Shown: piece by piece, positions 1 through 64,000 of the stretch | Layout: each line of letters starts with the position of its first letter | Position numbering within the stretch: the stretch's first letter is position 1 | Origin: a bacterium | GTDB lineage: Bacteria; Patescibacteriota; Gracilibacteria; JAHISY01 | DNA length: 64,000 nt | Assembly (NCBI GenBank): GCA_021779375.1 | Contig: JAJYAT010000006.1 | Span: forward strand, 33,515 to 97,514 | Direction of reading: 5' to 3' | Translations under genes and position numbers: made by a program | Notes under the pieces: generated by a model | Seen by the model: only the letters and a program-made list of their open reading frames with translations | Databases searched by the model: none | What the model was told of the DNA's origin: nothing

Positions 1-84
1 CTGGCTCTCGCAATGAATGGGATGAGGGCATGATGCCGGGGATTATAAATACTAATACGCAGAAAGCAAATTTTTTAATTCAGC

Positions 85-113
85 TTTTCAATTTCGGCAA
101 AGTTCTCTAAAAT
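85..113 (+). promoter_or_regulatory. Candidate sigma70-type promoter for tRNA-Ile (TTTTCA-17 nt-TAAAAT)
   Basis: TTTTCA at 85-90 and TAAAAT at 108-113 with a 17-nt spacer. The tRNA 5' end is 12 nt downstream. The same TAAAAT box recurs before many genes in this window. Confidence 0.35.
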
Positions 114-125
114 CGCTCGGCTCTC

Positions 126-202
126 GGGCGAGTAGCTCAGCTGGTTAGAGCGCAACACTGATAATGTTGAGGTCGGAGGTTCAAGTCCTCCCTCGCCCAC
201 CA
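126..202 (+). tRNA. tRNA-Ile (anticodon GAU), CCA encoded
   Basis: Cloverleaf read by eye. Acceptor GGGCGAG/CTCGCCC, D stem GCTC/GAGC, anticodon stem CAACA/TGTTG with loop CTGATAA, T arm GGAGG-TTCAAGT-CCTCC, discriminator A then CCA. Confidence 0.9.
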
Positions 203-216
203 CTAATTTTCTCCTC

Positions 217-1422
217 ATGAATAAATTCGACATCAATCCGGATCAAGCCGGGAATTTTGGTAATTACGGCGGACAAGTTTTGCCGCCGGCAATTGCCACG
301 ATCATGAATGAAATTGATGCGGAATATGAAAAAATCAAAGTCGATTCGGAATTCTTGGCAGAGATGGATTCGCTGCGTCGGGACTTTATCGGGCGACCGA
401 GTCCGATTTATTTCTGCAAGAAGCTGAGCGCGAAGCTCGGCGGTGCGCGGATTTTCCTCAAACGTGAAGATCTCAATCACACCGGCGCGCACAAAATCAA
501 TCACTGCATCGGTGAAGCGTTGCTCGCGAAGAAGATGGGCAAGACGAAAATTATCGCCGAGACAGGCGCAGGTCAGCACGGTGTCGCGCTCGCGACGGCG
601 GCGGCTTTGGTCGGACTGCCTTGCGAGATTTTCATGGGTGAAGTCGACATCGCGAAACAAGCGCCGAACGTCACGCGCATGAAAATTCTCGGTGCGAAAG
701 TCGTGCCGGTCGGTCGTGGGCTGAAGACGCTGAAGGAAGCGGTCGATGCCGCGCTCGAATATTTTCTTTCCGATCCGCAAAACATTTTTTACGCGATTGG
801 CTCGGTCGTCGGACCGCACCCTTTCCCGAAGATGGTGCGTGATTTCCAGCGCATCGTCGGCGATGAAGCGCGCGAACAATTCCAAAAAGCGCAGGGAAAA
901 TTACCGAATAAAGTGATTGCCTGCGTCGGTGGCGGCTCAAATGCGATTGGGATTTTCTCCGCTTTTCTCGAAGACGAGTCAGTTGAAATCATCGGTGTTG
1001 AGCCGGCTGGTCGCGGGCTCAAGGTCGGTGACCACGCTGCGACACTCACTTTCGGTTCGCCAGGAAATATTCATGGCATGCACACTTACCTGCTGCAGGA
1101 CGCTGCGGGCGAGCCGAGTCCGGTTTATTCCATCGCGAGCGGACTCGACTATCCAGGCATCGGACCGCAGCATTCTTTCCTCAAGGATTCCGGACGCGTG
1201 AATTACGCGACGGCGACAGACGATGAAGTGCTCGCGGCTTTCCGTGAATTGTCGCAGGTCGAGGGAATCATCCCAGCACTGGAATCAGCCCACGCGCTCG
1301 CCTATGCTTTCAAAATTGCGCCGCAAAATGCCGGTCAAGATTTCCTCATCAATCTCTCCGGTCGCGGCGACAAAGACATTGATTTCGTAGTCGAGAAAGT
1401 CGGCGAAAAGTTTTTTGAGTAA
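217..1422 (+). CDS. trpB: Tryptophan synthase beta chain
   Basis: 401 aa. PLP-lysine region [16 protein letters not shown], plus GAGQHGVA and GGGSNAIG motifs, and full-length TrpB-like sequence. Confidence 0.9.
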
Positions 1423-1442
1423 AAAAGCGTTCAGTTTTTCGC

Positions 1443-1448
1443 TAAAAT
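1443..1448 (+). promoter_or_regulatory. -10 box TAAAAT 6 nt upstream of the relA GTG start (leaderless-type arrangement)
   Basis: The sequence reads gcTAAAATactcggGTG. There is no Shine-Dalgarno between the box and the start. Confidence 0.4.
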
Positions 1449-1454
1449 ACTCGG

Positions 1455-3587
1455 GTGGACGCTGCGCTCAAAAAAATTATCGAGCAAGTGAAAAGTTTCG
1501 CACCGGCGGCAGATTTTGCGAAAATCGAGGCGGCGTATGATTTCGCGAAAAAAGCGCACGCTGGTCAGAAGCGTTTTTCGGGTGAACCGTATTTCGTGCA
1601 CCCGGTCGCGGCGACACTCAATTTGCTGACGCTGCATCCTGACGACGACACGATTATTGCCTGTCTATTGCACGATGTGATTGAAGACACGGAGACCGAT
1701 CTTGCTGCTATCGAGGAGAAATTCGGATCGACGGTCGCGAGTCTCTGTCTTGATATGGAGAAGCTTGGCACGGTGCGTTATCAGGGTCAGGAACGGCAGA
1801 TTGAGAATCTACGCAAAATGTTCGTCGCGATGGCGCGGGACATTCGTGTCATTTTCATCAAGCTCGCCGATCGGCTGCACAATATGGAGACGATTGAGCA
1901 TGTGCGTCCAGACAAGCAAAAACGCATCGCGAAAGAAACTCTGGAGGTCTACGCACCGATTGCCGCTCGACTCGGTCTATTCGAATTCAAGGCGCGACTG
2001 GAAGATCTCGCGTTCAAAACTTTGCATCCGGAGGAATTCGCCAAAATTCAAAAGTCACTCGCCGGTAGTGCCATTGGTCGCAAAAATTTCATCGAGACAA
2101 CTAAAAAAAAGCTGCAAACGATTCTTGCGGAAGCGGGCATCACGGCGGAAGTGACCGGTCGGACGAAGCACCTTTACTCGATTTGGCGCAAGCTCGAACT
2201 CAAGCATTACGCTTCGATTGACGAGATTTACGATTTATTTGCGCTGCGTGTCATCGTCGATTCGACCGAAAAATGTTACGCCGCGCTCGGCACGATTCAC
2301 AACCACTTCACGCCGCTCTCGAACCGCTTCAAGGATTTCATTGCCGTGCCGAAACCAAACGGTTACCAGTCGCTGCACACGACGGTCATCGGACTCAATC
2401 GTGATTCGCCGACCGAGATTCAGATTCGGACGCACGCGATGCATGAGCAGGCGGAGCGCGGTGCGGCGGCGCATTTCGTTTATTCCGAAAGGAAACAGTC
2501 AGTCACCGCCGAAGAGTCGAAATTAAAGTGGATTCGCGGCTTGGTCGAATTGCATGAATCGATGCAGGATAATTCGGAATTTATTTCCTCGCTGTCGAAC
2601 GACATTTTCGAAGATCGAATTTTCGTGCTTACGCCGCGCGGCGATGTCTTCGATTTGCCAGCGGGCGCGACGCCGATTGATTTCGCTTATGTGGTGCATA
2701 CCGAGATTGGTCACCACTGCATCGGCGCAAAAATTAACGGCAAGATTGCGAAGCTCGATGCCGAATTAAAAAATGGCGAAGTCGTCGAAATCATCACCAG
2801 GAAAGACGCGAAACCAAACCGCTTCTGGCTTTCTTTCGCCAAGACCACTTCCGCGAAATCCAAAATTCGCGCTTATTTCGCCTCACTCGGTCGCAATGAA
2901 AATGTCGCGCTCGGCAAGGATTTGATCAACAAAAAACTGGCGCGTCTCGGCAAGGCACAGCTCGACGCCGACTTTTCGATTCTCAAAAATTACAAGAAGC
3001 AGAATTTATCCAAGAGAGATCGTGAAGCTTTACTCGAGCGGATTGGTAATGGCAGTGTTTCGTCGTCGGCAGTCGTGAAGGATTTGCTCGAGCTGGACGA
3101 ATTTGCCGTGAAGAAATCCCAGAAAAAGCCGGTGGCGTCATTGCAAGCTGAACACAAGAAGGACGAAATTTTGATCGAAGGTGTCAACGGGATTGCGACA
3201 AAATTGGCAAAGTGTTGCACGCCGAAGCCTGGTGACGAGATCGTGGCAGTGATGAGCCGCGCGGGTGCGACGATTCACCGTAGGGATTGCAAACAGATCG
3301 TGCGTACCGCCGACGAGCGCAAATTGCGCGCGCAGTTCGCGAGCGATGTGAAATCTCATCTCGTCAAAATCGAAGTCACTGCCAAAAATCGGGTTGGCAT
3401 GCTGCACGACATCGCCGGAGCGATTGCAGAAATGCAGGTCAATATCGCCGATTTGAGTCTCAAAACCAGCGACAAACACGAAATCATTCACGAGCTCACA
3501 ATCGAAGTCGAGGATCTCGAGCAGCTCGAAAAATTGCTCGGTCAGCTCGAGCGAATTAGCGGAATCACGCGCGCCGTTCGGATTTGA
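1455..3587 (+). CDS. relA: Bifunctional (p)ppGpp synthetase/hydrolase, RelA/SpoT family
   Basis: 710 aa, GTG start. HD hydrolase motif LLHDVIEDT, synthetase region YSIWRK...GYQSLHTTV, TGS-like region (VLTPRGDVFDLPAGATPIDFAY) and a C-terminal ACT-like domain. Confidence 0.9.
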   Translation: MDAALKKIIEQVKSFAPAADFAKIEAAYDFAKKAHAGQKRFSGEPYFVHPVAATLNLLTLHPDDDTIIACLLHDVIEDTETDLAAIEEKFGSTVASLCLDMEKLGTVRYQGQERQIENLRKMFVAMARDIRVIFIKLADRLHNMETIEHVRPDKQKRIAKETLEVYAPIAARLGLFEFKARLEDLAFKTLHPEEFAKIQKSLAGSAIGRKNFIETTKKKLQTILAEAGITAEVTGRTKHLYSIWRKLELKHYASIDEIYDLFALRVIVDSTEKCYAALGTIHNHFTPLSNRFKDFIAVPKPNGYQSLHTTVIGLNRDSPTEIQIRTHAMHEQAERGAAAHFVYSERKQSVTAEESKLKWIRGLVELHESMQDNSEFISSLSNDIFEDRIFVLTPRGDVFDLPAGATPIDFAYVVHTEIGHHCIGAKINGKIAKLDAELKNGEVVEIITRKDAKPNRFWLSFAKTTSAKSKIRAYFASLGRNENVALGKDLINKKLARLGKAQLDADFSILKNYKKQNLSKRDREALLERIGNGSVSSSAVVKDLLELDEFAVKKSQKKPVASLQAEHKKDEILIEGVNGIATKLAKCCTPKPGDEIVAVMSRAGATIHRRDCKQIVRTADERKLRAQFASDVKSHLVKIEVTAKNRVGMLHDIAGAIAEMQVNIADLSLKTSDKHEIIHELTIEVEDLEQLEKLLGQLERISGITRAVRI

Positions 3588-4338
3588 ACAGCAGCCAAAT
3601 TATGCCGCTGATGCCGATGAAAAAAAGCGGCAGCGAGTAGACCGCACCTTTCGGCAGACCAAAAATAAATCCGTCCAGCGGTTCACGCCAAAAAATTTCG
3701 ACCAGCGTGCGACCGAGTCCGTAAAAAGTCAGAAAGGCGAAACTCAGAATTCCTCGGCGCGGCTTCGTCCGAAAAATTAAAAGTAGCAATCCGGCGATAC
3801 CGAGATTTTTGGCTGCCTCGAAAAGTTGACTGGGAAATCTGGGAGTCGCATCAAAATTCGGGAAAATTACGCCCCAATCGCCGCCAGTTGGTCGCCCGAC
3901 GAGCTCACCATTGACGAAATTTCCCAGCCGACCGAAAGCGATTCCGACCGCGGCGAGAATCACAACGATGTCCGAAATTTCAAAAAAACTTTTTTGCCAT
4001 TTGCGCGCGAGCCAAAAAATTGCGACGAGTACGCCAAGCAGTCCGCCGTGGAAGCTCATGCCGCCATGCCAGATTTCGAAAAGTTCGGGCGAAAAAAATT
4101 GAGTCGGCTTGTAAAGCAAAAAATAGCCGATGCGTCCGCCCAAAATTACGCCCAAAATCATGCCAAAAAGCAGATCGTCGATTTGTTTTGCCGAAAAACT
4201 GACTAGTTTCTTTTTCACCAAAAGCTTGAGCCAAAAAAATCCGAGCAGAAAAGCAATTAAATAAAAGACTCCGTACCAGCGAATTTGTGCGAAGCCGAGA
4301 TCGAGCGCGATCGGATTGAGGTTGTCTGTCCAAATCAT
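3565..4338 (-). CDS. lgt: Prolipoprotein diacylglyceryl transferase
   Basis: 257 aa polytopic membrane protein. N-terminus IRWYGVFYLIAFLLG and the GGMSFHGGLLG motif are typical of Lgt. Its 3' end overlaps relA convergently by 23 nt. Confidence 0.85.
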   Translation of the reverse strand: MIWTDNLNPIALDLGFAQIRWYGVFYLIAFLLGFFWLKLLVKKKLVSFSAKQIDDLLFGMILGVILGGRIGYFLLYKPTQFFSPELFEIWHGGMSFHGGLLGVLVAIFWLARKWQKSFFEISDIVVILAAVGIAFGRLGNFVNGELVGRPTGGDWGVIFPNFDATPRFPSQLFEAAKNLGIAGLLLLIFRTKPRRGILSFAFLTFYGLGRTLVEIFWREPLDGFIFGLPKGAVYSLPLFFIGISGIIWLLFKSERRA

Positions 4339-5015
4339 GCGCCGATTTTATCCCAATTTCGAGTCGCCGAGTCGACACGCGAGTTTTTTTCCGCCGCGTT
4401 TTCAGAAATTTCGAGCAGAGATTTTTCCGCGGTGGTGAAAATCTCTGGGTCAGTTTCGAGTCGCAGAATTGTCGCTAAGTCGTTTTCAAGCAAAAAGCGA
4501 AAGAACTTTTTTTCACGGACGGCTTGATTTTCACCGATTGCGAAAAAGCCGAGAATCGCCAGGATCTTGGCGAAAAAGGCGATTTTGATTAGTTGGAGTT
4601 TGGACTTAGTTACAGAGTTAACCCTCGAGATATCTCGGGGGTTAACAGTTGGCAGAAGCATGACGAAGTCTTGGAAGATTTGGTAAATGCGCGGCAGCGC
4701 TTTTTCCGGTGGCGCGAGATTCAAGATCAATTCACTCGCGGCGAAAGCGGCGCGCAGTACGGAGAGACTTTTCGACTCGAAGGCGGAAATCGGACTAGCG
4801 TCAGTCAATAAAAAAAGCTCGCCGCTGCGGCGGTGCAGTCGCAAATTCGTCTCGCCAAAAAGCTCGAGGCTGCCGCCTTTGCGCGATTTGGTTTTCTTGA
4901 CGCCTTTCGCGAGGACCGAGATTACGCCGAAGTCTCGAGAGAGGATTCGTAAAATCCGATCAGCCTCACCGAAATTTTGTTTTTTCAGAACGAAACCGGC
5001 AGTTTTGAATTCCAA
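4335..5015 (-). CDS. recO: DNA repair protein RecO
   Basis: 226 aa, TTG start. The N-terminal OB-fold region AGFVLKKQNFGEADRILRILSRDFGVISVLAKGVKK is typical of RecO. The stop overlaps the lgt start by 4 nt. Confidence 0.75.
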   Translation of the reverse strand: MEFKTAGFVLKKQNFGEADRILRILSRDFGVISVLAKGVKKTKSRKGGSLELFGETNLRLHRRSGELFLLTDASPISAFESKSLSVLRAAFAASELILNLAPPEKALPRIYQIFQDFVMLLPTVNPRDISRVNSVTKSKLQLIKIAFFAKILAILGFFAIGENQAVREKKFFRFLLENDLATILRLETDPEIFTTAEKSLLEISENAAEKNSRVDSATRNWDKIGA

Positions 5016-5019
5016 GGGT

Positions 5020-5132
5020 TAAGAAGTAAGGAGTAAGGAATAAGGATTAAGAGCTAAGTTGTTGAGTCGTGCGAAGCGTTTTAATTTTAAGCTAAAATCA
5101 GCCTCAAGCGAGCTTACTAACTTAATCCTTTA
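5020..5132 (+). repeat. Intergenic promoter cassette, copy A: six TAAGNNN heptads + conserved core GTGCGAAGCGTTTTAATTTTAAGCTAAAATCAGC + CTTACTAAC leader
   Basis: TAAG occurs at 5020, 5027, 5034, 5041, 5048 and 5055, an exact 7-nt period. The core spans 5069-5102 with TAAAAT at 5093-5098. CTTACTAAC is at 5113-5121. The cassette sits directly upstream of the leuS ATG. A second copy lies upstream of rsmI in the same relative orientation. Confidence 0.6.
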
Positions 5133-7685
5133 ATGACTTTCGATCATTCTGAATTCGAGGCGAAATGGCAAAAAAAATGGGACGATGCCAAACTTTTCGC
5201 CGCAGCCGACGATTCTGGTAAGGAAAAATTCTATGTCCTGGTTGAATTTCCCTATCCGAGTGGCGATGGTCTGCATGTCGGTCATTGCCGGAGCTACACC
5301 GCGCTCGACATCGTCGCGCGACAGGCGCGCATGTCCGGCAAAAATGTTCTTTTCCCAATTGGCTTTGACGCTTTCGGACTACCGACGGAAAATTTCGCGA
5401 TCAAAAACAAAATTCACCCGCGTACGGCGACGGACAAAAACATCGCGAATTTCACACGCCAACTTAAATCACTCGGTTTTAGCTTCGACTGGGAGCGCGT
5501 CGTCGATACGACTGATCCGAAGTATTACAAATGGACGCAGTGGATTTTCCTCAAATTTCTCGAGGCGGGACTCGCCTATCAAGCTAAGATTCCGATTAAT
5601 TGGTGCGTTGATTGCAAGATTGGTTTGGCGAATGAGGAAGTCGTCGACGGCAAATGTGAACGCTGCGGTGGCAAGATTGAACGCCGCGTAAAACAGCAGT
5701 GGATGCTTGCGATTACGAAATACGCGCAGCAATTGCTCGATGGACTTGAAACGGTTGATTTTCTGCCGCGGATCAAGGCGCAGCAGCAAAATTGGATTGG
5801 GCGCAGCGAGGGCGCGGAAGTTGATTTCGCGATTACGAATTCAAGCGAGAAGATTAAAATTTTCACGACACGACCGGATACCTTGTTCGGTGCGACTTAC
5901 TGCGTGCTCTCGCCAGAGCATGCTTTGCTCGAAAAGCTTAAACCGCAGATTCAAAACTGGGACGAAGTCGCGAAATACATTTCCGCTGCCGCCGCGAAAT
6001 CCGATCTCGAGCGCACCGAATTAGCGAAAGAAAAGACGGGCGTGAAGCTCGCTGGTGTCACCGCGATCAATCCGGTGAGTGGTGAAGAAATTCCGATTTT
6101 CGTGGCGGATTATGTTTTGGCGAGTTATGGGACGGGTGCGATCATGGCAGTCCCCGCGCATGACCAAAGAGATTTCGATTTTGCAAATGCGATGAATTCA
6201 AGACCGGAAATTAAATATGAAAATCCCATAAAAATTATTCATGTTGTTGAACCTGAAAATTATGAAAAAATTAGCGAAAACCAAGTTTCGGTTTTTGCAG
6301 CCCCTGCAAAAGATGAAGGAATGAGCCCAAAAGATGGGCTGATTAGAATGTTGAAATTTCAATATTCTGAAATTAAAAAAGGTATTGAAAGCCACGCTTT
6401 TTGTTTTGCTGGAGATGGAATTGCAATTAACTCCGGTCAATTCGACGGACTGCCGACGGCGGAATTTAAAAAGAAAATCATCACCTTCCTCGAAGAAAAA
6501 GGCGTTGGCAAGATGGCGATTAATTTCAAACTGCGCGATTGGGTGTTTAGCCGCCAGCGTTATTGGGGCGAGCCGATTCCGGTCGTGCATTGTGAGAAGT
6601 GCGGCATTGTCCCTCTACCGGAAAAAGATTTGCCGCTCGAGCTGCCGCCAGTTGAAAAATACGAGCCGACTGAGACGGGCGAATCCCCGCTCGCCGCGAT
6701 CACTGATTGGGTGCAGACGATTTGTCCGAAGTGTGGTGGCGCGGCGCGGCGCGAGACGGACACGATGCCGAATTGGGCGGGTTCGAGCTGGTATTTCCTG
6801 CGCTACATCGATCCGCGTAACAACCAAGCTTTTGCTGATCCCGCGAAATTAAAATACTGGTTGCCGGTCGATCTTTACAATGGCGGCATGGAACACACGG
6901 TTTTGCATCTGCTTTATTCGCGTTTTTGGCACAAATTTCTCTTCGACCAGAAGTTCGTCCCGACGCCCGAGCCTTACGCCCGGCGCATTTCACACGGCAT
7001 GATTCTCGGACCAGACGGCGAGAAAATGTCGAAGTCGCGTGGTAATGTAATCAATCCTGACGAGATTGTGAAAAAATTCGGTGCGGACACGCTGCGGCTT
7101 TACGAAATGTTTATCGGACCATTCGACCAGGCTGCGAGCTGGAGTGAGGGCGGCGTCGCGGGTGTTCGTAAATTTCTCGAAAAAGTTTGGCGCTTGTTTG
7201 AAAAGCTCGCTGCTTCGCCGAATCCCGAGCTCGAGAAATCACTGCACAAAACGATTAAAAAAGTTTCGCAGGACATCGCTGGTCGACATTTCAACACGGC
7301 GGTTTCGAGCTTGATGATTTTCGTGAACGAGGCGACCCAAGTTGGTTTGCCGCAGAATCTGGGCGAAGATTTACTGCGCATTCTCGCTCCTTTCGCGCCG
7401 CATTTGACTGAGGAAATCTGGGTTAAATTGGGTCACACGACCTCGATTCATCTGGAAAAATGGCCGAGCTTCGATTCGGCTTTGGCGAAGGACGAGACGA
7501 TTACGCTCGCGATTTCGGTCAATGGCAAGCTGCGCGATACGATTTCCGTCGCGGCGGAGATTGGCAAAGACGAAGCACTGACTCTGGCGAAGCAGTCGGA
7601 GAAGATTCAGAAATGGCTCGACGGTAAGGAAATTCGCAAAGAAATTTTCGTGCCGGGCAAGATGATTAATTTCGTCATCGGATGA
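5133..7685 (+). CDS. leuS: Leucyl-tRNA synthetase
   Basis: 850 aa. Class I motifs HVGH (GLHVGHCRSY) and KMSKS (EKMSKSRGN), and a CP1 editing region with AHDQRDFDFA. Confidence 0.95.
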   Translation: MTFDHSEFEAKWQKKWDDAKLFAAADDSGKEKFYVLVEFPYPSGDGLHVGHCRSYTALDIVARQARMSGKNVLFPIGFDAFGLPTENFAIKNKIHPRTATDKNIANFTRQLKSLGFSFDWERVVDTTDPKYYKWTQWIFLKFLEAGLAYQAKIPINWCVDCKIGLANEEVVDGKCERCGGKIERRVKQQWMLAITKYAQQLLDGLETVDFLPRIKAQQQNWIGRSEGAEVDFAITNSSEKIKIFTTRPDTLFGATYCVLSPEHALLEKLKPQIQNWDEVAKYISAAAAKSDLERTELAKEKTGVKLAGVTAINPVSGEEIPIFVADYVLASYGTGAIMAVPAHDQRDFDFANAMNSRPEIKYENPIKIIHVVEPENYEKISENQVSVFAAPAKDEGMSPKDGLIRMLKFQYSEIKKGIESHAFCFAGDGIAINSGQFDGLPTAEFKKKIITFLEEKGVGKMAINFKLRDWVFSRQRYWGEPIPVVHCEKCGIVPLPEKDLPLELPPVEKYEPTETGESPLAAITDWVQTICPKCGGAARRETDTMPNWAGSSWYFLRYIDPRNNQAFADPAKLKYWLPVDLYNGGMEHTVLHLLYSRFWHKFLFDQKFVPTPEPYARRISHGMILGPDGEKMSKSRGNVINPDEIVKKFGADTLRLYEMFIGPFDQAASWSEGGVAGVRKFLEKVWRLFEKLAASPNPELEKSLHKTIKKVSQDIAGRHFNTAVSSLMIFVNEATQVGLPQNLGEDLLRILAPFAPHLTEEIWVKLGHTTSIHLEKWPSFDSALAKDETITLAISVNGKLRDTISVAAEIGKDEALTLAKQSEKIQKWLDGKEIRKEIFVPGKMINFVIG

Positions 7686-8032
7686 AAACAGCGGAAGCAG
7701 TCGTGCTCGTCGAGAAGCTGGTTGATAACGAACTGGCGCGTCTGCGCCGCAAAAATTTTCCTGAGCTAGATTCGGTGAGTGTACGAGTCGAAATCGTCGA
7801 TCCGGAAGATCCCGAAAAATACGGCGAATTTCTCGGTGTGCCGCTCGCGGAATATTCCGTTTTCGACTCGGGCGTGCTCGGCAATGAGATTGTGGTTTTC
7901 GCGCGTCCGCTCGTCGCGGACTTCGGCTCGGGCGCGGAACTAGAAAAACAGGTGCGGATTACCTTGCTGCATGAATTCGGTCACGCCCTCGGAATGAGCG
8001 AGGCGGAAGTGGAGCGGAGAGGGTTGGAATAA
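7682..8032 (+). CDS. Small zincin-like metallopeptidase family protein
   Basis: 116 aa with the HExxH motif LLHEFGHALGMSE near the C-terminus. ATGA overlap with the leuS stop. Confidence 0.55.
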   Translation: MKTAEAVVLVEKLVDNELARLRRKNFPELDSVSVRVEIVDPEDPEKYGEFLGVPLAEYSVFDSGVLGNEIVVFARPLVADFGSGAELEKQVRITLLHEFGHALGMSEAEVERRGLE

Positions 8033-8089
8033 TTTAATTTTACAGATGCAGGGAACGAACATGTTGGAATTACTAATACAATATCCTCA

Positions 8090-8674
8090 ATGTGCGCTTC
8101 GCCTCACCCCGACCGCGACCGCAAATTGCCGCGACTGAAAGATTTCGATTACGCGAACGACGGCGCATATTTCATCACCATTTGCACCGCCAATCGCGCA
8201 AATATTTTTGGCGAAATTCAAAATGACAAAATGGTCTTGAATGAATCAGGTCGGGTCGCCGAAAAATGTTGGCGCGAAATCCCCGACCATTTTCCGAATG
8301 CAAAATTGGATGAATTCGTGGTGATGCCGAATCATGTGCACGGGTTGATTTGGATTGAAAATTCGAACAAAATTATAAAACGCGTAGGGAACGCAGATCT
8401 GCGTTCCCTACAAATACCGTGTTCTCCACAAACACAATCACAAAAAATTGATCGAACCAAAATGGCGATTCCAAAAATAATTCACGGATTCAAATCATCG
8501 GTCACCCGAATCATCCGCCAACAAAATTCCGCCACACATTCCGTTTGGCAGAAATCATTTCACGATCACGTCATTCGTGACGACGACGAACTAAATCGTA
8601 TTCGCGATTACATTTGGCAAAATCCGAAGAACTGGGAAAAGGACGAAAATAATTTCTCAGCTGTGAGAAAGTAA
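8090..8674 (+). CDS. IS200/Y1-like HUH transposase homolog (REP-associated tyrosine transposase-like)
   Basis: 194 aa. N-terminus PRLKDFDYANDGAYFITICT, HUH motif MPNHVHGLIW, C-terminal WQKSFHDHVIRD...RIRDYIWQNP with a candidate catalytic Tyr. No flanking IS ends were recognised. Confidence 0.7.
   Translation: MCASPHPDRDRKLPRLKDFDYANDGAYFITICTANRANIFGEIQNDKMVLNESGRVAEKCWREIPDHFPNAKLDEFVVMPNHVHGLIWIENSNKIIKRVGNADLRSLQIPCSPQTQSQKIDRTKMAIPKIIHGFKSSVTRIIRQQNSATHSVWQKSFHDHVIRDDDELNRIRDYIWQNPKNWEKDENNFSAVRK
8384..8411. repeat. Perfect 28-bp palindrome inside the RAYT-like CDS
   Basis: GTAGGGAACGCAGATCTGCGTTCCCTAC equals its own reverse complement. It encodes the loop VGNADLRSLQ between the HUH and Tyr regions. 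Confidence 0.9.
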
Positions 8675-8675
8675 A

Positions 8676-11315
8676 TTATTTCTTCTTCGGTTTCTCAATC
8701 TTCTTCACCTCTCCTCGCTCCTCCACCTCACTCCAACGGGTGATTTTTTCCTCGACCTCGAGGCGTGGACGCGCGTATCTTTCGCGGGAAAATTTAATTA
8801 CTTTCTCACGCCTGCCCGGTTCGATATTGCCGCCGAGTGGCGCCAGCGTCGCTGCGGAAAATGGCTGGCTCGGCATACCGTCGATTAGGAGTTTGGTGTA
8901 GAGATTGTACTTCGGCAGCTGCACGAGATCGTTTGGCAGTGCGATTTCGCTGAATTGCTGCGAGATGTATTCCGCATCGTCGAAGCCGACTTGAAATGCG
9001 AGCAGCGAGCCGACATTGCCGAAGACGGCATCGCTGACTTCTTCCGGCATTTGCGCGATGTATTGATTCGCCATCGTGAGATTCAGCCGATATTTGCGCG
9101 CTTCGGAGAGAATCGTCGCGAAAGCGTCGGTAGCGAAATTCTGAAATTCATCGACGTACAAGTAAAAATCAACGCGTTCTTTTTCCGGGATATTGGAACG
9201 ACTCATCGCGTCCAGCTGAAATTTCGTAATAATCATCGAGCCGAGCAGGCTGGAATTGTCCTCGCCGATTTTGCCTTTCGAGAGATTGCAGACGAAGATT
9301 TTTTTCCGGTCCATCGCGAAACGCAGGTCAATCATCGACTTCGGCTGACCGACGATGTTGCGGATGATGGAGGACGAGAGGAATTGTCCGACCTTATTCT
9401 GAATCGGCGCAATCGCTTCTGTGCGCTGGCGTTCCTGCATTTTTTCAAATTCGTCCGCCCAGAATTTTTTTACGATTGGGTCGGAAATCTGACGCACGAC
9501 TTTTTTGCGAAATTTGTCGTCGACGAGCATGCGCGGGATGCCGAGCATCGTCATACCCGGACTTTCGAGCAGAGAGAGAATCGTGTTACGCAAAATGTGT
9601 TCGAGGCGCGGTCCCCAACTCTCAGCGTAGAGTTTCTTGAAAATGCCGACCAAACCCGATGCGACGACTGAGCTCATCGCCGGGTCGATATTCTCGAGCA
9701 TGTTGAAAGCGACTGGAAAATCGCGATCGGACGGATCAAAGACGATCACGTCATTCGTGCGGTTCGCCGGAATATTATCGAGAATCGTGTCGGCGAGATC
9801 GCCGTGCGGATCGACGACTGCGACGCCTTTGCCTGCGCGAATATCGGAAATAATCATGTTTTCAAGCAGAGTCGATTTGCCCATGCCGGTCTTTCCGATG
9901 ATGTAGACATGGCGGCGGCGATCTTCCTGGCGAATGCCGAAGAGTTTGTCGGCGCCGCGATAATTCGTCTTGCCGAGCGTCGTCACTTCCCTCTCGCGCG
10001 CCGGATCAGGCAGGTCGAGCGGCGGTTCGAGCTTCTTCGAATTCACCCAAAAAATATTAGGCGTCTTCACCTCGAGATTCGGCAAATGGAAAACAGTCGC
10101 CAGTTCCTCGGTGTTCAGCACGAAAGAATCTTCGAGCGCACGTTCGCGGAAGCGGCGCAAAATTTCTTGACCACCAATTTGTCCAATCTCGAAACCATTC
10201 AAATGCGGCTGATTGAATTGGCGAAAGGCGCCGGAGAGCTCGCGGACTTTGACTTGCGCGGTCGCGCGGTCCGGCAGCGTCGGCACGAAAAGTACGCGAA
10301 TCGCGACATCGAAAGGCAGCTTCACGACTTTGTCCATCACGGCGTCATGCGCTGACTCGCGGTCGTGGCTCGCACTCGAGAGTTCATCCAGGACATCACC
10401 ACTGCTCATCTCGCTGGAAAATTGAATCTTCGAGCCAGCCATGAGTCCCTGGAAAAAGAAGAGAATATAAAATGGAAAGAAGACGATGCGGGGCCAGAGT
10501 GCGCGCGTCATGAAAGCATGCGCGTACATTTTTTGCAGACGGTCGATGCCGAAGAAAATATTTTTGCCGAGGATACGGGCGCACTTCGTCGCGCGAATGC
10601 GCCACCAATTTTGCAGCGGGCGCGCTACGATTTGCACCGCAGCGAGATCATTCGCGCCGGGCAATTTCATCAAAGCCGAAGTGATACTCGCGAGCGGATC
10701 GACGGCAGTGCGCGTGATTTTGTCTTCGAATTGGGAATGGCGCTTGATCGGATAAATGTCCGGATCGGTCAAGCGCAGCTCCGCGCCGAGCGCGTGGGCG
10801 AAAGGATCGAGCGGTTCGAATTTTGTGTCGCTCGGACCGAGATTGGCTTCGACCGCCGCCAAACTTCTGGACTCGGACACTTCGGGTAATTCATCGGGCT
10901 GGCGAATTTCCACTTTTTTCGGTGCGAGATAATCGGCGACCTCCTCAATCTCGATGTCGGGATATTGTGCGTAAATTTGACCCTCGACGAAATTGCGCAG
11001 ATGCCGTGGCGCGTGCACGAAAAACTTGATTTGACCTTCGACGTTCGCGATTTCGAAGGCGAAATTTTCGACGGTCACGCCGCGCAGCTTCTCAAAAAGC
11101 GAAATCCGGTGGTCGATGCCGTGCAGTACGGCGAACATTTGCTCGGCGACAATCGGCAATTTTTCATTCAAGCGCGAGACGCGAATCGAGAGCAAGACAT
11201 TTTTTTGTGCTCGGCGAAAACGCGCTTGCTGGAAGATGAAGAAAATTTTCCCGGCGAAAAACAGCACGATAATCCCAGCCAGAATTATCGCGATTTGGAG
11301 AAAAGTTTCTACCAT
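8676..11315 (-). CDS. Membrane-anchored P-loop ATPase, TraD/VirD4 (type IV coupling protein)-like
   Basis: 879 aa. N-terminal TM helix, Walker A IIGKTGMGKSTLL, Walker B-like FYLYVDEFQNF, and about 450 aa of N-terminal sequence I cannot assign. Confidence 0.6.
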   Translation of the reverse strand: MVETFLQIAIILAGIIVLFFAGKIFFIFQQARFRRAQKNVLLSIRVSRLNEKLPIVAEQMFAVLHGIDHRISLFEKLRGVTVENFAFEIANVEGQIKFFVHAPRHLRNFVEGQIYAQYPDIEIEEVADYLAPKKVEIRQPDELPEVSESRSLAAVEANLGPSDTKFEPLDPFAHALGAELRLTDPDIYPIKRHSQFEDKITRTAVDPLASITSALMKLPGANDLAAVQIVARPLQNWWRIRATKCARILGKNIFFGIDRLQKMYAHAFMTRALWPRIVFFPFYILFFFQGLMAGSKIQFSSEMSSGDVLDELSSASHDRESAHDAVMDKVVKLPFDVAIRVLFVPTLPDRATAQVKVRELSGAFRQFNQPHLNGFEIGQIGGQEILRRFRERALEDSFVLNTEELATVFHLPNLEVKTPNIFWVNSKKLEPPLDLPDPAREREVTTLGKTNYRGADKLFGIRQEDRRRHVYIIGKTGMGKSTLLENMIISDIRAGKGVAVVDPHGDLADTILDNIPANRTNDVIVFDPSDRDFPVAFNMLENIDPAMSSVVASGLVGIFKKLYAESWGPRLEHILRNTILSLLESPGMTMLGIPRMLVDDKFRKKVVRQISDPIVKKFWADEFEKMQERQRTEAIAPIQNKVGQFLSSSIIRNIVGQPKSMIDLRFAMDRKKIFVCNLSKGKIGEDNSSLLGSMIITKFQLDAMSRSNIPEKERVDFYLYVDEFQNFATDAFATILSEARKYRLNLTMANQYIAQMPEEVSDAVFGNVGSLLAFQVGFDDAEYISQQFSEIALPNDLVQLPKYNLYTKLLIDGMPSQPFSAATLAPLGGNIEPGRREKVIKFSRERYARPRLEVEEKITRWSEVEERGEVKKIEKPKKK

Positions 11316-11393
11316 TTTGTTTCAAAAATCTCGCTTATTTTGCCTGAAAAAGTTATTTTTCGCGAGGTTTAGAGTTTGTTCTTAAAAAATTAC

Positions 11394-11756
11394 TTAATTG
11401 AGTTGTGCCTTTTTAAGTCTCCATTGTTCTAGACACAGTGCTTTAATTCGACTTCTGACATCATCAGCCATATCTTTATATTTCTTAATCAAATTTGTGA
11501 GGGCTTTTTTAACTTCACTAGGATAAATGTAAGTATTAGGGTCAAAAGCAAGAAGAGAATCTTCAAGATTTTTCAAATAGCTTATTAGATTATCAAGATT
11601 GTCCCAATAATCATCCAGAAGATTTTCATGGGATACCCAGCTTTCATCAATCTCTTTTCGAATATATTGAAGCGCTAATCGTATTTTTTCTCTCTGGTCT
11701 GATTGATCTGAATTATCTAATTCGGTTGCTTTAATCATCGCTTGTAAGTCATCCAT
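11394..11756 (-). CDS. Hypothetical acidic helical protein (AT-rich orphan)
   Basis: 120-aa ORF in a visibly AT-rich ~450-bp segment between GC-richer genes. No motif recognised. Confidence 0.4.
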   Translation of the reverse strand: MDDLQAMIKATELDNSDQSDQREKIRLALQYIRKEIDESWVSHENLLDDYWDNLDNLISYLKNLEDSLLAFDPNTYIYPSEVKKALTNLIKKYKDMADDVRSRIKALCLEQWRLKKAQLN

Positions 11757-11802
11757 TTTAAAAAAATATTAAGAGTTGATTTTAGCCTTTAACTCTATTT
11801 TT

Positions 11803-12465
11803 TCAAGCGCCGAGTAGGATTGTGAACTCTCCGCGAATTGGTTTGGATTTCAAAAATTCGCTGGCTTCGGTCAGATTGCCGCGAAAAAATTCTTCGTGGA
11901 TTTTGGTCAGTTCGCGCGCGAATACGACTTGCCGCGCGCCGCCCAAGATTTCTGCCATTTGGGAAATGGTTTTCTGAATGCGGTGCGGCGATTCGTAAAA
12001 AATAATCGTTTCACTTCGGTCACGCAGGCTTTCAATCAATTTCGCGCGACCTTTTTTCAAAGGCAAAAATCCGAGAAAAATGAATTTATCCATGCGTAGT
12101 CCGCTGGCGGAGAGCGCGGCGATAGTGGCGCAGGCGCCTGGAATCGGCACGACTTCGATTTCTTCCTCGATGGCTTTTCGGATTAGCGCGAAGCCTGGAT
12201 CGGAGATACCCGGCGTACCCGCTTCGGAAATCAGCGCGACGGATTTACCCGTTTTCAGTTCCGCCAAAATTTTCTCAAGCTCACGTTCGTTTGAGTGCGC
12301 GTGAAACGCGACGAGTTTCGCGTGAATGTCGAATTTGCTAAATAATTTCAGCGCGGTGCGCGTGTCCTCCGCGGCGACGATGTCAGCTTTTTGCAGAGTC
12401 TCAATCGCGCGCAAAGTGATGTCTCCCAGATTGCCGATCGGTGTGGCAACAATAAAAAGGCTCAT
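11803..12465 (-). CDS. rsmI: 16S rRNA (cytidine1402-2'-O)-methyltransferase
   Basis: 220 aa. The N-terminus LFIVATPIGNLGDITLRAIETLQKADIVAAEDTR is the canonical RsmI tetrapyrrole-methylase-like signature. Confidence 0.85.
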   Translation of the reverse strand: MSLFIVATPIGNLGDITLRAIETLQKADIVAAEDTRTALKLFSKFDIHAKLVAFHAHSNERELEKILAELKTGKSVALISEAGTPGISDPGFALIRKAIEEEIEVVPIPGACATIAALSASGLRMDKFIFLGFLPLKKGRAKLIESLRDRSETIIFYESPHRIQKTISQMAEILGGARQVVFARELTKIHEEFFRGNLTEASEFLKSKPIRGEFTILLGA

Positions 12466-12579
12466 TTTAAGAATTAAGTTGGTAGGTTAGTAAGGAATAA
12501 GCTGATTTTAGCTTAAAACTAAAACGCTCCGCACACCATAAAAACTTACTTCTTATTTCTTAATCCTTACTCTTAATCC
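12466..12579 (-). repeat. Intergenic promoter cassette, copy B (reverse strand): TAAG heptads + conserved core + CTTACTAAC leader, upstream of rsmI
   Basis: On the minus strand, TAAG repeats correspond to plus-strand CTTA at 12545, 12552, 12559, 12566 and 12572. The core is at 12501-12534 with TAAAAT at 12505-12510. CTTACTAAC is at 12486-12494. The heptad-to-TAAAAT distance is 34 nt, against 35 nt in copy A. Confidence 0.6.
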
Positions 12580-12829
12580 TTTTCGCTTTTCTAAAATTTT
12601 TGCGTTTTACGGTCCGCTTGAATTTCCAAGAAAACCACCACATTTTGACGCGCTTCCAAATTTGGCGGAGGTGCCAAACGACTCTGCGACCGTGGCGCGG
12701 TGAGATTAGGAAAATTCCGGCGATAATCGCGAGGATCCCCTGTCCCGGCGTGACGAGCATGATGATGCCAGCGAAAATTAAAATTCCGCCGCCGATGATT
12801 TCGAGAAAACGTCTGAGTTTCTTCTTCAT
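12560..12829 (-). CDS. Small two-TM membrane protein (PGPGW-like)
   Basis: 89 aa. Two hydrophobic helices around TPGQG and a basic C-terminal tail. The last codons run into the heptad array of cassette copy B. Confidence 0.45.
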   Translation of the reverse strand: MKKKLRRFLEIIGGGILIFAGIIMLVTPGQGILAIIAGIFLISPRHGRRVVWHLRQIWKRVKMWWFSWKFKRTVKRKNFRKAKRIKSKD

Positions 12830-13161
12830 TTTCGAGCAACCGTGATGGCTGGTGCCGTGGCGTAATACGGCTCCAGATTAGCCACTTTTTTAAATTTCAA
12901 ATCAGTTTTGCGTCGCGCTGATAGTTCACAATGCGTGAGTAATTTGACCGCGTTTCCGACGAGACAAGCTGTCCGTACTGCCGTGAAATTACCCGGACCG
13001 ACGACGACGGCGAGCTCGTCTTCGGCTGTGACTTTCAATCTTGCGAGCTTTTGGATTAATCGTGCTCCACAATCTCGGCGTGCGTGGGCGAATTGCAAAA
13101 TTCGTCCGTCGACTTCGAGCGTCGTGAATTCGGTGTGTGTGGGATCGAGCAAAATTTTCAC
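12826..13161 (-). CDS. Short TsaB-like protein (t6A biosynthesis, N-terminal ASKHA half only)
   Basis: 111 aa. VVVGPGNFTAVRTA resembles the TsaB GPGSFTGLR motif. The protein is about half the usual TsaB length. ATGA overlap with the next gene. Confidence 0.45.
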   Translation of the reverse strand: MKILLDPTHTEFTTLEVDGRILQFAHARRDCGARLIQKLARLKVTAEDELAVVVGPGNFTAVRTACLVGNAVKLLTHCELSARRKTDLKFKKVANLEPYYATAPAITVARK

Positions 13162-13183
13162 GCGTCGAATTTTACTTTAAAAA

Positions 13184-13462
13184 TCAGCGTTTAGTCGTGA
13201 TTTTACCGCGTGAATTTTTGCGTAGTTTCGCGAGCAATTTTTTATGTTTGGTTTTTTGGACGATGAGCGCTGAGCGGTGAAGTGCGCCGACGAGATCGCT
13301 CATTTCACCAATCAACATCTCATCGCCTTCATCCTCGAAACGCGCGAGTAGTTTTTGCGCCGTTGCGAGCAGATTGGAGTCGCCGCTTGTTCGAATTTTG
13401 CGACAGACAAAATGCGCTTTTTCGTGGTTACTCTCGTCCGGAATTAGTTTGAAGAAACGCAT
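13184..13462 (-). CDS. Hypothetical protein
   Basis: 92-aa ORF packed between neighbours on the same strand. No motif recognised. Confidence 0.35.
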   Translation of the reverse strand: MRFFKLIPDESNHEKAHFVCRKIRTSGDSNLLATAQKLLARFEDEGDEMLIGEMSDLVGALHRSALIVQKTKHKKLLAKLRKNSRGKITTKR

Positions 13463-13465
13463 TAT

Positions 13466-14434
13466 TTAGGAATTTTGAGGAGTAGGTGTGAAAACTTTTT
13501 CGGGTGCGGATTTTTGGACATTTTTGACAGTTTCAATTACGCCCAATTTATCGAGTAAATGCGAATTTTTCGCGAGTAGGTCTGAGCTGGCGTCATCAAT
13601 CCGGAGTGTCTGGACTGGATACGGAATGTCGATTCCGGCATCCACTAGCGCATTGAAAACATCGCGCGTGATTTCCGACTTCACCACCCACCATTTCACT
13701 TTGCTTTCGGTCCAATAACGAATTTTCAAAGTGACGGAGCTGTCGGCCAGACCGTCAATCAAAACTACGACAGCCGGCTCGGGCTGGACGCTCGGATTGG
13801 CTTTGACGACTTTTTCGGTCAGCTCACACGCTTCTTTGAGGTTGCAGCCGTAGCCGACGCTCATCAGGACTTCGTGTCGACGAATTGGATTGCGCGTGTA
13901 GCATTTCACGACAGAATCAATCATTTGAGAATTGGGAATCGTAATTTCGCTGCCATCTCCTGCCCGGATTGAGGTCGCGCGGGATTGAATATCGACGATG
14001 CGACCGGAGGTAGCGGAAACGCCGCTCGAGTCTGGATTGACGATGACGAAATCGCCCAAATTAAATTTATTATTTGAAAGTAGGACTACGCCAGCGAAAA
14101 AATTCGCAATGAAGCTCTGCAGTGCGAAAGCGACGCCGAGACCGACTCCGCCCGAAAACCATTCCAGCGGAGCACCCATGATGATCAGGGCGACCGTGAT
14201 GCCAATCGTAAGCGTAATCGTGAAAGTCATGCGACCGTAGAGGACGCGCACTTCTTCGTGTCCTTCGCCCTGCCGTGCGCGAATGATGCGCTGTACCCAA
14301 GATCGTAAAAAAGTCGCCAGGAAAAAGGTTAGGACAAACATCACAATACCGACCGCAATATTGGAAATCATAGGTGGCACGACAGATGTCGTTTCCTTGG
14401 TGGCTGCGTAGGCGACTGGTATTAAGAAACTCAT
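13466..14434 (-). CDS. Mechanosensitive ion channel, MscS family
   Basis: 322 aa. Three N-terminal TM helices, pore-helix-like GLGVAFALQSFIANFFAGVVLL, then a beta-domain (GDFVIV...GRIVDIQSRATSIR). Confidence 0.75.
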   Translation of the reverse strand: MSFLIPVAYAATKETTSVVPPMISNIAVGIVMFVLTFFLATFLRSWVQRIIRARQGEGHEEVRVLYGRMTFTITLTIGITVALIIMGAPLEWFSGGVGLGVAFALQSFIANFFAGVVLLSNNKFNLGDFVIVNPDSSGVSATSGRIVDIQSRATSIRAGDGSEITIPNSQMIDSVVKCYTRNPIRRHEVLMSVGYGCNLKEACELTEKVVKANPSVQPEPAVVVLIDGLADSSVTLKIRYWTESKVKWWVVKSEITRDVFNALVDAGIDIPYPVQTLRIDDASSDLLAKNSHLLDKLGVIETVKNVQKSAPEKVFTPTPQNS

Positions 14435-14474
14435 ATTTTGATTTTTGTTTTGAAATTAGGACAGTTTATCACTT

Positions 14475-14503
14475 TTGAAAGCTAAAATCAAGCCTGCTAA
14501 AAT
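14475..14503 (+). promoter_or_regulatory. Promoter TTGAAA-17 nt-TAAAAT, 7 nt upstream of the rfbC ATG
   Basis: TTGAAA at 14475-14480, TAAAAT at 14498-14503, ATG at 14511. The TTG used by the ORF track as a start is the -35 hexamer. Confidence 0.5.
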
Positions 14504-14510
14504 CAAACAA

Positions 14511-14966
14511 ATGATTGACGGTGTGCAGATTTTCGCGATTCAAAAACATGCGGACGACCGTGGTTTTCTTGCAGAAATTTGGCGCGCGTCGAAATTGGAA
14601 GGCTTCACACCGCGACAAATGAATTTCACCGTCGCTCATCCCGGCGTAATCAAGGCTTTTCATTTCCACAAAAAACAATCCGATCTGTGGTTCTGCACCA
14701 GCGGCAATCTCGAAGCCGTACTTTTCGACCGACGCAAAAATTCGCCCACTTTCGGGCAAACCCAAAAGATTGTTTTGGGCGAACACAATTCAGCTGCGGT
14801 TTTGATCCCGCCGGAAGTCGCGCACGGTTATCGCGTACTCGGTGCGAAAGCAGCCGGACTGATTTATCTCGTCGACCAAGAATATGATTCAGCGAATCCT
14901 GACGAGGGCAGAATTGCGCATGATGATTCGGAAATTGGCTTTAATTGGCAAACTCTACCGAGGTAG
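14511..14966 (+). CDS. rfbC: dTDP-4-dehydrorhamnose 3,5-epimerase-like cupin
   Basis: HADDRGFLAEIWR and VLIPPEVAHGYRVLG resemble RmlC motifs. The ATG at 14511 is preferred over the TTG at 14475 (see the promoter entry). Confidence 0.7.
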   Translation: MIDGVQIFAIQKHADDRGFLAEIWRASKLEGFTPRQMNFTVAHPGVIKAFHFHKKQSDLWFCTSGNLEAVLFDRRKNSPTFGQTQKIVLGEHNSAAVLIPPEVAHGYRVLGAKAAGLIYLVDQEYDSANPDEGRIAHDDSEIGFNWQTLPR

Positions 14967-14985
14967 TGTTAGTGGATAGTGGATT

Positions 14986-15357
14986 ATGATTAAAAAATTT
15001 GAAGATTTGACGGTTTATCAAAAAGCGTTCGACGTAGTTATTGGTATTTATCGTGCCACGGAAAAATTTCCCGCAGAGGAAAAATTTGGGCTTACAAATC
15101 AGATGCGACGATCGGCTGTTTCAATTATTTCAAACATTGCCGAGGGAAGCATGCGATTGAGTAGTTTGGAATTTAGGCAATTCGTAGGAATCGCGCGCGG
15201 TTCGGTTGGGGAATTAAGAAGCCAAGTTAGTATTGCTAGAGAGTTAGGATTTGTCGATTCTGAGTTGGCAGAAAATATTTCCGCAAAGCTAGACGAGGTT
15301 GGGAAAATGCTCACCGTTTTAGTCCGATCCTTGAAAGATAAATCCCTCGCCCTCTAA
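14986..15357 (+). CDS. Four-helix-bundle protein (23S rRNA intervening-sequence / Avd-like family)
   Basis: 123 aa. FEDLTVYQKAFDVV...GLTNQMRRSAVSIISNIAEG is the family signature. It is inserted between rfbC and rfbB. Confidence 0.75.
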   Translation: MIKKFEDLTVYQKAFDVVIGIYRATEKFPAEEKFGLTNQMRRSAVSIISNIAEGSMRLSSLEFRQFVGIARGSVGELRSQVSIARELGFVDSELAENISAKLDEVGKMLTVLVRSLKDKSLAL

Positions 15358-15368
15358 CACTAACACTA

Positions 15369-16331
15369 ATGCCTAACACTATTCTAGTTACTGGCGGTTG
15401 CGGATTCATCGGTTCGCATTTTTTGCGGCAAATTTTAGCCGAGACTGATTTCCGCATCGTGAATCTCGACGCGTTGACTTACGCCGGTCGTGCGGAAAAT
15501 TGCGCGGATTTTGCTGATAATGCGAACTACAAATTCGTGCACGGCTCAATTACCGACAAAAAATTAGTTGGGGGAATCGTTGCGCAGTGCGACGCGGTCG
15601 TGAATTTCGCGGCGGAGTCGCACGTCGATAATTCTATCGCCCACCCTGAGATTTTCGTCGAGACAAATGTACTCGGCACGCAAATTTTGCTCGATGCGGC
15701 GCGCAAATTTGAGTTGAAAAAATTCGTCCAGATCTCGACTGACGAAGTCTATGGCGATTTACCACTTGATTCAGTTGAAAAATTTACCGAGCATTCCGAG
15801 CTGAAACCAAGCTCGCCTTACTCTGCGTCGAAGGCGGCGGCGGACATGCTCTGTCTCGCAGCGCACCGGACTTTCGGTCAGCCAATCGTGATCTCGCGCT
15901 GCTCGAATAACTACGGCACACACCAGCTCGCGGAAAAACTCATGCCACTGACGATTTCCCGTGCGCTCAGAAACGAGCGCATTCCGATTTACGGCGACGG
16001 CAAAAATGTACGCGATTGGATTCATGTCGCTGATCACGCGGCGGCGATTCGCCTGATTCTGGAAAAAGGCCGAGTCGGCGAGATTTACAATGTCGGCGCG
16101 TCGAATGAAATCGCGAATTTGGACTTGGTTAAAATGCTCCTCAAAATTCTCGGTAAATCTGAGGACTTACTCGAATTCGTCGCGGATCGCCCCGGGCACG
16201 ACCGACGTTACGCGATTGATTCAAACAAAATTCAGGCAGAATTAAATTGGCGACCGACACACACTGACTTCGCAAAAGAATTGGTGGAGGTTGTAGAGTG
16301 GCACAAGAAAATTTTAAATTTTAAATTTTAA
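15369..16331 (+). CDS. rfbB: dTDP-glucose 4,6-dehydratase
   Basis: 320 aa. Rossmann motif GGCGFIGS, catalytic YSASKAA, and a full-length SDR extended-family pattern. Confidence 0.9.
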   Translation: MPNTILVTGGCGFIGSHFLRQILAETDFRIVNLDALTYAGRAENCADFADNANYKFVHGSITDKKLVGGIVAQCDAVVNFAAESHVDNSIAHPEIFVETNVLGTQILLDAARKFELKKFVQISTDEVYGDLPLDSVEKFTEHSELKPSSPYSASKAAADMLCLAAHRTFGQPIVISRCSNNYGTHQLAEKLMPLTISRALRNERIPIYGDGKNVRDWIHVADHAAAIRLILEKGRVGEIYNVGASNEIANLDLVKMLLKILGKSEDLLEFVADRPGHDRRYAIDSNKIQAELNWRPTHTDFAKELVEVVEWHKKILNFKF

Positions 16332-16333
16332 AT

Positions 16334-17056
16334 TTGAAGCTTGCTACCCATACCGTCGTCGGCTTCCCGGATCTCGCGACTTCGCTCAAAATTGCCGAAA
16401 TTCTCGCGGCGCATTCTGCGATTGTCGAGCTGCAGATTCCTTTTTCTGATCCGGTCGCCGATGGTCCGACGATCACTGCGGCGAATGCGGTCGCGCTCGG
16501 GCAAAAAGTCACTCCGTCCAAATGTTTCGCTTTCGCGGCGCAACTCAGCAAAAAATTTCCCGCGACGGATTTTTTCCTGATGACGTATTTCAACACGATT
16601 CTGCATTTCGGTCTGGAAAAATTCGCAGTCGCGGCGCGCCAAGCGGGCGTGCGCGGTTTCGTCGTCCCAGATTTACCAGTCGAAGAAGCGGGAGAATTGC
16701 TCGCGATTTGTCGAAAAAATGGACTGCATTTGATTTTCGTAGTCGCGCCCAATACGCCCGACGAGCGACTGAAATTGATTGCGCAAAAATCGACGGGCTG
16801 GATTTACGCGACGGCGCGGCTCGGTATCACCGGTTCGGCGACCGAATTTGGCAAGGATTTGACGAAATTTCTGGCGCGGATTCAGAAGTTTTACCAGGCG
16901 GAAATCGGCGTCGGTTTCGGTGTGAAATCAAAATCCGATTTACAAAAAATTCAAAAAGCGGGCGGACAAATTGGGATTGTCGGCAGCGAGCTTTTCCGGC
17001 AATTTGAAAAAGGCGGACTTCCCGGACTGGAGCAATTCTTGAAAAGTTTGCGCTAA
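16334..17056 (+). CDS. trpA: Tryptophan synthase alpha chain
   Basis: 240 aa, TTG start 2 nt after the rfbB stop. ELQIPFSDPVADGPTI and a C-terminal GIVGSELF-type phosphate-binding region. Confidence 0.8.
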   Translation: MKLATHTVVGFPDLATSLKIAEILAAHSAIVELQIPFSDPVADGPTITAANAVALGQKVTPSKCFAFAAQLSKKFPATDFFLMTYFNTILHFGLEKFAVAARQAGVRGFVVPDLPVEEAGELLAICRKNGLHLIFVVAPNTPDERLKLIAQKSTGWIYATARLGITGSATEFGKDLTKFLARIQKFYQAEIGVGFGVKSKSDLQKIQKAGGQIGIVGSELFRQFEKGGLPGLEQFLKSLR

Positions 17057-17748
17057 TTCTTCAGCGGATTACCCAAGAAGCGCGCATCCAGGAAAGTGAA
17101 GTGTTGTGAGCCGTTTTCCTGCCAGAAACGTGCGAAGACGACGAAGGCGCGACCTTCGATTTCATCGTGCGCAAGGAAGTGGTCACTTTCGCTAGCGCAG
17201 CTCGACTCGAAGCAGGCGCGTGAATCGCGGCTGCCGATGCGGTTGTCCCCCATCACGAAATAATCGTCGGCGGGAACCTTGATGTCGATGGTTTCAGCTT
17301 TGGCAGCAGCATCACAAAAATTCGTCAGACAGGTATTGCCGTAATTTTGCGGCGCGAGAAAACTCTCGTCGAGCTTCTGAAATTCGCCTGAGCCTTTGTC
17401 GATCCAGACAAATCCTCCGGAAAAACGCACCGTCTCGCCTGGTAGGCCGATTACGCGCTTGATGAGATAATTTTCCGAGCGTGGCGGTTTGAAGACGACG
17501 ATGTCGTTGCGTTCGTATTTTTGACCGAATAAATAAGGGGTTTTCCAAACGATAATGAATTCGCCGTTCAAAACATTGGGCGTCATCGACTGCTGCTCGA
17601 CTCGAAACGGCGCGAAGAAAAACGGCTTGATGACGAGCAGGACGATGGCGAAAATCACGATGACGTCGGAAACGAAATCAACCAACGCAGCCGCAAGCGG
17701 CGAGAGTTTCTTATTTTGCGGGAGTTTCATTTCGCGGAAAATCTTCAT
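17053..17748 (-). CDS. lepB: Signal peptidase I
   Basis: 231 aa. N-terminal TM helix, catalytic Ser box EQQSMTPN, Lys box YLIKRVIGLPGE, and GDNRIGSRDSR. Confidence 0.85.
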   Translation of the reverse strand: MKIFREMKLPQNKKLSPLAAALVDFVSDVIVIFAIVLLVIKPFFFAPFRVEQQSMTPNVLNGEFIIVWKTPYLFGQKYERNDIVVFKPPRSENYLIKRVIGLPGETVRFSGGFVWIDKGSGEFQKLDESFLAPQNYGNTCLTNFCDAAAKAETIDIKVPADDYFVMGDNRIGSRDSRACFESSCASESDHFLAHDEIEGRAFVVFARFWQENGSQHFTFLDARFLGNPLKN

Positions 17749-17794
17749 TGCATTTTTGCGGGCGGATTATACCGGAAAGTTTTGGGTTTCCAGT

Positions 17795-17823
17795 TTGCTT
17801 TTTTACGAAGATTATCGTAAAAT
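17795..17823 (+). promoter_or_regulatory. Candidate promoter TTGCTT-17 nt-TAAAAT
   Basis: TTGCTT at 17795-17800, TAAAAT at 17818-17823, 21 nt upstream of the ATG at 17845. Confidence 0.4.
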
Positions 17824-17844
17824 GACAGAATTTAAAAAATCAAG

Positions 17845-18030
17845 ATGAGCGATTCTGCGGCTAAACAGGAATTGGTAGACCGACTAAAATCTCGGATTGA
17901 AGCTAAAAAACAGGATTTAATTTTCCTGAGGCGTGTCGAGCGTGCAGCTTACGCAGTCGCGGAGGACGACAGTCGGGAAACTGAAAATATCGATTTGAGC
18001 TCACTTGACCAAAAAATGGTGCAAGCCTGA
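17845..18030 (+). CDS. Hypothetical small protein
   Basis: 61-aa ORF downstream of a candidate promoter and tightly followed by the next ORF. Confidence 0.3.
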   Translation: MSDSAAKQELVDRLKSRIEAKKQDLIFLRRVERAAYAVAEDDSRETENIDLSSLDQKMVQA

Positions 18031-18038
18031 AAAACAAA

Positions 18039-19682
18039 ATGCGACTAAAAACATTTCCCGTTAACGTAAATTATTGCATTCCAGCGCGCGTGCTTTTTTT
18101 CGCAACCACTCCGGAAAAACCCCAGCCAGTCGAGCAAAAAGCTGAAAATGTCGATCAGCTGATTGACCAACTAAAAACTGAGCTGAACAAAAATGAGAAT
18201 GCACTGGATCAAAAACGCGCTGACGTTTTGCAGATTTTTCAGAAATTCCAAACCGAAAATCAAAATGGCAAACTCAAAAATGAGGCTGGCACTTTCATGC
18301 TGAAAGTCGCGCTGAAGCTGCAAAACATCGAAGGCAAAGCGAATTATGGCGCTTACAAAAAAATGAGCGCAGCCGACAAAGCCAAAATCGAAGGGACTAT
18401 GCAAAACATCCGACGGATTTTGGAAGGAAAAAATTCCCAAGGTGAAAACATTAAAGACGATGTCACGACTGCCACAAAAATCGAAGCCGACCGTCAGAAA
18501 GTTTTGGTAGATTATGGCGAAGCTAAGTCGATGTCCGCCGCCGAGCGTTTTGCCGCGCAAAAATTAGTTAACCCTGTAATTGACCAAAAATCAGCCGAGC
18601 CCGTGCAAGTTCCGAGAACCGAGCAGCCAGCGCAAAAAGATAATGTTCCAGATGTCGCAACGAATCAGACTACTGTATCAGAGGCTTACCCCACTGAGAC
18701 TAATCAGCAAGCCGCAGTCGCTGCGGAGAAAGCTGCCGAGGCTGTTGCTGCGACGATTCAACTGTCGCAAAATGCGATGAAATCAGCCGAAAAAGAAAAT
18801 CTTCCGAGTCAGTCGAGTCCGACTGCTGCTGCGGAAATTCCGACCTCATCGTTCGGTCCGCGAGTTCAGATCGACTCGCGCGAAATCGCGCAGCCTACTC
18901 CGACAGGCGTTGAATTGAAAAAAGAGCTGACGGATCAGCAAATTGCTTATGCAGTTGAAAGATTATTTAATAATCCTGGACGCATAATCGCGACGTTGCC
19001 TGACAAAAGCACTTTAGTAAAAGTAGTTGAGACTGATGTGAACGAAGATGATCGCGGTCAGGCAAGTGAAAACGCTTACCAAGCTGCCGAGGATAAAGCT
19101 TCGGCTTTCTTGAATGGAAAAAATTCTGCAGGAGAAAAACTGGCGAGGATTACTAGGTTCGACCCTAGATTTGAAAATGGCACGCTGACAGTGATTATCC
19201 GCGTGCCACCGCAGACAATCGGAGAAGAAGTCGTGGCTCGTGAATTGACTAAGCCGGAACCGAAAAATCCAGAATTTTCAGACAAAGAAATCGAGACTCT
19301 TGCTAAAAAATTAGCTGAAAACAGCAATCCAAAATTAAAGATTATAGAGTTGCCAGGAGGTAACTTTTTGGTAAAAGGCACTTACCGAAACTTGAGTCGC
19401 GTAAGAATCATGGATCGCGAAAATGCCGAAATGTTTGCGATGGCAGATGCTAAACGTTCGGCGAACATCTATCTTGATCAAATCGCCTCAAGCGAAAATA
19501 TACATATAACTCCTCACGGTGGGACATTTAGCGCGGCTGAGGATAATTTGGATAGGGAGCTGATATTTGAGCAGATGGAAATTCCCAATAGTTTCGATTT
19601 TGAAACCAAAACTGCCACTGTAGTTTTATTCGTACCATCACAGTCAATCGAAAAAAAGATCGAGCCGACAACCATACCTTAA
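18039..19682 (+). CDS. Hypothetical protein, low-complexity Q/A/E/K-rich
   Basis: 547-aa ORF. No recognisable motif and no clear signal peptide. Confidence 0.4.
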   Translation: MRLKTFPVNVNYCIPARVLFFATTPEKPQPVEQKAENVDQLIDQLKTELNKNENALDQKRADVLQIFQKFQTENQNGKLKNEAGTFMLKVALKLQNIEGKANYGAYKKMSAADKAKIEGTMQNIRRILEGKNSQGENIKDDVTTATKIEADRQKVLVDYGEAKSMSAAERFAAQKLVNPVIDQKSAEPVQVPRTEQPAQKDNVPDVATNQTTVSEAYPTETNQQAAVAAEKAAEAVAATIQLSQNAMKSAEKENLPSQSSPTAAAEIPTSSFGPRVQIDSREIAQPTPTGVELKKELTDQQIAYAVERLFNNPGRIIATLPDKSTLVKVVETDVNEDDRGQASENAYQAAEDKASAFLNGKNSAGEKLARITRFDPRFENGTLTVIIRVPPQTIGEEVVARELTKPEPKNPEFSDKEIETLAKKLAENSNPKLKIIELPGGNFLVKGTYRNLSRVRIMDRENAEMFAMADAKRSANIYLDQIASSENIHITPHGGTFSAAEDNLDRELIFEQMEIPNSFDFETKTATVVLFVPSQSIEKKIEPTTIP

Positions 19683-19733
19683 CAGGAGACTAAAGACTTT
19701 GGTCGGTTTTCAGACGCGCGCAAAAATTTTAGT

Positions 19734-19739
19734 TAAAAT
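19734..19739 (+). promoter_or_regulatory. -10 box TAAAAT 6 nt upstream of a GTG start
   Basis: The sequence reads agtTAAAATggaagcGTG (GTG at 19746). Confidence 0.35.
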
Positions 19740-19745
19740 GGAAGC

Positions 19746-20351
19746 GTGATTTTTGACCGAATTCTTTTCGCCAGTCATCTCCAGGACGACGAGAAACTCG
19801 TCTACGTCGTGCATTCGCACTGGTTTGCGGCGTATCGCACACTTTTCAAGGCGGCGTTTTTCGGGCTAGCAATTCCGGCGATTTTTTACGCGATGTTCCC
19901 GATTGTCGCCGCGGCTTGGGTTTTTGGCATTTGGGCAGCGTTTGGCTTGCTTCGTTTTTTTCGCGAAGTTGCCGATTGGTATTTCGATGCTTTTCTGATT
20001 ACGAATCTCGGCGTCGTCGATCTCGACTGGAATGGTGTTTTCGATAAATCTTCGACGCGCATCGCTTTCGACGATCTCGTCGGGACTTCGTATGACAAAA
20101 AAGGAGTTTGGCAGAGCATCTTTAATTTCGGAAATCTCGCCATTCAAGTCGACGGTACGGGTGAGATTAAGCTCGAAAATGCGTGCGCGCCGCAGCGTGC
20201 GGAGAAAGCAGTTCTCGATGCAAAAGAACAGTATGCTCGTGAGCGCGGGCTGGAAGATGAAAAAGCTTTGAAAACAATTCTGAGTGGAATGGTGAAGCGG
20301 CATGTCCGCGGTGAGAAAGAAAAGACACATGGTCTTGCGGATTTAATTTAA
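19746..20351 (+). CDS. Membrane protein with bacterial PH (YdbS/YdbT-like) domain
   Basis: 201 aa. Two TM helices follow EKLVYVVHSHW, then a beta-rich domain (GNLAIQVDGTGEIKLENA), as in bPH_2 proteins. Confidence 0.4.
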   Translation: MIFDRILFASHLQDDEKLVYVVHSHWFAAYRTLFKAAFFGLAIPAIFYAMFPIVAAAWVFGIWAAFGLLRFFREVADWYFDAFLITNLGVVDLDWNGVFDKSSTRIAFDDLVGTSYDKKGVWQSIFNFGNLAIQVDGTGEIKLENACAPQRAEKAVLDAKEQYARERGLEDEKALKTILSGMVKRHVRGEKEKTHGLADLI

Positions 20352-20357
20352 AAAATT

Positions 20358-21668
20358 TTGGCGAAATCAGTCTTCGTTTGCGAAAAGTGCGGCGCGCGTT
20401 CGCCGCGCTGGGCGGGACAGTGCCCGAGCTGTGAAGAGTGGAATACGCTGACTGAGGAATCCGTCGCACCAAAAGTTTTTGGTCAAAAAGAGCGACCCGT
20501 CGGACAGATCGTGGAGGCGGCGACTTCCGAAAAATTGGCAGCGACTCCCCTCGCGCGCATCGCGAGCGGTTTCGCTGAGGTCGATCGCGTGCTCGGTGGC
20601 GGGGTCGTGCCGGGCAGTTTGATTTTGCTCGGCGGCGAACCGGGTATCGGCAAATCGACTCTGACGCTGCAGATGGCGGCGAAATTCGCTGAAATCGTTG
20701 GCAAGACTCTGCTCGCGAGCGGCGAAGAATCCGCAGAGCAAATCGCGCTGCGCGCCGTACGACTCAAGAATTCGCATGCGCGACTCCACATTTTTTCTGA
20801 GAATACGATTGAAAATATTCTCGCGACAGCGGAGGCAGAAAAGCCCAAATTGCTCGTCGTCGATTCAGTCCAGGTCATGAGCTCGCTCGAATCCGGATCG
20901 ATGGCGGGCTCAATTCCGCAAATTCGGCTCGTGACAGAGCGGCTTTTGCGCTTCGCGAAAACGACACGTACGCCAATTATCCTGATTGGTCACGTGACGA
21001 AAGACGGCGATCTCGCCGGACCGCGCCTGCTCTCGCATCTCGTCGATGTCGTGCTGACGCTTGAAGGCGATCCGCACCGCGATTTCCGACTTTTACGTAC
21101 GAGTAAAAATCGCTTCGGGGCGACGAGCGAAGTTGGTGTTTTCGAAATGAAAGAAAACGGCTTGGTCGAAGTGAAAAATCCCTCGGCGGCATTCCTCGAA
21201 GGACGTGCCGAAAATCCAATCGGTTCGTGTGTCGCGGCGACAGTCGAAGGTACGCGCCCGCTCCTAGTCGAGGTGCAGGCGCTGACTTCCCCGTCGGTCT
21301 TCGGTTATCCGAAGCGCGCAGCGAGCGGATTTGACTTGAACCGACTGCAGCTACTCGTCGCCGTTTTGCAAAAACACGCCGGCATCAAACTCGACTCAAG
21401 TGATGTTTTCGTGAATGTCGTCGGCGGCTTTCGCCTGCGCGAACCGGCGGCGGATCTCGCCGTCGCACTCGCGATTGCCAGCTCCAAGAAGCAAATTCCG
21501 CTCGCCGTCGATTTGGCGGCTTTCGGTGAGATTGGTCTGACGGGGGAAATTCGTTTTGTCTCGCAGACGGAAAAACGCTCGAAAGAAGCCAAAAAAATGG
21601 GTTTCACGAAAATCGCGAGCAGTGCGGAATTTCGTTCGCTCGCTGCCGCCGTCAAAAAACTTTTGTAA
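20358..21668 (+). CDS. radA: DNA repair protein RadA (Sms)
   Basis: 436 aa, TTG start. Zn ribbon CEKCG...CPSCEEWNT, Walker A GGEPGIGKSTL, KNRFG motif, and a Lon-like C-terminal domain. Confidence 0.9.
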   Translation: MAKSVFVCEKCGARSPRWAGQCPSCEEWNTLTEESVAPKVFGQKERPVGQIVEAATSEKLAATPLARIASGFAEVDRVLGGGVVPGSLILLGGEPGIGKSTLTLQMAAKFAEIVGKTLLASGEESAEQIALRAVRLKNSHARLHIFSENTIENILATAEAEKPKLLVVDSVQVMSSLESGSMAGSIPQIRLVTERLLRFAKTTRTPIILIGHVTKDGDLAGPRLLSHLVDVVLTLEGDPHRDFRLLRTSKNRFGATSEVGVFEMKENGLVEVKNPSAAFLEGRAENPIGSCVAATVEGTRPLLVEVQALTSPSVFGYPKRAASGFDLNRLQLLVAVLQKHAGIKLDSSDVFVNVVGGFRLREPAADLAVALAIASSKKQIPLAVDLAAFGEIGLTGEIRFVSQTEKRSKEAKKMGFTKIASSAEFRSLAAAVKKLL

Positions 21669-22741
21669 TGAAGAATAATCTGCGTGTTATCGTCGCCGAC
21701 ATTGTGCCACGCGATTTGCCGAAACCCGATGCCGAAAAACATTTCGCCGAGTTGGTGCGTTTGATCGAGACGCTGGGCGGGATGACCATCGTCAAAATTA
21801 TTCAGAAGCGCGGTCAGCCGAGTGGCAAGACTTATCTCGGGACTGGTAAAGCCAGCGAAATCGGTGAGCTCGCGCGTGAGCTCGATTGCGATGCGGTCGT
21901 CGTGAATGGTATCTTGAAAGGCAATCAGATTTACGAATTGACGGAGCGAATTCCCGTCGTGGTCTGGGATCGCGTCGATGTGATTCTGCGAATTTTTGCG
22001 AAGCACGCGACGACGACCGAGGCGAAATTGCAGGTCAAACGGGCGCGGCTGGCTTATGACATTCCGAAGATTTACCGGCGCGCGGCGACCACACTTTTCG
22101 AACGCGAGCGCGGCGGTGGTGTCGTGCAGCGCGGCGCGGGCGAGACCGGCATCGAAGCGGAGAAACGTCATATTTTGCGGGAAATTAAAGCGATTGATCA
22201 AAAGATTGAGCAACTCAAAACCGTCCGTGAAAATCAGCGTGCAAATCGCCGCCGCCAAAATTTATTGACGGTCGCACTCGTCGGCTACACGAATTCCGGC
22301 AAGTCGACGCTGCTCCGCGCACTTACCAAAAAGAAAAATGTGTTCGTCGCCGACAAGCTTTTCGCGACGCTCGATCCCCGGCTCGGTGCGCTCTGGCTGC
22401 CTAGAGTTCAGCGCAAAATTTTGCTCGCGGACACAATCGGTTTCATCGAAAATCTACCGCCTGATCTGATTGCCGCGTTTCGCGCGACGCTCGAGGAGGT
22501 GCGCGCGGCGGATTTACTGCTGCATGTTTTCGATGTCTCGGACTCGCCCGCCGAAATAGCACGCAAGCAAGCCGTCGTCCAAAAAATTCTGCAAGATTTG
22601 CAAGCGGACACGACGCCGCAGCTGCTCGTCGCGAATAAAATTGATCTCAAAAAACTTCGCAGCGCTGGAATCAAAGTCTCAGCTGTGACCGGTGCGAATT
22701 TAGAAAAATTAGTTGCCGCAATCGAGCGGAAGCTATTTTAA
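21668..22741 (+). CDS. hflX: GTPase HflX
   Basis: 357 aa. HflX N-domain followed by G1 GYTNSGKSTL, G3 DTIGF and G4 NKID. Confidence 0.85.
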   Translation: MKNNLRVIVADIVPRDLPKPDAEKHFAELVRLIETLGGMTIVKIIQKRGQPSGKTYLGTGKASEIGELARELDCDAVVVNGILKGNQIYELTERIPVVVWDRVDVILRIFAKHATTTEAKLQVKRARLAYDIPKIYRRAATTLFERERGGGVVQRGAGETGIEAEKRHILREIKAIDQKIEQLKTVRENQRANRRRQNLLTVALVGYTNSGKSTLLRALTKKKNVFVADKLFATLDPRLGALWLPRVQRKILLADTIGFIENLPPDLIAAFRATLEEVRAADLLLHVFDVSDSPAEIARKQAVVQKILQDLQADTTPQLLVANKIDLKKLRSAGIKVSAVTGANLEKLVAAIERKLF

Positions 22742-23424
22742 AAGACGTTTCACGACAGAGCGCCAGGCCGTCAGCGACAGAATCAGCGCGATGTGTCCGA
22801 CGACAGGGAGCCCACGATTTTCCTGCGCGCCAGGCAAAATCGAAACTTCCGGCGGGAAAACAATCGGGTCAAAGTGGGCGCGCAGCGAGCGAAACTTCCG
22901 ATTAATTTTGGAATTGGCAGTGAGCGCTTGAATTTTTTTCGAATTGGGCGCGACGAAATCGCGATTTTTTTCAATTCCCAAAAGGCGAATTTACCAAGCG
23001 CACAGCCCTGCAGCGGCGAGCCAAGCGTGATGACTTGCGCGACTTTCGCGAAAACTTTGGGGGTTTTTAGGGCGACGAGCGCGGTGATGCCACCGAGCGA
23101 ATGCGCGACGATTTGCACCTTTTTCGCTGGAATTGCGAGAATTCTTTCTTCTAGTCTTTTTGCCAAAATCGGGACTGCTGCGTAATTCTTCTCTGCAGGT
23201 GCGAGACTGACCGGCCAACCTTTTTGTTCGAGAAATTTTTTCAGCGGTCGCAGACTTTTGCCACTCGCGTAAATCCCGGCGACAAGCACCACCGGCATGC
23301 GTTTGGATTTGATCGTCGCGAAATCCTTGGCTCTGCTGCGCGAAAAATATTCGAGCCGCCAGAATTCGGCGCGCAGGCGAAAACTGGCGAAATGTTTTTT
23401 TAGCGTTTCCATTTGATCGAACAA
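22733..23424 (-). pseudogene. Alpha/beta-hydrolase (lipase/esterase-like) split by a frameshift
   Basis: The ORF at 22783-23424 carries the nucleophile elbow VAHSLGG. After about residue 150 it degenerates into a basic nonsense tail. The overlapping ORF at 22733-22981, in another frame, carries the expected Asp (HFDPIVFP) and His (VVGHIALI). The frame switch lies near the T7 run at 22965-22971. Confidence 0.55.
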
Positions 23425-23942
23425 CCCAGTGCTGGCATTTGTTCTTCGCGCGGAATTTCTACGCCGGCGAGAATTTTCTCGAGCGCGGATTTTAATTCGG
23501 TGTGCTCGACTTTTTCCGGCTGCTGCCAGTTGTCGTCGATGCGACCGTGGTATTTCAGTTTGCGCGCGGCGTCGTAAACGAAAATATCGGGTGTGCAGAC
23601 AGCGTGATATTTCGTCGCAATTTCCTGGGTTTCATCGCGCAGATAGGGAAATTTCACCGGCAAATCTTGCATTTTTTCAAAGCTATCGGCGGGATAATCG
23701 CTCGCGTCATTTGAATTGATGCCGACGAATTGCACGTCACGGTCGGCGAATTCCGCTGCCAATTGATTCAAGCGCTCCAAAACTGCCAAAACATAAGGGC
23801 AGTGATTGCACATGAAAATTACGACCAGAATTTTTTTGTCCGCGAAACTTGCGAGCGAATACTGCTTACCGTCCGCACCGGGTAAGTCGAAATCTTTCGC
23901 GCTGGTATTTTCGAGACCTTTGACGCTTTCGGTCAGAATCAT
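23400..23942 (-). CDS. Thioredoxin-fold thiol-disulfide oxidoreductase / peroxiredoxin-like protein
   Basis: 180 aa. AhpC/TSA-like layout with the redox motif FMCNHCPYV. Confidence 0.7.
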   Translation of the reverse strand: MILTESVKGLENTSAKDFDLPGADGKQYSLASFADKKILVVIFMCNHCPYVLAVLERLNQLAAEFADRDVQFVGINSNDASDYPADSFEKMQDLPVKFPYLRDETQEIATKYHAVCTPDIFVYDAARKLKYHGRIDDNWQQPEKVEHTELKSALEKILAGVEIPREEQMPALGCSIKWKR

Positions 23943-23951
23943 GGGAAAAAA

Positions 23952-24689
23952 TTAATCGAGAAAATTGCGGATCCGCTCGGCGATACCGAGCCCTTCGTGT
24001 TTCACTTTTTGCGCGAAATACATGACCGGCGTGGCGCTGATGGCGATTAGGATTTTGACGATGAGCGCGAAAGCGACGACGCGCCCGAAATTTTCGCCTG
24101 TCACGCTGCTGCCAAGCTCGGGATTTTGGACAAACAGCACAAACCGTCCAACGACTGTGAAGAAAATCGTGTCACCAGTTTGCGCCAGAATCATCGACAA
24201 ACTATTGCGCAGCCAGAGTTGGCGTCCGTTCGTGGCTTTTTTCAAAAGGTCGTAAAACCAGACGCCGAAAGTTTGAAAAATAAAATAACTGGCGAGACTC
24301 GCGGCGACGAGGCGAAAGCCCGGCGTGAAAATTGATGCGAGTGCTGACTGGACGTTGTCGAAAGTATTTGGCGCGAAAGCGGTCGTGAGCGACGAGCCGA
24401 CAAACAGGAAAACGCCTGCTCCGAGACCAGCCCACACGGCGTGCCGGGCGAATTTTTTTCCGTAAAACTCATTCAGCAAATTGATAGCGAGAAAAATTCC
24501 GGCGGAAAAAACGATGCCACCGTTGATTGCGAGTCCAAAAAGGTCGAATTGCTTCAGCGCAAAAACATTCAGCAGCGCGACTTCACACGCCACCAGTGTG
24601 AAGAGATAACCGCGCCCGAGGCGAAACGCCAGGAGCGTCGTCGCGAGGACGAGAAATAAAAGTGTGAAAAAAATAGCTTCGTTCGACAT
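23952..24689 (-). CDS. yhhQ: Queuosine-precursor transporter (VUT/YhhQ family)
   Basis: 245 aa with 6-7 TM helices. The sequence pattern (ITYPLTF-like region absent, but NEFYGKKFAR and SQTGDTIFF-like LAQTGDTIFF) fits YhhQ/DUF165. Confidence 0.55.
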   Translation of the reverse strand: MSNEAIFFTLLFLVLATTLLAFRLGRGYLFTLVACEVALLNVFALKQFDLFGLAINGGIVFSAGIFLAINLLNEFYGKKFARHAVWAGLGAGVFLFVGSSLTTAFAPNTFDNVQSALASIFTPGFRLVAASLASYFIFQTFGVWFYDLLKKATNGRQLWLRNSLSMILAQTGDTIFFTVVGRFVLFVQNPELGSSVTGENFGRVVAFALIVKILIAISATPVMYFAQKVKHEGLGIAERIRNFLD

Positions 24690-24695
24690 CCTGCT

Positions 24696-24728
24696 GATTT
24701 TACGGAATTCAAGCGAACTCGTAAAATC
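24696..24728. promoter_or_regulatory. Palindromic bidirectional promoter between yhhQ and yggT
   Basis: Perfect 9-bp inverted repeat GATTTTACG (24696-24704) / CGTAAAATC (24720-24728). Each arm provides a TAAAAT -10 box. One lies 7 nt from the yhhQ ATG (minus strand) and the other 6 nt from the yggT ATG (plus strand). Each -10 overlaps the TTTACG -35-like hexamer of the opposite promoter. Confidence 0.5.
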
Positions 24729-24733
24729 CGCAC

Positions 24734-25018
24734 ATGAATTTGAGTTTACAAACAGTTGCGATTCTCGAGAACACGGTTGATCTTTTTTTCCGCGCCTTGG
24801 GATTTTTGATCGTGCTGCGGATGCTGCTGTCCTGGTTGGCTCCCGGGGCGCGCGGTCAACTCAGCTTTTTCATCTTTTCCGCGACCGAGCCGATTCTCGC
24901 TTTTTTTCGCCGCTTGCCGCTCAGGGTTGGCTTCTTCGATTTCTCCCCGCTCATCGCACTACTTGCGCTTGATTTCGTGCGACAAATATTGCTGCGTATT
25001 CTGTTCGCCATTTTCTAG
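24734..25018 (+). CDS. YggT family membrane protein
   Basis: 94 aa, two TM helices, LIVLRMLLSWL-type motif typical of YggT. Confidence 0.6.
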   Translation: MNLSLQTVAILENTVDLFFRALGFLIVLRMLLSWLAPGARGQLSFFIFSATEPILAFFRRLPLRVGFFDFSPLIALLALDFVRQILLRILFAIF

Positions 25019-25329
25019 AACGGCAGAATTTTTTCCGGCAGCCCGACAGAATAACGCAGTGTTTTGACTTTCGCGCCGCGTTTAATCAGCGCGTCGCGGA
25101 CGACGGTCTCGGCGAGGCGCATTTGTGCCGCAATCGAAGAATTCGCGACGGCAATTTGGAGGATGCCATTTTTTAAAAATTTTACTGCAAACGCGCCGGC
25201 GATTTCTGGCAACTCGGCGAGAAAAAGTTTTTCGCTGACGAAGCAGATTTCAGCCGCGGAAAATTTCGCTGCCATTTTTTTTTGGGCGAGCACCGTGCGG
25301 AGGACGAATTTGATTGGGATGAAATTCAA
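25015..25329 (-). CDS. DUF721/DciA-like protein
   Basis: 104 aa. The pattern LQIAVANSSIAAQMRL resembles the DUF721 C-terminal motif (L.V.V.s..w..el). Confidence 0.4.
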   Translation of the reverse strand: MNFIPIKFVLRTVLAQKKMAAKFSAAEICFVSEKLFLAELPEIAGAFAVKFLKNGILQIAVANSSIAAQMRLAETVVRDALIKRGAKVKTLRYSVGLPEKILPF

Positions 25330-25341
25330 ATAATTTGAGAT

Positions 25342-26388
25342 TTAAAATTTCCGATTTAAGATTTTGAGAAATTCCGCGATGGCGTTTTTCTCAGGTATTG
25401 ATTTCAGAAACTTACCTTTTTGGTAAATCGCGAACATTTTCTTGCCACCGACGAGCGCGAAATCAGCGTCGGCTGCTTCGCCCGGACCATTTACGATACA
25501 GCCCATTACGGCTATTTTTAAGCCCTGCCTGTCGGTAGGCAGGGTCTTTTCAATCTGTGCGACGGCTTTTTCGACTTGTCGCACGATAGGAATGAGATCG
25601 ACTTCGGTGCGCCCGCAGGTCGGACAACTCACGACTTCGATTGCCGGGCGCAATTTCAAAACACGCAGCAAATCTCGCGCTGCCGCGACTTCCGCGACTG
25701 GGTCAGCCGTCAGCGAGATGCGGATGGTGTCGCCGATGCCATCGCTGAGCAAACTGCCGAGCGCGACTGCTGATTTCAAAATTCCGAATTTCGGCGAGCC
25801 GGCTTCGGTGACACCGAGGTGTAGAGGGTAATTTATTTTTTGCGCGAGCAGACGATTCGCGGCAATCGTCGTCGCGATGTCGGAACTTTTGACCGAGACG
25901 ACCAAATTGCGGTAGCCGAGCTTTTCGATCTTGCGCACATTCTGCAGCGCGGAATTCGCCAGCTTCTCTGCGACACTTTTACCAGCGACGCGCTCCAGAC
26001 TGCCGGAATTAACACCGACCCGCAGCGGAATCCCCCGCTTTTTACAGACTTTCACGACGGCAGCTAACTTGGCAGGTGGAAAATTACCGGGATTGAGACG
26101 AATCTTGTCAGCGAATTCAGCCGCGGCGATGGCGAGCTCGGCGGAAAAATGAATGTCCGCGACCAGTGGCAGCAGCGGAAATTTTTGGCGAATTTTCTCA
26201 AAAGTTTTGAGGCTGGCTTGATCTGGAACTGCCACGCGAAAAATCTCGCAACCGGCTTGCGCGAGCCGCCGGATTTGTCGTGCCGCTGCCGGGAAATCGT
26301 GTGCGGGCGCGCAAAGCATCGACTGAATCGCGACCGGCTGACTGCCGCCAATTTTGAGTTTGCCGATTTGAATAACTTTAGTTTTCAT
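25342..26388 (-). CDS. ispG: 4-hydroxy-3-methylbut-2-enyl diphosphate synthase (MEP pathway)
   Basis: Homology starts at MKTKVIQIGKLKIGGSQPVAIQSM (ATG at 26388). C-terminal Fe-S cysteines are present (SCPTCGRT, GCIVNGPGE). The 60 codons further upstream in the ORF track overlap the rluA-like gene and are not homologous. Confidence 0.9.
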   Translation of the reverse strand: MKTKVIQIGKLKIGGSQPVAIQSMLCAPAHDFPAAARQIRRLAQAGCEIFRVAVPDQASLKTFEKIRQKFPLLPLVADIHFSAELAIAAAEFADKIRLNPGNFPPAKLAAVVKVCKKRGIPLRVGVNSGSLERVAGKSVAEKLANSALQNVRKIEKLGYRNLVVSVKSSDIATTIAANRLLAQKINYPLHLGVTEAGSPKFGILKSAVALGSLLSDGIGDTIRISLTADPVAEVAAARDLLRVLKLRPAIEVVSCPTCGRTEVDLIPIVRQVEKAVAQIEKTLPTDRQGLKIAVMGCIVNGPGEAADADFALVGGKKMFAIYQKGKFLKSIPEKNAIAEFLKILNRKF

Positions 26389-27193
26389 AAAACTCAGGTG
26401 GAATTTCCGCGGAAAAATTGTAATCCAAAATCTTGAGTTCGCCCGCGTGCAGCAGCATGCGAGCATCTTGCGCTTTACCGTACATGGAGTCACCGACGAT
26501 TGGCATGCCGACTGCTGCGAGGTGCGCACGAATCTGGTGCGTGCGCCCAGTCGTGATTTCGACTTCAAGCAAAGTGCTATTGCTGAAGCGTTTCACGACT
26601 TTCCAAAAAGTCTGCGCCGCCAGTCCGATTTTCGCGATTTCCATTTTGGGACCGACTTTTTTCAAACTCAAATTAATCTCGCCGGAATTTTCCCGCGGCA
26701 GCTTGGCGACGACGGCGAAGTATTTTTTGAAAACCTGGCGCGCCCGAAAAGCCTCTTCGAGCTTGCGGGCGGTCGCCGCATTTTTCGCGAAAATCACAAT
26801 GCCGCTCGTCGCGCGGTCGAGGCGGTGGACGACAGTGAGTCGCAGATTTAGCAAAGTCTCGGCACAGCTGCGCAGATCGTCGCCGTGCGTACCGACGCCT
26901 GCGTGTGTCGTGAGCCCTGCCCGTTTCGCGAAGGCAATCACATTTTTGTCTTCGAAAATAATCTGGTTGCCCGTGAGCTCAGAGAAAAATTTGCGCGGAT
27001 CAGGCAGGAAAACTTCGACGACGGAATTGGCGGCAATTTTCGCTTCGGCTTTCAGCGGAATTTTCGCAACTTTGATTTCGCGCTTACGAAAAAGTTTTTG
27101 CAAAAAAGTCCGTTTCAAAAACGGCAATTTTTCGGCGACGAATTTCTCGGCGCGGATTTCACGGGTATTTGTGAGCTCGATCTTCAACTTCAC
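26378..27193 (-). CDS. RluA-family pseudouridine synthase
   Basis: Catalytic motif HRLDRATSGIVIFAK, GRTHQIRAHL, and an N-terminal S4-like region. A GTG start at 27193 is proposed because the longer ORF runs through tRNA-Gln. Confidence 0.8.
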   Translation of the reverse strand: MKLKIELTNTREIRAEKFVAEKLPFLKRTFLQKLFRKREIKVAKIPLKAEAKIAANSVVEVFLPDPRKFFSELTGNQIIFEDKNVIAFAKRAGLTTHAGVGTHGDDLRSCAETLLNLRLTVVHRLDRATSGIVIFAKNAATARKLEEAFRARQVFKKYFAVVAKLPRENSGEINLSLKKVGPKMEIAKIGLAAQTFWKVVKRFSNSTLLEVEITTGRTHQIRAHLAAVGMPIVGDSMYGKAQDARMLLHAGELKILDYNFSAEIPPEFYEN

Positions 27194-27238
27194 AATTTTA
27201 CTCGAAAAAAGTAGAATCTTCGCACATCTAAAATTTAT

Positions 27239-27313
27239 TGGGGTGTCGCCAAGCGGTAAGGCAGCGGTTTCTGGAACCGCCATGCGGGGGTTCGAATCCC
27301 TCCACCCCAACCA
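27239..27313 (+). tRNA. tRNA-Gln (anticodon CUG), CCA encoded
   Basis: Acceptor TGGGGTG/CACCCCA (U1-A72, as in bacterial tRNA-Gln), anticodon stem GCGGT/ACCGC with loop TTCTGGA, T arm GGGGG-TTCGAAT-CCCTC. The antisense ORF translation MGWRDSNPR is the usual tRNA artefact. Confidence 0.85.
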
Positions 27314-27448
27314 ACACGAGCAGCTATGCTCGACTCACTTGCCCTGGGTGTGTGGATTAAGAACTGATTAAATTCTTGGAAATCTAAAACTAGAATATTC
27401 AGATTAACTGAGGTTTTTTGGAGTAAAATTCTACAAATTTTAAATACT

Positions 27449-29329
27449 ATGCAGAATTTATCCTCTAAGCTTGCCGCACTCCTAAAAAAGAATCCTCGCT
27501 TTCTCGATCAAGAGGGCGAGCTGCTGAAAAGTGCTGTAATCGATCAAGCGTGGAAAGCAGATCATGCGTTAATCGAATTAATTTTGGAAGATAAAGAAAT
27601 TAAGGCTAAGTTTTTTGGCGAGATTAAAGGTTGCTTGGTTTTCAACACGCCAAAGTTTGTAGACTTTGTGCAGGATAAAAATTTTCTCGATGATTCATGG
27701 ACGAAATATAAAAACAAAGTGGGTTTGAATATCCGCGATAAATTTTTACAAGAACGCGGCGAGGTCGCGTTGGTTTGGCCATACAAGGATTGCGTGTTGG
27801 AAGGCGGGATGACAAGTGAAGAGGATGAGCGGAAGGAGATTTTTTTCAATGAGGTATTGGCTCAAGATGAGATTGACCGCTTACTAGATCCGAAGGTTCT
27901 GGTGAATTGGGTGAGGCATACGAAAAAAGGATCGGAAAAAGTAACGGAATTAAAGCGCGGTGAAGATGGCACACTGAAAGAGAATTTGATTATCAAAGGG
28001 AATAATTTACTGGCATTGCACAGTCTGAAGGGTCAATTCGCTGGCAAAGTGAAGTTGATTTATATCGATCCGCCGTACAATACGGGAAATGATGGCTTCA
28101 AATACAACGATAACTTCAATCACTCGACCTGGCTGACTTTCATGCGGAATCGGTTGATGGCGGCGAAGGATTTACTACGAGATGATGGGGTGATTTTTAT
28201 GAATATTGATGACGATGAGTGCCATTACCTGAAGGTATTAGGGGATGATGTGTTTGGTCGAGAAAATTTTATAGCAAATATTGTATGGCAGAAGAAATAC
28301 ACAGTTGCTAACGATGCAAAGTATTTTTCGGATAATCACGATCACATTTTAGTTTTCGCAAAGAAAAAAGAATTTTTCAAAATTGGAGGAATTACTAGAA
28401 CTGATGAGCAAAACGAAAGATATCACAATCCAGACAATGACCCAAATGGTTCATGGATGACGCAGCCGTTACACGCCAAGAGTGGGAATGTCAGTGAGTT
28501 TGAGTTTATTTTTAGAAATGGAACCAAATGGGAGCCGCCAAGGGGAACCTTTCCAAGGTATTCAAAAGCGAGCCTAGAAAAATTTGAGTCACAAAATATG
28601 ATTTGGTTTGGGAAAGATGGCACCGCTGTTCCAAGACTTAAAAAATATTTAAAGGACATGGGTGATGTAACGCCTGCCACAATTTGGCTTCACTCCGATG
28701 TTGGTAGTAACGATGAAGCCAATAGAGAATTAAAACTTTTAATGGAGAAAATGGTTTTTTCCACACCAAAGCCTGAAAGACTTTTGCAAAGAATCATTGA
28801 ACTTGGCTCTGATGAGAGCGATATTATTTTAGATTTTTTTGCCGGCAGTGGTACATCTGGTGCAGTCGCGCACAAGATGAATCGGCGATATATTTTGATT
28901 GAGCAGATGGATTATATCCGCGACTTACCGGAATCACGTTTAAAAAAAGTCGTTGCTGGCGAGCAAGGCGGTATTTCCGAAGCAGTCGGTTGGAAGGGCG
29001 GCGGGGATTTTATTTATTGCGAGTTGGCGAAGTGGAATGAAAATTTTGTTGAGCAGATTCGTAACGCGAAGGATACAAAAGCACTTTTGAAAATTTGGGA
29101 GGAGATGAAGGATCCGCAGAAGAGTTTTCTAAATTACAATGTGGATTTGAAGCAGCAAGACGCGGCGATGGAGGAATTCAAAACTCTTTCGCTTGAAAAA
29201 CAGAAAAAGGTTTTGATTCACTTGCTCGATAAAAATCAGCTTTATGTGAATTTAAGCGAGATCGAGGACACAGATTACGCTATTTCCCCTGCGGATCAGA
29301 AATTGAACGGGAAGTTTTATAAAAGCTAA
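27449..29329 (+). CDS. mod: Type III restriction-modification system methyltransferase (Mod), N6-adenine type
   Basis: 626 aa. Motif IV DPPY (IYIDPPYNTG, nt 28067-28078), motif I-like FFAGSGTSG near the C-terminal third (beta-class order), and adjacency to res. Confidence 0.9.
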   Translation: MQNLSSKLAALLKKNPRFLDQEGELLKSAVIDQAWKADHALIELILEDKEIKAKFFGEIKGCLVFNTPKFVDFVQDKNFLDDSWTKYKNKVGLNIRDKFLQERGEVALVWPYKDCVLEGGMTSEEDERKEIFFNEVLAQDEIDRLLDPKVLVNWVRHTKKGSEKVTELKRGEDGTLKENLIIKGNNLLALHSLKGQFAGKVKLIYIDPPYNTGNDGFKYNDNFNHSTWLTFMRNRLMAAKDLLRDDGVIFMNIDDDECHYLKVLGDDVFGRENFIANIVWQKKYTVANDAKYFSDNHDHILVFAKKKEFFKIGGITRTDEQNERYHNPDNDPNGSWMTQPLHAKSGNVSEFEFIFRNGTKWEPPRGTFPRYSKASLEKFESQNMIWFGKDGTAVPRLKKYLKDMGDVTPATIWLHSDVGSNDEANRELKLLMEKMVFSTPKPERLLQRIIELGSDESDIILDFFAGSGTSGAVAHKMNRRYILIEQMDYIRDLPESRLKKVVAGEQGGISEAVGWKGGGDFIYCELAKWNENFVEQIRNAKDTKALLKIWEEMKDPQKSFLNYNVDLKQQDAAMEEFKTLSLEKQKKVLIHLLDKNQLYVNLSEIEDTDYAISPADQKLNGKFYKS

Positions 29330-29343
29330 AGCTTAATTAAAGC

Positions 29344-30360
29344 ATGATTATTAAAAATCATCCAAGTCGTTATCACCAGCGCAGAGAAGAGCTGATGATA
29401 AAAAAATACAAAAGTATTTTTGAAGATTTTGTTAATGCTCTAGATGAAGCTTTGGAAACTTTTAATGTTTTTTTTACATTAGGGAAAGACGAGAAAAAAC
29501 CAAACCAGCTTCTTTTTTGTCACATCGTTAATAATTTTGATAGTTTTATTAATAAAATCTACAAGGAAATAGTTTCCGATAATCCTGAGCTATCGAAGGA
29601 ATATTTTAAAAGAAAAAGGAATTTAGAAGATAAAGCAACACTCCAAGAAATCATCGCTATCGAGGAATATGGCATAAGAGCATGGATAAAAGAGGTCGCA
29701 TTAGAGCAGGCGGAAGAAGATATTAAAAATAAGAGGCATGCTCAGAAATTAGCGGCGCTGACTAAGAATCTCAAAATGCCGAAACTCTATGTCTGTCTTT
29801 CCGGTACGGGTAACACTTCAAGTGGTTGCCTAAAAAAAACACCTAGCAAAATAAAGAGCGTGAACCATAAAACAAATTCTGAAGAATTAATTGGCTTTGC
29901 TGATGTTTTGTACGAAAAGAGAAATGCCATTACTCACAATAGAAATATGTATCAAAAAAAAGTAATTCAAAGATTAAATCAAGAATGGAAAATCAATATT
30001 AATTCTGCATCAATAATTGTTAAAAGAGATTCCATAAAATCAGTTATTAGATTTTATGCTTCTGCTTGTTTAGAAATGATTAGCCTATTAAAAACAATAC
30101 CATTGGTTCAAGTCAAAAGTGATTTTTTGAATTTAAAAGATTTTAAACCAATAAAACATATCTCAAATATTTTAATTAGCGGAAGATGGAGTAAGTTTTC
30201 ACAACGAAGTCAAAAAACGTTCACTTATTCCGACTATAGAAATTTTTTTCCTAAAGCCTCCGAATCAACAATAAGAAGAGATATTAAATCCCTTAAAAAA
30301 GATGGAGTAATAACAGAAAAGTCTAAAAATGGTAAGAAAATATTATATGAAATAACATGA
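29344..30360 (+). CDS. Uncharacterised protein with Rx4H (HEPN-type) motif and C-terminal winged-helix, embedded between mod and res
   Basis: 338 aa. The motif EKRNAITHN has R193-H198 at nt 29920-29937. The C-terminus ESTIRRDIKSLKKDGVITEKSKNGKKILYEIT resembles a DeoR/wHTH. There is a 14-nt gap after the mod stop and an ATGA overlap with the res start. The ORF itself is secure; the functional assignment is weak. Confidence 0.5.
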   Translation: MIIKNHPSRYHQRREELMIKKYKSIFEDFVNALDEALETFNVFFTLGKDEKKPNQLLFCHIVNNFDSFINKIYKEIVSDNPELSKEYFKRKRNLEDKATLQEIIAIEEYGIRAWIKEVALEQAEEDIKNKRHAQKLAALTKNLKMPKLYVCLSGTGNTSSGCLKKTPSKIKSVNHKTNSEELIGFADVLYEKRNAITHNRNMYQKKVIQRLNQEWKININSASIIVKRDSIKSVIRFYASACLEMISLLKTIPLVQVKSDFLNLKDFKPIKHISNILISGRWSKFSQRSQKTFTYSDYRNFFPKASESTIRRDIKSLKKDGVITEKSKNGKKILYEIT

Positions 30361-32954
30361 CCAAATTCCTTTACGAAGAATACGACATCCTTTCCAAAAG
30401 AATCTCGAAAGAAATTCCAGCTTTCATGTCCGACAACCTTAGCCAAAAATTCTCCATTCGACCTTATCAAGTCGAGACCTTTGCTCGTTTCTTCGATTAT
30501 CTAAAAAACTACGAGGAGAAAACTTTACCGATCCACCTCCTTTTCAACATGGCCACCGGCTCGGGCAAGACACTCATCATGGCTGGATTGATTCTCTACC
30601 TTTACCAGCAGGGCTACCGCAATTTTCTTTTCTTCGTACACTCCAACAACATCATCGAAAAAACCAAAAATAATTTCCTCACCAAAGAATCGAGTAAGTA
30701 TCTTTTTGCCGAGAAGATTATTCTCGATGGAAAAGTGGTGAATATCGAGCAAGTGGCGAACTTCGAGGGTGTGAATTCGCAAAACATCAACATTTGCTTC
30801 ACGACTATTCATCAGCTTCACTACGACTTACACAATGTGAAAGAAAATGCGATTACTTTTGAAAACTTTCGCGAACACAAAATTGTTTTACTCTCTGATG
30901 AAGCGCATCACTCTCAGGCGACAACGAAGCAAAAAATGACCTTAGGTGAAGCATTGGAAAAACCGAGCTGGGAAAATACTGTCGAAAAGATTTTGCAGCA
31001 AAACAAAGCCAATTTGCTTTTAGAGTTCACCGCTACGCTCGATTTTCTCAATAAAAACATTGTGGAGAAATACGAGCCGAAGATTATTTACCGCTATGAC
31101 CTGAAAGAGTTTCGCAGTGACGGCTACTCCAAAGAGATTGACCTTTTGCAATCAGACTTTGAAGAAGAAGACCGGATTTTGCAGGCAGTGATTTTGAGTC
31201 AGTACAGACAAGAACTTGCCGGCAAACACAAAATCAATTTGAAGCCGATCATTCTCTTCAAAGCACAAAAAACTATCGAAGAATCTAAGCAGAACCAAGC
31301 AAAGTTCGACGGAATTATTGAAAATCTGTCAGTCAAAGACATCGAGCGTATTCGCCGTAAATCCCAAATCGAACTTATTCGGCAAGCTTTTCGCTTCTTC
31401 GCCGAAAACAAAACTACCGATGCGCTACTCGTAAAAATCCTCAAGCAAAACTTCTCACCTAATAAATGTCTTAATGTAAATGAGGAAAATCTAGATAAAA
31501 AAACTCTTAAGAAGCAAGATCGCCAAGAATTGATCTCTCAGCAACGTCTTTTGAACTCACTCGAAGACAACGATAATCAGATTCGCGCTATTTTTGCGGT
31601 ACAAAAACTCAATGAGGGCTGGGATGTTCTCAATCTTTTTGATATTGTCAGATTATACGAAACACGCCAAAGTGGCGGACGAGTCACCGCCCCTACTACG
31701 ATCGCCGAAGCGCAACTTATTGGACGTGGGGCAAGATACTTTCCCTTTTCTCATGAAGCCGGTGATGACAAATATAAGCGTAAATTTGATAAAAATTTAG
31801 CGAATGAATTGCGTGTGATAGAAATGTTGCACTATCATAGCATCAGCGACCATCGCTACATCGCCGAGCTGAAAACCGCACTAAAGAAGGAAGGTTTAAT
31901 TGACGACGATGAAATTACAAAAGAACTAAAGCTCAAAGAAGAATTTAAGAAGACTGAATTCTACAAAACAGGAATAATTTACAAAAACGAAGCTGTCGAG
32001 AAAAATAAACGTAAAATTAAGTCTCTCGCCGATCTGGGGGTAAAAAGTAAGAACATTTCTTACCTTATTCATTCTGGTGAGGGGAAAGATGCAGCTGTTT
32101 TCGAAGATTTCGCCCTAGAGGTTCAGTCGGTAGTAAAAACCAAAGATGTTTCCCTGAAAGAGATACCCGTTCATATTATTCGCTCCGCGCTTGCACGCAA
32201 CGATTTTTATCGTTTTATTAATCTTAAAACTGAATTTCCGATTTTAAGCTCAATTGCTAACTTTATCAAAAGTAAGGACTTTTTAGCCGGACTCTCGATC
32301 ACTTTTAGCGGAATGACCGACACTCTCGCTAATTTGCATAACACTTATTTATTCGAAGGTGCCAGTAAACTCTTAGCAGAGATCGAGCGGGAAATTAAGT
32401 CAAATTCTTTTGATTATGAAGGTGGCGAATTTCAGCCAGCCTACATTCACGAAGTTTTCAAAGATAAACTGATTAAGATGCGGCAAGGCGATACCCGCGC
32501 TGATGGACAGTTTAATTTTGTAAAGAATAAGGATTGGTATGTTTTCGACAATAATTACGGCACGAGCGAAGAAAAAAGTTTAGTAGAGTTTATGGCGCGC
32601 CAGATTGACGAAATGTCACCTGACTATAAAAAAGTCTATCTAATCCGCAATGAGCTACATTTTAAAATTCATAATTTTAAAGATGGAGAAGCCTTTGCTC
32701 CCGACTTTGTGCTTTTCTTGATTCAAAAAAATGGAAAGCAATTAACCTACCAAATTTTTATTGAGCCTAAGGGCGGTCATTTGGAGGATAAAGATAGATG
32801 GAAAGAGGATTTTCTTTTAGAGATTAGAGAAAAATTCAAGAATCGCGTTTTGACCTTCAAAGAATCTACTAAGTACAGAATCGTCGGTGTGCCGTTCTAT
32901 AAACAAGAGGAAGAGAATAAATTTAAAGAAGAATTATTAGTCTCAATTAAATAA
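30357..32954 (+). CDS. res: Type III restriction enzyme, Res subunit (SF2 helicase-nuclease)
   Basis: 865 aa. Helicase motif I MATGSGKTLIMAG, motif II LLSDEAHH, later helicase motifs (LNEGWDVLNL, IGRGAR), and a C-terminal PD-(D/E)xK-like region (PDFVLF...FIEPKG). Confidence 0.9.
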   Translation: MTKFLYEEYDILSKRISKEIPAFMSDNLSQKFSIRPYQVETFARFFDYLKNYEEKTLPIHLLFNMATGSGKTLIMAGLILYLYQQGYRNFLFFVHSNNIIEKTKNNFLTKESSKYLFAEKIILDGKVVNIEQVANFEGVNSQNINICFTTIHQLHYDLHNVKENAITFENFREHKIVLLSDEAHHSQATTKQKMTLGEALEKPSWENTVEKILQQNKANLLLEFTATLDFLNKNIVEKYEPKIIYRYDLKEFRSDGYSKEIDLLQSDFEEEDRILQAVILSQYRQELAGKHKINLKPIILFKAQKTIEESKQNQAKFDGIIENLSVKDIERIRRKSQIELIRQAFRFFAENKTTDALLVKILKQNFSPNKCLNVNEENLDKKTLKKQDRQELISQQRLLNSLEDNDNQIRAIFAVQKLNEGWDVLNLFDIVRLYETRQSGGRVTAPTTIAEAQLIGRGARYFPFSHEAGDDKYKRKFDKNLANELRVIEMLHYHSISDHRYIAELKTALKKEGLIDDDEITKELKLKEEFKKTEFYKTGIIYKNEAVEKNKRKIKSLADLGVKSKNISYLIHSGEGKDAAVFEDFALEVQSVVKTKDVSLKEIPVHIIRSALARNDFYRFINLKTEFPILSSIANFIKSKDFLAGLSITFSGMTDTLANLHNTYLFEGASKLLAEIEREIKSNSFDYEGGEFQPAYIHEVFKDKLIKMRQGDTRADGQFNFVKNKDWYVFDNNYGTSEEKSLVEFMARQIDEMSPDYKKVYLIRNELHFKIHNFKDGEAFAPDFVLFLIQKNGKQLTYQIFIEPKGGHLEDKDRWKEDFLLEIREKFKNRVLTFKESTKYRIVGVPFYKQEEENKFKEELLVSIK

Positions 32955-33107
32955 GAAGTGCAGTCCAATTTCTTCTTTATAATTCCAATCCCCCATGCCA
33001 ACCAAAACCACTCAAACCTTTCTCAAAGTCAGCTCAGCTGGCTAATGGATTCATAGAAAATTAATAGTGCATGCTATAATTTACCTACATTCTTAACCTT
33101 TGCACTC

Positions 33108-33356
33108 ATGAATAGATTTTTGGAATGCGGTGGACCCGGTGGATCTCCAGAATGGTTGCACGCGTTTTTGCCGTTCATGATTCCCCTGCTTTTGTGGAGT
33201 CTGTTTTGGAAAGGACTCGCACTCTGGCACGCCGGGAGAAAAGCTCAGCCCTGGTGGTTCGTAATCCTGCTGGTGGTCAATACTGCCGGCATTCTTGAGA
33301 TTGTCTATCTTTTCTTGGTTCTCAAGATCAAACTTGAGAAACTTTTTAAAAAGTAG
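33108..33356 (+). CDS. Small two-TM membrane protein (DUF5652-like)
   Basis: 82 aa. WKGLALWHAGRKAQPWWFVILLVVNTAGILEIVYL matches my memory of DUF5652, a family common in CPR genomes. Confidence 0.5.
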   Translation: MNRFLECGGPGGSPEWLHAFLPFMIPLLLWSLFWKGLALWHAGRKAQPWWFVILLVVNTAGILEIVYLFLVLKIKLEKLFKK

Positions 33357-33421
33357 CCAATCGTGGACGCGAATCTCGAAACTGATTCGAGGTCTGAACG
33401 GCGCAAAGTTTTCGAATTTTC

Positions 33422-33533
33422 AAGTCTCGTAGTTTATGGAACATGAAACATGGAGCTTGGAACATAGAACAAGCTATTTTGTTATGTGTTCCATGCTATG
33501 TGCTCCATGTTTCTGATTTTGGGCGCGAGACGA
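33422..33533. repeat. Long imperfect hairpin with GGAACAT / ATGTTCC-type repeats between convergent genes (possible bidirectional terminator or small RNA)
   Basis: Pairing segments: GTCTCG 33424-33429 with CGAGAC 33526-33531; GAAACATGGAGC 33445-33456 with GCTCCATGTTTC 33502-33513; GGAACATAGAACA 33459-33471 with TGTTATGTGTTCC 33480-33492 (imperfect). A T-rich run follows the right arm. Confidence 0.5.
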
Positions 33534-33556
33534 GGATGTCAAAAATTTAAACCCAA

Positions 33557-35056
33557 TTACTCCATCATCAGCATTTCTTGGCTCGGTTTGTGTTCATGAG
33601 ACGTACGCATCCAGAGCGCGAGTATCGCACCGACGAAAATCGTGAGTGCCGCGAAACGGAAGACAGAATCATAGGCCATGATTTGGGCTTTGAGAATGAT
33701 GAGCGCAGCGCCTTCTTGAAATGCCAAGGCGGTTTTGGAATTAATCACGGAATGGTAAGAGAGCGCGAGGATGTTGTTTTCCGTCGTGCTATTGAGCAGC
33801 GTGCCGAAGATGGCGATGCCGAATGCACCGGCGATATTGCGCACGAGCGCAAGCACCGAGGAGGCCATTCCCATTTCATTTTCCGGAACACTGGCAGCGA
33901 TGATGCCAGTGCGCTGTGCCATACCGAAACCCATGCCGGCAGCCATGACGATGAAAGGAATGATGATGTTGATCGCACCTGAGCGTGCGTCGATGAAGGA
34001 GAAAAGGTAAATGCCGACACCGGAGACGGCGGTGCTGACAGCGATGACGAGGCTGGCTTTGATGCGTCCGGTGAGACGACCGCCGAGCGGTGCCGCAATC
34101 ATGAGCGCGAAAGCCATTGGCATGAAGAGGTAGCCGGTCTGGGTCGCGTCGTAACCGAGAAAAGTTTGGGCGAAAATTGGCACGAGAAAAACGCTGCCCA
34201 TCATGCCCATGAAGACGATGAAATTATTGAGGAGCGCATTGACGAAAATTTTGTCGCTAAAAAATTTCAAATCCATGATGGGTTCTTTCGTGTGGCGCTC
34301 AATCCAGACGAAAATACCGAGAAAGCCGGTGGTGGCGAAATAAGCCAGCCAACTATTGAGCGAAAGCCAGCCCCAATCCATGCCTTTGTCCAGGACGAGC
34401 ACGAGCGCAGACAGTGAGACGCCGAGTGTGATGCTCCCCCACCAGTCGAAGCTGACATTTTTTTTGCCGCTCACAGATTCTTTTATGAAGGCGAGCGCCA
34501 TCAGTGCGCCGATGATGCCGACCGGAATATTCATGAGAAAAATCGAGCGCCAACCGAAATTATCAATCAGTGGACCGCCAATGAGCGGACCGAAAACTGC
34601 TGCCGCTGCGAATGAAGCCGACCAGATGCCGAGCGCCTGGGAGCGTTCCCGACCGGCCGGGAAGGTCACCGCGAGAATCGCCATGGCGGTCGGATAATCC
34701 GCTGAACCGGCGATGGCCTGGATGACGCGAAAGAAAATCATCGAGCTGAGATTCCAGGCGAAGCCAGCCAGCGCGGAAGCAAAAATAAAAATACTGAAAC
34801 CGATTAAGTAGACTTTTTTACGACCGATGGTATCGCCGAGCTTGCCCCAGATTGGCACGAAGACGGCATTGGCGAGGATGTAAGCCGTCGCAATCCAGCC
34901 CGCCGAAGAAACCGTAATCCGAAAATCGGCAATCATTTTGGGCAAAGCCAGATTGACGATGGTCTGATCCAGCCGACCGAGGAAGGTGCCGATGATGACG
35001 GTGAGGAGCACCAGCCAGCGCAGGGAATTTTCGGTTCTGGCAGGTTTTTGGGGCAT
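33557..35056 (-). CDS. MFS drug:H+ antiporter, 14-TM DHA2 (EmrB/QacA-like)
   Basis: 499 aa, about 14 TM helices. MFS motif A-like GKLGDTIGRKKVY and motif C-like region. Operon with two HlyD-type adaptors. Confidence 0.85.
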   Translation of the reverse strand: MPQKPARTENSLRWLVLLTVIIGTFLGRLDQTIVNLALPKMIADFRITVSSAGWIATAYILANAVFVPIWGKLGDTIGRKKVYLIGFSIFIFASALAGFAWNLSSMIFFRVIQAIAGSADYPTAMAILAVTFPAGRERSQALGIWSASFAAAAVFGPLIGGPLIDNFGWRSIFLMNIPVGIIGALMALAFIKESVSGKKNVSFDWWGSITLGVSLSALVLVLDKGMDWGWLSLNSWLAYFATTGFLGIFVWIERHTKEPIMDLKFFSDKIFVNALLNNFIVFMGMMGSVFLVPIFAQTFLGYDATQTGYLFMPMAFALMIAAPLGGRLTGRIKASLVIAVSTAVSGVGIYLFSFIDARSGAINIIIPFIVMAAGMGFGMAQRTGIIAASVPENEMGMASSVLALVRNIAGAFGIAIFGTLLNSTTENNILALSYHSVINSKTALAFQEGAALIILKAQIMAYDSVFRFAALTIFVGAILALWMRTSHEHKPSQEMLMME

Positions 35057-35089
35057 GGTGAACTTCGGTTCGTTTAAATCAGCGCGCTT

Positions 35090-35728
35090 TTATTTGTAAA
35101 TCCAAAGTTTCGCCGACATGCCATTCTTGAGCTCAGGATAACGCGCGGGATCGAAACGCACCTTGATGTTGAATTCTTTGACTTGGCGTTTGTCAGAGAT
35201 ATTAAATACGATGTCACCCTCGCGCGAAGTCGGGCTCACTTCATCGACGACACCTTCGTATTTCTGCGAACTAAAAGCATCGACTGTGAAAAGTGCACGC
35301 TGACCAACTTTCACTTCGCTCAAACCTTTGTCTTCTTGGAGCTGACCGACGACGCGCAGCTCATTCGGGTCGAGCATGGTCGCCACCGGCTGCGTCGGTC
35401 CAAACGAAGCGCCGAGATTTTTATTGATAGTTAAAATCTCACCGGCGATTTGCGTTTTCAGAATTTCATTGCCGACGCGCGCGATTGGCATATTCGCCGG
35501 CACGACTTCGCCTTCGTCCACGTAGACGGCTTGCAGCTCACCGGCGACGCTCGGCGTGAGCTGGATTTCCGGCGCGACGATGCCTGAATTCTCGATGTAG
35601 ATACTCTGGGAAGCGCTGTAAAAATACGCACCATCGCCAATCGCCCCAAGCAGAACCAATAAAATTATAATTGGCATCCAGGCTGGGCGCTTCTTGGTAG
35701 GCGGAGGCGTGTGAGTGGAATCGGACAT
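35090..35728 (-). CDS. Short HlyD/EmrA-type membrane fusion protein (barrel-sandwich only)
   Basis: 212 aa. N-terminal TM anchor and lipoyl/beta-barrel motifs (VYVDEGEVVPANMPIARV, ...GMSAKLWI). Confidence 0.6.
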   Translation of the reverse strand: MSDSTHTPPPTKKRPAWMPIIILLVLLGAIGDGAYFYSASQSIYIENSGIVAPEIQLTPSVAGELQAVYVDEGEVVPANMPIARVGNEILKTQIAGEILTINKNLGASFGPTQPVATMLDPNELRVVGQLQEDKGLSEVKVGQRALFTVDAFSSQKYEGVVDEVSPTSREGDIVFNISDKRQVKEFNIKVRFDPARYPELKNGMSAKLWIYK

Positions 35729-35749
35729 TTAATATAAAATTAGTGTTAA

Positions 35750-37489
35750 TTAATAGTTCACGATTTTTTCACCGGCTTGCAGCCCGTCTATGATCTCGAC
35801 CAAGCCGTTGTCACTCGTGATGCCGAGTGTGACATTTCTTTCGACCGGCTTTAATTCCTCGTCTGGAACAATAACAAAGGCTTGCTTGCCGTGCTGAAAA
35901 ATATCGCGTTTTGGTACGGCGACAGCGTTTTTGCTTTCAGCGATCAAGATTGAAACATTGGCGGTAAGTCCGGATTTGATGCGTTCGTCATCCGTCGTGA
36001 ATTGCAGGGTGATTTTGTAGCTCGCGACATTATTGATGAGTGTACTGGCGGGATCAATCTTGGTCACTTGGGCTGGGAAAATTGTCTCAAGTCCGTAAGC
36101 GTCCAGGGTGACGTCAGCAGCCGCGCCGACTTTGATTTTCGCCAAATCGGCTTCGGAGATATTGGTTTTGACTTCAAATTTCGCATCGGAAATCAGTGTG
36201 AGCAGAGGCACAGTGCTGGCAGCCATACCGACTTTCGCGTCCTGACGTGTAATCACGCCGGAGAAAGGAGCACGCAAAATCATCTTGTCAATTTGCACCT
36301 GCCAACTGGCGATGCCCGCCTGAGCTGCTTGGATTTGAGCATTGGTCCCCGCTAGTGCGGAAGCTGCCTGACTGACCGCGCCTTTTTGGGCGGCGATCTG
36401 TTCGACAGTCGCTGGGGATTTTTTCAGTGTGAGTGCGCTTTGCGCGGACGCTAAATTATTTTGCGCAGAACTCACTGCTACAGTGGCATTCGTAATGTTG
36501 GTCGAGTTCAGAGACAGCTGTGCCGTAATTGCTTGGGCACGACCGGTGAGCGCTGCGGTGCTGGCGTTTAGTCCGTTACGCGCCACCGCAAGACTGACTT
36601 TCAAATTATTGAGTGTAGCGTTGCTGAAATTAGCTGAGGTGATTGCTACCGTCAGTGCCTGGTTGAGCTCGTCAAAAAATTGACCGAGTGCATTGAGAGC
36701 AGTTTTGGCGCTGATGAGCGCAGCATCCGCCTGCGTATTGTCGCCAAGTGGCGTAGTTGCCAACATTTGCAGTTGCGCTAATTTATTTTGCGCGTCCGGC
36801 CAAGCGGCTTTGACTCTATTCTCGAGCGCGGAATCCGTCGTGCTGAAAGTCAGCGTCACATTCAGGGGATCATCGTGGAAAAATAATCCATAAATTTGCT
36901 GATTTAAGGCTGTGTCTGCCGTGATAAAAGCGCTGTTCAATAAATCCGGCACGCTCGTGTAAAGATTCTGTAAATCCGCAGCGGCTTTGGCTTGTGCGGT
37001 CGCCAGAAGTTTTTTGGCATCGGCTAAGGCTAGCGTGGCGTTATTGAGTTGCGTTTCAGAAAGTTGGACATCTTCCGGTTTGGTGCCCTGTTCCAAATCG
37101 GCAAGCTTCGCTTTCTGAATTGCAAGATTGGCGCTGGCTTGACCGACGAGCGCCTGGGCGCTGGCGAGACTGGCTTTGGCACTAGCGAGACTGGTGTCGA
37201 GATCTGCGTGATCAAGCTCGACCAAAATTTGTCCGGCAGTGACATGGTCGCCGGTATCGCCATTTACCTGGACAATCCGCCCGCCGCGCTCGAAACCCAG
37301 CTCGACAGTTTCGACCGGATTCACTTGTCCGGTTACGTTAATTTTTGCTTTTAAATCGCTCTGCATGACAGTGAACAAACTTTGTATCGGCAGACTGGTC
37401 GAGCGCGTGACGAAATAATAAGCGCCGCCACTGACTAGGACGAGCGATCCGAGACCAAGTGCGAGAAAGTACTTATTGAGTGAAAGCAT
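35750..37489 (-). CDS. Long HlyD-family membrane fusion protein with extended Ala/Gln-rich coiled-coil hairpin
   Basis: 579 aa. N-terminal TM anchor. The lipoyl halves (VNGDTGDHVTAGQILVELD ... APFSGVITR) are separated by about 300 aa of coiled coil. C-terminal beta-barrel and MP domains. Confidence 0.65.
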   Translation of the reverse strand: MLSLNKYFLALGLGSLVLVSGGAYYFVTRSTSLPIQSLFTVMQSDLKAKINVTGQVNPVETVELGFERGGRIVQVNGDTGDHVTAGQILVELDHADLDTSLASAKASLASAQALVGQASANLAIQKAKLADLEQGTKPEDVQLSETQLNNATLALADAKKLLATAQAKAAADLQNLYTSVPDLLNSAFITADTALNQQIYGLFFHDDPLNVTLTFSTTDSALENRVKAAWPDAQNKLAQLQMLATTPLGDNTQADAALISAKTALNALGQFFDELNQALTVAITSANFSNATLNNLKVSLAVARNGLNASTAALTGRAQAITAQLSLNSTNITNATVAVSSAQNNLASAQSALTLKKSPATVEQIAAQKGAVSQAASALAGTNAQIQAAQAGIASWQVQIDKMILRAPFSGVITRQDAKVGMAASTVPLLTLISDAKFEVKTNISEADLAKIKVGAAADVTLDAYGLETIFPAQVTKIDPASTLINNVASYKITLQFTTDDERIKSGLTANVSILIAESKNAVAVPKRDIFQHGKQAFVIVPDEELKPVERNVTLGITSDNGLVEIIDGLQAGEKIVNY

Positions 37490-37498
37490 AAGAGTGGA

Positions 37499-37912
37499 TT
37501 AATCGTTAAGTTTTTCGAGTAAATGTATCAGATTGCGTTTTTCAGTCGCATTGAGCTGCTCAAGAAAATCTCGTAAATGCTTGCGAATGAAAGTTTGGCA
37601 AGACACCAGAGTTTTCTGACCTGCGGGCGTGAGTGTCAGCAAGACTAGCCGTCGATCACTCGCCTCGAATTTACGAGCCAGTTCGCCCTTTTTTACGAGT
37701 CCGTTGACGATGGCGGTAGCTGAAGGCGGCTGGATGGCTAGATAGTCCGCGAGCATTTTCATCGTGGTTCGATCGTGTCTCGCCACGAAACGCAAAGTCT
37801 CAATCTGTACGTGCGAAAATGATCCGACACCACCGACGGACTGCAATTTGCTTTTGAATGAACGCAAACTGGTGATGAGCAGCGTGACGAGTTTTTCAGT
37901 GAGAATGTCCAT
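37499..37912 (-). CDS. MarR family transcriptional regulator
   Basis: 137 aa. wHTH region TMKMLADYLAIQPPSATAIVNGLVKKGELARKFEASDRR. First gene of the efflux operon. Confidence 0.8.
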   Translation of the reverse strand: MDILTEKLVTLLITSLRSFKSKLQSVGGVGSFSHVQIETLRFVARHDRTTMKMLADYLAIQPPSATAIVNGLVKKGELARKFEASDRRLVLLTLTPAGQKTLVSCQTFIRKHLRDFLEQLNATEKRNLIHLLEKLND

Positions 37913-37945
37913 AGTACTTAGCTAGTGGAATTGTTAGAGTGCCTA

Positions 37946-37973
37946 ATTATACTCAAAAGTTTGGCGAAAGCAA
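37946..37973 (-). promoter_or_regulatory. Candidate promoter of the marR-efflux operon (TTGCTT-16 nt-TATAAT on the minus strand)
   Basis: The reverse complement of 37968-37973 is TTGCTT and of 37946-37951 is TATAAT. This lies 33 nt upstream of the marR ATG. Confidence 0.4.
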
Positions 37974-38037
37974 GTCTCGATTTTCTCCGACACTCGTGGG
38001 GAGAAAAACCGTAATCCGGATTAAGCCAAACTGACAC

Positions 38038-38067
38038 TTGACACCCCCTGGGGGTGTGCATTACACT
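38038..38067 (+). promoter_or_regulatory. Promoter (TTGACA-18 nt-TACACT) with overlapping CsoR-family operator ACACCCCC-T-GGGGGTGT
   Basis: TTGACA at 38038-38043. A perfect 8+1+8 palindrome at 38041-38057 occupies the spacer. TACACT at 38062-38067. The regulator ATG is at 38089. Confidence 0.65.
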
Positions 38068-38088
38068 GGCGGCATAACCCCTTTAATT

Positions 38089-38337
38089 ATGTCTGACACC
38101 ACTGAAATCAAAAAGCGTCTCGCCTTCGTGCGCGGTCAACTCGACGGACTGGTTCGCATGATCGACGCCGGCAAAGATTGCTCCGCAGTCATCATCCAAT
38201 TCAAGGCCGCCAAGGCGGGACTGGAAAAAGCCGGCGCGCTTTTCACGAAGAATTACATGTTGGAATGCCTAGCCAAAAAGAAAACCAAAACTTCAGCCGC
38301 TGATTTGGAGAAGCTGTTGATTGAGGCTTTCAAATAA
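38089..38337 (+). CDS. CsoR/RcnR/FrmR/CstR-family (DUF156) transcriptional repressor
   Basis: 82 aa from the ATG at 38089. KKRLAFVRGQLDGLVRMIDAGKDCSAVIIQ...YMLEC with Cys31 and Cys60 (29-residue spacing). The residue at C60-4 is Tyr, not His. The TTG at 38038 in the ORF track is the -35 box. Confidence 0.75.
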   Translation: MSDTTEIKKRLAFVRGQLDGLVRMIDAGKDCSAVIIQFKAAKAGLEKAGALFTKNYMLECLAKKKTKTSAADLEKLLIEAFK

Positions 38338-38391
38338 AGAGTGGGCTGAAAAATTTCCATTTTGCTCTAAAAAAAAATTAACTATTTCCCA

Positions 38392-40269
38392 ATGCAGAAA
38401 AAACCCTCCACTCTTCTCGTGCTCGGTCTCGGCCTGATTGCCACCGTGAATCTGGCTGGTTGCGGCGCGGACAATTCGCTGCCACCCGCTGCGCCCGTCC
38501 TCACCGAGACGGCTGTCCGTGCGAGTCTGCCGGAGAATCTCGATCTCACCGGGACACTCACGCCCGTGCGCGAAACTGACGTCGCCGCGAAAGTGCCGGG
38601 TCGGATCATCGCGCTCAATACCGCGGTCGGTTCACACGTCCAGGCTGGTGAGATCCTCGTGGAGCTAGACGCCGGGACAGAAAAAGCTGTGAATGCGAGC
38701 GTCGTCGCTAGCCTCAATCAAGCGGCAAATAATTTGGCGACGGTTCGTGCGCTCTACGACGAACGCATCGCGAGTGCGGAAAAAAGTCTCGCGACTGCAC
38801 GTCTCGCCGGTGAAAAAAATCTCGACCTCGCCGAGACTCAGCTGAGTGAAACGCAAACCAGTGGTCTGGCGGCGGCAAATTCCGTCGGTGCATCGACTGT
38901 CTCACTCGTCGCCACGGAGCTCGCAACTGCCAAAAACGATCTCGCCAACAATGCCAAATCTGCCGCGACCAGTGCGGCGATGTACACTCAATCCGTCGCG
39001 GATTTCCTCGATCAATTACTCGGTGTCACTGACACCAATAAGAGCCTAAATGATAACTTCGAAAGTAATCTCGGCGCGCTCGACAGCAGCGCCAAAATTC
39101 TTGCCGAGGAAGCGACACGCGCGCACATCAGTGCAAACCAAGCTTTTCGCGCGGATTTCAACGCGCATCTGCTGAATCTCACGCCGACGGCAGCCGAGCT
39201 CGATCACAATCTCGTGCTCGCTGAAGCAGCGCTCACGACGGCGAAAACTGCACTCGAGAAGACGTCCACTTTGCTGCTGAAATCAATCACCTCGGCGAAT
39301 TTTGCAAGCGCCGCACTGGAAGGTTACAAGGCGAATGTGATGACACTCGGCGGCAGCGTCGAACAAACTCTGCTCGCTGTGAAAAATTTACGTGGTAGTA
39401 ATGGCATCGCTTCCCAAATCGCCGTACTCGAACAGCAGCTCGCACAAACCAAGCAACAAGTCGGAGCGAATACGACGGGCGTCGAATCACAAATCACGAT
39501 TCTCCAAAAACAAGTCGCAAAATCCCGCACCGATGTCGCAGCGCAAATCGAAGCGGCTGAACTCGGTCTCGCAACTCTCAAAAAAGAAAAGGACGCGAAA
39601 GTTGCTGAAGCGCAGGCGCTGCTCGTTCAGCTGCGCGGACAAGCCGGCATCACCGCCGAGAGTCTCGAGAGTGCGCTCGTGCGTGCGCCTTTCTCCGGTA
39701 TCATCACGCAAAAATTCGCCGATGCGGGACAAGTCGTGAATCCGAGCCAACCGCTCCTGCACATTGCCGACGAAAGCCAATTCAAAGTCGTGCTCGGAGT
39801 TCCCGACACGGCAGCCTCTGTGCTTGGTGTCGGTCGCGAGGCAACTGTCACAGCCGACGGAATCGCGAATCAAACTTTCGCGGGACGCATCACGCAGATA
39901 TCCCCTGCCGCAGATTCGGTTAGCAAAAAAATCAGCATGGACGTCACTTTGGAAAATCCCAACGCCGCGCTCAAAACCGGGCTCTTCGCTCGTGTCGCTT
40001 TCGCGCTCGCCGACACGGAGGGTGTCATCGTCCCTGCCGCTGCGCTCGTGAGTCGTTATGGCGAGAATTTCATTTATGTCGTCGCAGACGGCAAGGCCGT
40101 CGAGCGCAGTGTCGTGATTGGCAATCGTACTGCCAAATCGCTCGCAATCACTGAGGGAGTGCAAGCCGGCGAACAAGTCATCGTGAAAGGTCAGCGCTAT
40201 TTGCGCGACGGCGACAGTGTCGCTATTCAGACGAGCAGCGATGCGGTCGCCACTGCCAACTCTAAATAA
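38392..40269 (+). CDS. RND-type periplasmic adaptor (MFP) lipoprotein with very long coiled-coil
   Basis: 625 aa. Lipobox LAGC after the signal peptide. Lipoyl halves VGSHVQAGEILVELD ... APFSGIITQ are separated by about 320 aa of Ala-rich coiled coil. Confidence 0.7.
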   Translation: MQKKPSTLLVLGLGLIATVNLAGCGADNSLPPAAPVLTETAVRASLPENLDLTGTLTPVRETDVAAKVPGRIIALNTAVGSHVQAGEILVELDAGTEKAVNASVVASLNQAANNLATVRALYDERIASAEKSLATARLAGEKNLDLAETQLSETQTSGLAAANSVGASTVSLVATELATAKNDLANNAKSAATSAAMYTQSVADFLDQLLGVTDTNKSLNDNFESNLGALDSSAKILAEEATRAHISANQAFRADFNAHLLNLTPTAAELDHNLVLAEAALTTAKTALEKTSTLLLKSITSANFASAALEGYKANVMTLGGSVEQTLLAVKNLRGSNGIASQIAVLEQQLAQTKQQVGANTTGVESQITILQKQVAKSRTDVAAQIEAAELGLATLKKEKDAKVAEAQALLVQLRGQAGITAESLESALVRAPFSGIITQKFADAGQVVNPSQPLLHIADESQFKVVLGVPDTAASVLGVGREATVTADGIANQTFAGRITQISPAADSVSKKISMDVTLENPNAALKTGLFARVAFALADTEGVIVPAAALVSRYGENFIYVVADGKAVERSVVIGNRTAKSLAITEGVQAGEQVIVKGQRYLRDGDSVAIQTSSDAVATANSK

Positions 40270-40286
40270 TTTAACTATTTTCTGCG

Positions 40287-43200
40287 ATGGAAAACTTTTA
40301 CGCCCGTTTCGCTCGCGTCTTCGTGACGAATAAGCAACTCTCGCTCCTCCTGATTCTAGTCAGCTTTGCTGCCGGAATCCTGGGTTTTTACGCTACGCCG
40401 AAACAGTACAATCCCGAAATCACACTCCCCGCTTTTCGCATCACGACGGATTTTCCCGGAGCGACCAGCACGGAAGTTGAGCGGCTTGTGACGAGTGAAA
40501 TTGAAAACAAGCTGATGGAAATTCCCGGCGTCGACGAGCTGATGAGTCAATCTTTCGCGGGCGGACGCAGCGTCGTCTCGGTCATGTTTAAAATTGGCGC
40601 GGATCTCGACAAGGCCAAAACTGAGGTTTTCGAAAAAATGGCGGGCAATCTGGAGCTGGCGCCGCTCGGCGTAGGCGCGCCGCTCATTCAGCAAATCAAT
40701 CCGGAAAATGTCCCGGTTCTGACGCTCGCGCTTTCCAGTCAAACTTATTCGGCGGAGGGTTTACGCGAATTCGCTTACGACCTGCGTGAGCAGCTCAAAA
40801 CCGTGCCCGGAGTGACCAATCTCGAAGTCAAAGGCGGACGCGCTCGAGAGCTCAACATTTTTCTCGATCCGGGAAAAATGTCCGCGCGCGGTGTCGCGGT
40901 GACCGACATCGTGAATGCAATCAAAGCGAATAATTTGCGCGTCCCGGTCGGAGAATTACAGAGCACTGAAACTTTCATTCCCGTCGAAGTGGATGGCAAT
41001 CTCGTGAATCGTAATCAGCTAGCTGCACTCACAGTCGGTGGGCTCGGAGCCGAAGTCGTGCACCTCGAAGATGTCGCGCAAGTCGAGGATAGTTTTGAGA
41101 CAATCGAAAATCATGTGCGCTTCGCAGAAAAGGCAAATTCCGAAACGGCTTCGCCGACGCCTGCGACAGCGGAAACCACTTCAAATACAGTCTTTCTCTC
41201 GCTCGCCAAACTCAAAGGTGCGAATGTCTCTGACGTGACGGCAGCCGCGCTCGCGAAAGTCGAGGCACTTAAAAATAATTTTATTCCGGACGGCATCACG
41301 CTGACCGTCACACACGACGAAGGTACAACCGCGCGCGAAGAAGTGCAGATGCTCACGGAACACCTTTTCTTCGCGATTGCCATCGTCACGATTACGCTCA
41401 TCTTTTTCCTCGGTTGGCGCGCGGCACTCGTAGTGGCGACAGCGATTCCGCTCACGCTGGCACTCGTATTTTTCGTCGGCTTTATCTTTCACCAGACGAT
41501 CAATCGCATCACGCTTTTTGCTTTGATTTTTTCGCTCGGGTTGCTCGTCGATGACGCCATCGTCGTCGTGGAAAATATTTACCGCCACTTCAACAAAGGT
41601 CAGGAAAGTAAAACTGAGGCGGTCATCCGCGCCACGGGCGAAGTCGGCATGGGTGTACTGCTCTCGACCGTCACCGCAGTCATCGTCTTCTTACCAATGG
41701 GTTTCGTGACCGGCATGATGGGCGCGTACATGGGACCGATTGCTTTCTTCGCGCCAGTCGCGCGGCTCGCGAGTCTCTTCGTCGCTTATTCATTTTCGCC
41801 CTATCTTTCGCTTATTTATCTCGAAGAAAAAGGCGCGCAACACGAGCAACATTCCACCAAGCTTGATGTTTGGTATCGCAAACTGATTCAAAAAATTCTC
41901 GGTAATCGGCAGCTGCAAAATAAAATTCTCGGCGGCGTCATCCTCGCGACGCTGCTTGCATTTACTTTTCCGGTCTTCGAATTCATCCACTTTCGCATGT
42001 TGCCGAAGGCGGATCGCGAGCAATTTTACATTTACCTCGACGCGCCGGAAGGTACGAGTCTCGCGCAGATGGATGCCTTCGCTGCGCGCGCGGAAAAACT
42101 CAGCCTGCAAAATCCGGATGTCATTTCCGTGGAAACTTTTGTCGGCACCTCACAAGTGCTGGATTTCAATGGTCTGTTTCGCGGTGCCGATGCGCGCGTT
42201 TTTCCTTATCAGGCTACGCTCAAAGTGGATTTGAAAAATCCCAAAGAGCGCGCGCTCAAAAGCGAAACTATCGTCGCCGCACTGCGACCGCAGGTGCTTG
42301 AGCTCTTTCGGGATGAATTGGATTTGAAGGTGAAGCTCGTCGAAGATCCACCCGGTCCACCGGTGCTCGCGACTCTGCTCGCCCGCGTGAAAGGTCCGGA
42401 CGAACGCGTGCGCGAAAGTATCGCTCGCGACCTGCTCGCGATGTACCGCGCGACACCAGGCATCGTCGATCTCGACACTTCCCTGCCGTCTGGCGCGACG
42501 GAAAAACTCATTCGTCTCGACCACGCGAAGCTCGCCAGCTCCGGACTCTCTGCCGCTGAAGTGATTCAATCGCTCACCGCGGCAATCTCCGGCAGCAAAA
42601 TCTCGATTGCTCATCTCGACACGCGCGAACGCAATTATGTCTACGTGCGCTTCGCCGCGGATGCGCGCAGCACTCCCGCCAAACTGGACCAGATTTTTTT
42701 CCGTAACCACCTGAATCAAATGGTGGCACTCGGTAGCGTCTCCGAAATCGTCGACACCGCGACCGCAAGTCCGATTTGGCACGACAAACGCGAGGCGATG
42801 ACACTGGTTTCCGGTGAAATGAGTGGACGCGCCGTCACTTACGCGGTGAAAGATTTGATTTTCAAATTACTGGATTATCAGGGACCAGCGACCACTCAAG
42901 CCGCGACACCGACTGAAAACACCAAGCTCAAGCTTACGGGCTGGAATTTATTTGGTCTGAATTACCGTGACCAAACCACGGGCGACAATTATCGAATTGA
43001 GTGGGGCGGTGAATTTGAAATGACTTTGAAAAATTTCCGCGACCTCGGAATCGCGATGCTCATTTCTTTCTTCCTAATCTACATCACGCTCGTCGCGCAA
43101 TTCCGTTCCTTCCGTTCGCCCGCGCTCATCATGACGGCGATTCCACTTGCTTTCGCTGGCATCCTGGTCGGCTTCGCAGTGCTCGATCGCTTCGGAATTT

Positions 43201-43529
43201 ATTTCAGCGCGACCTCGATGATTGGCGTAATCGCGCTTGGCGGCATCGTCGTCGGCAATGCGATTCTCTTGCTGGATTTCATGGAGCAACTTCGCGAGCG
43301 CGGCTTCACGCCGGAAATGGCAATCATCGACGCCTGCCAGACACGCTTGCGCCCGATTCTCCTGACCGCACTCACGGCGGTACTCGGCTCACTCGTCATC
43401 GTCGCCGATCCGGTCTGGTCGGGTCTCGCCTGGGCAATCGCCATCGGTTTGACGATTTCCACCGCGCTGACTTTGGTGATTTTTCCGATTCTGTATTTGC
43501 GATTTGGCAGCGCGACTGCTGAGAAATAG
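40287..43529 (+). CDS. RND efflux permease (AcrB/CzcA superfamily)
   Basis: 1080 aa with 12-TM topology and two large loops. Conserved TM4 region SLGLLVDDAIVVVENI. Confidence 0.9.
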   Translation: MENFYARFARVFVTNKQLSLLLILVSFAAGILGFYATPKQYNPEITLPAFRITTDFPGATSTEVERLVTSEIENKLMEIPGVDELMSQSFAGGRSVVSVMFKIGADLDKAKTEVFEKMAGNLELAPLGVGAPLIQQINPENVPVLTLALSSQTYSAEGLREFAYDLREQLKTVPGVTNLEVKGGRARELNIFLDPGKMSARGVAVTDIVNAIKANNLRVPVGELQSTETFIPVEVDGNLVNRNQLAALTVGGLGAEVVHLEDVAQVEDSFETIENHVRFAEKANSETASPTPATAETTSNTVFLSLAKLKGANVSDVTAAALAKVEALKNNFIPDGITLTVTHDEGTTAREEVQMLTEHLFFAIAIVTITLIFFLGWRAALVVATAIPLTLALVFFVGFIFHQTINRITLFALIFSLGLLVDDAIVVVENIYRHFNKGQESKTEAVIRATGEVGMGVLLSTVTAVIVFLPMGFVTGMMGAYMGPIAFFAPVARLASLFVAYSFSPYLSLIYLEEKGAQHEQHSTKLDVWYRKLIQKILGNRQLQNKILGGVILATLLAFTFPVFEFIHFRMLPKADREQFYIYLDAPEGTSLAQMDAFAARAEKLSLQNPDVISVETFVGTSQVLDFNGLFRGADARVFPYQATLKVDLKNPKERALKSETIVAALRPQVLELFRDELDLKVKLVEDPPGPPVLATLLARVKGPDERVRESIARDLLAMYRATPGIVDLDTSLPSGATEKLIRLDHAKLASSGLSAAEVIQSLTAAISGSKISIAHLDTRERNYVYVRFAADARSTPAKLDQIFFRNHLNQMVALGSVSEIVDTATASPIWHDKREAMTLVSGEMSGRAVTYAVKDLIFKLLDYQGPATTQAATPTENTKLKLTGWNLFGLNYRDQTTGDNYRIEWGGEFEMTLKNFRDLGIAMLISFFLIYITLVAQFRSFRSPALIMTAIPLAFAGILVGFAVLDRFGIYFSATSMIGVIALGGIVVGNAILLLDFMEQLRERGFTPEMAIIDACQTRLRPILLTALTAVLGSLVIVADPVWSGLAWAIAIGLTISTALTLVIFPILYLRFGSATAEK

Positions 43530-43676
43530 ACTGGAAATTGAGCTAAATTTTTCGTGCAAAAAATATAATGACAGTTGCAGTTTTTTGCGTATAATCATCA
43601 TAAATAATGATTTGGTTTTTGAGTTGTATGGATTGAGTGGGAAGAAAAGGAGAGTGGTTTTAGATAGTTAAACAAA

Positions 43677-44639
43677 ATGCAACGAAAATTCGTTTACAAT
43701 CTCGAATTCCGTCCACATGTTAACCAGATGCAGATTGGAGATTACCTTTTTGCCCGAGTGCCAGAGTATGAAAACAGAGTAAAAAATTTACAACAGCTTG
43801 TTGATATTCATGATGGTGAATTCCATCTCGCCCCAACTACTGGAACCCATCAAATTACAGCGACCGTGCAAATACCAGAAAAAGAGAAAGTAGCAGCACT
43901 AGACTGGGGACATAATAATCCCACCCAGCTAAATGACATTTTGCTTTCACTAACGCTATTCACTGGCAGGAATGTTTTTGAGATCGATAACAAAGACAAA
44001 GATAAGCCTGTTATCACTGACCAACGAACATTCAACTATGGAGGAAGTTTGGAGTGTGCTTTAAATTATGAATCCGAATTTTTCGATCAAGATAGCGGCA
44101 GAGTTTTGGACAAAAGTGAGGCAAATTATATGACTTATCCGATGATGGTTCAGAGAGATGTAAGCTTAGAGAAGGGGGTAAATGCCGTGCTTGCGACTAT
44201 CTCTACATCAGAATGGCAAGCAAAGTATGATAAAGGCTATTTTCTTTTTCTTTATAGACAAGCCCTACAAAGAGCAATTATTGAAACAAACTTCATTCTC
44301 TGCTGGACAATTTGGGAGCACCTTTTTGCACTTCACAAACGTGATGAGTTATCTGAAACCGAATTAATGAATTCAAAACTAAAGAAAATTGAATTTATAT
44401 TTGAGACATACTTCCAAGAACAACTAACCGATAAAAGCAAACTGGAAATTGAAAGGGTGAAGAGAGCTAGAAATCGGCTTGTTCACTTTGGCAAAAAACC
44501 CGAAAATGTCGATTTCAAAGAAATGGAATTTTTTATACGCACAACTGATTGTTTGGCGGCAAAGACGCTCAACTTAACACCATCAAATCTTTTTAATACA
44601 GAAGAGAAAAGGAAGGAATTTCTTTATCCAATACGCTGA
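43677..44639 (+). CDS. Hypothetical protein with C-terminal HEPN-like four-helix region (RNxxxH motif)
   Basis: 320 aa in an AT-rich segment. The motif RARNRLVHFG has R265-H270 at nt 44469-44486. It follows helices IIETNFILCWTIWEHLFAL. The N-terminal ~190 aa are unassigned. Confidence 0.45.
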   Translation: MQRKFVYNLEFRPHVNQMQIGDYLFARVPEYENRVKNLQQLVDIHDGEFHLAPTTGTHQITATVQIPEKEKVAALDWGHNNPTQLNDILLSLTLFTGRNVFEIDNKDKDKPVITDQRTFNYGGSLECALNYESEFFDQDSGRVLDKSEANYMTYPMMVQRDVSLEKGVNAVLATISTSEWQAKYDKGYFLFLYRQALQRAIIETNFILCWTIWEHLFALHKRDELSETELMNSKLKKIEFIFETYFQEQLTDKSKLEIERVKRARNRLVHFGKKPENVDFKEMEFFIRTTDCLAAKTLNLTPSNLFNTEEKRKEFLYPIR

Positions 44640-44730
44640 TTTGTTGCTGCCTGTTTCGTTCGCCATCTCCGCCTGTCTTGCATTACGTTCCGTAACTCCG
44701 TGTCTCTCCAAAATCTAAACTCCAAACAAC

Positions 44731-44982
44731 ATGAAACCAGATCTCGTCCACTCGCTCAACGCCGATTTCGAAAGCCACGCCAAAAGCACTGAGAGCGGCA
44801 TTGAATTTTGGCTCGCCCGCGATCTCCAGCACTTACTCGACTACGACAAGTGGGACAATTTCGCGCAAGTAATTGCTAAGGCAAAAACAGCTTGCGAAAT
44901 CTCTGGTCACAAAATAGCCGATCATTTTGCTGACGTCGGGAAAATGATCAAGGCGGGAAAGGCGCGTAATATCAAGCCGTAA
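44731..44982 (+). pseudogene. dinD: Truncated dinD (DNA-damage-inducible protein D) N-terminal fragment
   Basis: The 83 aa FWLARDLQHLLDYDKWDNFAQVIAKAKTACEISGHKIADHFADVGKMIKAGK match the first ~80 residues of ~270-aa DinD proteins. The ORF then stops, and no continuation exists in any frame. Confidence 0.5.
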
Positions 44983-45007
44983 AGTCAGAACCGTGAAAAC
45001 TAAAAAC

Positions 45008-45076
45008 CCGTTAATTAACATAACTTTATTATAAAATTAACGGTAAATTGACAAATAAGCGTTAATTTGATAGACT
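45008..45076 (+). promoter_or_regulatory. fic promoter (TTGACA-17 nt-TAGACT, 6 nt before the ATG) with three CGTTAAT(T) boxes
   Basis: Inverted repeat CCGTTAATT (45008-45016) / AATTAACGG (45035-45043). TTGACA at 45048-45053. A third box, GCGTTAATTT, lies inside the spacer. TAGACT at 45071-45076. ATG at 45083 with no Shine-Dalgarno. Confidence 0.5.
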
Positions 45077-45082
45077 TCCCAC

Positions 45083-45973
45083 ATGGCTACCACCAATCCG
45101 ATCAAGAGCCGCATCAAAATTTTGAAGACCGAATACGACCGCCTGCGCCGCGGCAAAGAAGCACTGCTACAGATAATCGATGAGGCTGAACTTTCAGAAA
45201 GCGTTTTTAATTCAAACGCAATCGAGAATTCCACGCTCACTCTCAAAGAAACAGAAAAAATTCTGCTCGATTTGGAAGTCTCGCGGAACGTTTCTGTGCG
45301 AGAAGTTTTCGAAGCCAAGAATCTTGCCCGCGTGATGGATTATGTCAAAAACAAAAAATCCGAGAAGGGTATTTCCGCTGAAAGAATTTTGCTATTGCAT
45401 CATCTGCTCGTCGGCAACATAAACGACAAAATCGCCGGAAGATTCCGACAAAAGGGCGAGTATGTCCGCGTCGGCACGCATATCGCGCCAGCACCAGAAC
45501 AGGTGGAGAGCATGATGGAAGAAATTTTAATTGGCTACGGCAGCAATCACGACGATTACTTTATCGACAAAATCGCTAAATTTCACCTTGATTTCGAGAC
45601 CATCCACCCGTTTTGCGACGGCAATGGCAGAATCGGTCGCGTCATCATAAATTGCCAACTCATGCAGCTTGGTTTCCCAAATATTATTGTCCGCGATAAA
45701 GAGAAAAAAAACTATTACCACTCGTTCGCTGAATATCGGAAATCAAAAAACACCAAAACACTGGAAAAAATTCTCGCGCTGGCTTTGACCGAGTCGCTTC
45801 ACAAAAGAAATACTTATTTGCGGGGGGCAGCGATTATTTCATTGGCTGATTTTGCCAAACAAGAAAAAAAATCGCTCAATTCTTTAATTAATTTTTCCCG
45901 ACGGCAAACTCTCCCCACCTTTCGCGAAAAAGGCGTTTGGAAAATCGCGCAAAATTATAAATTTGAATCATGA
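45083..45973 (+). CDS. fic: Fic family protein (AMPylase-type), class II with N-terminal inhibitory helix
   Basis: 296 aa. Fic motif HPFCDGNGRIGR (nt 45605-45640). Inhibitory (S/T)xxxE(G/N) motif SNAIEN at residues 44-49. Confidence 0.9.
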   Translation: MATTNPIKSRIKILKTEYDRLRRGKEALLQIIDEAELSESVFNSNAIENSTLTLKETEKILLDLEVSRNVSVREVFEAKNLARVMDYVKNKKSEKGISAERILLLHHLLVGNINDKIAGRFRQKGEYVRVGTHIAPAPEQVESMMEEILIGYGSNHDDYFIDKIAKFHLDFETIHPFCDGNGRIGRVIINCQLMQLGFPNIIVRDKEKKNYYHSFAEYRKSKNTKTLEKILALALTESLHKRNTYLRGAAIISLADFAKQEKKSLNSLINFSRRQTLPTFREKGVWKIAQNYKFES

Positions 45974-46098
45974 ATAAATCCGAAATTTCCGCCGTCAGCT
46001 AAAAAACTGGAGCATAGATTAAAATCCGAAAAAAGGCAGACGCTCGAAAATCCTGACCATCTGGAAAACAGACGAAAATAATCAATCGTACAAATAAT

Positions 46099-48435
46099 TC
46101 ACTCCAAAACCTCGAACTTGACCTGACCGGAGAGCTCGCCCGAGCGCGCGGTCACCGTGTGCTGACCGACTACGGGTTGCCATTCCGCGCGATAATCTGG
46201 CGGCAGACCGGTGCCAACTGAAACGCCGTCGATGAACCATTCCACACTACTGACACTTGAATCTGCGCGCGCTTCGAAAATAATTTTTTCGTCAGTATCG
46301 GGCACGAGCGGGTCAAGCTTAAAACTGTCGTGAACGTTTGGTTTGGTAACCGTGAGACTTGGCTCGGCGGCAGCGGACACCGTAGCCTGGCAGAGTGGTG
46401 AATGTAGTCGCGGCGGTTCGATCCAGCCGTTTTCGCGCGCCCACTTCTGTAATTCCAGCGGAAAAATCGCGAACACTTTTGTTTCAGTCGTCTCTGCCGG
46501 ACAGCCCTTGCCGAGCAGTCCATTACGCCGATCGAGCACGACTGGCTGAAAAATGTCATCGGTAACTTTGGGTTCAGTGCCAGCAATGAAAGATTCTGTG
46601 AGTGTCTGCGGGCAATACTCCGTCGGCAATTTCCCAGACAGGCGGCAAATCGTCGCCTGAATGATCCCCGCTGGTCGCGCGAAATTGTGTGGCGGCAGGC
46701 CGCGCGTCGCCGCGAGCATGACTTCATGAAAAATCGGACCTGCGCCCGTGACGCCGGAAGTTCCGCGCATCGGCGAATTGTCCGCATTGCCGACCCAGAC
46801 TCCGACGATGCGATCCGGCGTGAAACCGATTGTCCAATTATCGCGTGAATTGCGTGTCGTGCCTGTCTTGGCAGCAACCGGGAAATCGAAAGAGAGTGGC
46901 GAATTTTCGCCGAATTCTGGCAAGCGCGCATTTTGATCCGCGAGAATGTCGGTCACGAGCCAAGCGACACGCGCATCGAGAATTTGCGTGCCGGACTGAG
47001 TTGGTTCATTTAAAAAAATTTTCAGTGGCAGAGTCGCACCGCCGCGCGCGAAAATTCCATACGCCTGTGCCAATTCCAGCAATCGGACTTCGCCGTCACC
47101 GAGTGTCAGTGCCAAACCGTAAAATTCCGGATCTTGATCAAGTGTCGTGATGCCGGCGGATCTCAGCAAATTTAATAATTTTTCTACGCCGACCGATTCG
47201 AGTACTTTGACTGCCGCGATATTGTAAGAATTCGCCAGCGCCTCGCGGTAGCGCACCAGTCCGTGATAGCCGTAATCGTAATTGCGCGGAATGTAGGGAT
47301 TACCTTCCTGTGTGAAAAATTGCGTCTCGATATCGGCGACGGTGGTAGCTGCCGTCTGTCCAGCCGCGAGTGCGAGCGCGTAAGTGAAAGGCTTCAGCGC
47401 TGAGCCAGGCTGGCGGGGCGCGACCGCGACATTCACTTGACCATTATTTTGCGTGTCCCAATAATCCGCCGAACCAAGCAGTGCGAGCAATTCACCTGTG
47501 TGCGCATCAAGCACGACCACTGCCGCGTCCGTGACATTTTTGTCGGCTAATTTCGCAAGCTCGTTTTTGACAATCAACTCGATTTCGCTTTGGAGCTCGA
47601 GGTCGATGGTAGTTGCGATCTTCGCGTTAGCTGGCAATTCCTCAGCGTAATTTTGCTGGAGCCAAGCGATGAAGTGCGGCGCACGCATGGCAATCTTGTC
47701 CGACGCGAGTCTGAGCGGTTCGGCTGCGGCGCTGGTGAATTCGTCGGCGGAAATTTTATCCGTCTCGCGCAGAGCCGTGAGTACGATTTGCTGGCGCGCC
47801 TGTGCTACCTCAGGGTTCACAAATGGATCGAGATTCACGGGAGACTGCAGTAACCCAATCAATAAAGCTGATTCTGCCAGGCTGAGCTCGCCGACTTGTT
47901 TGCCGAAATAAATTTGCGCGGCGGCGGCGATGCCGTAAGCCTGATGTCCGAAGTAAGCTGTGTTGAGATAGCTTTCCAAAATCTTAGACTTGCTCATTTT
48001 TCTTTCGAGTCGCAGCGCGAAATAAGCTTCCAAAATTTTGTAAAAATAACCACGGTGCTCAGGTTGCAGACGATTGCGCACGAGCTGCTGCGTGAGGGTG
48101 CTGCCGCCCGCGACGATACGTCCCGCTTGGAAATTCAAATAAGCTGCCCGCAAAATTCCGCGTAAACTCACACCCGGATGACTGTAAAAATCGCGGTCTT
48201 CCGTCGCAAGCAGCGCGGCGATAATCGGCGGTGGAATATCTGGCAGCGCGATTTTGTCCTGCGCACCATAATCAGCACTACGCACGGAATAAAGCAGCGC
48301 GCCATCACGCGCGAGAATCTGCGTCGGTTCACGCACGGCTGGATTCGTCAGATTTTTAGGCAGTGGCCAGCAGAATAGCGCCACCAGCAAGGTCAGCGCT
48401 ATTCCCCAAACGAACCAACTTTTCTTAAATTTCAT
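46099..48435 (-). CDS. pbpC: Class A penicillin-binding protein, PBP1C-like (glycosyltransferase + transpeptidase + C-terminal Ig-like domain)
   Basis: 778 aa. GT51 motifs EDRDFYSHPG and GGSTLTQQLV, transpeptidase motifs SALKP and KTGT, and a C-terminal beta domain. The start overlaps the stop of the alpha-2-macroglobulin gene by 4 nt. Confidence 0.8.
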   Translation of the reverse strand: MKFKKSWFVWGIALTLLVALFCWPLPKNLTNPAVREPTQILARDGALLYSVRSADYGAQDKIALPDIPPPIIAALLATEDRDFYSHPGVSLRGILRAAYLNFQAGRIVAGGSTLTQQLVRNRLQPEHRGYFYKILEAYFALRLERKMSKSKILESYLNTAYFGHQAYGIAAAAQIYFGKQVGELSLAESALLIGLLQSPVNLDPFVNPEVAQARQQIVLTALRETDKISADEFTSAAAEPLRLASDKIAMRAPHFIAWLQQNYAEELPANAKIATTIDLELQSEIELIVKNELAKLADKNVTDAAVVVLDAHTGELLALLGSADYWDTQNNGQVNVAVAPRQPGSALKPFTYALALAAGQTAATTVADIETQFFTQEGNPYIPRNYDYGYHGLVRYREALANSYNIAAVKVLESVGVEKLLNLLRSAGITTLDQDPEFYGLALTLGDGEVRLLELAQAYGIFARGGATLPLKIFLNEPTQSGTQILDARVAWLVTDILADQNARLPEFGENSPLSFDFPVAAKTGTTRNSRDNWTIGFTPDRIVGVWVGNADNSPMRGTSGVTGAGPIFHEVMLAATRGLPPHNFARPAGIIQATICRLSGKLPTEYCPQTLTESFIAGTEPKVTDDIFQPVVLDRRNGLLGKGCPAETTETKVFAIFPLELQKWARENGWIEPPRLHSPLCQATVSAAAEPSLTVTKPNVHDSFKLDPLVPDTDEKIIFEARADSSVSSVEWFIDGVSVGTGLPPDYRAEWQPVVGQHTVTARSGELSGQVKFEVLE

Positions 48436-51400
48436 TCTTTGATTTCAAACCAGCGACCATCCGTCTGACCGAAAGTTTCCGGGAAGTACATTTCGTAGGC
48501 GCGCGCCGGACGGAGACGAAATTTGCCCGGCGTTGTCGCACGTACTAAGTACTCATATTCGTAGACACCCGCCGGCAAATCATCGGCGAACAAAAAGACC
48601 TGATCATCGCGCAACTCGCGATGATTGAAGCGCCAGAGATTATTTTGCCAGCATTCGTAGCTCCAGGATTTTTCACAATCATTCACCGCGCCTGCGAGGA
48701 GCGTCTGCTGACTCGTCAGCAAATTCGTGTCGATGGACTCCATGCCGGCCGGAAGCGGACTCTCGATGGCGACGAAGTGACGGTCAGCCGGAACCGTGAT
48801 TGTGAGCTTCACTCTATAAGTCTCGCCGAGTTTCGCCTCGGTAAGCGCGGGGTCGAATTCACCGGACTTCAGTGGCAAAAGTTCACGCACGATACCGAAA
48901 CCTTCTTCGGCGGGCGGCAAATCATCCGCAGTGTAAAAGTAAGAAAACAGCACATCGTAATAAAGCCGACCCGTACCAGTCTTGCTAATCTTGAGTTCGT
49001 TGTCTTTGCCTGGTTTCAAATTATTCAGAGCAATCTCGACTTCACCGCGCGTCAGAATATTTTTCTGATTGAATTGATTCGTCAAAATTTGTTTGCCATT
49101 TACGCTGACGCCAGTCGTCATATTCGCGCTGAGCTCGCCGGTATTTTTGAGGAATTCGACCAGCGCGAGAATCGACATCGTCGTGGATTGGGTCGTGTCC
49201 CAGTGTCCGTCTTCGCGCACTGCTAGCAGGTAGCGGACGATGCGCGGAATCAAAGCATTCCCAGGATCGAGACGCACGAGTGCCTGCAAAACCGTCGCCG
49301 TCGTGCGCGTGTCGGTATTCATAAGCGGACGGTAAAGATCTTCCGTCGCTTCGACGAAGCTCGCCCCGCGCGCTTCGGTCTTCACATTCGCCAAGATGCC
49401 GTCGAGTAAGGCGTGCGCTTTTTGCAAACTTTCTTCCGAGCCATATTTTTGCAGAGCCATCGCTAGCTGCGCCTGGCTGAAGAGCGGCAAATTTTTACGC
49501 TGCTCGTAAAGATTATTCAGCAAGCTGATGTCCGTACTACCGCCTTCTGCCAAGACGAAAAGAATGTAGGCGCGCGTCGCCAAATCGATTGGCTGTTTCA
49601 AATTTTGGTTGCGCAATACGCCCGTGAGGTAGCGGTGTGCACGATTCAGGACATCGGCATCGACAGCGTAGTTCGCCTTTTGTGTCTGATTTAAAGCGAA
49701 AACAATGTAGGCCGTGAGGTAAGGATAACTCTCAGTGCTTCCCGCCCAGTAGCCGAAGCCGCCATCGCCGCGTTGGAATGAATACAATTTCTGCAAACCA
49801 CTCGTAATGTTATTTTCGAGCTCAGCATCAGTCGTGATTTTGAAAGCTTCGAAGCCTTGCAATTGCGCCACCGCGATATTCGGCAAGAAGCTCGAGACGG
49901 TTTGTTCGGCGCAGCCGTAAGGAAATTGCACGAGGTAGTCGAGACCACTCGGCAAATAAGTCGCGAGTGTCGGCGAAACGGAAATGTCTAAATTGCCTGA
50001 ACTCGCTTCGTCAGTGGTCGGCGCGGACAAAGTCTCCGTCGCACTGTCTTCGGTGTAGCCGGAAGTCGCCACCGATTGCGGTGTGCCGAAAACATAGACT
50101 GGAATACTTTCTTCGATTTCATCGCGCCCTTCAGTCGTCGTCGCCTTGAAATCCAGCGTCAGCTTGTCAGTGCGACTGACGGTGATTGGGAAATTAATTT
50201 TGCTTTGACCGCCCGCTGCCACTTTGATTTTTTGAGCAGTCGCGCCGCGTGACTCGAAGCCCGAGCCAGTCAGACTCACGGCAAATTCAGCATCTTTATC
50301 GAGGAAATTGTGTACGATGGCACCGAGCTCGATCTCATCTCCGACCACCGCGAAGCGCGGACGCACCGAGCGGACAATGACTTTTTTAGTCTCGACAATC
50401 TCCTCTGCCACCGCACCAAACTCGCTCGTGCGCGTGCTGCCAATTGCGAGCAATTTCCACGTCGTCAAATTGTCGGGCAATTTGAAGTCGACCTGCGCGC
50501 TGCCATTTTTATCAGTCACGATGAGCGGATTCCAATAAGCCGTATCCTGAAAATCGCCGCGCTTGTCCGCATTGACATCGGCGCCACCACCACCTTTCGA
50601 GCCTGGTTTGAAGCGTTCGATTAAGTAAGTCAAAAGTTCGCTCGTCATGACGCCGAGTCCGCGCTCTGCATAAAAATTTTTGATCAAATCAGGCAGCTCG
50701 AATCCCGTCAGCGCCAAGACGCTCATATCGACTGTACCGAGCGAGAGCTCGGTCGCGACTGGCTGACCAGCGGCGTCAGTCGCCTGCAATTGCACGCGGA
50801 CGGTTTCGCCCGGACCGTATTTTTGTTTGTCGGTCTTGAGTGTGAGCTTAAGCTCTTTCGGTTTGGTTTCGACTAATAATTTAGCGTAACCGATTTTGAA
50901 AGCGGGTGCGCCCGTGTCGAGTCCGTTTTCATTGAAGGTTTCACCGGCGCGCGGTTTGATGATGACGACTGAGACATAAGCATTCGGAATGAGATCTTTC
51001 GTGATCGGAATTTCGAAAGTCTGGGCATTGCTCTTGATCGAGACGACTTCTTTGCGAATGATATTCTCGCGTTCAATCGTGATGAGTGCTTTGACATTCG
51101 CGCCTTGATACGGCGATTTGACGAGTAATTTCGCCGTGTCACCGACTGCGTATTCCGGCTTGTCCGCAATCACATCAATCCGGTCGTTATTTTCGTGCGG
51201 CCAATTCACGTAAGTGTCGGACCAGGCGTAAATACTCGTACTGGCTTTCGCCGCGCGACCTTTACTATCAGCCGTGCTCGCGACCGCGACATATTGTCCG
51301 CCATTTGGAACTTTGATTTTGGCGACTGCCTTGCCGTCCGCGCCAGTCGAGACGCTTGTCTCGCTGACGAAAGTATCTTTGGCTTCGTTGTCATAGTAAT

Positions 51401-54400
51401 AGCTGCCGTCCACATTTTTCTTTTTGATGGAATTCCACTCGCGCGCAAAAAGCTGAACCTTCACGCTTTGCTGAGCGAGGGCTTTGCCTGCGGGCGTGAC
51501 CGTGACAATTTTTAAGCTGGCATTTTCACCCGGTTGCACGGAATAATCTTCCGGACGAATTCCGACATAGACGCTCGATTTATGCACTGGCACAGAGACG
51601 CGATTGCTGACGATTTGATTATTCGGGTCAGTGACGTCCGCTTCGATCGTGAGCACTTGGCTGACGCTTTTATCGGCGAGATCGACTGGGAAGCTCAGAT
51701 CGAGTTTGCCGTCCGCGTCCAATTCACCGCTGCCTTCGAGCAATAAATCAGACGAACGCGTGCAGTCCCACCAGCACCAAGCGTCTTCCAGTGCGAAAGA
51801 ATACCAATCGTCAGTGTATTGATTGAAAAAATAATCGGTGGTTTTGACGCGCCAATTTACTTGCGCATTCGCGAGCGGTGCACCGAAATAGTAGGCGCCT
51901 TCAATGCCGACTTTGATTACATCTTTGTCAAAATATTCCGTCGCGGCTGGCGTCAGATCGACGCGGTATTCCGGCTTGCGGTAAGCCAGCACGGAAAACG
52001 ATGCACTGCCGTAATTATTGCCAATGTCCGCATCCGGCATGGTTTGCACGACCAAATTGTAATCTCCCAAAGCCGCCGCCGAGTCGAGTGGTAATTCGTC
52101 CGAGAAACTGCCGAATTGGGTGAGATTCAGTGTTTTGCTGTAAATCTCATTGCCTTTAGCATCGCTGATCTTGACGAGCGCCTGACGCTTTTCTCCCGGC
52201 AAATTCAGCACGCCGTCGGAATCACGCAGGCGGACGATACCTTTGAAGTGCACCGTATCGCCCGGACGATAGACTGGACGCTCGGTGTAAATGTACGAGT
52301 CCATTTGATAATTCGGAAAATCCGTTCCGCGGAAATCCGAACCGAAACCGAAACTCCACGGCTCGATGCCGTTACTCCAATTGCTGCCGATGAAGGCGAA
52401 ATCCGCACCGTGTTCCGCCGTCACCCAAAACTCCGGTTGGTATTCATTGTACGGCGTCGTGAATTTTTTGAGATCCAATTTGGTGGTGAAAAATCCGTCC
52501 GCGTCAGTCTTGCCCGTGACGACTTCTTCGCCGCCGAGCGAATTAAATTTGATCAGCGTGTCGGGTAGCGGCGCGCCGGTCTGTAGATCAATCGCCCAGA
52601 CGAGCGCCTGCCCGCCGGAATATTTCAGCGTCAGTCCGATATTTGTCAGCGCGAAATACTGATAATTGACGACTGGTGAAAAATCGCCCCAATCTTGTTT
52701 GTACTCCGGCGCCTGCAAAGTCAGCATATAAATTCCGGAGGAAAGCTTGCTCTGCGTCTTTGCATTCAGATCAAATGGAATCGCCTCCCACTCGTCATGC
52801 TTATTTTTAGTCGGTTTGAAGCTCCACTTTTGATAGTCGGCAAATTTGCTCAGATCCGGATTGAATTCATAATTCTGGCTGAACTGATTGCGAATGTCGA
52901 GAAAATCAGCCAGCGAAAGTTTGGCGAGCGCGACATCCATCCGGCTCACATTCACGGCATTCAGATAATAAATCGGCGGCTTACCGCTTTCGAAAATTCC
53001 AAACTCACCGGCGGAATGGATGAAAACTTTCGACGGAATTGGCTCGGTCTTGAAAGTGAGCGTGTAATCCTCCGGTAAATTTTGACCGAAGCGATCGTGG
53101 ACAGACTGATCGACGGTCAAGGTGTAAGTCGTGCTCGGCGCGAGCTGCAGGTAAAAACTCAGCTGATCCGGACTCCAGCTATTTGGTTCGAATTTTAATT
53201 CATCCCAACCGGCGATTTTCGGCGTGATCGAAATTTTGCCTGCCAAATCACCTTCCGGCAGTTGGTTGGAAAAAGTCAGTTGAACGTAATTGTTGGCATA
53301 ATTCCCCTCTTTCACGACCATCGCTCCGACCGTCGCGAAATCCACCGGATACTCAGTCGGACTGCCGAGCCCGCCCAGCGTGCTCATGACTCCAGACGCA
53401 ACCGTGACGGTATAATTCGCGTCGAGTGCGAGCGGCACGGCTGGCTCGACGACGAGAACCGTTTCATCCGTCACCATCTTTTTATCGACTTCCTTTTCGC
53501 CGTAGCTAATGTTTTTAATCTTGAGCGGAACTATCGAGTTCAGTTGCGGATTTTTTGGATTTAATTTTTTTTGCGCCAATGTGATTTTTTCGCCCGCGCT
53601 CTTGAGGTCGATTGGCAGATTGAAATTCAATTCAATCTTGCTGCTCGGTCCGGCTTCTTTACTGCCAGGCGCAGGATTGGTGCTTACGACCTGCGGACGC
53701 ACCGTGTCGAAGCTGAAACTAAAATCTTCTGTCGTCTGGTCGCCCGAGAGTGTCGTGAGTCCCGTCGGAACAGAGACGGTGAAGTGCGTTGCCGGCGGAA
53801 GTTTCTCCGTCGGTAAGAATTTCGCAGTCGTCGTGCCGAGCCAGCGCCAGGGCCCGGGAATTTCCGGCGTAATTTTGACCGGCCAATTCTCAGGATTTTG
53901 TTTGTTTTGGACAATTGTCAGCGGCACCATCGGTCGATCGAAGACCAAAGTGATTTCTGCGTCCACGGGAATTTCGGTGGTCTTGTCAGCAGGAGCGTGC
54001 GTAGCGAGAATCGGATCGCCGGAAACAGTGAACTGATATTCCAGCGTTTTGCCGAGACGCTGACCGTCGGCGCGCAGCGTCTGACGATCCAATTCGAATT
54101 TGTAAACCGCCTGCAAAGTCAGGCTACCGGCGGGATCGAAGACGAGCGTTTGGTTGTCGAGCCACTTGAGGTCGCCCGCGAGCCCGGCTGGAATGCTTAA
54201 ATTTTCTTCGACGCTTCGGCGATCCATCGCGAAAGGAAAACCAAAATGTAAATCCGAGCCAGTGGCAACTTTTTGATTTTGGTCGAAACTAAATTGTGGA
54301 GTGGAACTTTGCCGTAAAAATAGACTCAATCCAAGTGCCACCAAAATCACGGCACCGACGCCAAGTAGAATTTTTTGTTTAAAAAACTCAGAGCAAAATT

Positions 54401-54425
54401 TTTGCAAATTAAGGGCGGGCAGCAT
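48432..54425 (-). CDS. Bacterial alpha-2-macroglobulin family protein with intact thioester
   Basis: 1997 aa. N-terminal TM anchor, many MG-type beta-sandwich repeats, and the thioester motif FPYGCAEQTV (CAEQ at nt 49902-49913). Confidence 0.85.
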   Translation of the reverse strand: MLPALNLQKFCSEFFKQKILLGVGAVILVALGLSLFLRQSSTPQFSFDQNQKVATGSDLHFGFPFAMDRRSVEENLSIPAGLAGDLKWLDNQTLVFDPAGSLTLQAVYKFELDRQTLRADGQRLGKTLEYQFTVSGDPILATHAPADKTTEIPVDAEITLVFDRPMVPLTIVQNKQNPENWPVKITPEIPGPWRWLGTTTAKFLPTEKLPPATHFTVSVPTGLTTLSGDQTTEDFSFSFDTVRPQVVSTNPAPGSKEAGPSSKIELNFNLPIDLKSAGEKITLAQKKLNPKNPQLNSIVPLKIKNISYGEKEVDKKMVTDETVLVVEPAVPLALDANYTVTVASGVMSTLGGLGSPTEYPVDFATVGAMVVKEGNYANNYVQLTFSNQLPEGDLAGKISITPKIAGWDELKFEPNSWSPDQLSFYLQLAPSTTYTLTVDQSVHDRFGQNLPEDYTLTFKTEPIPSKVFIHSAGEFGIFESGKPPIYYLNAVNVSRMDVALAKLSLADFLDIRNQFSQNYEFNPDLSKFADYQKWSFKPTKNKHDEWEAIPFDLNAKTQSKLSSGIYMLTLQAPEYKQDWGDFSPVVNYQYFALTNIGLTLKYSGGQALVWAIDLQTGAPLPDTLIKFNSLGGEEVVTGKTDADGFFTTKLDLKKFTTPYNEYQPEFWVTAEHGADFAFIGSNWSNGIEPWSFGFGSDFRGTDFPNYQMDSYIYTERPVYRPGDTVHFKGIVRLRDSDGVLNLPGEKRQALVKISDAKGNEIYSKTLNLTQFGSFSDELPLDSAAALGDYNLVVQTMPDADIGNNYGSASFSVLAYRKPEYRVDLTPAATEYFDKDVIKVGIEGAYYFGAPLANAQVNWRVKTTDYFFNQYTDDWYSFALEDAWCWWDCTRSSDLLLEGSGELDADGKLDLSFPVDLADKSVSQVLTIEADVTDPNNQIVSNRVSVPVHKSSVYVGIRPEDYSVQPGENASLKIVTVTPAGKALAQQSVKVQLFAREWNSIKKKNVDGSYYYDNEAKDTFVSETSVSTGADGKAVAKIKVPNGGQYVAVASTADSKGRAAKASTSIYAWSDTYVNWPHENNDRIDVIADKPEYAVGDTAKLLVKSPYQGANVKALITIERENIIRKEVVSIKSNAQTFEIPITKDLIPNAYVSVVIIKPRAGETFNENGLDTGAPAFKIGYAKLLVETKPKELKLTLKTDKQKYGPGETVRVQLQATDAAGQPVATELSLGTVDMSVLALTGFELPDLIKNFYAERGLGVMTSELLTYLIERFKPGSKGGGGADVNADKRGDFQDTAYWNPLIVTDKNGSAQVDFKLPDNLTTWKLLAIGSTRTSEFGAVAEEIVETKKVIVRSVRPRFAVVGDEIELGAIVHNFLDKDAEFAVSLTGSGFESRGATAQKIKVAAGGQSKINFPITVSRTDKLTLDFKATTTEGRDEIEESIPVYVFGTPQSVATSGYTEDSATETLSAPTTDEASSGNLDISVSPTLATYLPSGLDYLVQFPYGCAEQTVSSFLPNIAVAQLQGFEAFKITTDAELENNITSGLQKLYSFQRGDGGFGYWAGSTESYPYLTAYIVFALNQTQKANYAVDADVLNRAHRYLTGVLRNQNLKQPIDLATRAYILFVLAEGGSTDISLLNNLYEQRKNLPLFSQAQLAMALQKYGSEESLQKAHALLDGILANVKTEARGASFVEATEDLYRPLMNTDTRTTATVLQALVRLDPGNALIPRIVRYLLAVREDGHWDTTQSTTMSILALVEFLKNTGELSANMTTGVSVNGKQILTNQFNQKNILTRGEVEIALNNLKPGKDNELKISKTGTGRLYYDVLFSYFYTADDLPPAEEGFGIVRELLPLKSGEFDPALTEAKLGETYRVKLTITVPADRHFVAIESPLPAGMESIDTNLLTSQQTLLAGAVNDCEKSWSYECWQNNLWRFNHRELRDDQVFLFADDLPAGVYEYEYLVRATTPGKFRLRPARAYEMYFPETFGQTDGRWFEIKE

Positions 54426-54494
54426 TGGGTGGCAGGCTAAAGCACAGCTATTTTACATAAGCCACCTAATTTAGTCTCGGGCGAAATAACTTAG

Positions 54495-57400
54495 TCAATC
54501 TGAGTTTATCGTCTTACTAACCAGCTTCGCTAGCTCCGCCCGGTTAATCGGCTGACTAGGATAGAAGTGATCGGCTTTTTGGACGATCCCTTTCGCTAAC
54601 GCAGTTTCGACATAGACCGCAAGCGAGTCATTCGCGGAGACATCAGCGAAAGAGCTCTTCGTAATTTTTTCGAGTAGTGGAATTTTGCTGGCGGTAAGCA
54701 AGAGCTTCAAAGCTTCAGCACGCGTAAGTGTCTGCGCAGGATGAAAATATTTACCGCTCATGATGCCGTGACCAGCAAGCTCAAATAATTTGGCGGCAGT
54801 CACCGAGCCTACTACACCTAAGCCGTCTCGCAGGTAGGTTTTGAGATGATCATACTGGAAAGTGATTACTGCTTGCTGAGTGGTTTGATCGAAATAATTG
54901 GTCGAGAAATTTTTGAGATAGCCGAGTTCTTGCAGAATTTTCTTTAATTCCAAAACATCAGCGCCTTTGTGACCGATTACAAGCTTTCTCCCGAAATCTG
55001 AAACCTGGCGAATTTCCACAAAACCTGTAAGTAGACCGGACTGATCCAAAGATGCGACAAAAGGTGTGAACCACTCCCCGCTCGGTGTATCATTGAAAGG
55101 TTGTGATGTATTTGTGTCAGCGTCTAGATTGAAAGCTTTGGCAATGATCTTGGAAGATTCCGCACGCGTGACGAGATTAGCCGGTTTGAAATTACCATCT
55201 GGGAAACCGGAAATAATTTTGGCGAGAGTTAATTCTTTCACGAAATCAGCGAACCAACTATCCGCCTCGACGTCTGGAAACAGCGTGGTGGGAGATTTTC
55301 CGCGCGTTTTACTTAAAGTGATCAGATAGAGCTCTTCTCGTTTGCAACTAGCGTACTTTTGCGCGAGCAAATTGATCTTCACGATTCCCTCGGGGAGTTT
55401 TAATTTCGAAGTGTTGGCTTCGACCAAGTAGTCTCCATTCGCCTGTTTGGTGATTTTAATTTCGATTGGCTGGTCATTCACTTTGACCGAGATTCCGTTC
55501 ACCGGATAGTCGGCATCGACCACGAAAGAAATCTCCGGCAGAGTCGTGACGACGATGTCCGGTTTGGGATTAACGAAACTAAATTCTTGCGCACTGCAAA
55601 AAATTCCGCTGCCGCTGCCACCACCACCGGAGCTTGATGAGCTGCCGGATGAAGCGGCGCTACCGAATAAACCGAAAGTGGAAAAGTGGCTCGTTTCACA
55701 GGTGATTGAATTGGCAGCCGTGTTCACAATGCAGTTGCTCAAGGCAGTCCAAGCTCCGTCTGAATAGCGGTAAATCCAAAGTGAACTTTCATCCAAGCCG
55801 ACAATCTCAGAATCAGTGTAGTTGAGCGTGACGGTGATTGGGTTATCGAAAGTTGTGATCTTCGTAGTGGTGTCTGTGTAAGCATCGAGCGAATAGGTGT
55901 GGCTCCCAACTAAACTCTTGCTTGCAGGAGTGGAGGTCGTCGCGATTGTCGCAGCGGAGGCAAGTTGTTTGACCTGGAAGCTCGCCTCGCTCACCGAATA
56001 GTCGACTGGCATGGTGATCGCGAGATTCGCGCTGCCACTCGAGAGTGTGACACTGCCGCCAGTGGCAAGTGGAATTGTATCGTCATTTTCACCGCTCACG
56101 CTGGCACTGCCAGTACAGCCCGTCGTCGTGAAATTGCTCGTATCGCCGCTGGCAGGATTACTGCCTGCATCGACCGACTTCACGCGGAAATAGTATTTCG
56201 TACAAGCAAGCAAACTGCCGATGCTTTGGGAATGTGCGGTGACTCGCGGAGCGGTGTTGATTACACTTGTCGTTACACCAAAAGATGTACTCAAACCGTA
56301 TTCAATTTGCGTGGAAGCAGCTTCATCTGTCGTCCAGGTAATGGTCGCACCGGAGGAATTCACTGAGGCAGCAACAGCTGAAATTACGGGCGGAGTCGAG
56401 TCGGCAGTCGTGCTGGTCGTCCCACTTCCCGCTAATCCAAACGCCGTCTCATCATCATCGGCGTTCTTCGCTTTGGCGCAGAAAGAATATTGAGTATTGG
56501 CTGACAGACCTGTGACTGTCACGGTTGACCAAGCCGCATCAGCTTGCCAGACAGCGGAAGCGGAAATGGAACCATCAGCCTGGACGTAGCCGAGTCCGCC
56601 TGCTCCATCGCAGGTCGCACCTTGTTCGGCATAGATGGCCAGTGAGGTTTCGGTACCACCAGTGACGGGATTAACAGCGAGAGTTGTCGTAGTTGGATTA
56701 TTGACAGTCGGAGCAGCTGGAGTACTGGCAGCCGTGTAGGCTTGCAGGGTTAAGGATGCCGTTTTGGTGTCATCACCATTCCTGGCACAAACATAACGAG
56801 TGTACTGTGTGTTTGCCGAAAGAGTAGAGAGATCAAGATAACCGTTAGACGTTGTGCCATCGACGCAAGAGTTAGTCGTACCGTAAGCGTAGTCCTTTTG
56901 CGCTCCGCCGGAAGCCCAGGTGAGACGTAGCGCAGTAGTCGTTTGGTTCGTGTGACTGGCGGTCGTAGCAGCGTTGGCAAGCGTATATTTGTAAGCCGGA
57001 GTTGGAGTCACCCAAGCAGATTCATTGCCAACATTGTCTTTCACTTTGACTCGGATCGCCTGAGCCTCACTGGCATTGAGAGTCGAGAATGTAGATGCTC
57101 CCGAGACCCAGCCAGAATTGGCATCGGCTGTCACGAAACTCGTCGCGTTTTGATCAAGCTCAATGTAGTACTTATCAGTCGGCAAACCTGAGCCCGAGTC
57201 GGAAGCGCCGGAAGGAGTGACCTGGATTGAACCAAGCGCGATTGTCCCCCAATCTAGTGTCAATCCAGTCGGTGCTGTTTTGTCGTACTTCACGATGAAA
57301 GTTCGTTCAATCCCCCAAGTACCGGCTCCGGTCTTCGGACGGACGTGAAAGTAATTCGTACCTTCGGAGATCGTGATGTTGTCTACGTAGGCATTGGCTG

Positions 57401-60400
57401 TATTGAGCTCATCACCTGAAATTGTGGCAGTGGCAGTCGAATTTAATTCGTAATAGAAAGTATCGTCCGAGATAGAAGCTGGATCAGTCCAGCTGAAGGA
57501 GACTTGATCATCGCTCCCGGTGTCGGAATACTTGAACCAAGTGTTGGAAGTAAGAGAGGCGCGGTCAGTGTCTGTGCCAGAGCCAGCGTCGACAGCTGAG
57601 ATGTTTGGAGCGACTTCGAAGTTAGCTGTGACTGAAATATTAGCAGCGACATTGGTGTCGGTTCTTGGATTTTGAGTCGAACTGTCAGACCAATTAACAA
57701 AGCCGTAACCAGTGTCTGGTACAGCAGTCACTGCCGTGCCAGACGCCCCATAATTGACTGTCTGCGGAGAAGTACCAGTAATGGAACCATTGGCTCCGGC
57801 AGAGTAAGTGAGAGTGAATTCATTGGCTGCCCATTGCGCATAAACCGTAATATTATTTGTCACATTTGTACTACCAGTAAATGCTGTACCACTGCCATTA
57901 GCTTGAGTATTCCAGCTACCAAAACTGTAACCAGTTCTAGTAGGAGCAGTCGGTAAAGCATTAATCGTGGTATTGTAGTCAGCAGTTTTAGTCGTCGGAC
58001 TAGCTTCGGTATCTCCCCCATTCTTGTTGAAGGTGACGGTGAAATTATTAATTGTCCAAATTGCATAAACAGTGATGTTGTCAGTGACTGCGGTGGTAGC
58101 GTCAAAAAGAGAACCATTGCCATCCGCTTGGGTGTTCCAGCCAGCGAAAGAGTAGCCTGTTTTGGTTGGCGGGGTTGGCAGTGTTCCGACATTACCACCA
58201 TAATCGGCGGTTTTAGTAGTGGGATCAGCTTCAGTGCCCCCAGTGTTTTTGTTGAAAGTAACGGTGTGAGTATCAATCGCGAAACTAGCTGTCACGGAAA
58301 TATCTCCCGTCACATTTGTATCGGTTCGCGGATTGCTGGTGGAACCATCAGACCATTGGACGAAATGATAGTGAGCTTCAGGTACAGCAGTCACAGCAGT
58401 ACCGTCTGAACCGTAACTTACTGTCTGTGGAGAAGTGCCGGTGATAGAGCCGTTGGCACCGGCCGAATAAGTGAGGGTAAAATTTAAGGGAGACGTGCTA
58501 GGTATGCTTTCATCAGCTTCTATTGGTAATGCCAAGGCAGCATCATCTTTTAAAGTGTAGGAGGTGATGGGACTCTCTCCGTACAAACATCTGACGCCAG
58601 AAATTGTCCCAGAAGCATAATTTAGCCTTACGGTTGTAGCGTTTTGCCTAACGCCTGTCGCAGCTATCCAACTTGAACCATTATAAACCTCATAAGAGTC
58701 GATACTACTGGCTGGCGTGAAATCAGTTCCACCATCATGTTGGATATAAACATCGGTATGCGTTGAATCCACATTGTGCCACCAAATATTTTTTGGTCCT
58801 CGATGATAAGCATAATTTCCAGTTCCAATTTCATGCCACAATACAGATTGGGCGTACCTTAGAGCTTCTGTTTCTTGGCTTTGATAGGTTAAATGTACCC
58901 CATCAGCCAAGAGTGGTAAATCGACCGATTGACCAGCAAAAATTCTCTTTACCTCATGGTTATTATTACAGATATCTTCTTGGGCTGACCTAACAGCCGA
59001 AAATGAAGCATCATGACCCAGATAAGCACTGTTGGAACTTTTTGGCTGAGCAACTATATAGATTGGTAGGTTGCTATAATTTGTATCTGTTTCCAAATTT
59101 CCAAATAATGTTACCATCCCATCATAATAAACTTGATAAGTGATATTATTCATAGAATCAGTCCAACCCTGATACCACAAAGCACCATTAACTTTTTTTC
59201 TACTCATTGGCTCTGAGACTAGCAATCCTTCTTGTAAGTCCTCATACCAGTTATTTGAGGCTGAAGCTCCTAGCCAATATCCTAAGGCACCTTTGTATGC
59301 TTCTAGCAAAGCTGAGCCACCGATTCCGTAGTCCAATACTCCAATTGGGCAATGTAATTCTGATTGAAGCTTGTTGGCAAAAGTGATTGAGCCGTTACCA
59401 GTGTTTAACGCCCATCCAGTATATGGAAAAACATCTGCTGGATCTTGGGTAGATTGCTCCCCTATTTGACCAGTCGTAGCATGTCTGAATTTGCTTACTA
59501 AATCACTTGATGTTCTTTTTACATAAGCTGGATCATCATAGTCTAACCATTTATCTATGTAAGACTGACCAAAGTAAATGATAACAAAACCTACACCAAT
59601 TTTATGTGTTCCTGTGAAAATAACATTATGATTATCAGAATTTCTTACTTCAAACCCAAGCCATGCATTTGTTTTAGGTATATGAGATAAGGTACCACTC
59701 CAACTATTTCCAGAGATGGTTTCACCCGATAAGGTATTCCAATCATTTCCACTTACTTGCACGGTTGTATTAGTTGTTCGGTTAAAGACCCTAACCTCTA
59801 CATGACTAGGAGCTGTCCCACCATATCTTCCGCTTAAAACAATTGCTCCTTCTTTGTTCTCATCATAAGCAATGACCCTTCTGTCCTTTAGGTAATTAGT
59901 GTCTTCATTTAGATCTAATAGAATGTCTTGGGGAGTACCTGCCAAAGCAAAACTGGCAGGATCATTTTGATTGGAATATTGCGTAGCAATCCACTCATCA
60001 CTTCTAGCCACATTTGAAAGCTGAACTTCATCAACACCGCCCGTTATATTGCTGTTGGTAGCATTATTAAGCTCTCTCCCAATCGAAAAAACTCCTGAAT
60101 TATTGCTAATTGCAGAGTCAGCATAATTAGCTTGTTTCACGCCGTTGTAAAATAAATTACTATGATTGCTGGCGTCAGTTCTACCGATCAAATTAACAAA
60201 CGTGCTACCAACAATATTTCCAGCGTCCGCAACTATAGTGCTAGGATTTGCATCACCTTTACCGATAACATATCTAGCCAAATAGTCTCCATTATATGTG
60301 AACAGGCTATATCCGCTCCAATTCGTAGCCCAAGTTAATTTTCCTGCAAAACCTTGTAATGTAATTGTTGAAGTTCTTTTGGCCCAACAAGAGATGGTGA

Positions 60401-61076
60401 GTGCGCTCAAGTTGAAATCTGCGTGATTTGGAATATCATTATAAGCATCACTGTAATTAACGCCATATCCTATTTTTGAGCTTTGATTATAGCTAGGCGC
60501 ATTAGCACCCTGAGCTGAAACATTGTGCCCTCGTCCAGTTGAGTCAATCAATGCTGAATAAGCTGCCCCCTTCATATGCTGTACCAGCATAAAACCGTTA
60601 CTCCATACATTATTTCTTCCGTACGTTCCTGCCACATCAGGTTGGACTTCTCCAGTCTTACCATACCATACCCAAATAGAGGTTGTCGCAGAACTAGACA
60701 GATTTGTTTTGACCCAAATTTCTGCTGTTCCGTTAACAGGATTATTATCAATTGTAAAAGTAACAATTTCACAAGGCAATTGGTTTGCTCCATTGGCGTC
60801 AGAAGAAAATCTTATATCACCACCACCACTTAATGCTGGATGAGCACCGTCAGCATCAAACATTTCACTTGGTAAATTTGCCTGTGATAAAAGAATAGGA
60901 AAACCTGTAAGATTGGCGCTAGTCTGATCTAAAACTATTTCAGCTTTTCTCGTCCATCCCCCAGCACTCAAATCTGATGCCAAAACAATATTGGTATTGG
61001 TCAGTAAAAATAGTGCGGCTATGAAAACCCCGAATATTCCATAAAACGACGACTGATTTTTACTTTTTAGGTTCAT
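54495..61076 (-). CDS. Giant S-layer-homology-anchored surface protein (DUF2341/LamG - SGNH/SASA-like esterase - InlB-B/Listeria-Bacteroides repeats - FN3-like - SLH - PG-binding)
   Basis: About 2193 aa from the ATG at 61076 (MNLKSK..., signal peptide ending VLA). Esterase-like blocks FGQSYI / LWYQGWTD / LADGVHLT. Repeats TFNKNGGDTEA...GYSFGSWNT. SLH motifs FPDVEADSWFADFV...TRAES, and also near the C-terminus. PG_binding_1-like GADVLELKKILQELGY. Confidence 0.8.
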   Translation of the reverse strand: MNLKSKNQSSFYGIFGVFIAALFLLTNTNIVLASDLSAGGWTRKAEIVLDQTSANLTGFPILLSQANLPSEMFDADGAHPALSGGGDIRFSSDANGANQLPCEIVTFTIDNNPVNGTAEIWVKTNLSSSATTSIWVWYGKTGEVQPDVAGTYGRNNVWSNGFMLVQHMKGAAYSALIDSTGRGHNVSAQGANAPSYNQSSKIGYGVNYSDAYNDIPNHADFNLSALTISCWAKRTSTITLQGFAGKLTWATNWSGYSLFTYNGDYLARYVIGKGDANPSTIVADAGNIVGSTFVNLIGRTDASNHSNLFYNGVKQANYADSAISNNSGVFSIGRELNNATNSNITGGVDEVQLSNVARSDEWIATQYSNQNDPASFALAGTPQDILLDLNEDTNYLKDRRVIAYDENKEGAIVLSGRYGGTAPSHVEVRVFNRTTNTTVQVSGNDWNTLSGETISGNSWSGTLSHIPKTNAWLGFEVRNSDNHNVIFTGTHKIGVGFVIIYFGQSYIDKWLDYDDPAYVKRTSSDLVSKFRHATTGQIGEQSTQDPADVFPYTGWALNTGNGSITFANKLQSELHCPIGVLDYGIGGSALLEAYKGALGYWLGASASNNWYEDLQEGLLVSEPMSRKKVNGALWYQGWTDSMNNITYQVYYDGMVTLFGNLETDTNYSNLPIYIVAQPKSSNSAYLGHDASFSAVRSAQEDICNNNHEVKRIFAGQSVDLPLLADGVHLTYQSQETEALRYAQSVLWHEIGTGNYAYHRGPKNIWWHNVDSTHTDVYIQHDGGTDFTPASSIDSYEVYNGSSWIAATGVRQNATTVRLNYASGTISGVRCLYGESPITSYTLKDDAALALPIEADESIPSTSPLNFTLTYSAGANGSITGTSPQTVSYGSDGTAVTAVPEAHYHFVQWSDGSTSNPRTDTNVTGDISVTASFAIDTHTVTFNKNTGGTEADPTTKTADYGGNVGTLPTPPTKTGYSFAGWNTQADGNGSLFDATTAVTDNITVYAIWTINNFTVTFNKNGGDTEASPTTKTADYNTTINALPTAPTRTGYSFGSWNTQANGSGTAFTGSTNVTNNITVYAQWAANEFTLTYSAGANGSITGTSPQTVNYGASGTAVTAVPDTGYGFVNWSDSSTQNPRTDTNVAANISVTANFEVAPNISAVDAGSGTDTDRASLTSNTWFKYSDTGSDDQVSFSWTDPASISDDTFYYELNSTATATISGDELNTANAYVDNITISEGTNYFHVRPKTGAGTWGIERTFIVKYDKTAPTGLTLDWGTIALGSIQVTPSGASDSGSGLPTDKYYIELDQNATSFVTADANSGWVSGASTFSTLNASEAQAIRVKVKDNVGNESAWVTPTPAYKYTLANAATTASHTNQTTTALRLTWASGGAQKDYAYGTTNSCVDGTTSNGYLDLSTLSANTQYTRYVCARNGDDTKTASLTLQAYTAASTPAAPTVNNPTTTTLAVNPVTGGTETSLAIYAEQGATCDGAGGLGYVQADGSISASAVWQADAAWSTVTVTGLSANTQYSFCAKAKNADDDETAFGLAGSGTTSTTADSTPPVISAVAASVNSSGATITWTTDEAASTQIEYGLSTSFGVTTSVINTAPRVTAHSQSIGSLLACTKYYFRVKSVDAGSNPASGDTSNFTTTGCTGSASVSGENDDTIPLATGGSVTLSSGSANLAITMPVDYSVSEASFQVKQLASAATIATTSTPASKSLVGSHTYSLDAYTDTTTKITTFDNPITVTLNYTDSEIVGLDESSLWIYRYSDGAWTALSNCIVNTAANSITCETSHFSTFGLFGSAASSGSSSSSGGGGSGSGIFCSAQEFSFVNPKPDIVVTTLPEISFVVDADYPVNGISVKVNDQPIEIKITKQANGDYLVEANTSKLKLPEGIVKINLLAQKYASCKREELYLITLSKTRGKSPTTLFPDVEADSWFADFVKELTLAKIISGFPDGNFKPANLVTRAESSKIIAKAFNLDADTNTSQPFNDTPSGEWFTPFVASLDQSGLLTGFVEIRQVSDFGRKLVIGHKGADVLELKKILQELGYLKNFSTNYFDQTTQQAVITFQYDHLKTYLRDGLGVVGSVTAAKLFELAGHGIMSGKYFHPAQTLTRAEALKLLLTASKIPLLEKITKSSFADVSANDSLAVYVETALAKGIVQKADHFYPSQPINRAELAKLVSKTINSD
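58294..59637. repeat. Exact large direct repeat, copy 1 (partner 62657-64000)
   Basis: The offset is 4363 nt. The two copies give identical 347-aa translations and identical antisense ORFs (58763-58993 and 63126-63356). Several 60-nt lines checked by eye are also identical. The repeat may extend beyond the window end. Confidence 0.9.
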
Positions 61077-61230
61077 TTGTTGGACCAAAATTTCGCGTTC
61101 AAAAAAAGCAGAATGCCGCCTTGGATTTTATAATAAATCCAGCGTGATTGCTTATAAGCTTTTTGGTAAATCTATAAAAAATAGTAGCAAGCTTCTTAAA
61201 ATATCGTGATATAAGTTGATTCTATTGTTC

Positions 61231-64000
61231 CTACTCGCTTTGTGCCGCCTTATCGTATCTAATCTCAAAAACATACTCATCACCCCAAACACCTAATTCG
61301 GTCTGCGGTCGAACATGAAAGTAGGAAATACCTTCAGGAATAGTGACAGAATCAAGATAAGGAAGAGTGGTGGACGAATTCGGAGCGTCTGGCGCTCCCT
61401 CGATTACGAAAGTTGCTGGGGAATTTTCATTATCATATTCGGCGCTTAGCCAGGCTGCCGAACGAGCAATATTTGACCATCTAAATTCATCCATCGTTCC
61501 AGTACAGTAGCCCGTTGCATAATCGTAACAAAGGAAAGGATAAAACGTCCCTGTACCCAAATCACCCAGCCAGTTACCATTATTTGCTCCGTTGAAGATT
61601 ACCGCGCTTATTGCAGTCCCGTTTTTATAAAACTGCCAAGAATTACCATTACTGGCCAAGCCGTAATATTCCAAATCACCACTACGTGCTCCGTCAAGCA
61701 CAACATCGTTTCTGCCCTCGTCATACGATTGGAATGCTTCGTTTGTGGTTTTTGTTGTGAACCATCTCAGCAGTTCAGATTTATTTTTCGCATAGGAAAA
61801 ATATGAGTTAACTGCAGCGCTTGGATCAATCCACATGCTGATTGTACCGGCTTGATCAGCTTGATACAAAGCAGCATTCCAGCGAAGCGCGTCGTTACCA
61901 TCGAAATTCACGCCGTTACCAATCTTGACCGCTTGCGTCGCTGGGTCACTAATAATAGTCGAAGAATTGGCATTCGCTGAGTCTGTCCAATTATTATTTT
62001 GGAAATGTAAAACCATATTGTAGTTATCGTCCCAAACATTCTGACTACCATAAGTGTCAGTGACGGCTGGCTGAGTGGCACCCGCTTTGCCATACCAGAC
62101 GTAAATCGTAGTAGTAGACGTACTCGAGAGAGTCGGGACTTTCACCCAAACTTCGGCGGAGCCGAGACTCGGATCGTTATTCGTGACGAAAGAGACTACC
62201 TCGGCAGCAAGCTGGATTTGACCAGCCGCGTCGGAGGAAAAACGCAGATCACCGCCACCATTCAGTGCTGGATGACTACCATCAGCGTCGAACATTTCAG
62301 CCGGAAGAGTGTCTTTCGTCAGGAGTACTGGGAAATTCGTGAGATTTTCACTAACCTGAGCAATCACGAGCGGCGCACGACGAGTCCAGTCCGAACCGAA
62401 AATCGGAGTGGAAGCTGCAGCTGAATCGTCGTCAATCGCATTGGCGGCAGTCGAATTCAGTTTGTAGTAGAAAGTGTCATCACTCGCAGAAGCCGGATCA
62501 GCCCAACTGAAAGAAACTTGATCATCACCTCCGATAGCAGACGCTCCGAACCATTCACCGGAAGTAAGTGAAGTACGATCATCAGAGCCTGCGCCAGCAT
62601 CGACTACAGCGATATCCGGAACAGCCTCTGATACGGTCGAAGCGAAACTCGCACTTACGGAAATATCTCCCGTCACATTTGTATCGGTTCGCGGATTGCT
62701 GGTGGAACCATCAGACCATTGGACGAAATGATAGTGAGCTTCAGGTACAGCAGTCACAGCAGTACCGTCTGAACCGTAACTTACTGTCTGTGGAGAAGTG
62801 CCGGTGATAGAGCCGTTGGCACCGGCCGAATAAGTGAGGGTAAAATTTAAGGGAGACGTGCTAGGTATGCTTTCATCAGCTTCTATTGGTAATGCCAAGG
62901 CAGCATCATCTTTTAAAGTGTAGGAGGTGATGGGACTCTCTCCGTACAAACATCTGACGCCAGAAATTGTCCCAGAAGCATAATTTAGCCTTACGGTTGT
63001 AGCGTTTTGCCTAACGCCTGTCGCAGCTATCCAACTTGAACCATTATAAACCTCATAAGAGTCGATACTACTGGCTGGCGTGAAATCAGTTCCACCATCA
63101 TGTTGGATATAAACATCGGTATGCGTTGAATCCACATTGTGCCACCAAATATTTTTTGGTCCTCGATGATAAGCATAATTTCCAGTTCCAATTTCATGCC
63201 ACAATACAGATTGGGCGTACCTTAGAGCTTCTGTTTCTTGGCTTTGATAGGTTAAATGTACCCCATCAGCCAAGAGTGGTAAATCGACCGATTGACCAGC
63301 AAAAATTCTCTTTACCTCATGGTTATTATTACAGATATCTTCTTGGGCTGACCTAACAGCCGAAAATGAAGCATCATGACCCAGATAAGCACTGTTGGAA
63401 CTTTTTGGCTGAGCAACTATATAGATTGGTAGGTTGCTATAATTTGTATCTGTTTCCAAATTTCCAAATAATGTTACCATCCCATCATAATAAACTTGAT
63501 AAGTGATATTATTCATAGAATCAGTCCAACCCTGATACCACAAAGCACCATTAACTTTTTTTCTACTCATTGGCTCTGAGACTAGCAATCCTTCTTGTAA
63601 GTCCTCATACCAGTTATTTGAGGCTGAAGCTCCTAGCCAATATCCTAAGGCACCTTTGTATGCTTCTAGCAAAGCTGAGCCACCGATTCCGTAGTCCAAT
63701 ACTCCAATTGGGCAATGTAATTCTGATTGAAGCTTGTTGGCAAAAGTGATTGAGCCGTTACCAGTGTTTAACGCCCATCCAGTATATGGAAAAACATCTG
63801 CTGGATCTTGGGTAGATTGCTCCCCTATTTGACCAGTCGTAGCATGTCTGAATTTGCTTACTAAATCACTTGATGTTCTTTTTACATAAGCTGGATCATC
63901 ATAGTCTAACCATTTATCTATGTAAGACTGACCAAAGTAAATGATAACAAAACCTACACCAATTTTATGTGTTCCTGTGAAAATAACATTATGATTATCA
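61231..64000 (-). CDS. Paralogous giant surface protein, 5' end outside the window; lacks the SLH anchor
   Basis: The reading frame is open to the window edge. The TTG at 63699 in the ORF track is an internal Leu in the paralog. It has the same esterase-like and InlB-B modules, then a DUF2341/LamG module nested in an FN3-like domain. It ends ...EIRYDKAAQSE. Confidence 0.75.
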   Translation of the reverse strand, partial: DNHNVIFTGTHKIGVGFVIIYFGQSYIDKWLDYDDPAYVKRTSSDLVSKFRHATTGQIGEQSTQDPADVFPYTGWALNTGNGSITFANKLQSELHCPIGVLDYGIGGSALLEAYKGALGYWLGASASNNWYEDLQEGLLVSEPMSRKKVNGALWYQGWTDSMNNITYQVYYDGMVTLFGNLETDTNYSNLPIYIVAQPKSSNSAYLGHDASFSAVRSAQEDICNNNHEVKRIFAGQSVDLPLLADGVHLTYQSQETEALRYAQSVLWHEIGTGNYAYHRGPKNIWWHNVDSTHTDVYIQHDGGTDFTPASSIDSYEVYNGSSWIAATGVRQNATTVRLNYASGTISGVRCLYGESPITSYTLKDDAALALPIEADESIPSTSPLNFTLTYSAGANGSITGTSPQTVSYGSDGTAVTAVPEAHYHFVQWSDGSTSNPRTDTNVTGDISVSASFASTVSEAVPDIAVVDAGAGSDDRTSLTSGEWFGASAIGGDDQVSFSWADPASASDDTFYYKLNSTAANAIDDDSAAASTPIFGSDWTRRAPLVIAQVSENLTNFPVLLTKDTLPAEMFDADGSHPALNGGGDLRFSSDAAGQIQLAAEVVSFVTNNDPSLGSAEVWVKVPTLSSTSTTTIYVWYGKAGATQPAVTDTYGSQNVWDDNYNMVLHFQNNNWTDSANANSSTIISDPATQAVKIGNGVNFDGNDALRWNAALYQADQAGTISMWIDPSAAVNSYFSYAKNKSELLRWFTTKTTNEAFQSYDEGRNDVVLDGARSGDLEYYGLASNGNSWQFYKNGTAISAVIFNGANNGNWLGDLGTGTFYPFLCYDYATGYCTGTMDEFRWSNIARSAAWLSAEYDNENSPATFVIEGAPDAPNSSTTLPYLDSVTIPEGISYFHVRPQTELGVWGDEYVFEIRYDKAAQSE
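62657..64000. repeat. Exact large direct repeat, copy 2 (partner 58294-59637)
   Basis: See copy 1. The first mismatch is at 62656 versus 58293, a synonymous Val codon change. Confidence 0.9.

Follow-up and report, generated by a model that had tools for sequence, protein, structure and literature searches.

A 320-residue two-domain protein with a probable C-terminal HEPN domain, encoded in a low-GC islet, as a candidate anti-phage factor

Introduction

What is the role of a single AT-rich gene of 320 codons that lies directly behind the gene of an RND pump in a Gracilibacteria genome? A preliminary description of the window, i.e., the whole 64,000-nucleotide stretch of DNA that was analyzed, had likened its product to stand-alone defense or abortive-infection proteins in which an N-terminal sensor is fused to a C-terminal HEPN domain. 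A sensor combined with a HEPN ribonuclease (RNase) is a known abortive-infection design and, to our knowledge, few defense systems other than restriction-modification (R-M) and CRISPR have been characterized in Patescibacteria and similar small-genome bins. Here, we describe the domain structure, the distribution and the genomic surroundings of the protein and its homologs, and weigh a role in defense against the other explanations.

Results

The gene and its islet

The start codon of the HEPN-family gene is the first ATG downstream of an in-frame TAG, and the reading frame is intact (Table 1). Its coordinates, the Pfam match of the upstream gene and the base composition all agree with the earlier placement of the gene right after the RND pump gene in AT-rich DNA. 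The GC content of the reading frame is 37.7%, remaining at 0.37–0.40 along its length versus 0.52–0.59 within the pump gene, and that of the islet is 40.4% versus approximately 53% in the genes on either side. The dinD remnant and the fic gene, both named before as neighbors, were recovered through matches to the DinD model and to Pfam and PADLOC models, respectively; the remnant covers only positions 3–78 of the 288-position DinD model. A promoter-like site located approximately 80 nt 5′ of the start codon suggests that the HEPN gene has its own predicted transcription.

Table 1. Positions of the features discussed, numbered from the first nucleotide of the window
Feature	Positions	Strand	Basis or remark
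AcrB-type RND pump gene, upstream of the HEPN gene	40287-43529		Pfam ACR_tran, E 1.5e-167
Low-GC islet: HEPN gene, dinD stub and fic	43530-46098	.	Composition
Promoter-like site ATGACA-16 nt-TATAAT	43568-43595	+	Consensus scan only, 11/12 matches
HEPN-family gene, 320 aa, intact	43677-44639	+	ORF call; two-domain, uncharacterized family
N-terminal α/β domain, residues 1-160, family-specific	43677-44156	+	AlphaFold2 secondary structure
C-terminal helical domain assigned to HEPN, residues 163-320	44163-44636	+	Pfam, PDB profile search, Foldseek
E214-H215 in conserved helix CWTIWEHLF	44316-44321	+	Homolog conservation
RNRLVH, R265-H270, Rx4H motif predicted to be catalytic in the HEPN RNase site	44469-44486	+	Homolog conservation
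dinD remnant, 83 aa, downstream of the HEPN gene	44731-44982		DinD model match
fic gene, downstream of the HEPN gene	45083-45973		Pfam E 3e-20; PADLOC PDC-S04/SoFic
Second Rx4H ORF, within the mod-res operon	29344-30360		

The islet constitutes a break in synteny with genomes of the same genus. An A2M-PBP gene pair is common to the window and two of these genomes (G003 and G005), and past the 3′ end of the PBP gene they have no match in the window. A search for direct repeats or att-like sites bounding the islet gave none that were convincing, only matches of 12–20 nt that are typical of chance.

A second reading frame with an Rx4H motif lies within the mod-res operon of the window. Kinship between this protein and the HEPN-family protein was rejected (BLASTP E 1.8; hhalign probability 0.2), in keeping with the earlier view that the 64 kb hold two unrelated Rx4H proteins. 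The Type III system concerned, 10 kb away from the HEPN gene, is the only R-M system of the window and already holds another inserted gene.

Assignment of the C-terminal domain to HEPN

The full-length AlphaFold2 model (pLDDT 92, pTM 0.90) divides the protein into an N-terminal α/β part and a C-terminal helical part. The C-terminal domain belongs, with high probability, to the HEPN type and has kept its active-site signature intact, and several lines of comparison point in this direction. Against Pfam, the window protein matched HEPN_Apea over residues 232–291 with an E-value of 3.9e-4, its 21.3 bits being below the gathering score of 24.4. Pfam matches of 34 family members were all weak and nearly all to models of the HEPN clan: HEPN_Apea in 12 members, Swt1 in seven, RiboL-PSP in three and Cthe2314 in two; DUF3644 matched two members and MauJ one. 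MauJ (PF17419) was set aside, since the single match had an E-value of 0.009 and an own-genome search yielded nothing up to E 10. The precomputed tag PF18739 was found on eight of the 120 homologs listed, and some homologs carry the NCBI label "HEPN domain-containing protein".

When a profile of the C-terminal domain was compared with the sequences in the PDB, three Ec2ApeA sequences came out on top (E 0.04–0.14), with RNRLVHFG of the family paired with RNLIVHTG of Ec2ApeA and, at a sub-threshold score, the helix of E214 paired with the Ec2ApeA helix LWIAIESL. A profile of the whole protein gave no match among the same sequences. Foldseek, run with a model of the C-terminal domain (pLDDT 88.7), returned the minimal HEPN protein AF_0298 (2hsb) first, with a probability of 0.66 and TM-scores of 0.44/0.53 (0.53 by target). 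Seven of the top 15 matches were HEPN proteins, every one with E ≥ 1.5 and none significant singly; AbiV, Csm6, Csm6′, HepS, Las1 and MtlR are also among these 15. With the whole protein, Foldseek gave nothing significant against PDB and BFVD (best E approximately 0.3); the viral protein A0A3S6HCY2 was returned with a probability of 0.91 and an E-value of 0.28. The HEPN fold proposed earlier is hence supported by the matches to the HEPN clan, to Ec2ApeA and to 2hsb taken together, no single fold match being significant. A search with PADLOC, which the preliminary description had suggested, was negative, in that no PADLOC model (E up to 1), NCBIfam model or PHROGs model matched the window protein.

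Conservation of the active-site residues

Catalytically active HEPN domains possess a conserved Rx4-6H motif with a polar residue (N, D or H) following the Arg and, further upstream, another conserved acidic residue that usually takes the form Ex3[KR] (PMC3710099). Their core consists of four helices in an up-down arrangement, in which helix 3 carries the motif and helix 4 comes next, and their metal-independent RNase activity depends on the Arg and the His. In the window protein, VKRARNRLVHFG is found in the translation and includes R265 and H270, whose codons lie in the C-terminal helical region at the positions given before; in the AlphaFold2 model, the motif lies at the end of a helix spanning residues 252–271 and is followed by another helix at residues 280–297. 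Judged by the window's own proteins, 0.05 RNxxxH and 0.35 Rx4H motifs are expected per 320 aa. A motif in a single sequence is thus approximately at chance level, and the evidential weight rests on its invariance across homologs. Both R265 and H270 are kept in 34/34 database homologs and in all 42 full-length genome-derived copies, while N266, the polar residue that the active type requires right after the Arg, is present in 40 of the 42, the exceptions being one His and one Gly. The RNxxxH pattern is therefore a conserved property of the family, in agreement with the preliminary description. E214, the acidic residue expected upstream in an active HEPN domain, is found in 42/42 copies and H215 in 39/42; the residue at position +4 is not Lys or Arg, so that the typical Ex3[KR] form is absent. 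One decaying copy, outside the 42 compared, is without the motif His.

The N-terminal domain

The remainder of the protein had been described as an unassigned N-terminal domain of some 190 aa. It is indeed unassigned, whereas the length has to be revised, since the AlphaFold2 model places the domain at approximately residues 1–160 with helices from about residue 163. Three residues of this domain are invariant (T61, D87 and R98) and eight more are nearly so (N8, E10, R27, E48, H58, E70, D115 and R117). No relatives of the domain were detected in Pfam, among PDB sequences or among significant fold matches, and no alignment was obtained between it and the N-terminal parts of four bona fide HEPN_Apea proteins. 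Comparison of its profile with PDB sequences brought up two entries at E 0.13, i.e., chance level, one a fragment of Cas9 and the other a Photorhabdus toxin; both were rejected as relatives. By analogy, the domain is presumed to be a sensor or regulatory module.

Distribution of the family

A word-indexed search yielded 173 homologs, and a set of 1.84 billion representatives contained 159 family clusters at the 50% identity level, nearly all of full length. Together, the proteins form a coherent family of approximately 310–330 aa with a constant two-domain layout. Its occurrence is sporadic and crosses phyla: among 185,579 species genomes, 52 contain a member, the hosts being Patescibacteria, DPANN-labelled bins, Chloroflexota, Planctomycetota, Bacillota, Myxococcota and others; Patescibacteria and similar small-genome bins account for roughly half of the genome-derived copies of full length. 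In its own genome the HEPN gene is single-copy, and it is absent from all 40 relatives searched, eight of which belong to the same genus. The GC content of the family gene is lower than that of its flanks at 42 of 42 loci (median difference, −7 points), serine recombinases are close by at five loci, transposases also occur near some, and several copies are pseudogenized by frameshifts or stop codons. The HEPN gene is a horizontally acquired accessory gene.

These data bear on whether the protein could be a non-catalytic HEPN protein, such as a binder of RNA or of a ligand or an MtlR-like regulator, or else a housekeeping factor of RNA processing. Some HEPN domains are non-enzymatic (PMC3710099), MtlR is among the weak fold matches, and several loci lie amid housekeeping genes; many loci have such neighbors, e.g., the genes of MetRS, thymidine kinase and IleRS. 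However, the full signature of R, N and H with the upstream E is conserved across the 42 full-length copies compared, which argues against a non-catalytic domain, and a gene missing from 40/40 relatives and from >99.9% of species genomes does not look like a housekeeping gene. We regard this explanation as highly improbable.

Genes surrounding the homologs

R-M genes of several types are the commonest identifiable neighbors of the family and occur within 5 kb at no fewer than 14 of 53 loci. (i) At five Chloroflexota loci, a Type ISP/IIG R-M gene lies immediately upstream on the same strand with a gap of 10–20 bp; these hosts are related, so that the five loci are not independent events. (ii) At one locus (L006), the family gene is located between mod and res of a Type III operon with short gaps or overlaps, and at another (L005) Type III mod and res genes lie downstream of it. 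(iii) A DNA methyltransferase gene precedes the family gene by 4–7 bp at two loci (L008 and L009). (iv) A ResIII protein (L027), an MmeI-type IIG enzyme (L035) and a Type I S subunit (L030) are encoded nearby at one locus each. The gene of approximately 1,040–1,080 aa upstream of several family members had been considered as a counterpart of the window's RND pump gene; these genes actually encode Type ISP R-M enzymes.

In total, 303 PADLOC models were matched by 94 immediate neighbors versus 54 by 94 control genes located 5–10 kb away, and no model was matched by more than one control gene. Approximately three quarters of the loci have no recognized defense neighbor, and the window copy has no adjoining R-M gene. 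Given the sporadic occurrence, the AT-richness relative to the flanks and the R-M genes at these loci, homologs are not consistently embedded in housekeeping operons, which agrees with the view taken at the outset.

The close, operon-like linkage on the same strand to several R-M types (the five Type ISP loci, L006, L008 and L009) raises the prospect of a PrrC-like guard, in which the R-M enzyme would bind the HEPN RNase in an inactive state until a phage anti-restriction factor frees it; the occurrence of HEPN families, including ApeA/BMEI1217 and Abi2, in R-M operons (PMC3710099) speaks for it as well. In that case, the copy in the window would either have been orphaned by loss of its partner or cooperate with the Type III system at a distance of 10 kb. 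Against such an arrangement, most loci, including that of the window, have no adjoining R-M gene; the linked systems belong to unrelated types, an observation at odds with a single dedicated interface between two proteins; a promoter-like site of its own precedes the window gene; and the sole R-M system of the window is already occupied by a different inserted gene. We hence consider a guard rather unlikely.

A conserved partner or antitoxin gene was not found when neighbors were clustered to four genes on each side at approximately 50 loci; apart from R-M genes, a pair of metal transporters and recombinases, nothing emerged. The lack of a conserved partner fits a single-gene system. Among the 25 listed of the 61 Pfam families matched by immediate neighbors there was no nucleotidyltransferase; Fic is absent from the same 25, and was rejected as a functional partner. 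These observations weigh on the idea of a selfish toxin or addiction module, i.e., an RNase that stabilizes mobile islets or R-M cassettes, or that serves in conflict between strains, with no part in phage defense. Such a role would suit the sporadic spread, the AT-richness, the nearby recombinases and transposases and the frequent decay, and HepT-type HEPN toxins are known in toxin-antitoxin systems; yet neither a conserved small neighbor that could act as antitoxin nor an MNT-type partner is present within the ranges given above, and the large conserved N-terminal domain suggests regulated activation and not constitutive toxicity. In our judgment a selfish toxin is unlikely.

Discussion

The protein encoded in the low-GC islet is probably a two-domain HEPN ribonuclease of a distinct, uncharacterized family, with defense or abortive infection as its most likely role. 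Because its relatives often lie beside or inside R-M operons, the HEPN gene is a credible candidate anti-phage gene. By analogy with characterized HEPN enzymes, two HEPN domains would dimerize and jointly build an RNase site that works without metal, which the family-specific α/β domain might hold latent until it perceives a cue of infection; this cue could be a small molecule or else a protein of phage or host. The activated enzyme would then cut cellular RNA (tRNA, rRNA or mRNA), leaving 2′,3′-cyclic phosphate ends, and the infected cell would stop growing. As the window copy has no adjacent R-M partner and apparently its own promoter, it would act autonomously.

A more far-reaching reading is that we are dealing with a new single-gene anti-phage family in which a novel α/β sensor gates a compact HEPN RNase. 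Such a family would have spread horizontally, mainly among ultra-small Patescibacteria, DPANN-labelled bins and Chloroflexota, and would have been recruited repeatedly into or beside R-M operons of four types as a second line; its signal, whether infection or failure of R-M, would be unlike the deoxydinucleotides of ApeA. We put this forward tentatively, as a proposal that falls short of an even chance.

Should the gene prove to be a working defense gene, it would add a compact single-gene immune effector of 320 aa that targets RNA, the conserved polar residues of the N-terminal domain would define a candidate new trigger-sensing module, and the placement of the family by Type I, IIG/ISP and III R-M systems and by lone methyltransferases would make a case of layered immunity. 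If it is not a defense gene, what stands is a clean annotation of a HEPN-domain accessory gene of a strain-specific islet.

Comparison with known systems

ApeA is the nearest known system in several respects. Both proteins stand alone, with a non-HEPN part at the N-terminus and a HEPN domain at the C-terminus; among PDB sequences, ApeA gave the top match, HEPN_Apea is the most frequent Pfam match of the family, and ApeA/BMEI1217 also occurs inside R-M operons (PMC3710099). Structures are available for Ec2ApeA (9hxd, 9hxi and 9hxb), in which R502A is described as a catalytic mutant (bioRxiv 10.64898/2026.01.26.701840). According to the same study, ApeA is a mainly α-helical protein of approximately 580 aa with three domains, namely N, Mid and a split HEPN domain that contains insertions, and assembles into rings that are decameric or dodecameric. 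ApeA also illustrates how a protein of this design can work, in that a ligand pocket away from the active site triggers cleavage of tRNA anticodons. In contrast, the window protein has 320 aa, an α/β N-terminal domain and a compact HEPN domain of approximately 160 aa, and hhalign aligned it with the four bona fide HEPN_Apea proteins over 43 columns (E 0.0045, probability 7.8). On its sequence and predicted structure, the protein is not ApeA, because it is half the size, has an α/β N-terminal domain without detectable relative and matches no PADLOC model. Of the likeness to ApeA or RiboL-PSP proteins proposed earlier, the shared HEPN domain hence remains, whereas membership of either family does not. 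Matches to HEPN_RiboL-PSP are weak and confined to three of the 34 members; the window protein itself did not match this model, nor was an N-terminal domain of the RiboL-PSP type recognized.

The C-terminal domain further resembles minimal and Abi-type HEPN proteins, with TM-scores of 0.44/0.53 for 2hsb, 0.41/0.44 for AbiV (9bj5) and 0.35/0.30 for HepS (9oik), all at E ≥ 1.5, and the Swt1-like HEPN model, which represents the Abi2/Swt1-like group, matches seven of the 34 members. Unlike the family, none of 2hsb, AbiV, HepS and the Abi2/Swt1-like proteins has the N-terminal domain, and 2hsb and AbiV are typically without the canonical His (PMC3710099), whereas the family keeps R, N and H. HepT, which served as the minimal HEPN comparison in the ApeA study (bioRxiv 10.64898/2026.01.26.701840), belongs to HepT-MNT toxin-antitoxin systems, from which the family differs in that no conserved antitoxin gene, such as that of an MNT nucleotidyltransferase, was found within four genes on each side at approximately 50 loci.

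PrrC and RloC differ from the family in their N-terminal ABC-type ATPase, no ATPase family having been matched in the window protein or its homologs, and in that the linkage of the family spans unrelated R-M types and is missing at most loci. Like the family, these anticodon nucleases are HEPN RNases tied genetically to R-M genes (PMC3710099), and they offer a model of a second-line defense behind R-M.

The gene and its islet

The gene under study occupies 43677-44639 on the forward strand, starts at the first ATG past an in-frame TAG and encodes a 320-aa protein including VKRARNRLVHFG, with R265 and H270 at nt 44469-44486; coordinates and residues thus agree with the preliminary description. 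Its placement directly after an RND pump gene in AT-rich DNA was borne out by the ACR_tran match upstream and by GC, which is 0.52-0.59 for the pump gene but 0.37-0.40 across the ORF (37.7% for the whole ORF, 40.4% for the islet 43530-46098). The spacer between the two genes is 147 nt and contains a promoter-like sequence (see table), so the HEPN gene is probably transcribed independently. The dinD remnant and fic gene named as neighbours were both recovered downstream. The RNxxxH motif taken alone is weak evidence, since the window's own proteins contain Rx4H at 0.35 and RNxxxH at 0.05 per 320 aa.

Features of the islet and restriction-modification (R-M) genes near homologs; L numbers are genome loci with family copies
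Feature	Position or locus	Strand	Evidence or context
AcrB-type RND pump gene	40287-43529		Pfam ACR_tran, E 1.5e-167
Promoter-like site ATGACA-16-TATAAT, strong consensus match	43568-43595		spacer between RND pump and HEPN genes
dinD stub, 83 aa	3' of HEPN gene		covers positions 3-78 only of 288-position DinD model
Fic protein gene	3' of HEPN gene		Pfam E 3e-20; PADLOC PDC-S04/SoFic
Conserved two-gene cassette, Type ISP/IIG enzyme (1,030-1,078 aa) then HEPN gene	L020:6864-10945, L039, L042, L043, L045	same strand	Dehalococcoidia and other Chloroflexota
HEPN gene between Type III mod and res	L006:286-6228		Pacearchaeota-labelled MAG
Type III mod and res after HEPN gene	L005		neighbourhood
ResIII protein adjoining HEPN gene	L027		neighbourhood
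MmeI-type enzyme two genes off	L035		neighbourhood
C5 and N4/N6 methyltransferases, ending 4-7 bp upstream	L008, L009		neighbourhood
Methyltransferases at most 4 kb away	L012, L025		neighbourhood
Type I S subunit 3 bp downstream	L030		neighbourhood

Conservation of the family

Homologs numbered 173 when 5.8 billion proteins were searched through a word index, and running phmmer exhaustively against 1.84 billion representatives yielded 159 clusters at 50% identity. With few exceptions, full-length members span 300-340 aa and can be aligned over their entire length; the shorter matches look like fragments, and the closest relative of the window protein is only 47-48% identical. Among 34 diverse members R265 and H270 were invariant and N266 and R267 were conserved in >90%. 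In an independent second set, consisting of 42 full-length copies drawn from genome loci, R265, H270, E214, T290, W180, W210, T61, D87 and R98 were present in 42/42 and N266 in 40; the motif singled out in the preliminary description is therefore conserved across homologs. Signatures listed for catalytically active HEPN domains include Rx4-6H, a polar residue after the Arg and a conserved upstream acidic residue (Anantharaman et al., PMC3710099). With R265/H270, N266 and E214 conserved, these three signatures are present in the family, and that of the window protein is, as judged from its sequence, intact.

A metagenomic homolog of 565 aa (P0126) has a 247-aa N-terminal extension, unrecognised in a Pfam search, that holds an RNxxxH-type motif of its own, LRNFIVH; it may be a tandem-HEPN fusion. 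Two further copies (L032:1737-2693 and L034:10001-10942) are broken only by in-frame TGA (the first eight interruptions listed in each were all TGA), several at family Gly columns including the invariant G272 (HF*RK vs HFGKK). Genetic code 25, in which TGA encodes Gly, is in use in Gracilibacteria and Absconditabacteria and fits these copies. As for L032, its contig carries the label Woesearchaeota archaeon, possibly through mis-binning.

Domain assignment

Pfam HEPN_Apea matched the window protein at E 3.9e-4 (21.3 bits), under the 24.4-bit cut-off, and the 34 members gave matches to HEPN_Apea (12), HEPN_Swt1 (7), HEPN_RiboL-PSP (3), HEPN_Cthe2314 (2) and DUF3644 (2), the last of which overlaps the EC042_2821 HEPN family (PMC3710099). 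The best PDB sequence matches of a C-domain-only profile were three Ec2ApeA sequences (E 0.04-0.14), with RNRLVHFGkfP aligned on RNLIVHTGKTP; R502A is named as the catalytic mutant of ApeA (bioRxiv 10.64898/2026.01.26.701840). The full-length AlphaFold2 model (pLDDT 92, pTM 0.90) is alpha/beta at residues 1-160 and helical from 163, with the motif predicted at the end of helix 252-271 and followed by helix 280-297. Foldseek with the whole model returned nothing significant. With the C-domain modelled alone (pLDDT 88.7), the top PDB match was the minimal HEPN protein AF_0298 (2hsb; probability 0.66, TM 0.44/0.53, rmsd 5.2), and Las1, AbiV, MtlR, Csm6', HepS and Csm6 were also in the top 15, each match being individually non-significant (best E 1.5). 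Seven HEPN proteins in 15 matches to a predicted model would not be expected by chance. The Pfam matches, the Ec2ApeA motif alignment and these fold matches bear out the proposed C-terminal HEPN-like module, and the C-terminal half is, with good support, very probably a HEPN domain.

The sole high-probability match to the whole model was an unnamed 222-aa viral protein (BFVD A0A3S6HCY2; Foldseek probability 0.91, E 0.28, 186 aligned columns), which may be a phage-encoded HEPN-like protein.

Searches for a Pfam family, a PDB sequence relative or a fold match of the N-domain were all empty, in keeping with its earlier description as unassigned. At phmmer sensitivity across the 1.84 billion representatives it is confined to this family, in which it is conserved and rich in invariant polar residues.

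Gene neighbourhoods

Clustering of neighbours to four positions each side at about 50 loci revealed no conserved partner gene; the recurrent neighbours were R-M genes, found at no fewer than 14 of 53 loci and of at least four types. At five Chloroflexota loci the Type ISP/IIG enzyme ends 10-20 bp upstream (Type_ISP_C E 2e-99; PADLOC REase_MTase_IIG). Serine recombinases were near the gene in five loci, and the Paenibacillus copy has a transposase and an RHS toxin nearby. Of the PADLOC models, 303 were matched by the 94 immediate neighbours (several of them by 3-6 proteins), vs 54, none by more than one protein, for 94 genes 5-10 kb off, a crude control set; the five Type ISP cases come from related lineages. 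In its genomic setting the family gene behaves as an accessory gene with ties to defence loci. Many other loci are single-gene insertions amid housekeeping genes, but the homologs are not consistently in housekeeping operons. A non-catalytic or housekeeping role is very unlikely.

The 5-10 kb controls (L003-L057) include KwaB (Kiwa), mad2, mad3 and mad8 (MADS), as well as a Type I methyltransferase and a defence-type reverse transcriptase, so that some copies lie in larger defence islands. In one Magasanikbacteria genome the gene of a 177-aa AAA_28 P-loop protein (L001:5463-5996, L010:9436-9969) stops 4 bp short of the HEPN gene. Ham1-like and thymidine kinase genes flank the two, which may represent a two-gene variant particular to that lineage.

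In the window no R-M gene adjoins the HEPN gene, the nearest being a Type III operon at 27.4-33 kb (27449-32954) whose mod-res slot holds an unrelated 338-aa protein (29344-30360), the second of the two unrelated Rx4H proteins previously reported. A family member fills the same slot in L006, so inserted cargo seems to recur at the mod-res junction. A PrrC-like guard dependent on an R-M system would suit the recurrent R-M neighbours but is unlikely: the absence of an adjacent R-M gene and the probable promoter favour autonomous action of the window gene, and the Type III system is less favoured as a partner because its own unrelated inserted gene occupies that operon.

Distribution and mobility

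The HEPN gene is single-copy in the window's genome (1.07 Mb, 98% complete), and none of 40 relatives, eight of the same genus, carries it. Two same-genus genomes have the alpha-2-macroglobulin/PBP pair in common with the window (72-73% identity), and past the PBP 3' end their gene content is entirely unlike the window's. Relatives of the gene occur in 52 of 185,579 species (one genome per species), spanning Patescibacteria, DPANN-labelled bins, Omnitrophota, Chloroflexota, Planctomycetota, Bacillota, Myxococcota, Actinomycetota, Verrucomicrobiota and Bipolaricaulota. The maximum-likelihood tree splits into two main clades. In the mainly Patescibacteria clade (support 99/99) the window protein forms a deep, long branch, and a Pacearchaeota-labelled copy is nested among Patescibacteria. 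Family gene GC was under that of the flanks in 42/42 loci (median -7 points). Five genome copies (L016, L030, L048, L054, L055) are interrupted by a frameshift or stop, and the L053 copy ends early with its motif changed to RQDLFY, the His being lost, which suggests frequent decay. Absence from relatives, scattered occurrence, tree, low GC and broken copies together identify the gene as dispensable and horizontally mobile. A selfish toxin or addiction function would accord with such mobility but is quite unlikely.

A search of the relatives gave no RND pump orthologue (30% identity at best). For the pump together with its HlyD-like adaptor (38392-43529), the same-genus genomes covered by the search also had no orthologue, and the best match there (about 30%) corresponds to a paralogue elsewhere in the window's genome. 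Strain-specific DNA may therefore reach beyond the left edge of the AT-rich islet, even though GC there is normal.

Comparison with known systems

A 2013 study (PMC3710099) predicted a class of sensor-plus-HEPN designs close to R-M genes, and some family members already bear a generic HEPN label in database entries; a literature search found no paper describing this family, and PADLOC has no model for it. By analogy with characterised HEPN enzymes, the HEPN domains would dimerise into a composite, metal-independent RNase site, kept latent by the N-domain until it responds to an infection cue; activation would lead to cleavage of cellular RNA and abort the infection. Homolog conservation, HEPN matches and R-M context support, at the sequence level, the overall reading as a putative sensor-HEPN defence-type gene.

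The earlier likeness to ApeA or RiboL-PSP proteins is best taken as one of a presumed way of working, and not as membership of either family. ApeA is a predominantly helical, three-domain protein of about 580 aa that forms decameric/dodecameric rings (bioRxiv 10.64898/2026.01.26.701840), whereas the window protein has 320 aa with an alpha/beta N-domain and a helical C-domain. PADLOC models, ApeA's among them, gave no match to it even with E values up to 1 allowed. Four bona fide HEPN_Apea proteins in 401 same-phylum genomes (439-475 aa) have a common N-terminal region differing from the family's; hhalign aligned the family with them over 43 columns only, around the catalytic helix (E 0.0045), and the N-domains did not align. 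By size, domain layout, PADLOC and alignment, the window protein is not ApeA. ApeA is nonetheless the nearest worked example, in which a ligand pocket outside the active site controls a HEPN tRNase, and PrrC is the example for R-M-linked guarding.

What the first reader, a model, noticed from the sequence alone, without database searches (positions are those of the whole stretch)
58294..64000. Exact >=1.34-kb direct repeat shared by two tandem giant surface-protein genes
Positions 58294-59637 and 62657-64000 (offset 4363 nt) appear identical. The identity ends only at the window edge, so the repeat may be longer. Sequence outside the lower boundary diverges at once (ISVTASFAIDTH... versus ISVSASFASTVS...). 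The repeat covers the esterase-like domain plus one InlB-B-type repeat, and it is visibly more AT-rich than the 3' two-thirds of gene 1. Perfect identity between paralogs that are otherwise diverged points to very recent duplication or ongoing gene conversion. Homologous recombination between the copies would delete 4.36 kb. That deletion would fuse the upstream gene's N-terminus to the SLH-anchored C-terminus of gene 1. This would be a simple switch for surface-protein variation. A metagenome-assembly artefact must also be considered.
Basis: seen in the sequence. Interest (0 to 1): 0.6.

Follow-up and report, generated by a model that had tools for sequence, protein, structure and literature searches.

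The report
Identical esterase module in neighbouring genes
Two neighbouring secreted-protein genes of a tiny uncultivated (CPR-type) bacterium share a letter-perfect 1.64-kb stretch that encodes a whole sugar-deacetylating enzyme module; this is most likely ordinary recent copying between the genes, and the perfect identity may partly come from the short-read assembler.

Summary
The repeat is 1,640 bp with no mismatch (window 58294-59933 and 62657-64296). It ends 296 bp past the window edge and has sharp ends on both sides.

It encodes one complete CE20/SIAE-like carbohydrate O-acetylesterase module with an intact Ser-Asp-His triad, plus nearly all of one InlB-B repeat. It is in frame in both genes.

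The two genes are not collinear paralogs. They are differently ordered domain mosaics inside a 10.7-kb AT-rich island, which a congener with 88-91% identical flanks lacks. Both module contexts (DNRLRE-esterase and LamG-esterase) occur in other CPR lineages. I therefore favour recent non-reciprocal overwriting (gene conversion) of one module by the other; a fresh module insertion is the main rival.

Contig ends overlap by 127 nt, so this is a k=127 de Bruijn assembly. The two copies are probably one graph edge walked twice, so "perfect" identity is not independent evidence.

A deletion between the copies would give an in-frame 2,037-aa fusion, but it would be one-way, and no variants were found.

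Similar conversion tracts were noted earlier in this scan on other DNA. This is an ordinary process in a new gene family.

The parts
58294..59933 (-). Repeat copy 1 (R), inside gene 1, residues 386-931 (numbered from the TTG at 61088)
   Evidence: Exact 1,640-bp match to copy 2. In frame: 61088-59933 = 1155 = 3 x 385.
62657..64000 (-). Repeat copy 2 (R), inside gene 2, residues 226-771. It continues to 64296 beyond the window (contig C6 96171-97810).
   Evidence: In frame: 64971-64296 = 675 = 3 x 225.
54495..61076 (-). Gene 1, 2,193 aa from the ATG at 61076. Order of parts: signal peptide, DUF2341/LamG, esterase module, Flg_new_2, two Flg_new, Flg_new_2, FN3-like domains, SLH repeats, PG_binding_1.
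   Evidence: The same product is on record as P0041.
61231..64000 (-). Gene 2, 1,246 aa, with its start at 64971 beyond the window. Order of parts: signal peptide, DNRLRE/CBM96 head, esterase module, Flg_new_2, FN3-like domain split by a nested DUF2341/LamG. It has no SLH anchor.
59934..62656 (-). The 2,723-bp unique segment between the copies: the gene 1 head (DUF2341/LamG), a 142-bp intergenic spacer, and the gene 2 tail. Together with one R copy this is what a deletion would remove.
58494..59933 (-). Esterase module proper, 480 aa: beta-sandwich, SGNH/SASA catalytic domain, beta-sandwich. Catalytic Ser509 is at 59562-59564, Asp729 at 58902-58904 and His732 at 58893-58895.
   Evidence: AlphaFold2 model with mean pLDDT 89.8. 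Foldseek matches to 7kmm (CE20 acetylesterase) and 8f9o (SIAE), TM 0.6-0.7. GQS, D and H are invariant or nearly invariant in alignment A1.
58294..58493 (-). Flg_new_2 (InlB B-type) repeat at the 3' end of R. Identity stops 5 codons before the end of the repeat, followed by a 15-nt margin that matches at 11 of 15.
54464..64000 (.). 10.7-kb accessory island (window 54464 to about 65160), made up of gene 1, gene 2 and the gene 2 upstream region. The congener G008 has about 37 bp here, between the A2M gene and the acyltransferase gene.
54508..57278 (-). Gene 1 C-terminal 2.77 kb (FN3-like, SLH, PG-binding). It is 90% identical in DNA and 94% in protein to a 5'-truncated paralog on contig C9.

Best explanation
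The repeat is a real two-copy segment produced by recent non-reciprocal copying (gene conversion or segment replacement) between two adjacent mosaic secreted-protein genes in a laterally acquired, AT-rich 10.7-kb island. Each gene probably already carried a homologous esterase module followed by an InlB-B repeat. One version overwrote the other across the whole shared stretch, so identity ends where homology ends.

Shown here:
- the exact repeat and its limits;
- its coding content, a complete and probably active CE20/SIAE-like O-acetylesterase module plus one Flg_new_2 repeat;
- the same reading frame in both genes;
- the absence of the island from a congener;
- the presence of both architectures in other CPR lineages.

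Inferred:
- conversion rather than fresh insertion;
- the donor, which stays unresolved;
- recency.

The zero-mismatch figure may overstate the true identity, because the assembler probably spelled both copies from one graph edge.
For: - Exact 1,640-bp identity with sharp ends, and only two copies in the genome.
- Both junction types predate this genome. P0007 aligns collinearly with gene 2 residues 34-698 across the DNRLRE|esterase junction at 47%. P0038 and P0039 align collinearly with gene 1 residues 5-1134 and 45-871 across the LamG|esterase junction at about 47%.
- Gene 2's Flg_new_2 plus FN3-like tail is collinear with gene 1 residues 1091-1226 at 69%. It is also collinear with repeated units of the 7,077-aa ORF on C5.
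- The 3' end of the tract lies inside a pre-existing repeat type and has an 11/15-nt partly matching margin.
- RecA is present.
- Other module pairs in the same family are far less alike: 90% in DNA for the C-terminal module versus C9, and 36% in protein for the DUF2341/LamG parts.
- The island is absent from congener G008.
- The heads have GC3 of 0.29-0.35, in the lowest few percent of the genome (median 0.576). This resembles the low-GC CPR contigs that carry the closest homologs.
Against: - There is no diverged-but-homologous margin at the 5' end. Identity starts exactly at a domain linker next to unrelated domains, which fits a cut-and-paste duplication as well.
- If the two ancestral modules were about 50-60% identical, as cross-lineage homologs are, homologous recombination could not have started between them.
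- No related strain carries the locus, so no phylogenetic test of conversion was possible.
- The module tree does not resolve which context R belongs to.
- Exact identity is expected by construction in a k=127 de Bruijn assembly (PMC5411777 on consensus building and bulge collapsing).
Confidence: 0.55

Rival explanations
1. Fresh segmental duplication (domain shuffling). A 1.64-kb module cassette was copied by illegitimate or microhomology-mediated recombination into a neighbouring gene that had no esterase module there. No earlier paralogy is involved, and the copies are identical only because the event is very recent.
For: - The 5' junction is abrupt, at an inter-domain linker, with no flanking homology.
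- The family is visibly modular, with the same modules found in different orders.
- P0038 has the esterase followed directly by a Flg_new repeat, not a Flg_new_2. The Flg_new_2 inside R could therefore be foreign to the gene 1 type.
Against: - Both junction architectures exist independently in other lineages.
- The 3' end falls 5 codons before the end of a repeat and is followed by a partly matching margin. That looks like a homology-guided end.
Confidence: 0.2
2. Assembly artefact or population mixture. The contig path A-R-B..C-R-D is the assembler's walk through a loop in the graph. The real state could be a mixture of a single-copy A-R-D form with multi-copy forms, a different copy number, or copies that differ by scattered SNPs collapsed into one edge.
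For: - Contig ends overlap by exactly 127 nt, the signature of a k=127 de Bruijn assembler.
- metaSPAdes builds a consensus backbone and collapses bulges aggressively (PMC5411777).
- A second exact within-contig repeat of 647 bp exists on C14.
- Only one assembly holds these genes.
Against: - Four different junctions exist, and the 2.7-kb B-spacer-C segment runs from R back into R. Any single linear genome that contains it therefore needs at least two copies of R.
- All junctions are in frame, giving two intact ORFs.
- The 4,363-bp circle that is the alternative has one gene and no replication function.
- Collapsing only hides sparse differences, so the copies must still be nearly identical.
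Confidence: 0.15
3. A selected variation device. The repeat is kept as a recombination substrate. Subpopulations delete the 4.36 kb and display the DNRLRE-esterase head on the SLH-anchored stalk, which changes surface specificity.
For: - The deletion product is an intact in-frame 2,037-aa protein with a signal peptide and an SLH anchor.
- RecA is present.
- The repeat is long and the copies lie only 2.7 kb apart.
Against: - The deletion is one-way.
- The genes read around the island are A2M, an acyltransferase, an FN3 protein, a TIM-barrel protein and an aminotransferase; none is a recombinase.
- No fusion form was found in any collection.
- Any long direct repeat has this property without having been selected for it.
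Confidence: 0.05

Closest known systems
Segmental gene conversion between outer-surface paralogs: Helicobacter pylori babA/babB and homA/homB (my own knowledge), and Brucella omp2a/omp2b (PMC7050475, found, title and abstract only)
   Same: Two surface-protein genes in one genome share a tract of near-perfect identity while the rest differs. The mechanism is RecA-type non-reciprocal copying, and chimeric genes can result.
   Different: - Here the genes are adjacent, in direct orientation, and are not collinear paralogs.
- The tract is a whole enzyme module bounded by unrelated domains.
- No strain series exists to show recurrence.
- The host is an uncultivated CPR bacterium.
Deletion fusions between tandem emm-like genes (emm/enn/mrp) of Streptococcus pyogenes (my own knowledge)
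   Same: Tandem, wall-anchored surface-protein genes share segments, and recombination between direct repeats gives in-frame chimeric fusion genes.
   Different: Fusions have been observed among streptococcal strains. Here the fusion is only predicted in silico.
CE20 carbohydrate acetylesterases and sialate O-acetylesterase SIAE (PDB 7kmm XAC1771, 9ega PpCE20_II, 8f9o dog SIAE)
   Same: The repeat's 480-aa module has the same three-part fold: an SGNH/SASA catalytic domain with flanking beta-sandwiches. TM is 0.6-0.7 and Foldseek E is 1e-18 to 1e-23. PF03629 scores above its cut-off, and GQS and DxxH are conserved.
   Different: - Sequence identity is only 11-18%.
- Block III reads QGWTD rather than QGESD.
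- The module is embedded in multi-domain surface proteins of 1,246 and 2,193 aa.
- The substrate is unknown.
CPR proteins P0038 (Parcubacteria group MAG, 1,555 aa) and P0039 (Candidatus Moranbacteria GW2011, 1,098 aa)
   Same: They have the same DUF2341/LamG, esterase, Flg architecture as the gene 1 head and are collinear with it at about 47%. They come from low-GC DNA, as R does.
   Different: They are single genes lying next to gyrB, with no tandem partner and no internal duplication. In this genome gyrB is on another contig.

Membership tests
Interlocus gene conversion / concerted evolution of paralogs | A tract of much higher identity than the rest of the two genes, within one genome | tested here: met
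   The tract is 100% identical over 1,640 bp. Other shared modules are 36-69% identical in protein, and the directly adjacent flanks have no homology.
Interlocus gene conversion / concerted evolution of paralogs | Both loci carried homologous sequence before the tract became identical (older paralogy) | tested here: inconclusive
   Both junction architectures occur in other lineages. However, diverged homologous margins around the tract are lacking, apart from 15 nt at the 3' end.
Interlocus gene conversion / concerted evolution of paralogs | Phylogenetic discordance or recurrence across related strains | not testable with these tools
   No relative carries the locus: 40 relatives, JGI contigs, GTDB representatives and exact look-ups were all negative. 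The congener G008 lacks the whole island.
Interlocus gene conversion / concerted evolution of paralogs | Homologous recombination machinery present | tested here: met
   RecA (PF00154) scores 437.7 bits on contig C14.
De Bruijn-graph assembly loop / collapsed repeat artefact | The assembly comes from a short-read de Bruijn assembler whose contigs can pass twice through one edge | tested here: met
   Contig ends overlap by 127 nt throughout, and a second exact within-contig repeat lies on C14. The assembler's behaviour is taken from PMC5411777 and my own knowledge.
De Bruijn-graph assembly loop / collapsed repeat artefact | Read depth and spanning reads contradict the two-copy path | not testable with these tools
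SASA / CE20-type carbohydrate O-acetylesterase (module identity) | Family profile match above the curated cut-off | tested here: met
   PF03629 scores 62.4 and 64.1 bits against a cut-off of 24.8. PDB sequence hits are 2apj, 9ega and 1zmb.
SASA / CE20-type carbohydrate O-acetylesterase (module identity) | Catalytic Ser (GQS block) and the Asp/His of the DxxH block are conserved | tested here: met
   G122, Q123, S124 and H347 are invariant and D344 is nearly invariant across 14 homologs. In gene 1 these are S509, D729 and H732.
SASA / CE20-type carbohydrate O-acetylesterase (module identity) | Fold of the solved family members | tested here: met
   The model has pLDDT 89.8 and pTM 0.90. The best Foldseek matches are 7kmm, 8f9o and 9ega, at probability 1.00 and TM 0.57-0.70.
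SASA / CE20-type carbohydrate O-acetylesterase (module identity) | Deacetylase activity on a defined glycan | not testable with these tools
   This needs expression and an enzyme assay.
Programmed surface-variation system (cassette, shufflon or phase-variation type) | Reversible or repeatable switching, silent cassettes or a dedicated recombinase | tested here: not met
   The only possible event is a one-way deletion. Neighbouring genes are A2M, an acyltransferase, an FN3 protein, a TIM-barrel protein and an aminotransferase. There is no cassette array.

The most novel reading that the evidence does not exclude
The 1.64-kb direct repeat is maintained by selection as a recombination substrate. 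Populations of this CPR bacterium then always contain cells that have fused the DNRLRE-esterase head onto the SLH-anchored stalk and shed the LamG heads. This would be a simple way for an obligate episymbiont to diversify host-surface recognition.
Probability: 0.07. Interest if true: 0.55.

Novelty: new member of a known kind. Interest (0 to 1): 0.3.

Why it matters
If real, this is a clean snapshot of how the large surface proteins of CPR/Patescibacteria are built. These proteins are presumed to mediate attachment to host cells. Whole enzyme and lectin modules are copied between neighbouring genes inside a laterally acquired island, leaving long direct repeats that can later collapse into new fusions. 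That is useful context for surface-protein evolution in episymbionts, but the process itself is well known. The practical lesson is methodological: in k=127 short-read MAGs, a 'perfect' long repeat inside a contig is not independent evidence of perfect identity.

Tried and rejected
- **Independent assemblies.**
  - Exact look-ups of both proteins found no other contig.
  - The cluster look-up shows each protein on one contig only.
  - The JGI metagenome scan returned only InlB-B repeat matches.
  - The GTDB genome scan returned nothing.
- **Relatives.** DNA and protein searches of 40 relatives and of the genus found only Flg repeats and SLH domains, with no esterase module.
- **Donor direction.**
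  - The maximum-likelihood tree of 14 modules left R, P0038 and the clade holding P0039, P0007, P0004 and P0005 unresolved.
  - Composition is ambiguous: C and R both have GC3 of 0.29, and A has 0.35.
  - The linker alignments fit both contexts.
- **Simple tandem duplication.** Rejected, because only 1,640 of the 4,363 bp are repeated.
- **A 4.36-kb episome sharing R.** Rejected as implausible: it would carry one gene plus a 142-bp spacer and no replication function.
- **C9 as an allelic strain variant.** Rejected, because its downstream genes are unrelated to those on C6.
- **Signals in the gene 2/gene 1 spacer.** The scan found no promoter or terminator.

Full report
**1. The observation**

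The window is G000:C6:33515-97514 of a 14-contig, 1.07-Mb genome.

In the full contig the exact run continues to window-equivalent 59933 / 64296. The repeat (R) is therefore 1,640 bp at an offset of 4,363 bp. Identity drops to the random level immediately on both sides. BLAST against the whole genome finds only these two full copies. The first ~190 bases, an InlB-B repeat, have ~70% matches elsewhere.

**2. Gene structure**

All genes here are on the minus strand.
- Gene 2 runs from 64971 to 61231 (1,246 aa).
- Gene 1 runs from 61076 or 61088 to 54495 (2,193 or 2,197 aa).
- An alpha-2-macroglobulin gene follows at 54425-48432.

R covers residues 226-771 of gene 2 and 386-931 of gene 1, in the same frame in both.

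Pfam and NCBIfam give these architectures:
- Gene 1: signal peptide, DUF2341/LamG, SASA esterase, Flg_new_2, Flg_new x2, Flg_new_2, FN3-like, SLH, PG_binding_1.
- Gene 2: signal peptide, DNRLRE/CBM96, SASA esterase, Flg_new_2, then an FN3-like domain interrupted by DUF2341/LamG. It has no SLH anchor.

So the genes are not collinear paralogs. Outside R they share a 69% identical Flg_new_2/FN3-like stretch and a 36% identical DUF2341/LamG module, and these sit in different positions. Directly outside R the sequences are unrelated: LamG end versus DNRLRE end at the 5' junction, and Flg_new versus FN3-like after an 11/15-nt margin at the 3' junction.

**3. What R encodes**

The first 480 residues form one compact module. 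The AlphaFold2 model on 14 homologs has mean pLDDT 89.8 and pTM 0.90. It shows a beta-sandwich, an alpha/beta catalytic domain and a second beta-sandwich.

Foldseek against the PDB gives three best groups of hits, at TM 0.57-0.70:
- the CE20 carbohydrate acetylesterase XAC1771 (7kmm);
- mammalian sialic-acid esterases (8f9o and relatives);
- PpCE20_II (9ega).

Sequence search of the PDB agrees, with hits to 2apj, 9ega and 1zmb. GQS, with the nucleophile Ser, and the His of DxxH are invariant across homologs, and the Asp is nearly invariant. In gene 1 these are Ser509, Asp729 and His732. The module is thus probably an active O-acetylesterase.

The last 66 residues of R are almost all of one Flg_new_2 repeat.

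In a library of 1.84 billion cluster representatives, only a handful of proteins are more than 40% identical to the module.

**4. History of the locus**

The congener G008 has an A2M gene 92% identical in protein. Its flanks are 88-91% identical in DNA. There, A2M is followed after about 37 bp by the acyltransferase gene that in this genome lies beyond gene 2. So gene 1 plus gene 2 form a 10.7-kb indel, window ~54464-65160.

The heads of both genes and the esterase part of R have GC3 of 0.29-0.35. The genome median for long ORFs is 0.576 and the 1st percentile is 0.288.

The closest homologs are P0038 (Parcubacteria group) and P0039 (Moranbacteria).
- They are collinear with the gene 1 head across both R junctions, at about 47%.
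- They sit in 35-36% GC contigs.
- They are single genes next to gyrB. gyrB here is on another contig.

P0007 has the DNRLRE-esterase architecture of gene 2 and aligns across that junction at 47%. Both contexts of the module are therefore older than this genome.

A third family member on contig C9 shares gene 1's C-terminal 2.77 kb at 90% DNA identity, with different downstream genes.

The picture is a laterally acquired, fast-evolving family of modular surface proteins.

**5. Mechanism**

Both junction types exist elsewhere, and the 3' end of the tract lies inside a repeat type that both genes would have had. I therefore favour non-reciprocal overwriting of one esterase-plus-Flg_new_2 segment by the other (gene conversion or segment replacement), confidence about 0.55.

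The main rival is a fresh cut-and-paste of the cassette into a gene that lacked it (0.2). The abrupt 5' junction favours it. So does the fact that P0038 has a Flg_new, not a Flg_new_2, directly after its esterase.

The donor could not be determined. The module tree is unresolved, and composition and linker alignments fit both directions.

**6. Assembly caveat**

Contig ends overlap each other by 127 nt, often among several contigs. This is the signature of a de Bruijn assembler run at k=127, most likely of the SPAdes family (my inference).

A contig can contain a 1.64-kb exact repeat only by passing twice along the same graph edge, so zero mismatches follow from the method. metaSPAdes explicitly builds a consensus backbone and collapses bulges aggressively (PMC5411777). 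Sparse differences between the copies would therefore have been erased.

The graph topology still argues for two copies. There are four distinct in-frame junctions, and the unique 2.7-kb segment leaves R and re-enters R. The alternative, a 4,363-bp circle with one gene, is implausible.

Copy number, true identity and the presence of deletion variants remain untested.

**7. The proposed 'switch'**

Joining the flanks in silico gives an intact 2,037-aa ORF with gene 2's signal peptide and DNRLRE head, R, and gene 1's repeats and SLH anchor. The reciprocal circle would carry a 1,402-aa ORF. RecA is present.

The deletion is thus feasible and would yield a plausible protein. But it is irreversible, no recombinase or cassette array is nearby, and no fusion form was found. 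It is a by-product that any long direct repeat has, not a demonstrated device.

**8. Verdict**

This is a new instance of a well-known process, module copying or gene conversion between neighbouring surface-protein genes. The same class of finding has been recorded several times in this scan on other DNA. Interest is modest.

Noticed in passing
window 54464 to about 65160 (extends past the window); L058:3015-3055 in congener G008: Gene 1 plus gene 2 form a 10.7-kb indel. In G008 (flanks 88-91% identical) the A2M gene is followed after about 37 bp by the acyltransferase gene. No target-site duplication is evident at the island borders.
   Followed up: yes
contig C9 (L022) 3-2906, versus window 54508-57278: A third family member shares gene 1's C-terminal FN3/SLH/PG-binding part at 90% DNA identity (94% in protein). 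The identity starts abruptly at 'TAPTGL'. The gene is cut at a dead-end contig start, so its 5' part (which might hold another R copy) is missing from the bin.
   Followed up: partly
contig C14 69271-69917 and 71826-72472 (L055 2272-2918 and 4827-5473): A second exact within-contig direct repeat of 647 bp. It duplicates a whole 187-aa ORF with no Pfam match, placed ahead of two diverged tandem genes (498 and 614 aa, one with an fn3 domain).
   Followed up: partly
all contig ends of G000: Contig ends overlap by 127 nt. One end sequence is shared by C1, C2, C3, C6, C7 and C10, and another by C2, C3, C4, C12, C13 and C14. This points to unresolved multi-copy elements and a k=127 de Bruijn assembly. 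The C5 end and C11 start carry an 8-bp-period tandem repeat.
   Followed up: partly
L001:6083-6862 (-), window-equivalent 65145-65924: An HGSNAT_cat/Acyl_transf_3 membrane acyltransferase (5e-61) lies immediately upstream of the island that carries two O-acetylesterase modules. It is conserved in G008, so the adjacency may be coincidental.
   Followed up: no
contig C5, about 48.4-58.4 kb (7,077-aa ORF); G008:C3, about 118.6-125.1 kb (6,236-aa ORF): Giant ORFs are built from repeated units of Flg_new_2 plus an FN3-like domain split by DUF2341/LamG, the same unit as the gene 2 tail (46% identity). The nested arrangement is thus a conserved unit and not a recent accident.
   Followed up: partly
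L052:6886-13658 and L053:7853-13294: In a Parcubacteria MAG and a Moranbacteria MAG, the LamG-esterase-Flg homolog lies directly downstream of gyrB. This synteny is conserved across lineages but not kept in this genome.
   Followed up: partly
window 61089-61230: The 142-bp AT-rich spacer between gene 2 and gene 1 holds a short hairpin (GGATTT-ATTATA-AAATCC) and a T-run. The consensus scan found no promoter or terminator.
   Followed up: partly
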